DNA of 58,616 nucleotides from positions 24,982,443 to 25,041,058 of the forward strand of contig NC_068994.1 of the NCBI RefSeq assembly GCF_001194135.2, read 5' to 3'. The DNA comes from Octopus bimaculoides. Taxonomy: Eukaryota. The stretch's first letter is position 1. Every line of letters begins with the position of its first letter. Shown here piece after piece: positions 1 through 58,616 of this stretch. A program made the position numbers and the translations under genes. The notes under the pieces are model-generated. The model did not search any database. It saw only the letters and a list, made by a program, of their open reading frames with translations, and was not told the DNA's origin.

Positions 1-20
1 TATATGTGATTACAAATGTG

Positions 21-125
21 ATTAGAAGCTGTCCTAAGATGTCGTCACGGTACTACTTCCCTATGCGGCACGATGTTGCTAAAACAATTTACAATGTCAT
101 CCGCAAAAAAACACTGTCCTGAAAT
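21..125 (+). mobile_element. Fragment of an RLE-type non-LTR retrotransposon (end of CCHC knuckle plus RHD motif)
   Basis: From base 21 the sequence reads IRSCPKMSSRYYFPMRHDVAKTIYNVIRKK. This resembles the H..SGC...Y..RHD.V segment before the RLE domain in the R4-like copies elsewhere in the window. It is cut by the window edge. Confidence 0.5.
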
Positions 126-524
126 CCCTCTGTTATGGAATAAGTGTGGCCACTAATATTTATATCTCTCATGAGTATTAATGTTCTTTATATATTTTTA
201 AAAAATTGTATGATATTCACTTAGCTAGTTTTTCTCAGTGCGGCTTGGGCACTGAAACGAATACAAGCATTGGTTGAAGTGATATGTATAAGAGTTTGTT
301 AGTAGTAGACTTGGCTGAAGAGAATCAAGTGTATTTTGGCGCTAAATTTGAAATTATATCAAATTAACTGACATTTCTTCGTACAATTTTGCAGAGGTAA
401 GACGCAATCCTTATTTCAGTGTTAATTTTTGTGTCTTCGGAGTGTTTTGACTCCTAACTTTAACAAAGCTGGTGTTTTTTGTTTTTTTTAAAGTGCCCTT
501 GTTATATATGTTTCTTTTATTTAT

Positions 525-564
<40 letters not shown>

Positions 565-650
565 TTATCTATGTGTGTGCGTGTGCGTATATATATAAGT
601 GCATGTAAATGTGTGTATGTGTGCGTGTGTGTGTGTGTATGTATATACAC
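525..650. repeat. (TATC)n followed by degenerate (GT)n microsatellite
   Basis: Seen directly in the sequence. Confidence 0.95.
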
Positions 651-1065
651 ATAAACGTACATTATGTGGGTAATATTTTCAACTGAGACGTTACAAATAC
701 AAACAAGAAAATAACAACAGGTATCTTTCGACTAATAAAGACGAATCAAGTTGGGTTGGCATGTGCAGAGTGAAAGCCTTGAGGCAGGAACATAGGAGAT
801 GAACATAAGAGATGAAAGTCATGAGAAGGAATATAAGAGATGCTTCGCGGCCGGCAATCGAACCAAGAAAGAAAGATCATGCCTGGTCGAACACCGTTCA
901 CGTGAAAGGAAAGGAGAGAGGTAGGAAGCCGAGAGATTGAAGAATTAGGAGAAGAATGAGAAAGAGAGGAAATCAAATGGACATAGAGAAAGGTACAGGG
1001 CAGATAAAGAGGAGAGAAAGTAAAGAGATTAAAGAAAGAGAAGGCCAAGAAATATGAGAGATAGA

Positions 1066-1235
1066 TACACACTGTTATCTGACTGTGGCCATACTGAAGC
1101 ACCGCATTTAGTCGAATAAATCGACCCCAGGACTTATTCTTCGTAAGCCAAGTACTTGATTCTATCGGTAACTTTTGCCGGACTGCTAAGTTATGGGGAC
1201 GTAAACACACCAGCACCGGTTGTCAAGCGATGGTG
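1066..1235 (-). mobile_element. SINE 3' half (Octopus-type family A)
   Basis: Reverse complement of the ...GGTGTGTTTACGTCCCC.TAACTTAGC...GATAGAAT.AAGTACT.GGCTTAC.AAGAATAAGTCCTGGGGTCGATTT.TTCGACTAAA.GCGGTGCT.CAG.ATGGCC.CAGTC unit also seen at 31302-31470 and 13620-13810. Confidence 0.85.
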
Positions 1236-1244
1236 AGGGCCATC

Positions 1245-1730
1245 GACAAAAGAGACCGATAGAATAAGTACTTTTGTTGTTGTTGGCACTCCGTCAATCA
1301 ACGGAACAGCCTGCTCGTGAAATTAACGAGCACTCCACAGACACGTGTACCCTTAACGTAGTTCTCGGGGATATTCAGTGACACAGTGTGACAAGGCTGA
1401 CCCTTTGAATTACAGGCACAACAGAAACAGGAAGAAAGAGTGAGAGAAAGTTGTGGTGGAAGAGTACAGCAGGGTTCGCCACCATCCCCTGCCGGAGCCT
1501 CGTGGAGCTTTTAGGTGTTTTCGCTCAATAAACACTCACAACGCCCGGTCTGGGAATTGAAACCGCGATCCTATGACCACGAGTCCGCTGCCCTAACTAC
1601 TGGGCCATTGCGCTTCCACTAGAATAAGTACTAGGCTTACAAAGAATAAGACCTGAGGTCGATTTGTTCGACTAAAACCCTTGAAAGCAGTTTCCCAGCA
1701 TTGTCGCAAGTAAAAGAAAATAAAAGAATA
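1245..1730 (+). mobile_element. SINE 3' half (family A), interrupted by another SINE
   Basis: CAAAAGAGACCGATAGAATAAGTACT | insert | TAGAATAAGTACTAGGCTTACAAAGAATAAG.CCTG.GGTCGATTTGTTCGACTAAA, ending in an A-rich tail. Confidence 0.85.
1273..1619 (-). mobile_element. Full-length tRNA-derived SINE (family B) with 13-bp TSD
   Basis: The minus strand begins AGTGGAAGCGCAATGGCCCAGTAGTTAGGGCAGCGG (A-box) ... GGTTTCAATTCC (B-box) and ends ACGGAGTGCCAACAACAAC. It is flanked by the direct repeat TAGAATAAGTACT at 1260-1272 and 1620-1632. Confidence 0.9.
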
Positions 1731-1869
1731 GTATGTAAAGAATACGATAACATGAATGATGCAGTCCTCCTAATACTCCACCTAGGTCAATTAAAGAGCC
1801 CCACAGATCCAGGTTTAGCCTGAGTACCAAACGCACTATGCCCTCGCCCCTTTGTTGTTCTCCAATCTA

Positions 1870-3155
1870 CAGGCATGTGTTAAAGTTGATCCATTCATCC
1901 TAACCATTTTTTCCACCATCATCCACCTTTTTATAAATTAATTTGGCGGTAGCACATCCCTCTCCATTCTTACTTTTCTTTCCAAATGGAACAGTGAGGG
2001 CTTGACCGAAAAAGAATGTCTTTTCGTCCATCACACAACTTCTTTCACTTTAGCTACTAAACAGGAAGACACTACCTGCCCTGTCTTGTTAAAGGTGAGT
2101 GGTGGAGCGATCCTCATGATGAATTCAGTCGATAGTCGGATTCGTCCTACACAAGTCGGCACTGCTCGGGCACTGCATGAGTGAGGGTAGTACGGTTTCA
2201 TCACTCTGCGCAAGTCTCGGACTGTCCCACCAGGAGGCGCTTCCATACTTGTAAAATTTATATCGAACCGGTATGACTTTCCTGTAGCACTACCAGGCCT
2301 GGGATTTCTGGAAGTTATCCATGGTAGTTACGAGCCCGAACGTCTAGCTACTTCATTCTCGTCTACCAGCTACTTCACTCTCATCGACCAGCTATTTCAT
2401 TCTCATCGACCAGCTACTTCATTCTCGTCGACGCCAAGTGTTTTCTCAAGAACGTCATCGCTCTTACCCATCATTAGATTCCTATATATTGCCAACGTAG
2501 AACTTCTATCGACCGCATTGCCCGACTGGTAGAAGGTGGTGAGAACCTGACAACATTGCAGATGCGAGGCGCCCAATCTTGGATTGTAGCTCTGTCAAAG
2601 AGATGAGCTGTAGAAAGGCATATCTTACAAACTGAGGCCACACCAGCTCACCGCCCAGGAATATCTGTAAGTGACATAACAGCAGCGTGAGTCTGCACAT
2701 CATCAGCCATGGCATGCCAAGACCGCTTTCCAGAGGGTGCTAGTAACAGATGGACCACCTGACAAATGGAACGCGTACTTTCCACAGAAAGTGAAAAAGT
2801 AAGCATTCCAGTCTGGCCAAACGTGGACTGGGGCAAGGTACAGTAAGTTATTTCAGAAGCGAAGTAATCATTTGCCACCGCTGCTGGACCTCATTTCTGA
2901 GCGAGGCTGATACTTCTGCTTGTAACCTCGTCCCAGTTCTTGCTCCTGGGGTTTTTTACCAGCCCGTCTGCTGTTCGATAGCATTTACTTACCTCTTAAG
3001 TGCTGAGCTGCATGCCTACCAACTTATTTGGATTTGTCTTTGCTCTTGCTATCACCTTGCATTCTTTTATAATAGAATCAAGCACGCGAGCCTCTGTGGT
3101 GTCGGACACCATTACGGTGATGTTATGCGCATACGTCGACGCAGCTCTTCCGCAA
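1870..3155 (-). mobile_element. 5'-truncated, degenerate Tx1/L1-clade LINE ORF2 (late RT to C-terminus)
   Basis: Broken frames are homologous to ORF2 of the 8323-13140 copy: YAHNITVMVSDT (decayed YADD), LPVRYKFY, and the C-terminal KVRMERDVL...FIKRW. Confidence 0.75.
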
Positions 3156-3159
3156 TCCC

Positions 3160-4390
3160 AATTCTAAATTGACGGATCGAGCGCTTGATATGAAACGGTT
3201 ACCAAAGGTGGTCGTTTACTTTCATCACTGAGTAAGCTCCATTGTGCATTATTACGATAAGGCCTTGACCGAAGAAGAAAGTGTCTGTTTTCAGGCCTTT
3301 CAGTCTTGTCCACCAAAGGACCTCTTTCGTTAGAGCCACGAGACAAACGTAAACTGCATGCCCTTCCCAAACAAAGGAAAGTAGCAGGGCAATCATCACT
3401 ATGGACTCGGCGGAGCAGCCATTCTACATAACTCCACAAGTAAGCAATGATCGAGCACTATACAAGAGCTTACAGGACGATTTTGTGCACCTTGTGCAGT
3501 CGCAGCTGACGATACTACCATGCCTATAGAATTTAGCCTGACGGTGCCACCCGGTAGCATTGCCAGACTAAGAATTTCTGGAAATTATCCATGAATTCCA
3601 GCACAAAAATTCTCTGGAAAAGACCAACCAGTTCATCTTTCATCACCTCCCTGAGTTTTCCAGAAGACGTCGTCGCTCTAACACTCTATTGAAGACAATG
3701 GTAGAACTTCCATCGATCACATTGTCCGTCTGGCAGAGTGCTGAAAGCGCCTTACGTCACTCAAGGTACCCTGTTTCCTGTCTCTATCTACGCTTGGTTC
3801 AGGACTACAGCTTCCACGAACTGTGGAAAGGCTCATCTAACGGCGACACCTGCTCACAGTCAAGAAAACGCAAATGTTGCCGCCTCAGTGCATGCCTGCA
3901 CATCATTAACCCGATCCTCCACATAGCGGCTGCTGATAACAAATGACCCGTCTAACCAGCGGAATACGTTCTTTTTATTAAAAAAATTCGAAGAGCAAGC
4001 GCTCGATTCATAGTTAGCTATAAAATGAGGCAAGGCACAATGGTCTAGGAAGTAGTAAATGACAGATGCAATATAGGTAGGTATTCGCCACTTCTGCCGG
4101 TCTTTCAGGGGTATAGTTTCTTTTCAGCCCATTTCCGAATGAGGCTAGCTGCCCTACAAAATACCTCTTCCCAGTTCTTGAGGTCTGGACCAAGACAAAA
4201 CCCGAACATTTTAATCGGTTCATTCATCTAGTGCCTAACGACGCTGATAGACGGTATGAACCTGTTCCTCTAGGTGCCGAGCTGTAAGCCCAACGACTTT
4301 TCCTTGTCAATGTTTGCTCCTCTCACTACCTGGTATTTCCTTAGATTAGTGCCGATCATCTCGATTGCCAAGATGCCGGATATCTCGGAA
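3160..4390 (-). mobile_element. Second degenerate Tx1-like ORF2 3' half, in tandem with the first
   Basis: MWSYVEWLLRRV...ERGPLVDKTER (3164-3439) and NLRKYQ...KSLGLQLGT (~4270-4340) repeat the domains of 1870-3155. Confidence 0.7.
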
Positions 4391-4399
4391 TTTTTGTGA

Positions 4400-5330
4400 C
4401 ACATTGAAAGTGTTGTGCCTGGAGACCTTTCCCTCTGTTATATTTTCATTTTATGCACGATTAAGGACATCACTTTTATATTTAGCACGAAATTGGGATG
4501 TTTTGTCTGTGGTGTGTTTGTGTATCAGCCTACTGCGTGTTTTTGCTTTTGTTGAGATGGATGTTGTTGTTGATGGTGGAGTTGTAGATATGTTGGTTTT
4601 GCTGTAGGCGTGGCTTGGGTAATACTGTCGTGATCGTGAGGCTCGTTCAGAGTGGGTGTTTTCTTTCTTTTTATTTTTTTATTTGCTTTGCTTACCCTCC
4701 TCGCAAGATGATATTTCCACGTCCGATGTGGAAGGGAATTGAGGTATGTTTGCGTGTGTGTTAGAAAATTTGGGAAAAGAGTGTAAAAGAGAGTTTAGTT
4801 GGATGTTTTCCAGGATTGCAGGCATAGGTTCTGTTGTAGTGGATACCGTAGTTGCTTTCGCTGGTCTTGCCGTTGCTACTGTTGTTGGTACTAATTCTGT
4901 TCTTCCTGTTCCCTTCGCTGCTGATGTTATTGTTGCACAATATTGCTGCCGTTGAGGCAGTGGTGTCGGCAGCATTGGGAGCCTCCTCTCTCTTGCATTT
5001 TAAGAAAGGACTGCTCTGAAGTGATTTTCCGCATTAAAAGTGTATTGCTTCCATTTATAGTGACGCATGCTATCAACCACCAGATGTCCAACCTAATGGT
5101 GGTGGGGCGACTCTCTAGCTTAACAAATCCTTCTTCCTAAATAGGATGGGTAATGGGGGGGCCTTGTCGCGTATATGGGCTATGGAGAGCTTTCAGCCCT
5201 CCAAACCCTCGAACTACCTTGTCCTGGTGACATTTTATACATTTGCCCATATTTCTTTCAGAGCTTGTGTGTTGCTGCTGCACAGCATCAAGTTTTAGAA
5301 CACACACAAATGACACACATCTGTTTTCCG
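4400..5330 (-). mobile_element. Tx1-like ORF1 remnant (low-complexity Thr/Pro/Gln tail and upstream pieces)
   Basis: The T/P/Q-rich ORF at 4679-4975 resembles the ORF1 C-terminus at 11361-12023 and 26732-27362. It has the same polarity as the adjacent ORF2 pieces. Confidence 0.45.
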
Positions 5331-5475
5331 TGTAGTTGCTACAAAAGATTCGGCTGAAATGGTGATTTGTCCATCCACTAGCTCTATCGCTTGTGCAAAT
5401 CACTCATTTAGAGGGAACAAAGTATTTAGTTTGTGGAAGTTTGCTTGCTCCCACTTTTTATTTTGTCGCTGGCGA

Positions 5476-5710
5476 TATTTTTGTTTTGTTGTGTCTGAGG
5501 AGAGTCATTCTCTTTTAGTGCCTTATTATTTAACACACTCACCAGTAAAGTTTCCATTCATTTACTTATTTATTTTTAGAAAAATATTTATTTATTTTTT
5601 ATATATATTTTTAGAAAAATAAATAAGTAAATGAGTGGAAACTTTACTGGTGAGTGTGTTAAATAATAAGGCACTAAAGAGAATGACTCTCCCCAGACAC
5701 AACAAAATAT
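5476..5710. mobile_element. Fold-back (palindromic) MITE-like element
   Basis: The arm TTGTGTCTGAGGAGAGTCATTCTCTTTTAGTGCCTTATTATTTAACACACTCACCAGTAAAGTTTCCATTCATTTACTTATTTATTTT (~5489-5576) is mirrored at ~5625-5702 with few mismatches around an AT-rich spacer. Confidence 0.85.
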
Positions 5711-5764
5711 GTTTCAACACACGAACTCACTTAAAGAATCTTGCAAATCCAAAATCGAATATAT

Positions 5765-5960
5765 TTTTGTTGTTGTTGCTGTTACTACTACTGTTGTTGC
5801 TCTCGCTGCTGTTATGTTATTGTTGTAGCTGCTGCTGCTAGTGCTGCAGTTGTTATTATTGTTGTTGTTGCTGCTGCTATCATTTTTTCTGCTGTTGCTG
5901 CTGCCGTCGTGTTGTTAAAAAATAATATTTCTATAACCATTGTTGTTGTTCTTCTCGAAC
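5765..5960. repeat. Degenerate (GTT/GCT)n trinucleotide tract
   Basis: Seen directly. It accounts for the poly-C, poly-L and poly-A/V ORFs at 5635-6037. Confidence 0.9.
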
Positions 5961-6254
5961 TTTTACTCTCTCATGAAGCTGGTAGTAGAATGAAGTTTTT
6001 CTGCTACGTATTCATTGTAACCGTTGGTGGGCGATAACAATGCCCTAATTCCAACGAGTAAAAACCAAGACGAAAAGAAATAGCTATTACGAATATCGTG
6101 TCCTTTAAAACACAATTCGGTAGTAGCTTGCCCTCTTCACTCAGTGAAGTAAAGTTTCTTATTTAACGATTTAGCGAAAAGTTTCCAATTGTAAACAAAC
6201 TATTCCAATAAAATTTAACAAACCTTCAGGAGGCGACACAACCAACGTCCGACA

Positions 6255-7336
6255 CATGTGATGGCGCAGCTGTTGTTAGATGGACAAAGAATGACCTTGA
6301 GGAAATGAATAGAAAAACCAGGTATGTGATGTCAAACTACAACCTAAAAGCGATGCCTATAGATTGTATGTGTCTAGAAATAAAGGAAGAAGGGGGCTCA
6401 TAGAATGAAATATCTGTGTTATCAGTTAGGAAAACTGTTTGGTACAACAAACAACAGATTGAACCTTTGATTGTTGCTGTCAGAAATAACAACATGATGC
6501 CTAGTGAAAATGTGACACACCTAAAAGAAAAAAGATGGAGAGAAAAGAATTAACAACTGGAATGTGAAAGCGATGCATATGCAATACCTCAGAGAAATGG
6601 AAGGAAAAGACTAGACCTACACTTCGAAGGAAAAGTGACCTCAAAGGATGCACTGAGGCATTGACTTACAGTGTTCAGGAACATGCTTTAAGGACTAATT
6701 ACACCAAGTACCAAATAGATACTGAATCACCTCTTAGTAGGATGTGTGGTATCAAAAATGAGACGTTCTTACATACAGTGAATGCGTGCAGCAAATTGGT
6801 TCAAAAGGAATACAAAAAGAAGCATGATAACGTACCTAGGTATGTTCATTGGAGATTGTGTGAAGTACGGTCTTGAAAAGACATTGAAATATTACAAGTA
6901 TAAAGCAGCTGTCACCGAGAGTAATGTGTGGGATTTTACAATCCAGTGTGATTCTGGAAACAGACATTGTTGTAGTTGATGAAATAGTGAAGAAAACCAA
7001 GATCATAGATATCGCCATGCCTGGGGTTGTACAATTGGAAAAGATTGAAAAGTACAAACCCCCAAAAAGAAGAAATTGCACGAATGTGGGCAATGAAGTA
7101 AGTAACTGTCATAGAAGCAGTTGTAAAGGCACTGGGAGCATTAACAACTAAGTTTGAGAAATTTGTTGGAGAAATTGGGATTGACATGAGGATAGAACAT
7201 GCTCAGAAAACTGCTCTATTGAGGACAGCGAGGATTTCGAGATTGGCACTTCGTAGAAGAAGACTCTGTGAAACCATTGACAACATACTTACATGATTAG
7301 CCGGAGCAAGTGAAATCGAGAGCTCTGAGAATGAAG

Positions 7337-7337
<1 letters not shown>
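6255..7337 (+). mobile_element. 5'-truncated R4/Dong-clade LINE (CCHC + RLE), 3' end running into (TAA)n
   Basis: VRWTKNDLEEMNRKTR; VQEHALRTNYTKYQID...CGIKNETFLHTVNACSKLVQKEYKKKHDNV..YVHWRLC; WDFTIQCD; IIDIAMPG..EKIEKYK; AQKTALLRTARISR; stop, short UTR, then (TAA)n. Confidence 0.85.

Positions 7338-7422
<85 letters not shown>
7338..7422. repeat. (TAA)n microsatellite at a gap edge
   Basis: Seen directly. Confidence 0.98.
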
Positions 7423-8073
7423 NNNNNNNNNNNNNNNNNNNNNNNNNNNNNNNNNNNNNNNNNNNNNNNNNNNNNNNNNNNNNNNNNNNNNNNNNNNNNN
7501 NNNNNNNNNNNNNNNNNNNNNNNNNNNNNNNNNNNNNNNNNNNNNNNNNNNNNNNNNNNNNNNNNNNNNNNNNNNNNNNNNNNNNNNNNNNNNNNNNNNN
7601 NNNNNNNNNNNNNNNNNNNNNNNNNNNNNNNNNNNNNNNNNNNNNNNNNNNNNNNNNNNNNNNNNNNNNNNNNNNNNNNNNNNNNNNNNNNNNNNNNNNN
7701 NNNNNNNNNNNNNNNNNNNNNNNNNNNNNNNNNNNNNNNNNNNNNNNNNNNNNNNNNNNNNNNNNNNNNNNNNNNNNNNNNNNNNNNNNNNNNNNNNNNN
7801 NNNNNNNNNNNNNNNNNNNNNNNNNNNNNNNNNNNNNNNNNNNNNNNNNNNNNNNNNNNNNNNNNNNNNNNNNNNNNNNNNNNNNNNNNNNNNNNNNNNN
7901 NNNNNNNNNNNNNNNNNNNNNNNNNNNNNNNNNNNNNNNNNNNNNNNNNNNNNNNNNNNNNNNNNNNNNNNNNNNNNNNNNNNNNNNNNNNNNNNNNNNN
8001 NNNNNNNNNNNNNNNNNNNNNNNNNNNNNNNNNNNNNNNNNNNNNNNNNNNNNNNNNNNNNNNNNNNNNNNNN

Positions 8074-8217
8074 TATGAGATCACCATGTCACGCACATAC
8101 AGTTGTGATGCATGTGCCTGGTGTACCCTTACCAGACAGGTAGTCATGATGGGTATACTGGGCTTCGTATATTTTACCCCAGTGTCACTTTGATGGCATG
8201 CACTGCTCTTTCACTCA
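8074..8217 (+). mobile_element. 3' part of the ~560-bp TAA-tailed non-coding repeat (copy 1, 5' part lost in gap)
   Basis: ATGAGATCACCATGTC...CCCAGTGTCACTTTGATGGCATGCACTGCTCTTTCACTC followed by (AAT)n. This is the reverse complement of the left ends of 19960-20520 and 23000-23530. Confidence 0.85.
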
Positions 8218-8230
8218 ATAATAATGATAC

Positions 8231-8322
<92 letters not shown>
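8218..8322. repeat. (TAA)n(TGA)n compound microsatellite joining two retroelement tails
   Basis: Seen directly. The (TGA)n part is the (ATC)n tail of the minus-strand Tx1. Confidence 0.95.
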
Positions 8323-8326
<4 letters not shown>

Positions 8327-8529
8327 CTTTTATTTGTCACCAGGGCGAAGGATGAGGAGGACAATACAAAGACAGACATAAAATGTTGCGGTTTCCATAT
8401 GATGAAATGATAAAAAAAATATATACACGGTGTATATTAAAAGAAAAGAAAAAAGTGATTTTGATGGGATCCTCTTGATACAAGAGAACCTCTAGGGATA
8501 ATCGAGGAACCCCACCATCCAAGATCACC

Positions 8530-11100
8530 CTGAATACCAAGGATGAATGTCCTCTCCAACTCCTTTCCTCTACCTCACAAGCCTAGACTGAGAGTGGTGC
8601 CATCCACTCTTGCCATTTTCGCAACTTTCACTCACCTTTTGATAAATTCACTCAAGGATAGTACCTCCCTCTCCACCCTCACTTTTCTTTTCAAGTGGAA
8701 CTTGAAAAAGTCAATGAGGGCTTTACCAAAGGGGAATGTTTCTGTCCTCATCCCTTTCAGCCTCGTCTACCAGACACCCTCTTTCGCCGCCAGACAAAGG
8801 AAAATTGCCTTGCCTGCCAGATTAAAGGAGGGTAACGGGGCAATCATCATTATGGACTCGGCTGACAGATGGATCCGTCCCACACGCAACCTCAGCTGTT
8901 CGACATAACTCCACAAGTTAGCAATGCCCAAACACTGCATGAATGCATGCAGAACGGTAGATGTGGTGACAGCACATCTGTGCCTGTAGAGTTTATCTCG
9001 AACCGGTAGCGGCCCTCCGGTAGCACTGCCACGCCAAAGATGTCTGAAAATTATCCGTAGTAGTCATCAACCGGAAAGTCCTCCAGAATAGACTTTCCAG
9101 TTCGTCTTCGTTGGCACCCATGGTCTCTCAGAGGACGTCGTCGCACTTACCGCTAATAATCCTCTGTATATAGCTAAAGTGGAACATCCACCGATACTAT
9201 TCCCCGACTGAGCGCCTGACGACATTCTAGGTGTCAGGCGCCTAGTCTCGGTCTATCCTTTACCCAGGACTGCAGCTCTGTCAAGGAGACGAGCTGCGGA
9301 AAGGCGTGTCTCACAGAGTCCACACGTGGTCACCTTCTAGAAATTGTTGCAGGTGGCACAACCTGAGTGCGTGTCTGCGCATTTAAGCTCTTGGCCTGCC
9401 TAAGCCTCCACACAGAGGGAGTTGGCAGTAGACCGACCGCCTGACCATTCAAACGCGTCCCTTCCACAAGAAAATAAACAGGACACGCTCCAACGTAATC
9501 AAGCAGTAACGTGGGCCAGGTACGACAGTTAGACGAGAAATAATGACAGAGGTAATGTAGGCATCCACCACCTCCTCCCGACCTTTCAAGGACAACTTCC
9601 TCTCAGCTCAGTTGTGGGTAAGACTGGCCAACATGTTCGTCACTTCGCCCCAATTCTTATCCACCTGGAGGTCGGGACCGAACCAGACCCCTAACAGTTT
9701 AACTGGTACTTTATTCCAGTGTCTGACGACGCTGTCCGTCGGCATCAGTCTGCCCTCTCCAGGTGCCCAGTTGCAATCTCACCGACAGCATGACAGTGAC
9801 GCCATCTGCGTAGGCCAACACTGCCCTCTCGAGTCCAGTTTCAAGGGAGGCCTCTTAACTGTTCCAATTACTGTTGCCTCGAAAGCAAACAGATACAGAA
9901 AATATGACAGCGGACAGCTCTGACGGAGCAAACGTGCGATACTAAACGGATTCGATAGGTGACTATTTGCTTTGACGACCGAGCAGGTGCTGCCGAGCAT
10001 TGCAGCAATCCAACCTCTGAAAGCAGGTCCGAAACCGACTGCTTTAATTACGGCCTCCAAGTAGCGATGGTCGACCCTATCGAATGCTTTCGACTGATCT
10101 AAATTTATCAGGGCCCCACCGAAGCCAGTTTTAGTCCCAGCCCTCTCTACGATGTATCACAGAAGGTGGAGGCTGTTGTATATAGACCTGCTCGGCATTG
10201 CGCACGTTTGTGCCTCGCCGACCAGTCTACCAACAAGCATCAACCTTTTCGTTAACACCTTGGCCAAAATCTTAAACCCTGTGTTTAGTAGAGTTATGCG
10301 CCGAAAATTCCCTAGCACATCCCCATTGTCGGCGTCCTTTCTCAGCAATGTTACCACACCACGGCTAACAGCACTAGGAATTCCCCTGTTTTGCTGCCAA
10401 GAGGTTGCCAAACAAATCTAACATGAATACATAGAATTCCTAGGGCAGACCATCCAAACCGGGTGATTTGCAGCTTGAGCAATCGCTCATCGTCTCCCGT
10501 ATTTCAGTGGACATTGTCGGCTTTTCGAAAAATCTCGCGTCCGTTATCGAGGGCCGTGGTAGGCTGTCCAGGTACGAAGTAAACTCTGCTACCATCGCCG
10601 ACCCATCACCCTCCCCAAACAGCCGTGCAAAGTCCTGAGCAGCTTTTCGAGAGTTTTACACCCAATTCTGCTATGGACCAAACCCACACAGTCCTTCCGT
10701 ACGTCCAACATACTATTCTAGTCCCCCACTAGTACTAAAGTGCGCGACGTTCCTAAGAATGTTTCTAGACGCCTGAAGAAATCTGGCCTTTCAGCCCCTG
10801 TTGTGGCATAAACCGCCATCAGTCTAAAGGCGCCACCTTCGCTGCCATTCACGTCCAGGACCATGACCCTACCATCTGGGCTAAGAAAGATATCCCGTAG
10901 TTGGAGATCTAAGAATTTTCGGAGTAGCACTGCCATACCGCCACCCGCTCCCGATAGACCACAAGATGAGAATATTTCGCAGTCTTCGAAAATGTATGCT
11001 AGAGCGAGTTTTCCGGAGATCCTTGTTTCACTAATGGCAGCCACATCTAAATCAAGCAACTTGAGATCATTGACATGTTACCTTGCTTCCAAGCATATTC
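8530..11100 (-). pseudogene. Tx1-like ORF2 (AP endonuclease + reverse transcriptase), multiple stops and frameshifts
   Basis: APE: LDVAAISETR, GGGMAVLL, FRLMAVYA, LVLVGD. RT: RGVVTLLRK, NFRRITLLNTGFKILAKVLTKRL, LINLDQSKAFDRVDH, RQSCPLS. Confidence 0.88.
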
Positions 11101-11139
11101 ACACAACCCATTCTCAGTACAGTCATGTTAGTCGGAGGG

Positions 11140-12637
11140 AGAAGAAGAAGAGGAGCTTACTCACCTTGATTTTCGAGAAGTCTGGAAGTTCCGGGCTTCT
11201 CTACAGACGAAAATTTTCAAAAGGCCCTTTTAACAGCCTTTTATTAACTGATTTTTCAAAAACACCCACACTACATAGGAATTTTTCTCTTATTGGTTTA
11301 CAAACGTCTGACAACGTTTTAATTAAAAGTCTATCCTTGGGGGTTTTGAGGATTTCATCCTCAAATTCCTTTCCCTCTGTTTTCACTGTTGCACTTGTTC
11401 ACAACAGTGAAATTGATAGATACATTTTGCCTACAGTCTGATGAATATTCTTGCTTTTGAAGTTCCGCAATTGGTTGTATCTGTGTTCCTGTGATTTCAT
11501 ATTGTTGTCGATGATGTTCCTGTTTTTGAAGTTGTTGTTCCTGTTCTTGCTGGAGTGGTTGTGAATTGTGTTGAAGTTGTGGTTTCTGTATATCTTTTTG
11601 CTGGGTTTTTGGAGAAGGGCTATGTAATCTCCTCCTTTTTCGCCTATACGCTTCTGTTACAGTGATCCATTGTTCGTTCAGCTCTTCTTTCTTCATGTCA
11701 TTCAAGTTGATATTGGATTGGGAGGCAGAGCGTTCAGGAGAAGTTTGCTTTTCTGTGGCAATCGGGGGTAGACTCCTTCTATGTCTTGGTTTGGGTGTGG
11801 GTATGAGCGTGGGTGTGCGTGTAGGTGTAGGAGTCTTGAGCACTTCATCATTTTCCGTTTGTGATGTTTGTAATGTTAGTAGCAGTGGGAGTTTAGTTTT
11901 TTTTGCTTCATGGCAGAAAGCCTTTAAGTGAGTTAGAGCTCCACATATGTGGCATCTTGGCTTTCTACCCTCCACTAACACTGACAGATGAGTACCATCC
12001 GGGAAATCGAATAGATCGGACAACTGTCGTTATGGGATTGCTTACATTGTAATGTCAGTTCCATACCTACACCTGACCAGTTTTGTTTCGGTATTTTCTT
12101 GACCACCAAGATTGTCACTTCTAAACCTACCAAGACGGCCGCCGCTAACCAGGTAATGGATATTTCTGGCGGCACATTCAACACCCTAACCATAGTAAGG
12201 TGTTGGCCGGAATAGGTAGGGATTGAGGAGAAGTTTTCTTTTCTCAAAGTTGTCGCAGAATGACCCCTGGCTTCTTCTTCGGTCCCAAATCTTACCTCAA
12301 TAGTCTCAAACTTCTTTCCTCGGGTGATGTGTGTCTCCTGTTTCCTCACGCGCCCAAAGCTGTATTTGACTTTCAGGAGCATTTCCCACCCGGCGTTATT
12401 CAACTCCGATGCTGCGGTATGTGATCGTACATCTCAAAATATTCTCTATCACGTCGGATGGAGGGTTTAGGGCTACCCTTCTCCCATTCCTTTTAACAAT
12501 TTTCCTGGCCATTTTAAAATCCTTTTCATCTATGCGGAAATCTTCCAAATTTTTCGTAGCAATCGCAGCGGAGACGGTTATGGCGACGGTGGCAGTGGTT
12601 ATATTCGCGTTTCTAAGCTTTACTTCTTTAGTACCGG

Positions 12638-12691
<54 letters not shown>

Positions 12692-12883
12692 TGTTGTTGT
12701 TGCTTCACTGCAGCTGCTGTTACTGTTGTTCTCGTCACCGAAAGTTTTGACGTTGCTTAGAGACGAAACAGTATTCGTCTCGGTGACGTCATTAATTGTA
12801 GGTCATGCTACGTCTTTGTTTTCATTCTTCGACAAGGAACGCGTCCCGTTGTCAAACATTACGATGGCTTCTTTATCAGCCAT
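11140..12883 (-). pseudogene. Tx1-like ORF1 (gag-like, CCHC knuckle), frameshifted
   Basis: Starts MADKEAIVMFD. Continues ...ETIEVRFGTEEEARGH...MVRVLNVPPEISITWLAAAVL, then VLVEGRKPRCHICGALTHLKAFC (CX2CX4HX4C), then a Q/T/P-rich tail. Confidence 0.75.
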
Positions 12884-13140
12884 CTTTAAATAAATAACGA
12901 AAATAGCAAAATATTAACTTTTTCCGAAAGTTGTCACGATTAAAAAAATGTTGATGCACACCCCCTGCAAAACACTGGGTGTTTCTAGACAAACATACTA
13001 TTGGCGCAGTCCAGACAATCTCAGAAATGTAATGTTAACAATAAAATGAAAACACGGGGCCTCAGAAGGTCGAAAAGATTACAAACACTATTTCAACTTA
13101 CGGAGCCTCAAATTTCTGTAGACTCTACATCATGGCGGCC

Positions 13141-13190
<50 letters not shown>
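13141..13190. repeat. (TAA)n tract abutting the Tx1 5' end
   Basis: Seen directly. Confidence 0.98.
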
Positions 13191-13191
<1 letters not shown>

Positions 13192-13195
13192 TAAA

Positions 13196-13290
13196 CTAGC
13201 TGGACCCGTGAAAAATTCACGGAAAACATAAAAAATGTAAGCACCTGTAAACAGTATACTGGTGCCATGAGAAATGTTTGCATATTATGA
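13196..13290 (-). mobile_element. Helitron 3' terminus
   Basis: The minus strand reads CCGTGAA-TTT-TTCACGG (hairpin), GTCCAG, CTAG|T, which is the canonical Helitron end. It is on the same strand as the helicase fragment at 14270-14910. Confidence 0.7.
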
Positions 13291-13294
13291 ACGT

Positions 13295-13440
13295 CTGTCT
13301 TTGGGTTCTGAGTTCAAATTCTACCGAGATCGACTTTACCGTTCGCCCTTCCGAGTCGATAAATTAAGTACTAGTTGTGTACTGGAGTCAATTTAATCAA
13401 CAGGCTCCCTCCCCACAAACATTTCAGGCCTAGAAAAGTT
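13295..13440 (+). mobile_element. SINE (family C), partial
   Basis: GGGTTCTGAGTTCAAATTCTACCGAG.TCGACTTTACC...GTCGATAAATTAAGTAC.AG...CCCCACAAA..TTTCAGGCC. Homologous to 49340-49578 and 53235-53385. Confidence 0.8.
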
Positions 13441-13619
13441 TATTGTGACAGTTAGAGAATATAGAAAGTAATGTAAGACCAATGACTATATAATCCAACC
13501 AAAATATCTCAGCTACACAAACGTAAACGGAATTACTATTTAACCTAAAAATACATCGAACATATTCAAAGAACCTTCTTGGTTTAGTGGTACGGAACGT
13601 TTTTCTGGTATTATTTTAT

Positions 13620-13810
13620 TCTTTTACTTGTTTCAGTCATTTGACGTGACCATGCTTGAGCACCACCCTTTAGTCGAAGAAATTGACCCTTGGACTTATT
13701 CCTTGTAAGCCTGGTGATTATTCTATCAGTCTCTTCTGCTGAACAGCTAAATTACAGGGACGCAAACGCACCAACGTCGGTTGTCAAGCAATGGTGGTGG
13801 TGGTGGGACA
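13620..13810 (-). mobile_element. SINE 3' half (family A)
   Basis: CTTGTTTCAGTCATTTGAC...ATGCTTGAGCACCACCCTTTAGTCGA...GGACTTATTC.TTGTAAGCC...GTTGTCAAGC, followed by (CA)n and a gap. Confidence 0.85.
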
Positions 13811-14269
13811 AACACAAACAAACACATACACACTCATACACACACACACACACACANNNNNNNNNNNNNNNNNNNNNNNNNNNNNNNNNNNNNNNNNNNN
13901 NNNNNNNNNNNNNNNNNNNNNNNNNNNNNNNNNNNNNNNNNNNNNNNNNNNNNNNNNNNNNNNNNNNNNNNNNNNNNNNNNNNNNNNNNNNNNNNNNNNN
14001 NNNNNNNNNNNNNNNNNNNNNNNNNNNNNNNNNNNNNNNNNNNNNNNNNNNNNNNNNNNNNNNNNNNNNNNNNNNNNNNAGTGGTGATGCTGGCTGGTGC
14101 GATTTTGTGGTGTGCTGGTATGCTGAGAGAGATCCAGCGGGCCCCTAAATGGTTCTCCGATCTTAAAGGTGTAATTTGGATGTGTAATGATGGAGTGGCT
14201 GGTGTGGTGGTGATGCTAGCTGGTGCAGTGGTCTTCCTTACAGTACTTCATGGTAGACAATATTTTGTG

Positions 14270-14910
14270 TGCATGTCACACCAAGTTTTTGGCCTTGTCT
14301 GTTATCCCAATCGAGTGTCATAACTCTTACTTTGATATTGTTCATAGCTCGTGCTCTTGAAAATGCGACATATGATTAGCCATGAAAAAATACCGGTTGA
14401 GGCAAATGCATTTCAACTTTTTCAAATGTTTGCCCTTGAGCCTTATTAATTGTCATTGAATATGCAAGTCGAAGTGGAAATTGAAGTCTGTTTAGTGTGA
14501 ATGGAATATTTGCATCACTTGGGCTAAGTTTAATTCTGGGAATTAGAACTGTACGACCTCTGTTGGAGCCTGTTACCAATGATGCCTCTACATAATGTTC
14601 ATGAAGTCTATGCACATTCATGCGAGTTCCATTAAATAATCCTTGACCGATCGAAAGATTTCTTAGCAGCATTATAATAGCCCCTACTTTTAAGTTGAGG
14701 CGATGAGGAGGCATACTGGATGGAGTGAGTTTATGGATAGTTCTGAACCTCCTCTTCATTATCTATGCTTAAGTACGTTTTAAGTGCCTCTGGTATAATA
14801 TTAAGAACTTTTTCATTTATTGCAAGACAGTCAGAATTTTTAGGAGATAAATTACTCGTTTTTCCATTTCTTCTGGCGTGCAATTGTTGAAAATTTCTGA
14901 GTACAAATTG
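14270..14910 (-). mobile_element. Helitron PIF1-like helicase C-terminal fragment
   Basis: PPHRLNLKVGAIIMLLRNL..QGLFNGTR; VLIPRIKLSP; RLQFPLRLAYSMTINKAQGQTF; PVFFHG, followed by a QLYVAFSR-like segment. Confidence 0.88.
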
Positions 14911-15059
14911 AAATGCAAAAGAACAAAATAATAAATGTATTTATGAATGAAAGTTTGGTAATTGCGTTTATTTCCACCACGTGACACTTATTATTGCAAA
15001 CATATTTAACTAATCTATATTATACACACACACACAAATACATTCATATATATGTCTCG

Positions 15060-15170
15060 AGTTGTAGCTGTAATTCAAAGGGGCTAGCTTTGTCATATTC
15101 TGTGTGAGGCTGAATCTCCCTGCGAACTACGTTAATGTTATGGATGCCATTTGTGAGTTAATTTTATTCT
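15060..15170 (+). mobile_element. Decayed internal fragment of SINE family B
   Basis: GTAATTCAAAGGG.CAGC.TTGTCA....TGTGT....TGAAT.TCCC.G.GAACTACGTTAA matches the reverse complement of 1350-1420. Confidence 0.6.
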
Positions 15171-15574
15171 CGTGTGGTAAGGAAAAGTGAAATTGACAGC
15201 CAATATTTGCTGTGCCTATGTATATCTATGGACATTTCTTTGGAGTTATAAATCTACTGTTTCTCTCACTTTCTCTCTTTCTCTCTCACTTCCATTGTAT
15301 CACTCTTCTCTCCCGCTTTTGATTAAACAATGTGTATATGTATTTATGTATTTATGATAAACACTTAAAAATACAAAACGAACGCCGTCACCACTCACTG
15401 TCTCATTCAATCTCTCTCTCTCTCTTTCTCTCTCTCTCTTTCTCACTTTCTCTCTCACTCTCTCACTTTCTTTCTTACGCCCTCTGTGAAACATTTAAAA
15501 CCACAAAACGAACGTTGTCACCACTCAGTCTCTTTAGCTCTCTCTCTCTCTCTTTCTCTCTCACTCTCTCACTT

Positions 15575-15615
<41 letters not shown>

Positions 15616-15722
15616 CGCTTACTTCCTCTCTGTCCTCTCTCTCGCTTTATCACTGCAAAGTAGTAATTGTGACACACACAACAGGTACGTACAAAAACAA
15701 AAAGTTAGCGTATTAATATTAC

Positions 15723-15811
15723 TGAAGAAGAAGAAGAAGAAGAAGAAGAAGAAGAAGAAGAAGAAGAAGAAGAAGAAGAAGAAGAAGAAGAAGAAGAAGA
15801 AGAAGAAGAAG

Positions 15812-15849
<38 letters not shown>

Positions 15850-15863
15850 CGACGACGACGACG
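15723..15863. repeat. Compound (AAG)n(AAC)n(GAC)n microsatellite, preceded by a (CT)n-rich tract with a short duplication (~15370-15405 and ~15497-15533)
   Basis: Seen directly. CAAAACGAACG..GTCACCACTCA occurs twice about 130 bp apart. Confidence 0.95.
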
Positions 15864-15907
15864 ACACAGACTATGGTGATGATAGTGTTGAAGGTGATGA
15901 TAATGAT

Positions 15908-16070
15908 GATTCCTTTTATTTGTCACCAGGGCGACAGAGGAAGAGAACAAAACAAAGACGGATATAAATTGTTGGGATTTACATAAAATCGAAATGATAT
16001 ATAAGCAAAAGAAAAGAAGTGCACATTAAAAAAAAGAAAACATTAAAAAGGCGATAGTGAAGCAAACACC
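15908..16070 (-). mobile_element. Solo 3' UTR of a Tx1-like LINE
   Basis: Minus strand CCGTCTTTGTTTTG...TCGCCCTGGTGACAAATAAAAGGAATCATCATT closely matches the 3' end at 8323-8390. Confidence 0.75.
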
Positions 16071-17094
16071 TAAATGATCTAAATTGGAAGTTGGCAGTGG
16101 TGAGTGGATAAGGAAAAGTGTAATTTTTTAATTGAACTAAGCTTTTTTTATATCACCTATCACTTAACGCATACATGTAAGTGCAATGATCGATCGTCTG
16201 CTCCACTGAGAATTGATATTTGTTCACAAAATATAGATGACAGACGATGTAAGCGAACAACAGAAATAATGAAACCGATTAGTCAATGACGCAATGAGAA
16301 GCAGAGGGTCGAAGCACTAGAACAAGGACGGGAGTATCAGCGTATAAAAGATATGAATCAAAGAGTATAGAGGAAGTATTTACAACAGATAAGGGGGTGT
16401 ATTCAAGCTAGAATATAAGATGTAAATCAGAGAGAACGGCAAGATTTAAAAAGCCTGTAAACATACGGTTGATAGTTACGTTAGTGATATGAATATTCTC
16501 TGTAATCATTGTGAAGCTCTTAGATTTATAAATAAACCTCTGAACTTCTGAGAGTACGGTAAATTCATGCTCTTTCAATTACAGCCTTATCCAGAAGAAC
16601 TAAAAGGCGTTTTTAAACCAAAAGTATGCAGAATATACAATTTATAAAGAAACGCTAATTTTCATTTTCAGGGAATTTCCACGGCTACTCCTAGTAATAA
16701 ATAAATAAGTGAATAATGGCGGTACCCCATCATGGCCTGGAACACGTAAATAATATAAGTGTACCATCTACAGCTATCTGATCACTAAGTTTATTTCACT
16801 TTAATTAAACAATTTATCGATATATCTTTTAAATTGTAGATCTTCATGACATTGTTTCATTGTTAAACATTTCGACTGCATCTGCGATTTGAACACGCAA
16901 ATGCAGAAAAATATAGACCTTCACCCCATTTTCTCTCATTCTGTTTCTCTCTCGCTTAGTTTCTCTCTGTCTCTCCTAATATATTTCTCCATATGAGCTA
17001 TTATCTTCCTTGGCCTAAGCTTAGTACGTGGACAAAATAAACAGAAATTCAGGAACGCGTAGTATAACATAATAGATAAATAACAAAAATAATA

Positions 17095-19950
17095 ATGATG
17101 ATTTCTTTTATTGGCCACTAGGGCGCAGGATGAAGCGGTCAATACAAAGACACACATAAAGTGTGGTATTTTACATGTGATGAAATGATAAACAAGGCAA
17201 TAAACATGGTATACAACAACAAAGAAGAGAAGTATACATAGCATACAATAAAAGAAAAGAAGAGAAAAAGGATGATAGTGATGTGGTCTTCCTGATACAG
17301 GGAGACCTCTACGGATAATCAAGGATCCTATTGTCCAAGATCTCCCTGGACAGCAAGGGCAAGTGCCCTCTCCAATTCATTTTTTTCCCGACTCACAGGT
17401 AAACAGAGTGGTACCATCCACTCTTGCCATTTTCACAGCTTCCACTCACCTTTCAATAAATTCCCCGAGGACAGCACCTCCCACTCCTCCCTCACTTACC
17501 TTTGCGAACGAAACTTGAAAAAGTCGATGAGAGATCAATCAAAGAGGGATATCTCTCTTTTGATCCTTTCAACCTCATGCACCAGACAACCTCTTTCACC
17601 ACAGTCACCAAGCAAAGGAAAACTGCATTGCCTGCCCGGTTGAAAGAGGGCGACGGGGCAATCATCGCTATGAACTCGAGCGACAGACGAATCCGTTCAC
17701 ATGCGACATCAGTTTTTTCGGCATATATCTACAAATCAGCAATGCCCGGAGAATGAAAGAGTTCGTGCAAGATGGTTTCGTCGCTCTGCGCGCGCTTTGG
17801 ACAAGCCTGTAGAGTTTATCCCGAACTGGCAGCGTCCCCACCCTCAGTAGCACTGTTATGCCTAGGACATCTGGAAGTTATCCATGGTGGCCCCTGATCG
17901 GAAAGTCCTCCAGAACAGACTAGCCTGTTCGTTTCCGTCGACGCCCAATGTCTCCCCGAGAACGTCATCGCACTCCCCCCACCACTAATCATCTATATAT
18001 TGCTAAAGTGGAACATCCATCCATCCCATTGCCTGACGACACAGTAGGTACCAAGCACTCAGGCTCGACTTTCCTTCACCCAGGACTGCAGCTCCGTCTA
18101 GCAGACGAGCTACGAAAAAACGTGCCTCACAAACGGAGCCCACACACTTTCACCGTCCAGAAATTGTTGCAGATAGCACAACCTTAGTGCATGTCTGCGC
18201 TTCAAAAGCCACTACATGCCTATGCTGCCACACTGGCAGAAGACTGACCATATGACCATTCGAACGCGTCCTTTCCACAAGAAATGAATGAGAGACACTC
18301 CAACCTAGTCAAGCAGTAACTGGGACAAGGCACGACAGTCAGGTAATAAATAAAGACAGAGGCGATGTAGGCATTCGCCACCGCTGCTGGACCTTTCAGG
18401 GATAGTTACCTCTCTGCCCATGTCTGGGTAAGACTAGCTACCCTGTTCGACACCTCGTCTCAGTTCTCATCCACCTGGAAGTCGGAACCGAAACAGACTC
18501 CTCGCAGTTTAACTTGTCCATCAGTCTAGCATCCTACGACGGCGTCCGATGACATTGACCTACCTTTCCAACTGTCCAGCCGCAAGCCCACCGACTTGTT
18601 AGCCTTGATTTTGGCCCCTGCAACCGACTCAAATTTCTTTAGAATAATGCTTAGCAGAGTTATGGGCTGAAACTTCCGCAGTACGTACCCAATTTCGGCG
18701 TTCCTTCTCAGCAGCATCACCACACCTCGGTTAACATCACAGGGTATTCTCCTATTTTACTGCCAGTTACGGTAGACGTCTGGCAAGAGGCGGCCAAACA
18801 AATCTAGCATGAACTCAGAATTCATAGGCCAGACCATCCAAACCGGGCGATTTGCAACTTGTGCAATCGCTCATCACCTGTATTTCAGTGACCGTTATCG
18901 GCTTTTCGTAGAATCCCGCGTCTGCTGCCGATAGGTGAGGCTGGTCGTTCACATAGGAACTAAAGTCCGTTACCTTCGTCGACATATCACTCTTCTTAAG
19001 CAGCTGCATGAAGTGCTGCTGGAACGCTACATGCTCCTACTCGGAACCAAGTAGCACGCACCCATCTCGATCCGTCAAAGACCTGATCGTGGTTTTGTTA
19101 CCACGTCGCGTCTCCACCGTTCGAGCCCATTGGACGGCTTTAGTTACTTCGGGCCTTAGCTCTGACGACGAAGTTTTCGTGTTTCACTTCGAAGAAATGG
19201 TCAAGGGCTACTCTCACTGCTAGTGTGTCGGTCACAGTGCCTTTACTAACCGTCTCTTCTAGTCTCCTAACTAGTTTTCCATCTAACCTATTTCTTTCTA
19301 CTGCTAACTCTTAGTTAATCGCTATTGATTCTACTCTAATCGTTCCCTTCAGGGCAATCCACAGTTGTTTTGCACACAGTTATTGTTATTGCTACTGTTG
19401 CCATTGATAACTGCATTCTTACTTTGGTTTTCGCTGTTGTTTTCGATCTTTTTCTTGCTCACGTTTTGTTGCTGACGCTGTTGTTCTTTCCGCAGTTGCT
19501 GCTGTTGTCTACAATGTCATTATTCTTGCTGTTGGTGTTGTTGTTGTTGCTGCTGCTGTTTATAGTTGTGCAGGTGTTGCTGTCGTCATAGCAAGACGAA
19601 ATTCCATTGCTGTGAGTCGATGAATTTATTTTAACTCCGGCCATGGCTACATTGGGAATTAAAACTGGGTTCACAGAAAGCTGTCCACTGTCGATTATTA
19701 TTATTTTGTCGTATTCCTACATTTTTTTTAGAACTGTAAAAATATACGAAATCTTTATTTTCATACAAATGTAAAATAAACAAAACTGAGTTACACCCTA
19801 AAATGGAGAAATGTTACCACCGCTATACAGATAACGTCAACAAAATGGTTATTACAAAATAATTGACTGAACGGACTTTAACCAGCCTAAACTTGATTAA
19901 ACTCATAAAACTTACGGAGCTCCACGTGTCCGTGTCTTTCCAATATGGAG
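17095..19950 (-). mobile_element. Internally deleted Tx1-like LINE retaining both ends
   Basis: 3' UTR at ~17095-17340. ORF2 remnants: LPVRDKLYRLV, KANKSVGLRLDSWKG, GVVMLLRRN...FQPITLL, CKSPGLDGLAYEF. Low-complexity ORF1-like remnant at 19370-19680. The 5' UTR motif GCTCCGTAAGTT at 19909-19920 is shared with 13095-13106. Confidence 0.72.
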
Positions 19951-19959
19951 TATTATTAT

Positions 19960-20520
19960 TAGTATTTAGTGAGAGAGCGGCGCATGTCATCGAAGTGACA
20001 CTGGGGTATAAATGTACGAAGCCCAATATACTCATCATGATTACCCGTCTGATAAGGGCGCACCAGGCTTATACGTCACAACCATATGTACGCGAAATAG
20101 TGATTTAATATCATGATAAACAGCGCATGACCTTGCAGGTGAGGCCTAGTTAAAATTTTATTCAGGTCGAGTAGCCCATCCCGCTCAGAAGGTCCTTGAA
20201 TAAGGTTTGTTAAGGACGTTGAACGAAGCAGCCATGTTTCAAGAGGTGAATTATTCAATCCCTAAAGAATTCCTCTCAACACATGGCCATGATACCCCAT
20301 CCCATTACTTCTGCTCATGATCAGAGGTGCATATATCGTCAACCACTATGGGACATGCTCAACTGGTTAAGGTCAAACAACAGACAAGCAAATCTGTGGT
20401 AATGAGTAGAATATTTGCTGTACCCTATCTTTTATACCAAGAGAAAACAATATACATAACACTTCCAATCAGTCAAGATCAGAAGCTATGATAGCCAGTG
20501 CCTGGTACTGCATCAGGGCA
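19960..20520 (-). mobile_element. ~560-bp TAA-tailed non-coding repeat (copy 2)
   Basis: Colinear with 23000-23530 along its whole length. The minus strand starts ATGCCCTGATGCAGTACCAGG and ends CTCTCTCACT(AAT)n-like. Confidence 0.88.
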
Positions 20521-20521
20521 T

Positions 20522-22550
20522 TTATTATTGTTATGATAATCCCAAACAGGTCTATCCACGACAACCTCCACCTTATGCGATACATCATAGAGAATGCTGT
20601 GACCAAAGCTGACTCTGTGGGTGCTCTGATCAATTTGGATCAATCGAAAGCATTTAATGGGATCGATCATCGTTTCTTAGAAGCCGTCCTGAAACCATGT
20701 GATTTCGGACCCGTTTTCAGAGGCAGGATTGTTGCAATATACTGCGGCACCTGTTTAGTGGTCTAAGTAAACGGTCACCTATCAGAATCTTTTAGCATTG
20801 CACGCTGGTCCGTCAGCGTTGCTCGCTGTCGCTTCTTCTGTACGTGTTGGCACTTGAACCACTGCTGCTGTAATTGGAACAGTTAAAGAGCATTCCCTTT
20901 CGAAATAGGACACGGAAGGGCAGTGTCGGCATAGGCGGACGATGTCACCGTCATAGTGTGGAGGCCTCCGAAGTGCAGACGGTCAGCACCATCCTAAAGA
21001 AATATGAGTCGATTGCAGAGGCTAAAAGCAACGCCAAGAAATCGGTGAGTTCACGGTTGGGCTCCTGGAAAGGCAGGTCGACGGCGTAGTCGGACGCTGG
21101 ATCGACGGACCTGTTAAACTGCTCGGGGTCTGGTTTCATCACGACATCCGGATTGGTAAGAACCGAGACAAGGTGGCGAACAGAGTGGCCAGTCGGTCGG
21201 GCAGAGGTAGCAAATGCCTACATCGCCTCCGTTATCATTTATCGCCTGACCGCCGTGCCTTGTCCCGGTTACTGCTTGACCAAGTTGGAGCACCTCATTT
21301 ATATTCTTGTACAAGGGACAGTCTTCTGCTAGCATCCACTGAGTGGCGGATTAGGTATGCCGTGGCTCCTAACACGCTCGTAGGTTACGCCACATGCAAC
21401 GATTTCTGGACGCTGAGTGTGTGTGAGCTCCGTTTGTGAGGCTAATCTTTTTGCAGCTCGTCTCTTTGGCGGAGCTGCAGTCCTGGGTGAAGAAAAGACC
21501 GAGACTGGGCGCCTGGCACCTAGAATATCATTAAGCAACCATAGCCTTGCACCAGTCGTGCAATTGGATCGGTGGATGTTCCGCTTTGGAAATTTATAGA
21601 GACTAGGAAGTGCGATGACGTTCTCAGGGAGTCTCTCGACGCCGACGAGAACGAAATAGCTAGTCTGTTCCGGGGGACTTTCCGGTCGGGAACTATCATG
21701 GATAATTTCCAGATGTTCTTGGCATGGCAGTGCTACCGGAGGGTGCTACCAGTTCGAGATAAACTCTACAGGTTATATGTGCTGTCCGAGGTGCTTGTCC
21801 GAGGTGCGAGCAGAGTGACGAAACCGTTCTGCACGCACTCGTTCAGTGTCTGGGCATTGCTGACTTGTGGGGTTATGCCGAACAGCTGCTGTCACGTGTG
21901 GGATTGACTGAGTCTGTAGTGATGATTGCCCTCCTTCAATTGGGCAGACAATACTGTTTTCCTTTGCCTCGTGGCTATGGGGAAAGAGGCTGTTTCGTGG
22001 ACAAGACTGAAAGGCATGAGATAAATACATTCCTCTTCGGCAGGGCTCTCATTAACTTCTTGAAGTGTCACTTGAAAAGGAAAGTGAGGGTGGAGAAGGA
22101 AGTGCTGTCCTCGAGTGAGTTTATTGAAAGGTGGGTGAAAGTTGCGAAAATGGCAAGACTGGATGGTACCTCTCTAAAAGTAGACCTCTGAGTCGGAGAG
22201 AAGGAATTGGAGAGGGCACTTGCTCTTGGCGTTCAGAGAAATCTCGGACAGTGGGGTTCCTCGATTATCTCTAGAGGTCATCCTGTATCAGGAGGGTTAC
22301 ATCTCTATCATCCTCCCACACCTTTATTTTTCTTTTAAACTTTTGTATACTATGTATATTTAACTTCTTTTTCATTGTATGCCGTAAATACTTATATTTT
22401 TTAAATTTATTTTATTTATATTTTTGCATTTTTGTTACTTATTTTATCTAATTATTTTATCATTTCATCATATGCAAACCCCATCACTTTATGTCCGTCT
22501 TTGTATTGTCCCACTCACCCTTCGCAGTGGGGCAAAGAAACGAAATTATT
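20522..22550 (+). mobile_element. 5'-truncated Tx1-like LINE (RT to 3' UTR)
   Basis: IPNRSIHDNLHLMRYII, LINLDQSKAFNGIDHRFLEAVL, AWQCYRRVLPVRDKLYR, HLKRKVRVEKEVL...ERWVKVA*. The 3' UTR ends CTTCGCAGTGGGGCAAAGAAACGAA(ATT)n. Confidence 0.85.
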
Positions 22551-22629
22551 ATCATTATTATTATTATTATTTTGTATGTGTATTTAGTGTGCAAGATTCT
22601 TGATGTGGATACGTGTGTTGAAAGAAATA

Positions 22630-22934
22630 CAATTAAATCTTGGGAGAGGCATTATGCCGGTAATAAACACACGCACTGGTTCAGTCCTTTATTAATTTAT
22701 ATAGTTTTTTGTTAAATTATTTCATTGCACTCTTGCAATCTCTTCAGTAACTTGTCTCTCCAGTTCCATTTATTTATTCAAAATAAAGAAAATATATGGA
22801 AGTGGAGAGACAAGTTACTGAAGAGATTGCAAGAGTGCAATGAAATAGTTTAACAAAAAACTATATAAATTAATAAAGGACTGAACCAGTGCGTGTGTTT
22901 ATTACCGGCATAATGCCTCTCCCAAGGTTTAATT

Positions 22935-22935
<1 letters not shown>
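22630..22935. mobile_element. 306-bp fold-back MITE with TA target duplication (Tc1/mariner-pogo type)
   Basis: TA|CAATTAAATCTTGG...CCAAGGTTTAATTG|TA. The arms (~22630-22769 and ~22796-22935) differ at 3 positions by my reading, with a ~26-bp spacer. Confidence 0.9.
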
Positions 22936-22986
<51 letters not shown>

Positions 22987-22999
22987 GATTATTATTATT
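22936..22999. repeat. (ATT)n tract, the tail of the adjacent 560-bp element
   Basis: Seen directly. Confidence 0.95.
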
Positions 23000-23530
23000 G
23001 AGTGAGAGAACAGTGCATGCTAACAAAGTGACACTGCGGTACGAAGCCCAGTATACCCATCTGATAAGAGTACACCTGGCACATGCATTTACAACATGTA
23101 CACGACATGGTGATTTCATGTCAAGATAAACATTGCATGACCTTGCAGGTGAGGCCCAGTTAAAATTTTTTTCAGATCGAGTAGCCCATCCTGCTCAAAA
23201 CAATTGAATAAAGGTCGTTTAAGGATGTTGAACAAAACATCTGTGTTTCCTGATGTAAATTATTCAAACTTCAAAGAATTACTCTCAACATATGGCTATG
23301 ACGCACCTTCACTTCTTCTGCTCGTAATCAGAGATGCATATATCGTTAGCCACTAAGGGAAATGCTCAACTGCTTAAGGTCAAACAACTGACAAGCAAAT
23401 TTGTGGTATTGAGCAGAATATTTGTTGTAACCCATCTTTTATACCAAAAGAAAACAATGTAAGTTATAACACTTCCAACCAGTTAAGATTAAAATCCATG
23501 AGAGCCAGTGTCTGGTACTGCATCATGGCA
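23000..23530 (-). mobile_element. ~560-bp TAA-tailed non-coding repeat (copy 3)
   Basis: Colinear with copy 2: GAGTGAGAGA.CAGTGCATG...ACCTTGCAGGTGAGGCC.AGTTAAAATTT...CTGGTACTGCATCA.GGCATTTA. Confidence 0.88.
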
Positions 23531-23534
23531 TTTA

Positions 23535-26390
23535 AATGACGTAGACGTAGCAGCCATAAGTGAAACCAGATTTTTCTCACCTGCGGGACCTCATAGCCCT
23601 TTTCGGTAGATATGAGATTTTTCTATCTCTATGTCGGCCGGGAGGGGTCGGTGGTGGTACTGTGATGCTTTTCTGGAATGGTCTGGATTTGAAAATAAAG
23701 GCAACCTTCTTGCATCCAAAAGGTAAGTTAGTGGTCCTGGATGTGAACAGCAGTGACGGCAGTGTCTTCAGACAGGAGCAGAGTGGCTGGATTACTTCAA
23801 GCGTCTGGAGGATTTCCTGGGAACGTCTCGAACTTGAGTGTTAGTAGGGGATTGGAAAGCTGTCTTAGATAGACGTTTCAGTTGCGTGGGAGTATCTGAC
23901 AAGAGATTGGGGTACAAAAGCCTCAAAAAACCTGCTCAAACTTTTTAAACTGTCTGATAAGTACCAACTAGATAACCCGAATATGCCAATGTGGACTTGG
24001 ACAAATCGCATCGTGTCATCTAGATCGTAATTAGACAGAGTATTCTGTAGGCCAGCGGATAAGGATAGTATAAGTTGTCCAGAATTTCACATAGTCAGCT
24101 ACACAGAATACAAATTCGTGATCTGTACGGCCGACATAGATAGGCTTCGTAGACAGAGTCCCAGTTACTACAAGCTGAACACGTCGTTACCGGCGTGTCA
24201 ATCTTACAGTGACCGGATTAGTGTTTTAATTAAGAGAGCATTGACAGGGACAATCGTCAACAATAACTGGTAGTTTGCTCTTATAAGGGCAATTAGTGTA
24301 AAATCTATTAGATTTAGTAAGGCTTTAGTGATAGAGAGAAAGAGAATAGTGAGAGATTTAGTTAGAAGGTTAGATAAGGCACTTAGGAAAGGCATCGCAA
24401 CCGACGAGTTGGCGGTGAGGTTGGCTCTTAACCAATTTTTCGACGTCAAACACGAAGGCTGCGTTGTCAGAGTTTAGGCATGTTCACTAAGCGGAGAGGG
24501 AACGAAAGCCGCTCGATGGGCCCAAATGACAGAAGCAAAACGTGGCAACAAAGTCACCATTCGGTCTTTGGTGGACCAGAACGGGCGCGAAATATTTGAA
24601 CCGAAGATGTGTGCGGTCTTTCAACAACACTTTGCCCGACTGTTTGGGACGAGAAAGAACCCAAACAAAGGGGACGTTATAGAGAATTTCAGGTCCATGA
24701 CTCTGTCCAATGAAAAGTTGAAGATTTTGGCCAAGGTGTTAGCCAACAGGTTGGCGCTTGTCGTGGACAAGCTGATTGGTGAGGCACAAATATGAACCAT
24801 CCCAACCAAGACTATTCACGGCAACCTACACCTCATGCGCTACATGGGTAACAAAGCTGGCTTGGGTGGGGGTCTGAACAATGTAAATTATTCTAAAGTC
24901 TTCGATAGGGTCGACAATCAATACTTGTCAGCAGTTCTGAAGGCAGCTGGTTTCGGTCCCGTTTTCTGTGGTTGGATCGCTTATTTGTACAGCGGCATCT
25001 GCTCGGTTTTTCGAGTGAATGGTCACCTGTCAGAACCATTCAGCATCTTGTGATCAGTCTGTCAAGAGTGCCTTCTCTCCTCCCTTCTGTGTGTACTGAT
25101 TCCTGAGCCACTGCTACGGAAGCTGGAGGCTTTGACGGGTGTCCGCGTGATCTAGGAAGTGGGAGAAATGTGTCTGCTTACGCCAACGATGTCACCATCG
25201 TACTGTTGAGCCACTGACATATAAACCTGATTGGCGGCACACTACAAGAATATGAAGCGATCACAGGGGAAAAAATTAACACAGAAATGCCAGTGGGCTT
25301 GCAACTCGGCACTGGACAGACGGTCTGGTTAAATTGCTCGGTATCTGGTTCGGTCCAGACCTCCAGGTAAAGAAAAAAAACTGGGACGAGGTGACGAGCA
25401 GGGTAGCGAATCTCACTCAGAAATGGGCCGAGAGGAAGCTGTCCTTGAAATATCGTGCTGCGTTTGATAACGCGTACATCGCATCCGTCATTTATTACCG
25501 CTTGACCGTCTTCCTTACCCCGTTTGTTTGTGGACCAAGCTGGTGTACTTACTCCTCCCGTTTCTGTGGAAGGGGCGCGTTCCACTGATCAGGCGCTCCA
25601 TCTGCTGCCAATAGTTGATGTCAACAGCCTGGGCATGCCGTGGCTGCTGATGCGCAGACATGCGCTCAGGTTACGGCATCTACAGCGTTTCCTTGACGGT
25701 CAGCAGGTGTGGTCGCTGTTTGTCAGACTCACTTTTCCACAGCTAATCTCCTTGACTGAGATGCAAACCTGGATTAGGTGTAGACGGAGGGGGTTCGCTT
25801 GTCACCTTAAGTGCCGTCAGGCGAGCAGTGCGGTCGGTGGTAGCTCCACTCTAGCGTTCTATAGATGGTTAGTGGAAGGAAAGTGCGACCATGTTCTCTG
25901 GGAAATTCTGGGTGTCGATGAAGATCAATTTACTGGTCTGTTTCGGAGAACATGCGGGTCTGGGCCTATGGATAACTTCTCGAAATCCTTTACCTGTCAG
26001 CGCTACCGAGGGGCGCTGCCCGTTTGCGATAAACTTTACAGGCACGGAAGTGCCGTCAACCGGGCCTGCACAGGGTGCGCAGATCGACGAAGCCGTTCTG
26101 CACACCCTCGTCCAGTGCCCGAGCATTGCTGAGCTGTGGGTTTATTATGTTGAACACCTGCTGTCGCGTGTAGGACGGATCCGGATATCAGCTGAATCCA
26201 TTGTGAAAATTGCCCCTGCCACGTTCCTTTGGCCGGGAGGGACAGTAAATTTTTATTTGTCTGGTGGCTGTAGCGGAAGAGGTAGTATGGTGAAGTCAGA
26301 CACTTTCCTCTTTGGCCAAGCCCTCATAAACTTCTTCAAGTTTCACTTGAGAAGGAAAGTGAGGGTGAAGAGGGAAGTGAGGTGGAGAAG
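23535..26390 (+). mobile_element. Degenerate Tx1-like ORF2, from near the APE start to near the C-terminus; no 3' UTR
   Basis: DVAAISET, GGGTVMLF, KILAKVLANRL, SKVFDRVDNQYL, VSAYANDVT, LGIWFGPDL, ALPVCDKLYR, HLRRKVRVKRE. Confidence 0.85.
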
Positions 26391-27635
26391 GAATTTGGAA
26401 AGAGAAGACGTATGTGACGGGAAGAAAATGGTTCGGAATTGTAGAAGTGCGCTTTGCAACAGAGGAAGAAGCAAGATAACATTCCACAGTGCTACTAAAT
26501 TCAGCGTGTTACAAGAGTTAAAATTGGAGAAGTGCCCCCAGGAATAAATGTATGCAGTCCTCTAAGACATAGAGGTCACCGCCACAATACTGGAAGTACA
26601 CAAGTTGCACCAACAAAATTGAACAAGAGGGCATAAATTCCATCCTCGTCTCGATAAACTAAATTGCACGTGGCCATAAAGGGCAAGAGGCCGAGGTGCT
26701 ATTTTTGTAGGGATAAACACTTCACGGTCGATTGCCCCAAATACAAGGAGCTGCGGCCTGCACTGCTACCAACACCAGTGTCAGTGCCACATCTAGCGCA
26801 GTAACAAGAACAACAGCGGCAGCAGGGATCAGCGATCGATTCACGAAAGGTAGCACTAACGCCTTCACCACCACCACCAAAACCACCAGCGATGCTGCCT
26901 CCAGCCGTCATGGAATTTTTAACATCCAAAGCCACAGCATCCAGAGGACCACCACCAACAACAACAACAGCAACAACAACCGAGGAGAGGGAGAGGCATA
27001 CAGTGCTTCTCCACCAAAAAAGAAATAAAGAACTATCAGAAAAGAAGGGGAGTAGCAAACAAGCTGAACTTACCAACAGCAACAACATACACATACGACA
27101 ACCAACAACAACATACACACACGACAACCAACAACAACCTTTTACCAATACTACCACATCAAATACAAATTACAGTACAGACAGACTCCACAAGCACTAC
27201 CAATCTTACAGCCAAAACACGGACAATATAGATTTTAAGGAACTACACAAACACCGCAATAGAAGACTTTGCCTTCCCGATACACAACGCGCCACCACCA
27301 CACATACAGATTCTAAAAGTTACACAGCACACATACAACACATTAAAAACAAACTTTTCTGATACTGTGGGGTCGTTTCAGAAAACTATTTCTAAAGAAA
27401 CTATATAAAATTTACTCGTGGAAACAGCCACACCAATGAACAAGGGGGCCATCCCGCCAGACAACAGCAGTAAGTAACGCGCTCTTCAGTTAATATATTT
27501 TCCAGCATGGTCGTGCTTAAAATTGGTTGTATAAATGCGAGGGGGCTCGGGTCGCCTTGGAAACAAGGTCACCTTTTAAACGATCTGAGGTTCCTTTATG
27601 TAGATGTAGAAACCATTAGCAAAACCAGGCGTTAC
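26390..27635 (+). mobile_element. Tx1-like ORF1 (middle to end), inter-ORF spacer and first ~40 codons of ORF2
   Basis: FGIVEVRFATEEEAR; RVKIGEVPPGI; KGKRPRCYFCRDKHFTVDC knuckle; T/Q-rich tail; then MVVLKIGCINARGLGSPWKQGHLLNDLRFLYVDVETISKT at 27507. Confidence 0.75.
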
Positions 27636-30600
27636 CTGCAAGTCGAAAGTAACACTATAAAATTTGTGAAGAACCATCAACACGGATAAAAAGTAGAACA
27701 ATACTGTGGACTTGCTGATCATTTACGGAATGCTACTAATACTGCAAATGCTCAAGTAGGATGCACAGTTATCTTGCCTTCACCATTTCAAGGTTCTCCT
27801 AGGAATATGCATGAGCGCTATCAATACGACATGGCTATTGTGCGCATATATGGTCCTCCTGATATCTTCCTCACAATAACCTGCAATCCTAATTGGCAAG
27901 AAATTAGAGAGAATTTACTTCCAGGCCAAACTTTATCAGATAGACTGCACTTGGTGGCCCGTGTGTTCAATATAAAGCTACACGAACTCTTGAATGACTT
28001 CACTAACATATATTTGGAAGAGTCACTGCTTACTGCTTCACCATTGATCATTTTGCACCCTGATGTTAACTTGGATGATCCTGAAAGTATTAACCAAATT
28101 GTCTGTGCCGAGATCCCGGATCCCGTCACTACATGAAACAGTGAAAAGGTGCATAATCCATGGGCCCTGTGGTGATCTCAACCCGACTTCTCCCTGCATG
28201 GAAAATAACAAGTGTCTTAAAGAATTTCAAAAAAAGAGTATCAAGAGATGTGGATAAGCCCAAACGGTTACCTGTTGTACAGGCGACATCGAGGGGTATT
28301 AGTTCGAGTTCCCAACCATGCAATTAGACAACCGATATGTAGTGCCCTACAATAAATATCTTTGCCGCAAGTTCAATACTCATAATTGTGCTGAGATTTG
28401 CCTCTTCATCTTTGAAATATATTTACAAGTATATCTACAAGGGATATGACTCCATCAATGTTAACATCAATGAAACAACTTCAAACAATGAGATTGTGCA
28501 TGAGGAAGTACGCAACCATTTAGATGCTAGGTATGTGAGAGCTCCTGAAATTATGTAGCATCTGCTTGAGAATCAAATGCATGACAGATCTCATTCAGCT
28601 ATTTGTCCGCCTGTGCATCTGCCACAAGAGCAACTTATATGCTTTGAAGAGGTCAAGAGAAATAGGCACTTGAGAGAGCAATACAGAAGAACACACCACT
28701 GACAACTTGGTATCTTCAGAATGAAAGAGAAGAAAATGCATGGAACTTGCATTATTCGGATATTCTGTACAGTTATGTCTGCAATAAGCAGACTACTGTA
28801 TGGAAGCGCAGACAAAGAGGAGACGGTAAAGTCATCTCCGTTAACCCGAAAGATGAGGAACGATTTTACTTGAGACTATTATTGTTGCACGTTCCTGGAA
28901 GTCGAAGTTATGAGAATATGAAAACAGTAGACGGTATAGTCTGCAACTTATTTAAAGAAGCTGCTCTCAGAAGAAATTTAGTTCAAAATGATGAAGAATG
29001 GCACAGGTGCATAGAAGAAACGTCCCTTATAACNNNNNNNNNNNNNNNNNNNNNNNNNNNNNNNNNNNNNNNNNNNNNNNNNNNNNNNNNNNNNNNNNNN
29101 NNNNNNNNNNNNNNNNNNNNNNNNNNNNNNNNNNNNNNNNNNNNNNNNNNNNNNNNNNNNNNNNNNNNNNNNNNNNNNNNNNNNNNNNNNNNNNNNNNNN
29201 NNNNNNNNNNNNNNNNNNNNNNNNNNNNNNNNNNNNNNNNNNNNNNNNNNNNNNNNNNNNNNNNNNNNNNNNNNNNNNNNNNNNNNNNNNNNNNNNNNNN
29301 NNNNNNNNNNNNNNNNNNNNNNNNNNNNNNNNNNNNNNNNNNNNNNNNNNNNNNNNNNNNNNNNNNNNNNNNNNNNNNNNNNNNNNNNNNNNNNNNNNNN
29401 NNNNNNNNNNNNNNNNNNNNNATGAAGTAACTTCTGAAAATAACAATTTTGAAGGAGTTAATATTGTGCGGTGCACTGCATCCTTCACAGAAGCTCAGCG
29501 CCAGGTCTGCAAACACATTACTGCAGCCATCAATGACAATGAACAACAGAGTAGATTCTTTTCCCTCGATGGCCCTGGAGGTACGGGAAGACCTACCTGT
29601 ACAATACATTGATAGCTTCTCTGAGAAGGCAAAACAAGTGTATCCTTTCCTATGCTACTAAAGGCATAGCTGCTGATTTGCTCATTGATGGAAGGACAGT
29701 TCACAGTGGACTCAAGCTACCTGTCCCATTGCATGATAGTTCCACCCCTCACATGAGAATCCCTTCAGAGTCATCTGAAAAACTAAAGCAGGCTCACCTT
29801 TTAATTATTGATGAAGCATCAATGTTATGCAATGCTCTGAAAGCCATTGATCGGTGGAAAAGTGCTGCTACTTGGCGGAGACTTCAGACAAACTGCACCT
29901 GTCATCCCAACAGGATCCAATGCAGCAGTAACTGAATCCTCAATTAAGCCATCTCCTTTCTGGCATTTCGTAACAAGACTCAGTTTGACAGAAAATATGC
30001 GCATGGCTGGACAAGATGACTTCAAAATGTGGCTCTTAGAAGTTGGAAATGGAACCCTCTCCAACAATGAAGGGCAGGAAGAAAACCTCATAGAAATTCC
30101 CCAAAACATGGTATCTACAAATAACATTGTTAGAGAATTTTTGGTGGAAGAAAGTGTCATCGACAATCATTTTGACACCAAAAAACAAAGATTGTCTTCA
30201 CATAAACACTGACATAATATCATTATTGCCTAGTGAGGCAACAATCTGCAGAAGCGTTGACACCATTGTTGAAGAAAATAACGAAGCTGTTATACATTAT
30301 TTAGTAGAGTTTTTAAATATACTGACCTTGAAGAGGCATTCGATAGTCATGCTGCTATGGAACCTGAAGGCAGTGAGAGGTTCACTCAATGGGATCCAGA
30401 TCTTACTGCTGTCCATCAAGGATTTTTTCATTCATGGAAAATACTTAGTGGAAGTAAGAAAGATGAGGAGGCCTTTATTCCGCGTGTTACCCTCCGTCCC
30501 AGTGAGACAACCCTTCCCTTTAGTATGAGTAGACGACAGTTACCTGTTTTTCTAGCATTTGCAGTAACTACTAACAAATCACAAGGGTAGAGCTTCAATA

Positions 30601-30736
30601 ATGTTGACATCATCCTACCATCGCCTGTATTCAGACATGAACAACTTTATGTTGCATTGAGTAGAAGTAGAAGTAGTAATAATATTCAAATGTTAGTTAA
30701 GAACCATCCAAAATAGGGCGAACTAATTGGTGGTAG

Positions 30737-32368
30737 CAGTGGCGGATCTACAATATTAGGGCCCTGAAGCTTAAAATGTTATGGGGGTCTCTTATACAAC
30801 CAGGAACAGTAAAATAATATCCAAGGATGGTCAAATAATTTTCTTGCCCTTGCAAGGAACTCCAGCCTTGAGACCCTAATAGCCCAAATGGTGAAGTAGT
30901 GATGTGGAGTCCTTAAAGTTGAGTCCGACAGTGTGCCCTCTTTCTTTCCACCAGAAACAAGGTATGGGTAATCACCGATATCTTTGTCGATATGGTTGTT
31001 CCATGGTAGATCACCACAATTTTCTTTACAAATTTCAGATTGTGATTCTCAAAGTCAAAGGTGTGAACAAATATTTTTTAGACTATGCCTTATACTTTTA
31101 GTGTTATGGGGGTTGAAAAATAAGGGAAGCATTATATACAAGCGTGATGCATCATAGAATAAAGACATAAAACATAACAAATACCACAGTCAATATAATC
31201 TNNNNNNNNNNNNNNNNNNNNNNNNNNNNNNNNNNNNNNNNNNNNNNNNNNNNNNNNNNNNNNNNNNNNNNNNNNNNNNNNNNNNNNNNNNNNNNNNNNN
31301 NATGCTGGTGTGTTTACGTCCCCGTAACTTAGCGGTTCGGCCAAAGGGACGATAAAATAAGTACTAGGTTTACAAAGAATAAATCCTGGGGTCAATTTGG
31401 TCGACTAAAGGCGGTGCTCCAGCATAGCCGCAGTCAAATGACTGAAACAAGTAAAAGAGTAAAAGAGTATATATGCAATAATTTTAAAGCAAAAAAGTGC
31501 TTTTAGCTGCTGAGAGATGTAATTTTATAATTAAAACAAAAGTCAAAATCTAAATTTTGGAACATATTTTGTATTTACCTGCTAGGAAAATTTCGAAGAC
31601 TTACTGAAATAATAAAGCTTAGCAGTGGTAATGTGTGTGTGTGTGTGCGTGTGCGTGTGCGCTTGCGTGTGCGTGTGCGCGTGCGCGTGCATATGTGTGT
31701 GCCCCTTTGTTTTGAAACGATCAGTTTGAGGTCATCATTAGTCAGTCACATTGGAAACAAGAATTCGACAAGACAATAAAACTTATTTTCCAGTCTATTT
31801 CTCTATATACATTCATACACACATATAGATATATGCACACACACACGCATACATACATACATACATATATACATACATACATACATACATACATACAAAT
31901 GTACATACATAAATACATGCATGCATACATACATACATACATACATATTCACACAAACATCTACATACATGCATGTTTTTTACTTTTCTTTGTCACCTCC
32001 CTGGCACCATGCTGCACTTGGAGACTGATGTCTGAAACAGAACTTAAACAAGAGAGAATAAAACGTTTTTTGTTTATTTCTTTTTATCGCTAATATATTC
32101 ACACACACAAACATACAAACGCACATACATTCATACATGCGTACAATCATGCATACATACATACATGTTTATCTTTAATTTTCTTTGTTGTTTCACCGGC
32201 ACCATACTTTTTTAGGGGACTGGTATAGAGACAAAACGTTTTTCTCAGTCTATTTCGTTTTATCAGCCCTGTCTGCATGGCAAAATACAAAAAGAAAAGT
32301 ATTGACAGAATGAAAAATTAAGTTGATCAGATGGCCCCTTCACTAGTTTTATAGTAGATCCGCCACTG
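30737..32368. mobile_element. Non-autonomous hAT-type DNA transposon (1632 bp) with 15-bp TIRs and an 8-bp TSD
   Basis: TIRs CAGTGGCGGATCTAC (30737-30751) and GTAGATCCGCCACTG (32354-32368). Flanks GGTGGTAG and GGTGATAG match at 7 of 8 positions. No transposase ORF is visible. Confidence 0.85.
31302..31470 (+). mobile_element. SINE 3' half (family A) nested in the hAT element
   Basis: ATGCTGGTGTGTTTACGTCCCCGTAACTTAGCGGTTCGG...GGCGGTGCTCCAGCATAGCCGCAGTCAAATGACTGAAACAAG(TAAAAGAG)n. Confidence 0.9.
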
Positions 32369-32581
32369 GGTGATAGGGTTTTCATTGGAAACGTGGTGTT
32401 GAAACAGCTATTAAGATAAATGTTGTGATCTTTTCATTTTATTTTCCGTATAATTTTCATGTTGTCATTTCTGACGGCACGGTTACACTAGTCATATTTT
32501 CTGAAGGTTTGACATAACTCTTCACGAACTTAAATAGACAATACGAAGAGCGCAATGCGATTGTAATAGACATTCTATTAG

Positions 32582-32625
32582 TTTGAACGGTATTTCGACA
32601 GCTTGCCTGTCTTTGTCGAGTTCAA
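32582..32625 (-). ncRNA. Candidate minimal type I hammerhead ribozyme (variant core) in a Penelope terminal region
   Basis: Minus strand TTTGAA-CTCGACAAA-GACAG-GCAAG-CTGTC-GAAA-TACCG-TTCAAA gives a closing stem I, a G:C-closed stem II hairpin, GAAA and a very short stem III. It lies ~170 bp past the GIY-YIG stop codon. Confidence 0.55.
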
Positions 32626-32797
32626 AATGAAAAATGATACACAAAAATTCAAAATTATATGAACAGAAAAAATTCTGCGTTCCCACGTTGACTGCATGAC
32701 ATCATCAGTCTTCAATTATCAATTTTACAACTGGCAAAGGGTAAAAGAAAGAAACAAAATGAAAAGGAAAGAAGAAGAAAAAGAAAGAAAGATTGAG

Positions 32798-34500
32798 TCA
32801 AAACAGTTTTGTGTAAATATGATGAAATTCTCCTGTCATTTTATTCATTCCCCCAGGGCGTGATGTTAATAACTCACAAACATATTTCTCCTCATGCGTT
32901 TTGAGGACTGAAAGCGTAGTAGATTCAAAATATTTTCTGAGAATATGCAGTTTCAAGTGATTGTCAAAATAGCAGCCGTTTGATATAAAATGTTCGGCAA
33001 GTTCTGTCAAACTACCGCTATTGTGCCTGACGTCATATCTGTGCCCACTGAATCTTTTATTTAATTGTTCTCTTGTACAACCAATATAAATCAAGTTGCG
33101 TTTGGCGCTTTCTGCTACGTACATCAAATGGGAATCTCTATAGGTCCCACCTTCCGTGTAAATCATAACATTTTTGTTATGATTCCTGATAGAATTTACT
33201 TGATTCATGTTGTTGCACAATGAACAGGGCTTAGCCTTCTTGCGGCTGTTTTTCAAGGTACAGCTTTCAGAAACTTCAATATTAGTTTTCTTGGAGTCAG
33301 AAGAAGTGGTTCTCCTATATTTTTATTCCGTCTAAAGTCTACAATAGGCGACTAAGGAAATATATGTTTGAAACGAGGATATTTTTCCGCAACATGCTGA
33401 TAACTTTCATGTAACACTTTTGAAATGTCAGCGAAATTTCGGTGCCAGTTAATCAGGAATCCTATCACATGTTTTACTTTGACTTTCCTTGCGTATGCTA
33501 GCTAAGTCATATGCGATTTCCTTTAATCGTGATTCACTGTAACCGCATTTGATATATGGCGTACAAAAGCATTTACATGTTTCCAGTAATCCCCTATATC
33601 AATACGAATCCGTTTTATACTAAAAAAATAGGGATTTCGGATTTGACCGAATTATATGATGGGGATGATCGGAGCGACTGTGGAGGTAGAGGTAAATATG
33701 GGACGACGTGGATTTGCAAAATAACTCTGTTGGTATTCTGCCTCCAGAAAACGTTTTGGAAAACTAGACGTAAATTTTGTTGAACTTAAACCCATAGTTT
33801 TTAGCATTACAGTCACAGAAATGCAAGAGGTTTATTAAACTATCCTGTGATCCTTCCCATACAGAAAAAGACGTCATTAATGAACCGTAACTAGAGTATT
33901 GCTTCATGTCCATGAAAAAATTTGAATATCTTCAGTAACTCTGTCTCGAATTTCGTCATGAAGATATTAACGAAAATTAACTGCCATGGGGTACCCCAGG
34001 TGCGACCTCTCGTCAGGTGGTAACATTTTTGTCTCAACTTCATTTTGTTACTTTGTAACACAAACCTCAATACGCCGCAGAGAAAATTCGATGGAATACT
34101 TTTGTTTGACCGTTTTTCGAGGGCATTTATGCATGCTTCCACCCTTTCATCATGGTCAATATTGAGTTATAGTGAAGAAACATTCATGGTTCTTAGAAAA
34201 GTTGTTGATTTTAGACACAAAATCAAAAGTATCCCGAATATAGAAACTTGATCTTTTTGCAACAGGTAGTAGAAAGCCATTCAGCCACTCCAAAATTTTG
34301 GCTGTACAACATTCATATCCGCTGCAAATTGGGTGCATCGGAGAATATTTTTCGAACTTTTTGTGTATTTGGAGGAGACCATAAAAATAAAGTTGTTCTT
34401 TTTTCTGACCGTAAAATCCTGGATTCAGCCTTATTTATGAAATTGCTTTTTGGTAACCAGATTATTATTTTCATATACACTCAACAGATTAAACTGTTGG
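32798..34500 (-). mobile_element. Penelope-like element (RT + GIY-YIG endonuclease), frameshifted
   Basis: LFYGLLQIHK..PMHPICSG; SFYIRDTFDF; RG.TWGTP; a RFINDVF-like segment (YXDD region); IYIGCTREQLNKRFSGHR; HEEKYVCELLTSRPGGMN. Confidence 0.88.
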
Positions 34501-34509
34501 AAAATAAAA

Positions 34510-35785
34510 AATCCTAACATCGGGCTACAACAAGTAACATTAGATGCCAAGAACCCCACCAATAACACTGTTTTCTGGAGCTATACTAAACTGGGTTCTA
34601 TGCCTATTTTCTCTAACCATCTGTTCAGATCTTTAGGGATAGTTCCCAATGCACCTATGACTACTGGGCTACATTTAACCCGCACTTACCATAGTCTCTG
34701 TAATTTAATAGCTAGGTCCTGGTGCTTTGCTATTTTTCTATACTTCCCTAATTAATGTTTTCATCATTTGGAACTGTAAAATCTATTATCTAGTACTTTC
34801 TACTCTCTTTATCTACTACTACCAAATCAGGCCTTCTAGCTTCTATTACTCTGTGAGTCTGAATGCTGAAGTCCCATAACATCTTATATTTCTTACTTTC
34901 TAGTACTTTACCAGGTTCGTGTTCATACCATTTATCAGCACGATCAAATCCTAGATTTCTACATAGCTCCCAGTGTATTACTCTCTCTAGATTGTCATGT
35001 CTTTTATTGTATTCTTTCTGTGCCAGCATGCTATATTCACTTACTATGCGAGTAACGCTTTCCTCTTTTGACTTGCATAACCTACATTGGGAATCAACTT
35101 GGTTTTTGTCTATTTTGGCTTTTATCCAATCAGTCCTTAATGCTTGATCTTGTTCAGCTACTAACAAACTTTCTGTCTCCCTCTTCAACTTTCCTTTCTA
35201 CAACCATAACCATGTCTCACTACTACTATTTGCTGCCACTATCTTTGGGAATCTACCATGCAACACCTCTTGCCAGTCAGATAATTTCTGTTCTTTTTTC
35301 TGGTTTTTAACTTCGTTTGGGTTTTTGGTTTTTCTATATCTTGCTGTGACTCTATCAGTTTTTAATAAACTTTCTTCACTATTACCTACATAGGAGTCTA
35401 TAGTTAATCTAGCTAACTCCACGCAGTCATCTACTTATATCAACTCTCTTCCGCCTTCCTTTCTAGATAGGTATAATCTTGCCACTCCTGTCCTTGGGTG
35501 GAGCCCTCCATTCATATTGAATTACTTCCTAGTTCTTCTGTCTAGCTTTGCTAATTCAGTTTTTGTCCAATCTACAAAAGCTGCTGAGTATCTAAGTAAT
35601 GATACTGCCCAAGTATTTACAGCCTTCACTAGATTCGGACCGTTTAGTTTTGACTTCATTAGCTTCTTCAACCTTCTGATGTAGTCTCTCCCAATTTTCG
35701 TTTTCATTTCTGTAATTAGTACCCTGTCAGATTCTAATACTTCTGGATATTTATAACTCTCTCCTCCTTTCAATGATTTTAATGT
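34510..35785 (-). mobile_element. 5'-truncated R4/Dong-clade LINE inserted at the 5' side of the Penelope copy
   Basis: YKYPEVLE, KLNGPNLVKAVNTWAVSLLRYS, ETESLLVAEQDQALRT, CRLCKSKEESVTRIVSE, KMLWDFSIQT, RRPDLVVVDK. The 5' junction lies in (AAC)n(AAT)n. Confidence 0.88.
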
Positions 35786-37869
35786 CTGGCCATATTATTA
35801 TTATTGTTGTTGTTGTTGATCTTTTTGTTGTTATTGTTTTTGTTTTGTTGTTCTCCATATGGTGGTGTTTGTGGTAATGCTGCTGCTGATGGGGAAGATG
35901 AGAATGAGGAAAAATAAGAAGTGCCACAACCATGAATTATTGTAAACATAGTTGCGAGAAGAGTAGTATAGCATGCATATAACTTGCTAATGTAAACATG
36001 GAAGCCTCCTCTCTTTTGTTAAGAAATATTTCTCGAACGGTTAGAAAATATCACTGGTTATCTAAACAAAAACACAGTAAATGGTAGCAATAGTTACAAG
36101 CTGTGTATGTCCACTGGGATTAAGGATGACAATGTGAGCAGCCCAAGGAGTAAAATGACTGCCGCACAATTGCCGAAGTAGGAAGTCATCGGCTGTCTAA
36201 AGCCCACAGAAACTCATTCAAAAATATTTGACATATTCAATACTTAAAAAGAGTATGGTGCTCTTGAAATACATTTGGAAATTGAAAAAAAACTAACGGA
36301 TCTTTATAAATATTATATGAACTACTACGCCGTTTAGAAATATGCCAGCCTATCTTATACAAAAATTTATTATCATTCATAACACCCTCTTCATTTACAA
36401 CTGAAGCACTGAATTAATTTCAAACAACTACGAGATACACTGAATTAATTTCAGACAACTACGAGTTGACATCTCCCGTACAAGAAGAAAGGAACATGAC
36501 ATGGGTAACTTTATAGCTTTCAGCTATTATTCTTTAAACGCTTCAACTCTTTGATAAATTCATGAAATCTTTAGGTGTGGAATTGTAATATTTATGATAA
36601 CAATTTCTTCATTTACATGTAGTTGTTTCGTTTAATTCAAAATCTTAAATATATGTGTATGCTTCTGTATGTGTGTGTGTGTATGTATGTATGTATGTAT
36701 GTTTTATGTTTATCTAAGTAGGTATTTGCAAACTGTATGTATTTACAACTTGCAAAACGCTCACTAGAGCTACAGAGATTTCGGCACCTACCACTAATTC
36801 TGATCCTTCCTGCGATGCCAAGCTACATTGGTGGTTCCAGGGAATGTACGGGTTGTTTTGGTTCAGACTGTAGCATATCTTTCCTTTCATCATCTGTGCA
36901 GCCACCACACCAAGCTGGATGCAGTTGTAACCACTAGAGACATGCAGCATCTATTTTATTGTACTACTTGCTTGATATATCTTATTTACCCTCAGCTTTG
37001 GTCATCCGTGACATATGTCTGTCATATACTCCGTCCCTTTCCAGGTCACAAATCACTGTTCTACTAGCCTTCCTATATTCCATGTTAGCTCCGTAGGACT
37101 TAATGAGGGTAGCTACAACATTCCTTTACATTCCATTTACGTGGTTCACAGGATTCTTTAAACCCTTTCTATTTTAGTACTTTCTGTTTTTGAGACCACT
37201 CCTTATAATCTTACCATACTACCGTTAACTCAATAATCAGAACATTTTTGTGAAGTCAGACCTGCTATAAGGTCAGAGCATTGCTTCATTATTGAAGTAT
37301 GAATTAGAGACATGAGTGTTTCCTTCACATCCATTTGTACTTTACAGTCATTACCAGTCAGAAGTCTGGTAAGGAACTTTATTTATACTGCTAATTATTT
37401 GTCTCGCGCTCTGCTTGAGAAAACAATCGAATGCAACTTTATGTCAATTTTCACTGCATTAACACTGTTCCATTGTTATTTTACTGCATCGGTTCCACCA
37501 CCAGACATGCTGCCAGAATAATCTCTAACCTCATACTGATGACAATCAGCTGTCTAGTATTGGTTAGAGATAGATGTACACCACTTTCACGAGGTATCAC
37601 AATCTAACTTTGGTTGCACGCTCCTCATCTTCAATATGGTGTATTTCTTTAATCACCTCTGCTACTCTGGTGAGATATCTATTCGTTCTGTATTTGTTTC
37701 ATCTCTCAACTGCCTCTATCATCTGTTTCATTTCTAAAGTGATGCAGCAGATTTTTGTTTGGTGATATTACAGACAGCTGGAGTTTTACAGTAATACTAG
37801 AGAGCTTTTGTAAAGCATCATAAATGGCCAAGTGGAAACTTGCAAACACACTTTTCCAATTTCACCACA

Positions 37870-38876
37870 ATTGCTAATGGTATTTCATGCTTTTGCAGAT
37901 GCCATAAGAGTAGCGGCATGGAATGATGTACAGAGTACGGCTATGAATGGTATATGGAAGAAGCTATGCCCGCAATTCGTAAATAATTTAAAAGGGTTTG
38001 ATGATATTGCCTTCGATAATGCGTTGGTGACTATGAGCAAAGAACTGGAAATGGATTTGGAGGAAGAAGATTTCACAGATTTATTTGAAAAAGATAAGCA
38101 GCCTCTGACGAACGCGGATTTGATAGAGCTTCACGAGCAGCAAAATAAGGAAGAAGAGGAAGTCGAACCTGAGCCACGTCACTTTACCATTAAGAAGATG
38201 CAGCAAGCATTTGCATATATCGAAAATAGGTCTTTCTATGTTCAAGGATATGGATTCAAATGTCCAACGCTTTTCCAAGATTATGGGGCTTGTCACGAAG
38301 CTTTTGCTCCTTGAGGAAAAGAAGAAGACAGTTCAAGGAACTCTCAACCGGTTTTTTAAGCGCATCGAACAAGAACACCCAAAGTCAGCTGTTGATGTTG
38401 ACGATCCACAGCTATCTCTATCCACGATGTAAACCACCAAATTGTATGTACGCATTTGTAAATTAAAAAATAATTTGTTTTTACTACTACAAAATAATGA
38501 TAATTACTGAATTTGGTTTTTAAGCTGCAAAAGGCTTTTATTTTACCATGTCATATTGCAAACCGCATTCATAAATAAAGCGTTCGCGATGTACGGTAAA
38601 CACCACCAAATTGTATTCGTAAATTTAGATTACTTTTTTCTTACTGTACTGTATTAAAAAATAAAGATTATTTGTTTGTAAGCTTCAAATAGGTTCTTAT
38701 TAACTATGTATTATTGAAAATGAATTCATAAATAAAGCACAGAACTGGGAATGTTTATTATCGGTTTAGCTTAGAGTCAAACAAATTCGGCCTAGCCTAG
38801 CCTAGAGACAAAATTAATTCGACTTAAGTTGAAAAACGACTGGAACCAATTAACGACGTTGGGTGAGGTATGCCTG
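37870..38876 (+). mobile_element. Tigger/pogo-type DNA transposon: transposase C-terminal fragment and right TIR
   Basis: AAWNDVQSTAMNGIWKKLCPQFVNNLKGF...DFTDLFE..QPLTNADLIEL. The terminal GAGGTATGCCTG|TA (38865-38878) is the reverse complement of a Tigger1-like CAGGCATACCTC end and is followed by (TA)n. Confidence 0.8.
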
Positions 38877-39002
38877 TATATNNNNNNNNNNNNNNNNNNN
38901 NNNNNNNNNNNNNNNNNNNNNNNNNNNNNNNNNNNNNNNNNNNNNNNNNNNNNNNNNNNNNNNNNNNNNNNNNNNNNNNNNNNNNNNNNNNNNNNNNNNN
39001 NN

Positions 39003-39046
<44 letters not shown>

Positions 39047-39955
39047 GTGTGTGTGCGTGGGTTTGTGTGTGTGTGTGAGTGTGTGTGTGTGTGTGAGTGT
39101 GTGTGTGTGTGTGTACACGTACAAACACACACACGAATACATGCATATATGTGTGTGCATGAGTGTAGTCACGCATTGCCATGGTTATTTTGCAGCCATA
39201 AGTCACTGGGTTCCATCTCATTGTTAGCATCTCGAGCATGCGTCTTAACCTCTGGCTAAGCAAAATAAGAGAAATGGGATAAACAAAAACTATCAAAGCC
39301 TTTTGTAACACTAATTATGCCTGATATATACGCGCAAATATTACTGTGTGGTTAAGAAGTTCACTTCTCAATCAAATGGTTTCTTGTACGATACCACTGC
39401 AGCTTGGTGTGTGCTTGTGTTATTGCAGTATCTATTTATGTAGTATTAGTTATTGTTAACATGTAGTTAACAATAAATATGCAATAAAATACTGGGGCAG
39501 ATATCAGAAAATAAATTCACAAAGTTGGTGCCCCAGCATGGCCACAGTCTAATAGCTGAAATCAGTAAAATAATAAAAGAATATATATGCTGAAAAAGTT
39601 ATTTTCGTAAACAACTGAAGTGTAACACACACAGGTTTTCATATCGCATGTTCACTCCCTTCAGAAACTCCCCTTTCACACCCCATCCATATTGCATAAC
39701 ATATGTTCACATCTGTACGAAGGGTCATTACTCTAAATTACTGTCTACCAAGCTTTAACAATTTAGTCAAGGTAACATTCTCAACAATGATAGTCTGGCC
39801 CCAATATTAACAAAGGAAGTTTTTTTTTTATAAAAGAAATTGTCAGTCATTTACTTTAATGACTGATTAACTCCACTGAATAAAACGATACGAAAAGGAA
39901 TAAACACAAAGACAACTCAACATTGCAACATACTGATATAGAGACCAGTCTGTCT

Positions 39956-40030
39956 GTCTGCCAGCCTGCCGGTCGGTAGGTCGGTCGCTCGCTCGGTCGG
40001 TCGCTCGCTCGGTCGGTCGCTCGGTCGGTC
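39956..40030. repeat. CpG-rich (CGGT/CGCT)n tetranucleotide tract
   Basis: GGTCGGTCGCTCGCTCGGTCGGTCGCTCGC, seen directly. Confidence 0.9.
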
Positions 40031-40586
40031 TGATCCATGTTATATATATATACATACGCACACGCACATATATATTCATATATATATATATATATATAAT
40101 ATATATATATTTATTAATAAATTATATGTTAATTTTTCAAAATTTATATAGTCTATTGACTGATTTTTATTCTCGCTAGACCACTGGTGGTAAATAAAAT
40201 TTCTAAAATTTTTTTGCTGCCCTATAATTTATTAATAATGATAGAATATTTTTTGGCTAATTTCTGAAAGAAAATCGGCATTTTTGTATTTGCTGCCGAT
40301 AAGGTAAAGCGCACATGCGCGGTAAATTTTGAAAAATTAACATATGAACATAAGCCATCTTTCCTATGACTCGTGTTTATATGTAATCTGGTTATTCCGC
40401 TGAAGATAGTCTGACCTTGTAAGGTATATTTTTATCTTGCTAAAATAACTTGAAACCATGGTACGGAATATAGATTGGTATATGTTTTTATTTTTCATTC
40501 CCTTTCGAAATTATTCCTATTTTTGTGGTATAGAGGTTTTTGCTGCTCTTTCTAGCGGGTCAGATGTCCTATTATAGGCATCTCTG

Positions 40587-40596
40587 TATTTTAAAT

Positions 40597-40628
<32 letters not shown>

Positions 40629-41160
40629 TATATATATATATATACACACATACAAACATATATGTATATATATATATATACACACACACACAAGCACACA
40701 TATATACACACACATATATACACATACATACATATATATACACATACGTACATATATATACAGGTACAAACATATATATATACACACACACATTTTCTGT
40801 TTCCCTCATTCACTATAAATTCAACGAACACTGCGGAGTTCCCGAGTTAGATCCAGTGACATTTATGCCAAAACTGTGAATGACATCAGGTAACCGTATA
40901 CCCAAAGTCCAAATAATTACTTATATCTATCTATTTGTGTATGTGTGCGTACGTGTGTGCGTACGTGTGTGCGTACGTGTGCGTGTAGTGTGTATGTGTG
41001 TGTGTGTGTGTGTATACATACATTCATGCATAAATATATGTGTGCGTGTATGTGTGTGTATACATACATGCATGCATATGTGTGTGTGTGTGTGTGTATC
41101 TGTGTGTGTGTGTGTGTGTATCTGTGTGTGTCTGTGCGTCAGTGCGTGTGTGTGCGTGTA
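40587..41160. repeat. Degenerate (AT)/(AC)/(GT) microsatellite fields
   Basis: Seen directly. They account for the YIYI and CVCV ORFs. Confidence 0.9.
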
Positions 41161-41825
41161 TCTTATCTATAAAAGGCAGATTTTTTTGTGTATGTGTATA
41201 TGTTTAAGATTCATACATTTACACAATTCCAAATTTCTTGGATGAAAGAATCAGAATTAATATTCTAAATACCATAATTTAGGTCAAAGCGTCTTTTTTC
41301 CGTCAAAATAACTCTCAATTACGAATAAAATCCATAAAACTACACAAATTAACATTTTCCCCTCTAATAAAATCTAATTTCCTCTTTCTACTACCTTTAC
41401 AAATCCTTTCAACTACTTTCTCTTATGAACCTTTACGAACGATCCAACAACAAATACAAAAAGAAAGGAAGGAGAAACACTGACAGTAAAAGCAACAAAC
41501 ACAATAGCAATCCTACGTAAATACACCCATATACATACACATGCGTACTTTCCAACACAATTTCTCTGTACAAATCACTTTCACATTGACAGTCAAACAT
41601 TTCATTCAATCACTTCAAAAATGAAACTATTCCACTGTTTCTGTATCAAAACTGAAACAATCACATTTCGATACTGTAATGACAGATACTTTCATTTTAA
41701 TGGTTTCATTTTCATACTGACACTACTATAGTGAAACTATACTCTCACATATATACAGGCATACATACATATATACATACATACATGCATATATATATAC
41801 ATGCACAAATGTATCCATATACATG

Positions 41826-41860
<35 letters not shown>

Positions 41861-41869
41861 TGAGATGTA

Positions 41870-43029
41870 TATGGCTATTGGTGTCAATGTGGCCGGAGAC
41901 NNNNNNNNNNNNNNNNNNNNNNNNNNNNNNNNNNNNNNNNNNNNNNNNNNNNTGATCTGGTGGGACAAAAAGCTGAAAACAACTCTCGAAGAACACTCAA
42001 TAACACTCAAACTATACGGGAGATATGTGGATGACATTAACATCGTAGTCAAAACACCATCAAACATTCAGACTGAAGAGAACGAGAAGATCGTGATGGA
42101 AAACATCCAGAATATAGCTAATACAATACACCAGAGTATCAAGGTAACAATAGATTACCCAACAAGACACCTAAATATCAGACTCCCAGTACTTGACACA
42201 GAACTTTGGCTAGAAACAATTAATGACAAAGTTCAAATCCTCCACTCACATTACATGAAACCTATATCTTCAAAATATGTTATCCATAAGAATTCGGCTC
42301 TATCACACAGTGTGAAAATCAATATATTAATAGCCGATTTGATTAGAATAATGAAAAACATATCCCTCCTGTGCAGTCCATGTGAGGGACAAAAACATAT
42401 TCAAGACTTCATGCATCGCATGCAATTTTCGGGATACAGCCAGAAAGATAGAATCCGGGTATACAGAGGAGCTAACAAGAAATTTGAGGAGATTGTTGTC
42501 AACGATACAAATGGAACACAACCTAGATACCGTAACAAACAGTGGAATAGACTACAAAGGATTAGTGACAAAACAAACAAAAAGACCACGTCGTACAATA
42601 CCGACAAGTTCCAGGGAGTAATGTTTGTGGACGCCATGCCACACGGAGAACTGGCCCGCAGATTTCAAAAATATCCTCAAAAGTACCAAGTTGAGGATAA
42701 ATGTTATAGAAGAACCAGGGAGATCAATTAGATCAATAATATGTAAAACATATCCCTTCAAAAGAACAAGGTGTGTTGAGGAGAGTTGCATTGTGTGCAA
42801 AAATAGTCCTGGTGCCAACTGCAAAGCCAGAAATGTAGTCTACAAAATAAGCTGTATGGATGGTGAGTGTAAAAACAGAAACACGACATACATAGGTGAA
42901 ACGGCAAGAAGTTTGGCTGAGCGTGTAAACGAACATTGGAGGGACTATAATAATCAAAAACAAACCTCGGTGCTCTACCAGCATGCCAAAGAACAACATG
43001 GTGGTGTACTGGACAGAATTAGCATAGAA
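41870..43029 (+). mobile_element. Penelope-like element fragment (RT palm/thumb + GIY-YIG), 3' end in a gap
   Basis: AIGVNVAG; LYGRYVDDINIV; LPVLDTEL; HYMKP; after a frameshift, CKARNVVYKISC...TYIGETARSLAERVNEH. Confidence 0.88.
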
Positions 43030-44838
43030 NNNNNNNNNNNNNNNNNNNNNNNNNNNNNNNNNNNNNNNNNNNNNNNNNNNNNNNNNNNNNNNNNNNNNNN
43101 NNNNNNNNNNNNNNNNNNNNNNNNNNNNNNNNNNNNNNNNNNNNNNNNNNNNNNNNNNNNNNNNNNNNNNNNNNNNNNNNNNNNNNNNNNNNNNNNNNNN
43201 NNNNNNNNNNNNNNNNNNNNNNNNNNNNNNNNNNNNNNNNNNNNNNNNNNNNNNNNNNNNNNNNNNNNNNNNNNNNNNNNNNNNNNNNNNNNNNNNNNNN
43301 NNNNNNNNNNNNNNNNNNNNNNNNNNNNNNNNNNNNNNNNNNNNNNNNNNNNNNNNNNNNNNNNNNNNNNNNNNNNNNNNNNNNNNNNNNNNNNNNNNNN
43401 NNNNNNNNNNNNNNNNNNNNNNNNNNNNNNNNNNNNNNNNNNNNNNNNNNNNNNNNNNNNNNNNNNNNNNNNNNNNNNNNNNNNNNNNNNNNNNNNNNNN
43501 NNNNNNNNNNNNNNNNNNNNNNNNNNNNNNNNNNNNNNNNNNNNNNNNNNNNNNNNNNNNNNNNNNNNNNNNNNNNNNNTATATATACATATATACATAC
43601 ATACAGATATCTATACATATATACACCCATACATACACATACACATGCACACAAACACACACATTAGTAATTTATTTTTTATCCAAAACTACGTCAAAAG
43701 TACTGAATGTATCTTTATGAAATTTGGAAATTATATTCTATGCATAACAGCCATAACCCCCATGAAAATTCAAATATTTTTGATGTTGATGAAATTTTAA
43801 CCATACATATTACACACAAATAAAGTAATATTTCTAAAATTTCTTCTTCTTAGAAGTTACAAAGACCCCTTCATGGGGACTTCACACCCACAATTTAGTC
43901 ATTTTTCCTAAGCAAAGACGAATACAGTTGTACTCTTGGAAGCTATAGGATCACCCGAACATAAAATGAGCATTATTTGTAATTCAACGGTACAACAGTG
44001 TAAGACTATTCTTTCATATATACTTACATTGTGATTTCTGCAATGTGGGGCATAGATTGTCAAGTAAATGAGACGCATCTTTGCCTCCACTGATTCACTT
44101 GCAAAGTGTTGAGTAAAATTATTTCGTTGCAGACCTCCTTTGAGTCTTTTTATTATCACTGGGTCGCACATAGTTCCCAGTTGGTAACAGTGATTCCAAG
44201 GCCTTCCCAGATGAGTGACTGGTTGTTCTAAGACATTTATTGATTGTAAATTTTTTCTGCCCAGTTACCTATCGATATAGTGGTCATTTGCAAACTCCAG
44301 AGGCTACACTTTCATTTCCCTTTACTCCAAACATCACACGTTATTTCAATTGGGTCATTCCCTTCCAATTGCTATAGATCCGTAATGCATCTTACAGCTG
44401 TGCCTGTCACCTGTATGGTGAGGAATCCTACATTGGGGAGTAGTAACGACTAGGCTAGGGTAGCTGACTGATTATCGTGATCATTCGTCTTTTGGTTTCN
44501 NNNNNNNNNNNNNNNNNNNNNNNNNNNNNNNNNNNNNNNNNNNNNNNNNNNNNNNNNNNNNNNNNNNNNNNNNNNNNNNNNNNNNNNNNNNNNNNNNNNN
44601 NNNNNNNNNNNNNNNNNNNNNNNNNNNNNNNNNNNNNNNNNNNNNNNNNNNNNNNNNNNNNNNNNNNNNNNNNNNNNNNNNNNNNNNNNNNNNNNNNNNN
44701 NNNNNNNNNNNNNNNNNNNNNNNNNNNNNNNNNNNNNNNNNNNNNNNNNNNNNNNNNNNNNNNNNNNNNNNNNNNNNNNNNNNNNNNNNNNNNNNNNNNN
44801 NNNNNNNNNNNNNNNNNNNNNNNNNNNNNNNNNNNNNN

Positions 44839-45260
44839 GGGTGTGTAAAGAAGGAAAGAACCCTCATATGCAATTTTGATGAAATTCGAATCATAGGGAT
44901 AAAGATGAGGTCACACGTTATCGAGGCTACCATTCTTTCTGGATGTGGAAAAGGTGATGACGTCTTTATTCCAGGAATTCCTCTTACTCCATCAGGAGCA
45001 GACATTCCTTTTACATTCAGAAGACTGCAATTCCCCCTTCGTGTCACTTTTGACATGTCCATTAACAAATCTCAGGGTCAAACCCTCTCTGTGACTGGTC
45101 TTCACTTGGAAGAGCCCTGCTTCTCACATGGACAACTGTATGTTGGCTGCTCAAGAGTGGGAAGCAAAACAAACGTATTTGCAAATGCTCCACAAGGAAA
45201 ACAAGGGATATTGTTTACAACGAAGTGTTCTAATCACAACAGCAAGAAAGTATGTACATG
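44839..45260 (+). mobile_element. Helitron derivative carrying a helicase C-terminal fragment
   Basis: VIEATILSG..KGDDVFIPGIPLTP; FRRLQFPLRVTFDMSINKSQGQTL; CFSHGQLYVGCSRVG. The first ~55 bp match 45610-45665. Confidence 0.85.
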
Positions 45261-45369
45261 ATCACCTTTTTTTTTTACCAAACTTCATTGACTTTCATGT
45301 ATTTATATTGATATACATGTATATATATATATAGGTATATATATATATAGGTATATATATATATATAGG

Positions 45370-45406
<37 letters not shown>

Positions 45407-45427
45407 TTGGCTGTGTGTGTGTATATA

Positions 45428-45752
45428 TCTATATATAAAGATGATAATGTGTGTCTGTGTGAATCCCTAAAACTCGAGAACTACACAACCAATTTCATTC
45501 CAAATTTACACATGCCTTATTTAGGGTTCATGTAGTGTCTTAGGCCAAAAAAATTTTAACTTCTTGCATAGTTCGAGCCCACAGCAATATCATATCTCCT
45601 TTTTTTAGGGTGTTTAAAGAGGGAAAGAACCCTCATGTGCAATTTTGATGAAATTTGAATCGTAGGTATTCCAGTTCTTTAAAGAAAATATAATAGAAAA
45701 GTCTCATTCTTCAATTGCATGTAACACGGGTAACGCCGGGTATCTCTGCTAG
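45428..45752 (+). mobile_element. Complete 325-bp non-autonomous Helitron
   Basis: A|TCTATATATAAAGATG...ACGGGTAACGCCGGGTATCTCTG-CTAG|T: TC start, GC-rich subterminal hairpin, CTAG end, A|T target and no TSD. Confidence 0.85.
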
Positions 45753-46105
45753 TATTTCTATGAACATACATACACACAACGGGGTTACACTGGACTCTGA
45801 CTTTAGATCGGCTAATAAAGCATTCTGGCACAACACCCACCGCATTTCTGGCATGTGTTTATACCATCTTTTTCTGTTGTTATTCCATAGTGTTGGCATA
45901 GCTTCCAGTGTATATAGGTCCCAGCTCTGTCGTGTCTGTGAATATATTCCTTCTTAGCCAGGACTGGTCAGCCAGAGATAATATGATTTATTGTTTCTTG
46001 TCCATCTCCACATATTCTACAGTTACTTGTTATATTTCTTTTCATTATGTGTTTTTGGTAATTTCTGGTGGGGAGGCTTTGGTCTTGTGCAGCAATTAAA
46101 AATCC

Positions 46106-46106
<1 letters not shown>

Positions 46107-46160
<54 letters not shown>
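46107..46160. repeat. (TTA)n(TCA)n, the tail of the adjacent R4-like LINE
   Basis: Seen directly. Confidence 0.95.
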
Positions 46161-46170
<10 letters not shown>

Positions 46171-47617
46171 CATCATCATTGCCTTTGCGCAGCTTCTAAC
46201 GCTGGAGATGTACTACGGTGTCAGCTGTTCACTACCAGTGAACTAAGGTAACACCTCTTATCTTTCGAGCACCTTCTGGAGTATTCGAGCGCTTCCAAGC
46301 AGTGCTGTTTTTTGCAAGTTCTCCACCTTTATTGCAGCCCCTATTTGTTCCATGTACTTCTTGAGATTTTTGCTCACTGTTCCCAGGGCTCCGACAATTA
46401 TTGGTACCACTACCACCTTTTTCATCAACTGCTCTACCTCCCAAGCTAACCTATCGACTTTTCTTTCTTCCTTATCGCATACCTTGTTATCAGCTGGGCA
46501 TGCTATATCTACGATCCAACTAAGACTGTCTGGCTTTCTATTTTCTATCTCATGGTTGCACTGAATCATAAAATCCCACAGGATCTTTGTATTATCATTT
46601 TCGACGATGCCTTCGGGTTTGTGGTCGTACCAATGTTTTTCTCTGTCCAATGGACAAGCCTTACTATATTGTCGTGGCGTCTCTTACATTCCTTCTGAGC
46701 TAGTGGTGTACATTGGCTAGTAATATACCATACGGTTTCACCGCTTTGTCCACAGATTCTGCACTTATCAATTTCTGTTGAGTTGTCTATTCTGTGTTTT
46801 ATGTAGTTTGTTCTTAGTGCTTGCTCTTGGGCAGCACAGATTAGAGCCTCCGTTTCCAGTTTTAAATCACTTTTAGTCATCCACAGCCATCTTTTTTCTC
46901 TTGTCTTATCTTCAATATTCCTATGAATTCTTTTCTTTACCCACCTACTTTCATTCGTTTTCAATTTCTTGTATAGTGCTTTATCTTTGCAACCTTTCAA
47001 CCTACACAAGCCTAACCTTCTAACTTCTAATAATAGCGGATCTGTGGTATTTTTCACACACCAAGCTATGTTGTTTTCTTCTGCTCTAATACTGTGTTCG
47101 CATCCAATAAGTCCTCTTCCCCCTCTTTTACTTGGTACATATAGTCAGTCTGTGTCACTTTTTGGGTAGAGTGTCCCATATCTAGTTAGCAACCTTCTTG
47201 TATTTCTGTCTAAGCTGTTTAGTTCGTCTACTGTCCATGCAATTACCCCTCCTCCATATCTAAGGAGTGAAACCGCCCAGGTGTTGAAAGCTTCGATCTT
47301 ATTCCGTCCGTTTAATTTCGACTTAAGGATCAGTCTCAGTCTGCACAAGTACTCCATCTTAAATTTTTCTGTCATTTCTTTCTCCATCAATTTATCTATT
47401 TCCGAAATCCACCCCCACCCCCGTCTCTTCTATCTGCTTCATAACCTCCTCCAATGGTATCGATAGCCCGTCCATACATTTGATTTTGCCTGTCTTCAAG
47501 GCTAACAGACCACGCCTTCTCATTTCGAACTCCATTCTGATATCAGCACTGAAAGTATGCACTGTATCTACGAGGGAACTGACTTGGGCTTCACTTTTAC
47601 CATAAAGTTTGAGGTCA
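46161..47617 (-). mobile_element. 5'-truncated R4/Dong-clade LINE
   Basis: DLKLYGK; KLNGRNKIEAFNTWAVSLLRYG; ETEALICAAQEQALRTN; CRICGQSGETVWYITSQC; KILWDF; IVDIACPAD; LQKTALLGSARILQKVL*. Both ends lie in (TAA)n. Confidence 0.9.
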
Positions 47618-47629
47618 CTATTATCATTA

Positions 47630-47683
<54 letters not shown>
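47618..47683. repeat. (TTA)n tract joining two R4-like copies head to tail
   Basis: Seen directly. Confidence 0.95.
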
Positions 47684-47684
<1 letters not shown>

Positions 47685-47689
47685 GTTCT

Positions 47690-48201
47690 TTTTTTTCTTC
47701 TTTCTTCAAATTTTCTTTCATTTCTCGCCGAGCGTTTTCCGTACACCTAGGGCAGAGAAGCTCATGGTATGCATTCCCAGTTTACACACGCAAATTTCAC
47801 ATGTAAAATAAGTATGTAAAAAAAATTAATAAATAGATAAATTCATCAATGGATGTTGTTTTCACAGCGATAATGCTCTTCTCAGTACATGAGTCGTTCC
47901 AGTTAACACGATTTTTTGCAATTCCTGTAGGGATGGTAAGCCTGGTATCATTTTTCAAATAGGTTTCAGTACCTTTTTTTATCATTCCTAGAGATCCTAC
48001 AATCACTGGTACAGTAGTCGCCTTGAGGTGCCAGATTTTTTCAATTTCTATTAGCAAGTCTTTATATTTACTGACCTTGTCAAATTCTTTCGCCGCTATA
48101 TTGTGATCGCAAGGAATACTCATGTCAGTTAATAAACACATCTTTTTTGTCTGATCCTTTATAATAATATCCGGTTTATTAGCTTTTATAGTTTTGTCGG
48201 T
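47690..48201 (-). mobile_element. R4/Dong-clade LINE 3' end (RLE + 3' UTR), 5' part in a gap
   Basis: ANKPDIIIKD...LLTDMSIP.D.NIAAKEFDKVSKYKDLLIEIEKIWH...PVIVGSLG, then UTR and (AAT)n. Confidence 0.85.
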
Positions 48202-49176
48202 NNNNNNNNNNNNNNNNNNNNNNNNNNNNNNNNNNNNNNNNNNNNNNNNNNNNNNNNNNNNNNNNNNNNNNNNNNNNNNNNNNNNNNNNNNNNNNNNNNN
48301 NNNNNNNNNNNNNNNNNNNNNNNNNNNNNNNNNNNNNNNNNNNNNNNNNNNNNNNNNNNNNNNNNNNNNNNNNNNNNNNNNNNNNNNNNNNNNNNNNNNN
48401 NNNNNNNNNNNNNNNNNNNNNNNNNNNNNNNNNNNNNNNNNNNNNNNNNNNNNNNNNNNNNNNNNNNNNNNNNNNNNNNNNNNNNNNNNNNNNNNNNNNN
48501 NNNNNNNNNNNNNNNNNNNNNNNNNNNNNNNNNNNNNNNNNNNNNNNNNNNNNNNNNNNNNNNNNNNNNNNNNNNNNNNNNNNNNNNNNNNNNNNNNNNN
48601 NNNNNNNNNNNNNNNNNNNNNNNNNNNNNNNNNNNNNNNNNNNNNNNNNNNNNNNNNNNNNNNNNNNNNNNNNNNNNNNNNNNNNNNNNNNNNNNNNNNN
48701 NNNNNNNNNNNNNNNNNNNNNNNNNNNNNNNNNNNNNNNNNNNNNNNNNNNNNNNNNNNNNNNNNNNNACACACACACACACACACACAAACATTCACAT
48801 TCCTCACTCTTAAACGCACACACATATACTTACACAGAGTTGAAGCGCTGTTTGATTTTTGTTTCACCGTGGACTTTTCACCATCCCACTTCCATCGGTC
48901 GATCACCCTTTCTCATTCATATATCGTGACGGAGAAATACACAAGACTATTATTATAGTAGATTATTATAGTAGAAGATACACGGCGCTCTATTTGCCAC
49001 TTCCTCTCCCTCATTGCTATTATTTTTCTCTCACTTCCTCTCAGACATGGCTATTACTTTCACTACTTCTCTTTCACCGAATTGCTATTTTCTCCCTTCT
49101 CCCTTCACCATTCACTCTTACTGCGTGATTTTGGACAAATACACACACACACACACACACATATAAGAACACTACG

Positions 49177-49330
<154 letters not shown>

Positions 49331-49339
49331 TTTTTTTTT

Positions 49340-49578
49340 AAAGCGGTGAGCTGGCAGAATCGCTGAACGAAATGGTTTGCGGTATTTCGCCTGTCGCAAC
49401 GTTCTGAGTTCAAATTGCTCCGAGGTTGACTTTACCTTTCATACTTTCAGGGTCGATAAATTTCATCATTTCGGTGTCGATAAATCAAGTACCAGTGAAA
49501 ACCTTGGATTTATGTAATCGACTAATTCTCTCCCCACAAATTTCAGTCCTGGTGCCTTTAGTAAAGAGGATTATTATC
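49340..49578 (+). mobile_element. Near full-length SINE (family C)
   Basis: GCGGTGAGCTGGCAGAATCG (A-box-like)...GTTCTGAGTTCAAATT (B-box-like)...CCCCACAAATTTCAG.CCT.GTGCCTTTAGTAAAGAGG(ATT)n. Confidence 0.85.
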
Positions 49579-49584
49579 TTTGTT

Positions 49585-52500
49585 TTACTTCTCAGAGTAA
49601 AACTTCTCGATCTTGTTTCGTCTGGTAAATTCTGTGACAGCGGACAGCAGCCTGCTTTCAGAGGTCTCACAGGGTCTCTTTCCGCACATTACAAGCTTTG
49701 GTACTTGGTTGTCATCGTGTGTGACATTCAACATTCAAGTACCAATCTCAAAATCCTAGCTGTCCCCAGTAGCTTGCTCTGTTCTCATGTGAATTTCGAT
49801 TTCTCTGACATATTTCTCGAATTTGTTAGTGCTCCGAATGCCCCAACAACTACTGGAATGACAGACACTCTCCTCATTGTCCACATACTTGCAATTTCGT
49901 CTTTTAGTAGTCTGTACTTTTCAATCTTTTCTAGTTCTCTGTCATTTATGCGTGCATCCCCAGATATTGCAATATCTATAATCTTAGTTTCCTTTTCCCC
50001 TTTATCTGCCACAACAATATCTGGTCTCCTAGCCTCAATTAGGGAGTCACATTGGATTGTAAAATCCCACAGTATCTTACATTCCTTGTTCTCGGTGACT
50101 CCTTCTGGTTCATGTTCCTACCATTTCTGTACACTATTAGAGCCATACTTTTCATAGTGGACGAACTTAGCCACGTTATAGTACCTCCTTTTCTAGTGCT
50201 TTTGGGCCAGCTTACTACACTCATTCACAATCAGTTTCGTTTCTGCTGCCACACATCCTACAAAGAGGCGATTCGCTTCTCTTATCTATTTGGAACTTGG
50301 TGTAATTAGTTCTCAGAGCTTGTTCCTGGGCGCTGCATATCAATGCCTCAGTGCATCATTCCAGGTCACTTTTTCTTAGCCAGCACCAAGTGTTGATCTT
50401 GTATTTTCCATCGATTTCGGCTCATGCAGTGGTTTCATTTTCCAGCTGTTTACTCTTTCATCTTCATCTTGTTTCTTAAATTTTTGTACGTACATCACAT
50501 TTTCGCTAGATATTGTATTGTTAATTCTGATAGCGGCAAGTAAGGATTCGCTCTACTGTTTGATGTACCATCCCAGACTGTTTTTCTGATTGACAACACA
50601 GATCTTGCATCATATAAAGCATCTTCCTCCCCTGTTCCTAGGCCCGTACAGTCTATCAGTATTACTTTTGGGATGTAGTTCCTTGTTTAATTATCATCAC
50701 TTTTCTGGTTTTCCTGTCCATTTCCTCAAGCTCGTTCTTTGCCCACTTAACAACACCTGCACCGTATCGCATTAAGGAAACAGCCCATGTGTTCATTTCC
50801 CTGAACTTGTTTTCCGATTGAGTCTACTTCCCATAATTAATTTAATTCTTCTGAGATATTCTTGCCTAAAGCTTTCCTTCATTTCACTTCCCTTGATTTT
50901 GTCGTATTCCAAGATCCCCATTAGTCTCAATATCCTTGATATTCACGCCGTTGGATAGCTCTATACCATCAGACGACACTACACTGTCTTTTAGTATTAT
51001 CAGCATACCACACTTTTTAGTCCCAAATTCCATTCCGATATCATTACTGCACTCTTGAACCTAGGATCCAAAGATCTTTAAGTATGTAACAGATGATTTA
51101 ATTTTCCTCCACTTTTCAAGGTGTACCCCGATGTCACTTTCCGTAGTATCTGTGTGATGTGTATCATACAAATCACAAACAGCAATGGTGATAGGCTATC
51201 TTCTTGAAATATTCCTCTCTTGTTCTTAAACCTCGTCAAAAATTTTCCACATGAAGTTAGCTCTTTATTCTAGTTTTTCATTGATCTCCTAATAAAATTT
51301 GATATGTCATCAGACACATGTACCAGCTCAAGACTTTCTAAAATCCAGGAATGGGGGAACCATGCCATACGCTTTCTTATAATCGATCCACGCCATGCCC
51401 AGATTAGTAAGTCTTTTCTGGCCGTCGTTCAATACCATTCTGTCCATCAGATATTGGTCTTTTGTTCCTCGGTTTTTCCTTCTACATCCTTTCTGTTCCA
51501 CTGGAAGTTTGTCATTCATTTACAGGAATTTGTACACATAATTAGATATTATTCTTGTCATCAGCTTCCGCATCAGGGGCAGACATGTGATAGGCCGGTA
51601 ATTATTCACTGCATTGCCTTTATTTGAATCCTTTCGTCACAGAATTGTTTTACCTGTGTTAAGCCACTTTGGGATTTGCACCCCGCTGTTGATCCATTTG
51701 CTTTGCTATTCGTCTGTGTAGTACTGGGAGATTTTTCAGCCAATATCCTTTTACTCCATCCGGGCCTGGGTATTTCTAGTTTGAGATCTTTGTTGTCTGG
51801 TTACCAGTTCAGTCGTTATTCTAATATTGCTTTGTTTCACTTCATATTTCTTTTACCTTAATTCCTTCAACCATTTAGCATCTTTTTTATGCTTTCTTTC
51901 ATTATCCCAGATGTTACTCCAAAACCTTTTACTTTTTTCAGCGTCTGGTCTCTCAGCTGTTGATAAATCCTCTTCTGGCCTTGTTGGAACAATTTGTTGA
52001 TTTTATGTTGTTCAATTCTTTGTTCATATCTCTTGATCTTTGTCGATTTAGCCTGCAATCTTTGTTTCAGCTCTTCAAGAACTACATTTAGCCCCTTTTT
52101 CTTTATCCAACATCTACGTTCTAGTTTCTGATATTTCACCTTTTTTCTTTTTTTCCAAGATGTTGATATGTTTCCGTAGTTTATTCATTGATTGTTTTAT
52201 TCTTCTTTTCCACCAAGGTTCTTTTCCTTCATTCACACACTTACGGTTTGGTTCGAGGCGTACCTTATTTCCTATATGGTTAATGCAAGCTTTAATCAAT
52301 CTGCTCGTTCCGGTTATATCATTTCTTTCAGTATTTTATTCATCTTAAGGGTCCACCCACTGAGCACATTTCTATCTACTTTCCTGAATCCATTTCTTTC
52401 CGTGTCTAAGTTTCCCTCAATGATACTAGCAATGTTTTCGATCATTCCTTTGTCTTCATTATTTAGTCATTCTCTACACCCAGGGCTTGAGTATTCTCAT

Positions 52501-53150
52501 TAAGTAAAGAATCGTCAACATTTTCTATATCTGCGTCTGCATCGCTCCCCGTGTTTTTAATCATCACCCGCTTCCTAATCTCATCGAGCTCTAATATTGT
52601 TAGCCATCCTTTCTTCCTTATTGCTCTTACCTGATCACAGAGTCTCTGTTCTGTAATATCTGAGCCATGCTTCCCCATCCATATGTCATGGAACTTCTTT
52701 TTATATCCTCTTATGGGTCTCCCTTCATTATCAGTGGGTCTACTCAAAATATAACCTTTCATGACTGTTGTATTCATCGTCTTAGTCCATTTAGTTATAG
52801 CAACCGTATAATGACGACCGGGCACCTGTAGTTCCGTCCTCACTTACGCCGTTGTTTGTGTTAATTCTATTATTCATTTCACTCATGCGGAGGAAAGTGT
52901 TGATAAGGTGTCACAACAACCAGTATTTTTATCGAGACACCATCTCTTGAGGGTTTGTCTAAAAAGACAAAGGGACCCTTCTGCCCTTAGAAGTTTAAGT
53001 GAGCTATCCTGGACATCAAACCAGTATTCTATGCTCCGCAGTTGGTGAAAGAGTTGGTCTTTGGATGGTCGTTGAATTTTCAGAGTTCATCTTCCCTTAG
53101 ACAGGTCTTGTATTTCGTCCTGCAGGCTCACCAAATAGCAAAAAGAACCC
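49585..53150 (-). mobile_element. Near full-length, degenerate R4/Dong-clade LINE (5' leader, single ORF, 3' UTR)
   Basis: N-terminus PGRH..KWTKTMN..VMKGY..S.P..EQRLCDQVRAIRKKGWL. RT: [40 protein letters not shown]: ILWDFTIQCD, IIDIAISGD, EKIEKY. Ends in a short GATAATAAT. Confidence 0.9.
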
Positions 53151-53234
53151 TTCTTACAAAGCAAACTCTGTAGGTTGGCCGGTTTAGATGTGGCTGTGGT
53201 TTCAGTTAAGGGGTTTTACGATGTCAAATATGAA

Positions 53235-53385
53235 CTCACTACGTTCTTAGTTCAAATTCCCCGAGGTCGACTTTACCTTTCATCTTTCAGAGGTCGATAA
53301 ATTAGTGAAACACTAGAGTCCATGTAATCGAGTAGTTACCTTCCTACAAATTTCAGGCCTTGTGCCTTTGGTAGAAAGGATTTTT
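53235..53385 (+). mobile_element. SINE (family C), partial
   Basis: CTACGTTCTTAGTTCAAATTCCCCGAGGTCGACTTTACCTTTCA...AAATTTCAGGCCTTGTGCCTT. Confidence 0.85.
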
Positions 53386-53399
53386 TTAATTTTCATTTT

Positions 53400-56300
53400 A
53401 AACTCAGGTTTTGTAGGAACTCCTGGAGTCTTGTATGCGTAGCGGGTTTACTGCCTGCAGCCTACGGTACCATGCTATCTGTTCTTTTCACCTATCTAAT
53501 ACTTTCCTCATTATTCTGGCCGTGCCAAGAAGACAAACTTTTTGTAACAGTTCTACTTGGCACTCTGTTCTGATTTCCTTTATATTCCTCTTGATGCCTT
53601 CTGATACAGTCCCCAAGGTTCAAACAGTAGTTGACATTATTTTCACTTTCATTTTCCATAGCCGGGCTATTTCGTACTTAAGAGGGTCGTATTTATCTAT
53701 TTTTCGTGTTCCTTCTTGACTTCTCGTGGGTCAAAGGCGTACGCAGCATCAACTATATAGCACATGTGATGCATCTTGTCAACCACCACTAAGTCCGGTC
53801 TGTTATACACTAGCACCCGATCTGTTTGGCTTGGGAAATCCCAGAGAATTTTGGAAGTCTCCGACTCCGCCACTCTCTGCGGTTTGTGCTCATACTACGC
53901 CTAGCCTCTCTCTAGCCCCACTTTTCGCAGTTTAAAATGTAGCATTTTCACTACCTCATCGTGTCGCCACAACATATAGTGGATTTAGACATGTTTAAGA
54001 CTTTCGTTCGTGATATGGGCAATGGTTTCGTCTACTCTATTACAAATGTGACACAACGGAGACACGTGCTCGTTTCTGAGGTTGACCCTCTAATTTGTGT
54101 CCAAAGCTTCTTGCGCCGCCAGTATACTGCTCTCAGTCTCTTTTTTTTTCAGTGTTCTTTTCTTCATTCAATCCCAGCAACTTCAGTTGTGGCTACATGG
54201 AATTGTTTGTGTAGTCTCTTGTTGTGTAATGCTTCTCATGATAGATATCTCATTAAGCTCCCAAGTTCGATACGTACGCAGTCTTCCACACTTATCATTC
54301 CTCTTCCTCCATTTGCTCTCTTCGTGTATAGTGAAGTGTCAGCACGTGGATGATAGGTTCCATGCATTGTTAGGAGCTTTCTTGACTTCCTGTCCGACTC
54401 CTTTAGCTCCTCCTCTGTCCATTACAGGATTCTAGCGCCATACCGAACTACAGCGACTTCGCGAGTTTATTGCCGAAATTATGTTTCTAGCATTTAGTTT
54501 TGAAGCCAATATTTTTCTCACTCGCCGCAGGTACTCTTTCTTTGTCTTTTGTTTCATATCATTGTGTTTAATTCCACCTGCCTCAAGTATTCCTAAGTAT
54601 TTATAACCGGATTCAAGTTCAATTGCATTCATCATTTCACCACTTGGCATACATATGCCTTCTGCCCTGACAAACTTTCCTCGTCTCATTACCATCGTAA
54701 CACATTTTGAGAGTCCAAACTTCATTTTGATATCATTCGAGAAGTCCGCACAGACTGGACTAGGATGTCCAGTTCTGCCTCACGTTAGTGAACAACTTCA
54801 AGTCGTCCATGATTAGTAAGTGGTTCAGTTTTCCATTACATCTTCCCAGATCATACTCCAACTTTGCCTTCTGTAGTATTTCATTCAAGGGGATCCTTCC
54901 CAGCACAAAGATCAGTGGGTACACAGTGCCTCCCTGGAAAATTCCTCCCTTGGTTTTCACTGTCCTGATACCTGATTCTCTGCTGCCAATTCAGTTCTCC
55001 ATTTCACACTTATATAAGGCTTCTCATGTTTTCTCCTACTCCATACATTTCCATGATTCTTGTTGGGAGTGTGCTACCATACCGTATGCTTTACGATAGT
55101 AAATCCATGCCATATTCAGGATTTCTCTTGTGTTTTCTCTATCAGTTTCTGATAATTAGATTTCGTTCCCCGGTTCCTCTTTTGACACACTTTCTGTTCA
55201 ATAGGTAGCAGCCCACTTTTTTCTAAGTATCTGTACAGTTCACGGACCAAAGCACCTGACAATAGTTTCCACATTAGCGGAAGATAAGTAATATTGCATC
55301 CAACTTTCGACCAATCTTTTCTGCCTGAACTGTTTTTTTTTTCTATTGTCATATCTTTCCAGTTTTGCATTGATTGCTACTACTCTTTGTTTCAATTCTT
55401 CCAAGATTAAATCATAGTCTTTATCTCTTATTCTGTATGTTCCTTCCAGTCTTATTTTCATGCTTTTGTCCTGCAATTCCTCTTTTAAATCTATCAACTT
55501 GTCCTAAATGTCTTTTTAACTTGGTTTTTCACAAATTCGTCTACGCCAGTACGATTCTTTACGCTCTGTTTATTCTCTTCTTTTGTATCCAACTCTATCT
55601 GCAGCAACTATAGCTGCAACCCAAATAATCTTGTTAGTTTCAGTTTCAGTTATATTTCCAGTCTGGAAAAGTCCAAGGACAAAATCTATCCTTTCGGATT
55701 TAGCATTGAGCTTGCGTCGATCAATGCACTTCAGATTCGGGCAGTTTGATCCTGGTTTTCTCTAATATATCGGCATATCATCCTCACTGTCTTGATCATC
55801 ATCGTATTCTTGTGATCTAGCTCTTCCCATTACTTCTGCTTCATTTGCACTTTGTTCTACGTTTTCACTGCCACCATTCTTTTCTCTGTCCTCGCTGGGC
55901 ACGTTATCTGCTTGTGAAGTATTATTACTGTTTTCTACTTTCCTTTTTATCTCTTCAATTTCCATGTCTGTTAACCACTCTTTTGTTCTTATTGCTAACT
56001 GTTGCCCACTTATCTCGAAGAGTCCTATTTCATCCCATTCTGCGTTGTCGGAATCCCCTTCTGCTGGGTTCACTTCTGATCCAGCATTCAATTACAGTTC
56101 AGTTTGCCTCCTTAGCCTACCTTCTTCTCTGACTTTGTGTATAAGCAGTCTCTGGATGACGACCGGGCCTGCGCCGCTCAACCATAGGACACGTCCCAGG
56201 TGAAAGGCACTCACCTTTGGTTCCAGCCTCATTCACACCATTATTTGATACATTTATATTAGACATTTTCACTCAATATTGAGGTTTGTGTTTTAAGGTT

Positions 56301-56720
56301 AACCAGCAACCAGTACTGTTATCGAGACACCATCTCTAGTAAGATTGTCAACCAAGACTGCAGAACTCTTACTACCAATAAGTTGAGACTGTTCCCATTC
56401 GCATTTTTGAGTACTGGGAACCATGTTCATGATTCTCACTAGGAAACTGGTGAAAGTCCGTTGGTTCCGAATGCTCATCCAAACATTGCTCGGTAGCTAA
56501 GTCCCGATTCGCGGCTCATTCACCTTCATCCCAGGCATGGAGCCGTTGGATACTGACAGATTGTCACCAATGTGGCTAAGAAGTCCTATCTACCCCAGTT
56601 TTTAAATGATTGTTCCTTCTCCTAGACAGATTACTAACCAAGGCTCACGAGTTCTGTCTGCACGTTTTTAGAATGGCCATTGACTCTCCTGAATTCCTCT
56701 GCCCTTTGCTGAGTTTTGCA
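53400..56720 (-). mobile_element. Second near full-length, degenerate R4/Dong-clade LINE (different subfamily)
   Basis: PGRH motif at ~56160; EWLTDMEIEEIK; ITYLPLMWKLLSG; GIFQGG...IMDDLKLF; MKFGLSKC; YKYLGILE; ETESSILAAQEA; CHICNRVDETIAHI; KILWDF..RPDLVV; LQKVCLLGTARIMRKVL*. The 5' leader spans ~56200-56720. Confidence 0.88.
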
Positions 56721-57159
56721 TTTAATCCCGCAAGATGTCCAAAATTCACCCTTCTCCGGCTCGACGGTGTAACGGTTCTACAACGCCACATGTTAATCGC
56801 TATGGCTTATTAATTATTTGTACATTATTACAATTTCAATATTATTACTACAATCCCTATCACCTTATGTAGCTCTTATTAGCATTGCCATTACTGTTAG
56901 GTATCATTATTATTCCTCTTATTCGTTGATATTGTTGTTGTCAGTGGTGGTAGCTTTGTTGCAATATGTTAGGTTATCTTCTAATTATTGGTTGGCTCAA
57001 TGGAACTTTAGCTGTCATCCCCAGTATTATTCTTTTTCTGTGGTTGCCACAACTTGTTTTGTTCCTGTCGTGAATGTCATCCATCGATATGGACGCGTTG
57101 GTGACGTCATCATTGCAATTTTCGGGTCCTGATATTGTCTCCCTTGATTTCTTTAGCCA

Positions 57160-57266
57160 ATATATTATTATTATAATATATAGACATAAAAACAGACACA
57201 AATTATTATTATTATAATATACAGGCACAAAAATTATTATTATTATAATATACAGACACAAAAACA

Positions 57267-57270
<4 letters not shown>
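57160..57270. repeat. AT-rich minisatellite (ATTATTATTATAATATACAG.CAC/TAAAAA units)
   Basis: Three imperfect copies seen directly. Confidence 0.8.
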
Positions 57271-57298
<28 letters not shown>

Positions 57299-58206
57299 NN
57301 NNNNNNNNNNNNNNNNNNNNNNNNNNNNNNNNNNNNNNNNNNNNNNNNNNNNNNNNNNNNNNNNNNNNNNNNNNNNNNNNNNNNNNNNNNNNNNNNNNNN
57401 NNNNNNNNNNNNNNNNNNNNNNNNNNNNNNNNNNNNNNNNNNNNNNNNNNNNNNNNNNNNNNNNNNNNNNNNNNNNNNNNNNNNNNNNNNNNNNNNNNNN
57501 NNNNNNNNNNNNNNNNNNNNNNNNNNNNNNNNNNNNNNNNNNNNNNNNNNNNNNNNNNNNNNNNNNNNNNNNNNNNNNNNNNNNNNNNNNNNNNNNNNNN
57601 NNNNNNNNNNNNNNNNNNNNNNNNNNNNNNNNNNNNNNNNNNNNNNNNNNNNNNNNNNNNNNNNNNNNNNNNNNNNNNNNNNNNNNNNNNNNNNNNNNNN
57701 NNNNNNNNNNNNNNNNNNNNNNNNNNNNNNNNNNNNNNNNNNNNNNNNNNNNNNNNNNNNNNNNNNNNNNNNNNNNNNNNNNNNNNNNNNNNNNNNNNNN
57801 NNNNNNNNNNNNNNNNNNNNNNNNNNNNNNNNNNNNNNNNNNNNNNNNNNNNNNNNNNNNNNNNNNNNNNNNNNNNNNNNNNNNNNNNNNNNNNNNNNNN
57901 NNNNNNNNNNNNNNNNNNNNNNNNNNNNNNNNNNNNNNNNNNNNNNNNNNNNNNNNNNNNNNNNNNNNNNNNNNNNNNNNNNNNNNNNNNNNNNNNNNNN
58001 NNNNNNNNNNNNNNNNNNNNNNNNNNNNNNNNNNNNNNNNNNNNNNNNNNNNNNNNNNNNNNNNNNNNNNNNNNNNNNNNNNNNNNNNNNNNNNNNNNNN
58101 NNNNNNNNNNNNNNNNNNAAAGTAGTATATGTACGTGTGTGTGAGAGTGAGAGGGGAGGGGGGGAGAAAGATGAACGATTAAATATAAATACATGATTTG
58201 TTAGAC

Positions 58207-58370
58207 GCTTTCTGTTTCCCTCTTCCACATTTTCGTTCCTTTTTTTGTTAGACGGTGGCAAACAAACTCTGTCTTGGTTACAAACATTTTCTTTGCTTAA
58301 AAGCTTTCTGTCTCCCTCTTCCACTTTTTCTTTCCATTTTTTTTTTGTTAGACGCTAGCAAACACTCTGT
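58207..58370. repeat. ~96-bp imperfect tandem duplication
   Basis: GCTTTCTGT.TCCCTCTTCCAC...TTTTTTGTTAGACG...GCAAACA.ACTCTGT at ~58207-58272 and ~58303-58370. Confidence 0.75.
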
Positions 58371-58616
58371 AACTCCCCTTCTTCTTCACGCGCGTACGCA
58401 GTTTGACTTCGCTATGTCAACAAACTTCAAAATTGGTAAAAGTTATGGTTGAAAATCGAATTTTATAGCTATACGCGGGTACCTCTGAGAGAAAAAGTTG
58501 ACGAAAATGCAGATAGGGTCATGACGAATCTCCTAAAATTGGAGCGACATGCGTGCTAATTTATGGACGTGCATAAAGTACAATCACGTACACACACACA
58601 TACACACACACACACA

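Follow-up and report, generated by a model that had tools for sequence, protein, structure and literature searches.

The window, a 58,616-nucleotide stretch of the Octopus bimaculoides genome, contains two decayed LINEs (copies A and B) arranged head-to-tail, both on the minus strand. The element ORF matches the RVT_1 domain and has a single-ORF layout, with the reverse transcriptase (RT) followed by a restriction-like endonuclease (RLE). Among solved proteins the RT is nearest to R2 (E 1.5e-23, versus 1e-13 for L1), and an RPD(I/L)VV..D stretch of the PD..D RLE type lies C-terminal to it in both copies. TAA-like repeats are present 5′ of copy B, and (TAA)n is directly 5′ of the related elements L001–L006, L027, L038–L042, and L044; Dong, a member of the R4 clade, has a TAA-specific target (PMC3774820). 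By these sequence features the host family is classified as a large group of Dong-like (R4-clade-like), RLE-type LINEs that insert at (TAA)n, and its copies form head-to-tail arrays. At least 1353 homologues of the N-terminal protein are detectable, and the leader module described below was confirmed in 30 fetched loci. The only homologue source with a name is the octocoral Paramuricea clavata (locus L041), and the family is also present in the window's host.

The A and B leaders share a homologous, non-coding module directly upstream of the ORF start (Table 1). Blastn confines the similarity to one stretch, with 71.6% identity over 148 nt (E 1e-13), and aligns nothing further in the rest of the two leaders; there are just two exact occurrences of the 18-mer GAGATGGTGTCTCGATAA, with 0.04 expected. 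An earlier note on this DNA had proposed a structured RNA here, and every string that it quoted is found on the minus strand where it had been placed. Its view that the block is not decayed coding sequence also holds: the two copies differ in their reading frame through the block, TAG and TAA stops lie in two frames of the conserved core, and we therefore rejected a coding explanation. The 3′ limit of the block is ATG(AGTGAA)ATG, the start of the N-terminal peptide MSEM/MSN..NGVN that is conserved in both copies and in the homologues. Copy B has a second, upstream module (M1) in addition to the ORF-proximal one (M2), and the same two-module layout is present in L007, L015, and L041. Copy A has a remnant of an upstream hairpin (M0), which in intact relatives is enclosed by CCCCG/CGGGG. 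Other features that had been put forward together with the module are confined to the two window copies and do not characterize the family. These are the 5′ block CTTTCACCA, which is without counterpart in about 40 related loci, the competing helix (CTTCT/AGAAG and CTTAT/GTAAG), and the long-range helix TGCGGAG/CTCCGCA, both of these helices being lineage-specific.

Table 1. Features of the leaders of copies A and B, in window coordinates.
Feature	Position	Strand	Support
A: module M2 (P0, P1, P3, P4, A-rich tail, H5)	52905..52989	-	R1 match, 65.7 bits, E 4e-12
A: P0 5′ strand GGGC, partner CCC 52972-52974	52983..52986	-	family covariation; 3/4 pairs form in A
A: P1 5′ strand AGGGT, partner ACCCT	52975..52979	-	all 8 P1 pairs doubly changed in family
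A: P1 3′ strand ACCCT	52950..52954	-	pairs with AGGGT
A: P3 hairpin GTC-TTTTTA-GAC, 3 bp, 6-nt loop L3	52957..52968	-	P3 96.6% paired in family
A: P4 hairpin GAGA-TGGTG-TCTC	52934..52946	-	family covariation
A: conserved single-stranded tail GATAAAAATACT; terminal TACT a candidate partner of L4 GGTG	52922..52933	-	RNAalifold proposal
A: hairpin H5 (GGT..ACC)	52907..52921	-	89% paired in family
A: ATGAGTGAAATG, two ATGs in frame (M-S-E-M)	52875..52886	-	homologous proteins start MSEM.. or MS..
A: remnant of upstream hairpin M0 (CTGG-TTTGATGT-CCAG)	53009..53024	-	compared with L001, L002, L038, L040
A: CTTTCACCAAC-TGCGGAG, 5′ block of the earlier note and long-range strand	53034..53051	-	A and B only
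A: long-range helix TGCGGAG/CTCCGCA	within 53034-51 and 52886-93	-	strings present
B: module M2	56295..56380	-	R1 match, 92.8 bits, E 6.6e-18
B: P1 (T)AGTAAGA with TCTTACT	56367-73 with 56338-44	-	
B: P3 GTC-TTGGTT-GAC	56347-58	-	
B: P4	56324-36	-	
B: H5	56297-311	-	
B: TTGAGTGAAAATG, ORF start, ATG 56264-56266	56264..56276	-	
B: upstream module M1, AGACAGA..GCC-TTGGTT-AGT..TCTGTCT-AG-GAGAAGG..	56578..56666	-	weaker R1 match, 21.8 bits, E 0.011
B: M1 P1 strands AGACAGA / TCTGTCT	56653-59 / 56624-30	-	

Structure and covariation of the leader module

The module is a selectively maintained RNA fold in the stretch of the 5′ leader nearest the ORF. A covariance model (R1) built from a comparative set of about 40 related loci, one of them from Paramuricea clavata, identifies 34 module instances, all of them on the sense strand and in leaders. 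Across these instances 91% of the cells in helices P1, P3, P4, and H5 are paired, compared with 42–50% in slid-partner controls. Double changes are present in 17 of the 19 pairs and none of 500 shuffles reaches the observed value; kinship among the sequences can inflate the shuffle result, whereas the slid-partner control preserves relatedness. In a MAFFT alignment that was not fitted to the structure the corresponding values are 87% paired and 37–59% when slid. The central proposal of the earlier note, a covarying multi-helix RNA in the 5′ leaders of RLE-type R4/Dong-like LINEs, is borne out.

From 5′ to 3′ the order of segments is CUCAU (C0), GGGY (P0), the P1 5′ strand of 6–8 nt, RCUC (P0), UUUA, the P3 hairpin with loop UUGGUU, AA, the P1 3′ strand, the P4 hairpin with loop UGGUG, the tail GAUAAAAAYACY, H5, about 25 nt and then AUGAG-UGAA-AUG. 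The outer helix P1 is 5–8 bp long and all eight of its model pairs have double changes, its complementarity being kept in spite of subfamily divergence (AGGGU, GUAAGA, AGAUGA, AGGAGAG, AGGUGGG, AUAUGAG, and AGACAGA). The nested, 3-bp P3 has a CG to UA exchange at its middle pair, with the double-change forms GCC/GGC, GUC/GAC, and ACC/GGU. P4 is GAGA/UCUC or GUGA/UCAC, the AU to UA change (GTGA/TCAC) being present in 8–10 instances of relatives, and TGG/CCA in Paramuricea. In the downstream hairpin H5 the fourth pair is GC in 13 instances, UA in five and unpaired in 11. A fifth helix, P0 (GGGY with RCUC), flanks the P1 5′ strand and also covaries: it is 91% paired, its pair 7:18 is UA in 12 instances, CG in seven and UG in five, and none of 500 shuffles matches its covariation score, P0 having lain outside the covariance model when it was tested. 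Because P0 brackets the P1 5′ strand, the two helices would form either an H-type pseudoknot or alternative states, as in a switch.

In the candidate closing helix C0 the first ATGAG can pair with a CTCAT-like stretch just 5′ of P0, and the helix is present in the minimum free energy (MFE) fold of L038; C0 and the AUG-proximal hairpin are without covariation support because they are nearly invariant. A pairing of loop L4 with the tail (GGUG with YACY) has one-sided changes only and does not reach significance by permutation (p ~0.09), and at the same place Paramuricea L041 has AGUU and AACU. From the MAFFT alignment RNAalifold retrieves P3 and this L4–tail pairing and no other helix. Thermodynamic stability is ordinary (MFE z from -1.35 to +1.14). 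Several unpaired nucleotides are conserved (UUGGUU, AA, AG, and CGAUAA), and resemble an active site or tertiary core. Three kinds of candidate partner were rejected by eye: an upstream GUCUC with the GAGA of P4, since GUCUC is constant where P4 is GUGA/UCAC; L3 UUGGUU with the AACC of H5, since L3 variants are uncompensated; and P2-like partners of M0 (CCAUGA/UCAUGG, GAGAC/GUCUC, and GAGG/CCUC), which differ among subfamilies and are off the HDV positions.

A search of the window leaders and 10 related loci against Rfam, at the gathering threshold and at E<=10, gave only noise, with no match to HDV-family (HDV, CPEB3, drz), hammerhead, twister, pistol, hatchet, xrRNA, or IRES models; the expectation that no catalogued family would match was correct. 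When the 18-mer was sought by exact pattern in collections of viral and prokaryotic genomes, only chance bacterial matches came up; a protein-guided scan of viral contigs gave no match, and a literature search found no description of the leader motif.

Placement of the module and its possible function

In 22 of 23 sequences P1 is 111–121 nt from the ATG, and the proteins begin MSEM, encoded by AUG-AGU-GAA-AUG. The portion from P4 to the AUG is the most conserved, at a fixed distance to the AUG, and in L016, L019, and L026 it is kept (P4, tail, H5, and AUG region) with a U/C-rich tract in place of P1 and P3. Closeness to the start codon is not a universal property; in Paramuricea L041 some 230 nt separate the two modules from the AUG. 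Where the leader is full-length, the module is 60–450 nt inside the element. Three independent insertions (L001, L002/3, and L004-6) begin 0–2 nt from the first C of the M0 hairpin CCCCG..CGGGG, and relatives have about 130 nt in addition, including L014, which has ~82% protein identity to the representative of the L002/L004 subfamily. L027 alone begins at a module, the first of its modules, starting from the P0 strand GGGG and not from P1. P0, the extra tandem module of B and the conservation of the P4-to-AUG half had not figured in the earlier note.

We favor the interpretation that the module is a new cis-acting leader domain, most likely non-catalytic, that would serve translation start or RNP assembly and protein loading, and give this a probability of roughly 45%. 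It is preferred because the P4-to-AUG half is the best conserved and at a fixed distance to the AUG, because the first AUG sits within the candidate closing helix, and because a polypyrimidine tract replaces the P0/P1/P3 head in some subfamilies. The leader fold could display the start codon so that initiation proceeds cap-independently on an RNA without its own promoter or cap, or it could load the element's own protein onto the RNA 5′ end, in the manner of the R2 5′ RNA. According to PMC12222951 and its references 16, 32, and 67, the structured 5′ RNA of R2Bm controls second-strand cleavage by its protein, R2 RNA is uncapped, and ribozyme folds at R2 5′ ends are linked to translation initiation and stability. 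Several observations run against a leader platform. Several lineages have the modules duplicated in tandem, something not required of a single device that positions the ribosome; the Paramuricea modules are distant from the AUG; the conserved unpaired nucleotides have the look of an active site or tertiary core; the MFE z-scores are not significant and RNAalifold finds P3 and the L4–tail pairing alone; and covariation does not support C0 or the AUG-proximal hairpin.

A self-cleaving ribozyme, either a divergent HDV-like one or a new class, cutting at the module's own 5′ edge, is rather unlikely in our estimation. The LINE RNA would in that case be freed or trimmed out of read-through transcripts, which has been shown for Dong, R4, and R2 through 5′-terminal self-cleaving ribozymes of the HDV-like kind (Eickbush, Burke & Eickbush 2013, PMC3774820; reportedly also Ruminski et al. 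2011). The claim that the module does not fit the HDV topology was mistaken as worded, the order P1/P3/P4/J4-2 being exactly that of HDV-like ribozymes: P1 surrounds a P3 of 3 bp and its 6-nt loop, followed at once by the P4 hairpin and C-G-A-(U)-A-A. The latter resembles the C-G-A-A of J4/2 in HDV and CPEB3, and HDV P3 is likewise 3 bp (GCC/GGC), with an L3 of 6–8 nt that has conserved U, C, and G. The strong conservation of unpaired nucleotides and the 5′ ends at structure edges (three insertions at M0, and L027 at the GGGG of P0) are also consistent with cleavage, and there is precedent in Dong and R4, whose 5′ ends have been shown by experiment to bear active HDV-like ribozymes (PMC3774820). 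However, the P2 pseudoknot (CUUUA with UAAA) is no better paired than in shuffles (72.2% versus a mean of 72.6%; covariation score 0.037 versus 0.042) and has no compensatory changes, five lineages varying on one side only. L3 is UUGGUU or a near variant, in which the U and G are present and almost every instance lacks the conserved C. Most M1 modules have U just after P4; in M2 modules that position is a C that can pair with the G opening P4 (GC in 27 of 30). P0 is foreign to the HDV fold and joins directly to the first nucleotide of P1, no Rfam ribozyme model matched at E<=10, and cleavage at modules that are internal in full-length leaders would remove sequence that is still inherited. Membership of the HDV family thus fails on the lack of P2 covariation and the internal position; the L3 without C and the post-P4 U of upstream modules also count against it. 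A relaxed HDV descriptor applied to four long leaders returned thousands of non-specific solutions, none of them consistent across loci.

It is less probable still that the module is an exonuclease-resistant, xrRNA-like fold protecting the uncapped LINE RNA, or at least its ORF, from 5′-to-3′ decay. Flaviviral xrRNAs have a helix enclosing a hairpin and a second hairpin after it, and the architecture here resembles them. The 5′-flank strand of P0 pairs into the junction, right after the P1 5′ strand, but on the opposite side from that in flaviviral xrRNAs. A candidate pairing of the apical loop with the 3′ flank is offered by L4 and the tail, in Paramuricea also; by permutation it is not significant (p ~0.09). 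Modules occur in tandem, and copies that start exactly at the 5′ edge of a structure (L027 and the short forms) would fit copied intermediates of stalled decay, but there are four such cases only, three of them at M0, a different structure. According to PMC12222951, R2 5′ structures are thought to stabilize uncapped RNA; no Rfam xrRNA model matched the leaders.

It is very improbable that there is no RNA-level function, the conservation reflecting an internal promoter in the DNA or recent shared ancestry and the pairings being incidental: internal promoters are present in many LINE leaders, the z-scores are ordinary and kinship can inflate shuffle tests, but P1 differs in almost every subfamily with complementarity retained, pairing falls from 91% to 42–50% in the control that preserves relatedness, P3 and P4 have double changes, and 34 of 34 matches are on the sense strand.

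Significance and comparison with known systems

R2 and its relatives, LINEs of the RLE type with specific target sites, are under development as RNA-only gene-insertion tools, and the 5′-end processing, stability, translation, and recognition of uncapped LINE RNA are only partly understood. The leader domain is compact (about 115 nt), has good covariation support and is common to a large LINE family; its layout is like that of a known 5′ ribozyme, but the defining pseudoknot of that ribozyme fails here, and the domain has a different, candidate pseudoknot. With a limited but real chance, the module could be an active RNA device new to cellular retrotransposons, either a self-cleaving ribozyme of a new class (or of a strongly remodelled HDV-like class) or an xrRNA-like exonuclease stop, that sets and protects the uncapped 5′ end in tandem; if so, the precise start of independent copies at leader-structure edges would be accounted for. 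Whichever function applies, the module offers a tractable model with natural compensatory mutants and a candidate new Rfam family.

The HDV-like ribozymes of R2, R4, and Dong (PMC3774820) share with the module an RLE LINE host, a 5′ leader location, the (TAA)n target in the case of Dong, the arrangement of P1 around a 3-bp P3, then P4 and C-G-A, and conserved joining nucleotides. P1, of 5–8 bp and with its 3′ strand after P3, corresponds to the P1 of 6–7 bp in these ribozymes. The module differs in having no supported P2, a 6-nt L3 without the conserved C, a spacer of 1–2 nt (AA or AG) between P3 and the P1 3′ strand, and the extra P0 abutting P1. It is also internal, sometimes duplicated, and without an Rfam HDV-family match, and whereas the ribozymes cleave at the element RNA's 5′ end, the module does not coincide with the element 5′ end.

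The 5′ RNA element of R2Bm, a protein-binding pseudoknot, is similarly structured and near the 5′ end or ORF start of an RLE LINE. According to PMC12222951 (its references 16 and 32) it works in cis with the protein that the element encodes, overlaps the ORF start and is biochemically defined; there is no detectable sequence relationship to the module, for which protein binding is a candidate function only.

Likenesses to the flavivirus xrRNA are the compact size (~70–85 nt) with a helix around a hairpin and a next hairpin, the pairing of 5′ flank to junction, the candidate pairing of loop to 3′ flank, and tandem duplication. The differences are in the host, a cellular retrotransposon and not a viral 3′ UTR, the use of the other junction strand, a second pseudoknot without statistical support and no Rfam match.

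Leaders of IRES type include the dicistrovirus IGR IRES and the HDV-like folds reported to promote LINE translation. There is no sequence or model similarity to these and the AUG spacing is not universal, as in Paramuricea; the module resembles them as a putatively pseudoknotted domain that would close on the start codon, or a few nucleotides from it, in an RNA expected to be uncapped.

A conserved RNA fold in the ORF-proximal leader

The two decayed minus-strand LINE copies in the window, A and B, share a leader block (71.6% identity over 148 nt, E 1e-13, in an alignment that is local only) in which the strings quoted in the earlier note are present on the minus strand. The window holds exactly two occurrences of the 18-mer GAGATGGTGTCTCGATAA, versus 0.04 expected. 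In both copies ATG(AGTGAA)ATG is the 3′ limit of the block and opens the same N-terminal peptide (M..N..NNGV.E.GT..PGRH); the copy A ORF has a frameshift a few codons after the start. Decayed coding sequence as the origin of the block is ruled out, because the reading frames differ between A and B and the invariant core holds both TAG and TAA.

Relatives were sought with the N-terminal peptide, twelve contig look-ups and a protein-guided scan of metagenome contigs, and about 40 loci with leaders were obtained. A covariance model, R1, built from 11 seeds with helices P1, P3, P4 and H5, gave 34 instances in a search of 173 kb; every one is on the sense strand and lies in a leader. The additional upstream module of copy B (M1) is also found in the related loci L007, L015, L034 and L041 (Paramuricea). 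Standard pairs fill 91.0% of cells in the 34-row R1 alignment versus 42-50% after sliding the partners by 1-3 columns; both sides have changed in 17 of 19 pairs, and none of 500 shuffles reaches the observed value on any of five measures. In a MAFFT alignment made without fitting to the structure, 87% are paired versus 37-59% slid, and the covariation score is again reached by 0 of 500 shuffles. P1 changes in sequence across nearly all subfamilies with complementarity kept (AGGGU/ACCCU in A, GUAAGA/UCUUAC in B, and AGAUGA/UCAUCU, AGGAGAG/CUCUCCU, AGGUGGG/CCCACCU, AUAUGAG/CUCAUAU and AGACAGA/UCUGUCU in relatives), P3 occurs as GCC/GGC, GUC/GAC or ACC/GGU, and P4 as GAGA/UCUC, GUGA/UCAC or, in Paramuricea, UGG/CCA. 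The outer helix, nested GYC hairpin and GAGA hairpin described in the earlier note are by these figures real and under selection; its competing helix, its TGCGGAG/CTCCGCA closing helix and its CTTTCACCA block are each limited to the two window copies among the loci compared.

A fifth helix, P0, is absent from R1 and is formed by GGGY just 5′ and RCUC just 3′ of the P1 5′ strand. It is 91% paired (pair 7:18 is UA in 12, CG in 7 and UG in 5), with a covariation score matched by 0 of 500 shuffles. P0 closes on the same strand that makes P1, and the two would form either an H-type pseudoknot with the first P1 pair open, P0 being stacked on P1 with P3 inside the long loop, or two alternative states. 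RNAalifold also proposes that GGUG in the P4 loop pairs with the YACY that finishes the A-rich tail, where Paramuricea has AGUU with AACU; this loop-tail pairing is not significant in a permutation test over eight loop types (p about 0.09). The candidate closing helix C0 (CUCAU with AUGAG, which contains the first AUG) is seen in MFE folds and is almost invariant, and is therefore beyond covariation testing. MFE z-scores are ordinary (-1.35 to +1.14). The leader 3′ end carries a conserved, partly pseudoknotted RNA domain.

Leader anatomy and 5′ ends

The longest leaders (L038, L040, L042, L043, L044, L014 and L021) have the order ~130-nt 5′ domain, M0 hairpin (CCCCG..CCGG-N8-CCGG-CGGGG), linker ..GUCUCAU, AUG-proximal module M2, H5 and AUG. 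P1 lies 111-121 nt from the AUG in 22 of 23 sequences, Paramuricea being the exception at about 230 nt, and in L016, L019 and L026 a U/C-rich tract stands in place of P0, P1 and P3, with P4, tail, H5 and AUG region kept. Three independent insertions (L001; L002/L003; L004-L006) start 0-2 nt from the first C of M0, right after (TAA)n. Close relatives carry the extra ~130-nt 5′ domain (TGTCCTGGGYATGAC..) upstream of M0, including L014, whose protein is about 82% identical to that of the L002/L004 subfamily representative. The L027 5′ end is the GGGG of P0 in its first module, and its relative L035 extends further upstream. In these cases, just four in number, the edges of structures seem to define the 5′ ends, a hint of RNA processing or stalled 5′-to-3′ decay.

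The sense-strand motif (G/A)AAAUACYGG is present twice per leader in L002, L038 and copy A, entering M0 and entering H5, and its Y varies in step at the two sites (both CCGG or both CUGG); UGAAAU is found again at the start codon. The paired motifs suggest a possible module duplication or shared ligand.

Host elements and their surroundings

Both copies have many stops and frameshifts, and each retains RT fragments plus, C-terminally, a restriction-like endonuclease stretch, RPD(I/L)VV..D. The RT-containing ORF of an intact relative is closest to solved R2 proteins (E 1.5e-23), with L1 ORF2 well apart (1e-13). Long (TAA)n arrays lie directly 5′ of related elements, TAA-like repeats are present 5′ of copy B near 56806, and the R4-clade element Dong targets (TAA)n (PMC3774820), a habit common to Dong and the elements found here. 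The R2-like RT, endonuclease stretch and Dong-like target habit support, at the sequence level, the earlier assignment of A and B as R4-like RLE LINEs. Related elements often have another copy next to them in head-to-tail order, as in the window (56806-49570, minus strand), where B is directly upstream of A; in L040, L042 and L044 another copy's RT/RLE gene ends just before the next copy's (TAA)n. This layout fits repeated insertion into a resident copy's TAA tail.

The N-terminal ORF domain (PIRGYR..W....ITEQRLCDQARAIRKNGWL..LE.I) has no match in Pfam and 1353 homologues at E<=1e-5 (proteins P0001-P0154 among them). The octocoral Paramuricea clavata is the sole named source, and most of the other homologues lie on high-coverage contigs of metagenome-type assemblies (ENA and JGI). 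In these elements the domain may be a nucleic-acid binder of Myb/SANT-like type.

A repeat in the window carries A and B boxes resembling those of tRNAs (..TGGCAGAATCG.. / ..GAGTTCAAATT..) and has the look of a SINE of tRNA origin; ARAGORN calls no tRNA in its copies. One copy is between the copy B 3′ end and the copy A leader, and another between the copy A 3′ UTR and a (TAA)n(ATC)n array. A long N run and (TAA)n/(TAT)n arrays at 46107-46170 and 47619-47684 break up further LINE fragments. A C-type lectin gene near the L039 tRNA gene indicates that this contig is from an animal host.

Positions of leader, element and flanking features (window coordinates unless a locus is named)
Feature	Position	Strand	Remarks
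Leader block, copy A	53051-52875	minus	
Leader block, copy B	56456-56264	minus	
R1 match, copy B module	56295-56380	minus	92.8 bits
R1 match, copy A module	52905-52989	minus	65.7 bits
R1 match, copy B upstream module	56578-56666	minus	weaker; 21.8 bits, E 0.011
M0 remnant, copy A	53009-53024		
(G/A)AAAUACYGG, copy A	53015-53030; 52918-52930		
N-terminal ORF domain	52466-52843	minus	highly conserved
5′ ends at M0	L001 about 5840; L002 about 1837; L004 about 1846		compare L038 2700-2840
A/B-box repeat	49335-49570; 53241-53400; 13305-13362	plus	
Perfect (ATC)45 and adjoining short (ATT)n	49177-49310		3′ of copy A, sense strand
Decayed RT/RLE LINE fragments	45800-48900	minus	same general type
Assembly gaps (N runs)	about 47900-48760; about 57250-58110		flanked by (GT/CA)n and (TA)n
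tRNA gene	L039 5011-5083	minus	Rfam tRNA, 36 bits; about 1.5 kb downstream of truncated LINE copy

Possible roles and known relatives

We tentatively favor, at a probability of about 0.45, a non-catalytic cis platform for AUG presentation and/or loading of the element's own protein. The RNA would be promoter-less and probably uncapped, and on it the platform may make the AUG available to cap-independent initiation.

A self-cleaving ribozyme, whether a divergent HDV-like one or a new kind, is unlikely. The earlier view that the HDV topology is not matched must be corrected: P1 around a 3-bp P3, then P4, then C-G-A is the order of HDV-like ribozymes, and Dong and R4 bear experimentally active ones at their 5′ ends (PMC3774820). 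For the HDV-like kind, however, the P2 pseudoknot is without support (72.2% paired versus a shuffle mean of 72.6%; the candidate 5′ strand is altered without compensation in five lineages), L3 (UUGGUU) has no conserved C in nearly all instances, most M1 modules have U right after P4 and in M2 the nucleotide there can pair within P4, the HDV fold has no place for P0, the modules sit internally in full-length leaders, and the proposed Rfam search of the window leaders and 10 related loci matched no model even at E<=10. For these reasons the module is HDV-like in layout, and its membership of that family cannot be demonstrated. An xrRNA-like exonuclease stop, to which P0, the candidate loop-tail pairing (p about 0.09), the tandem modules and 5′ ends defined by structure edges all point, seems slightly less probable again. 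Absence of any RNA function is very improbable, the slid-partner controls pointing the other way.

The leader motif belongs to no Rfam family and no description of it was found in the literature searched; it makes a good candidate new RNA family and could realistically be an active device. It is best filed as a novel variant among structured RNAs of RLE-LINE 5′ leaders. [quoted passage not shown]
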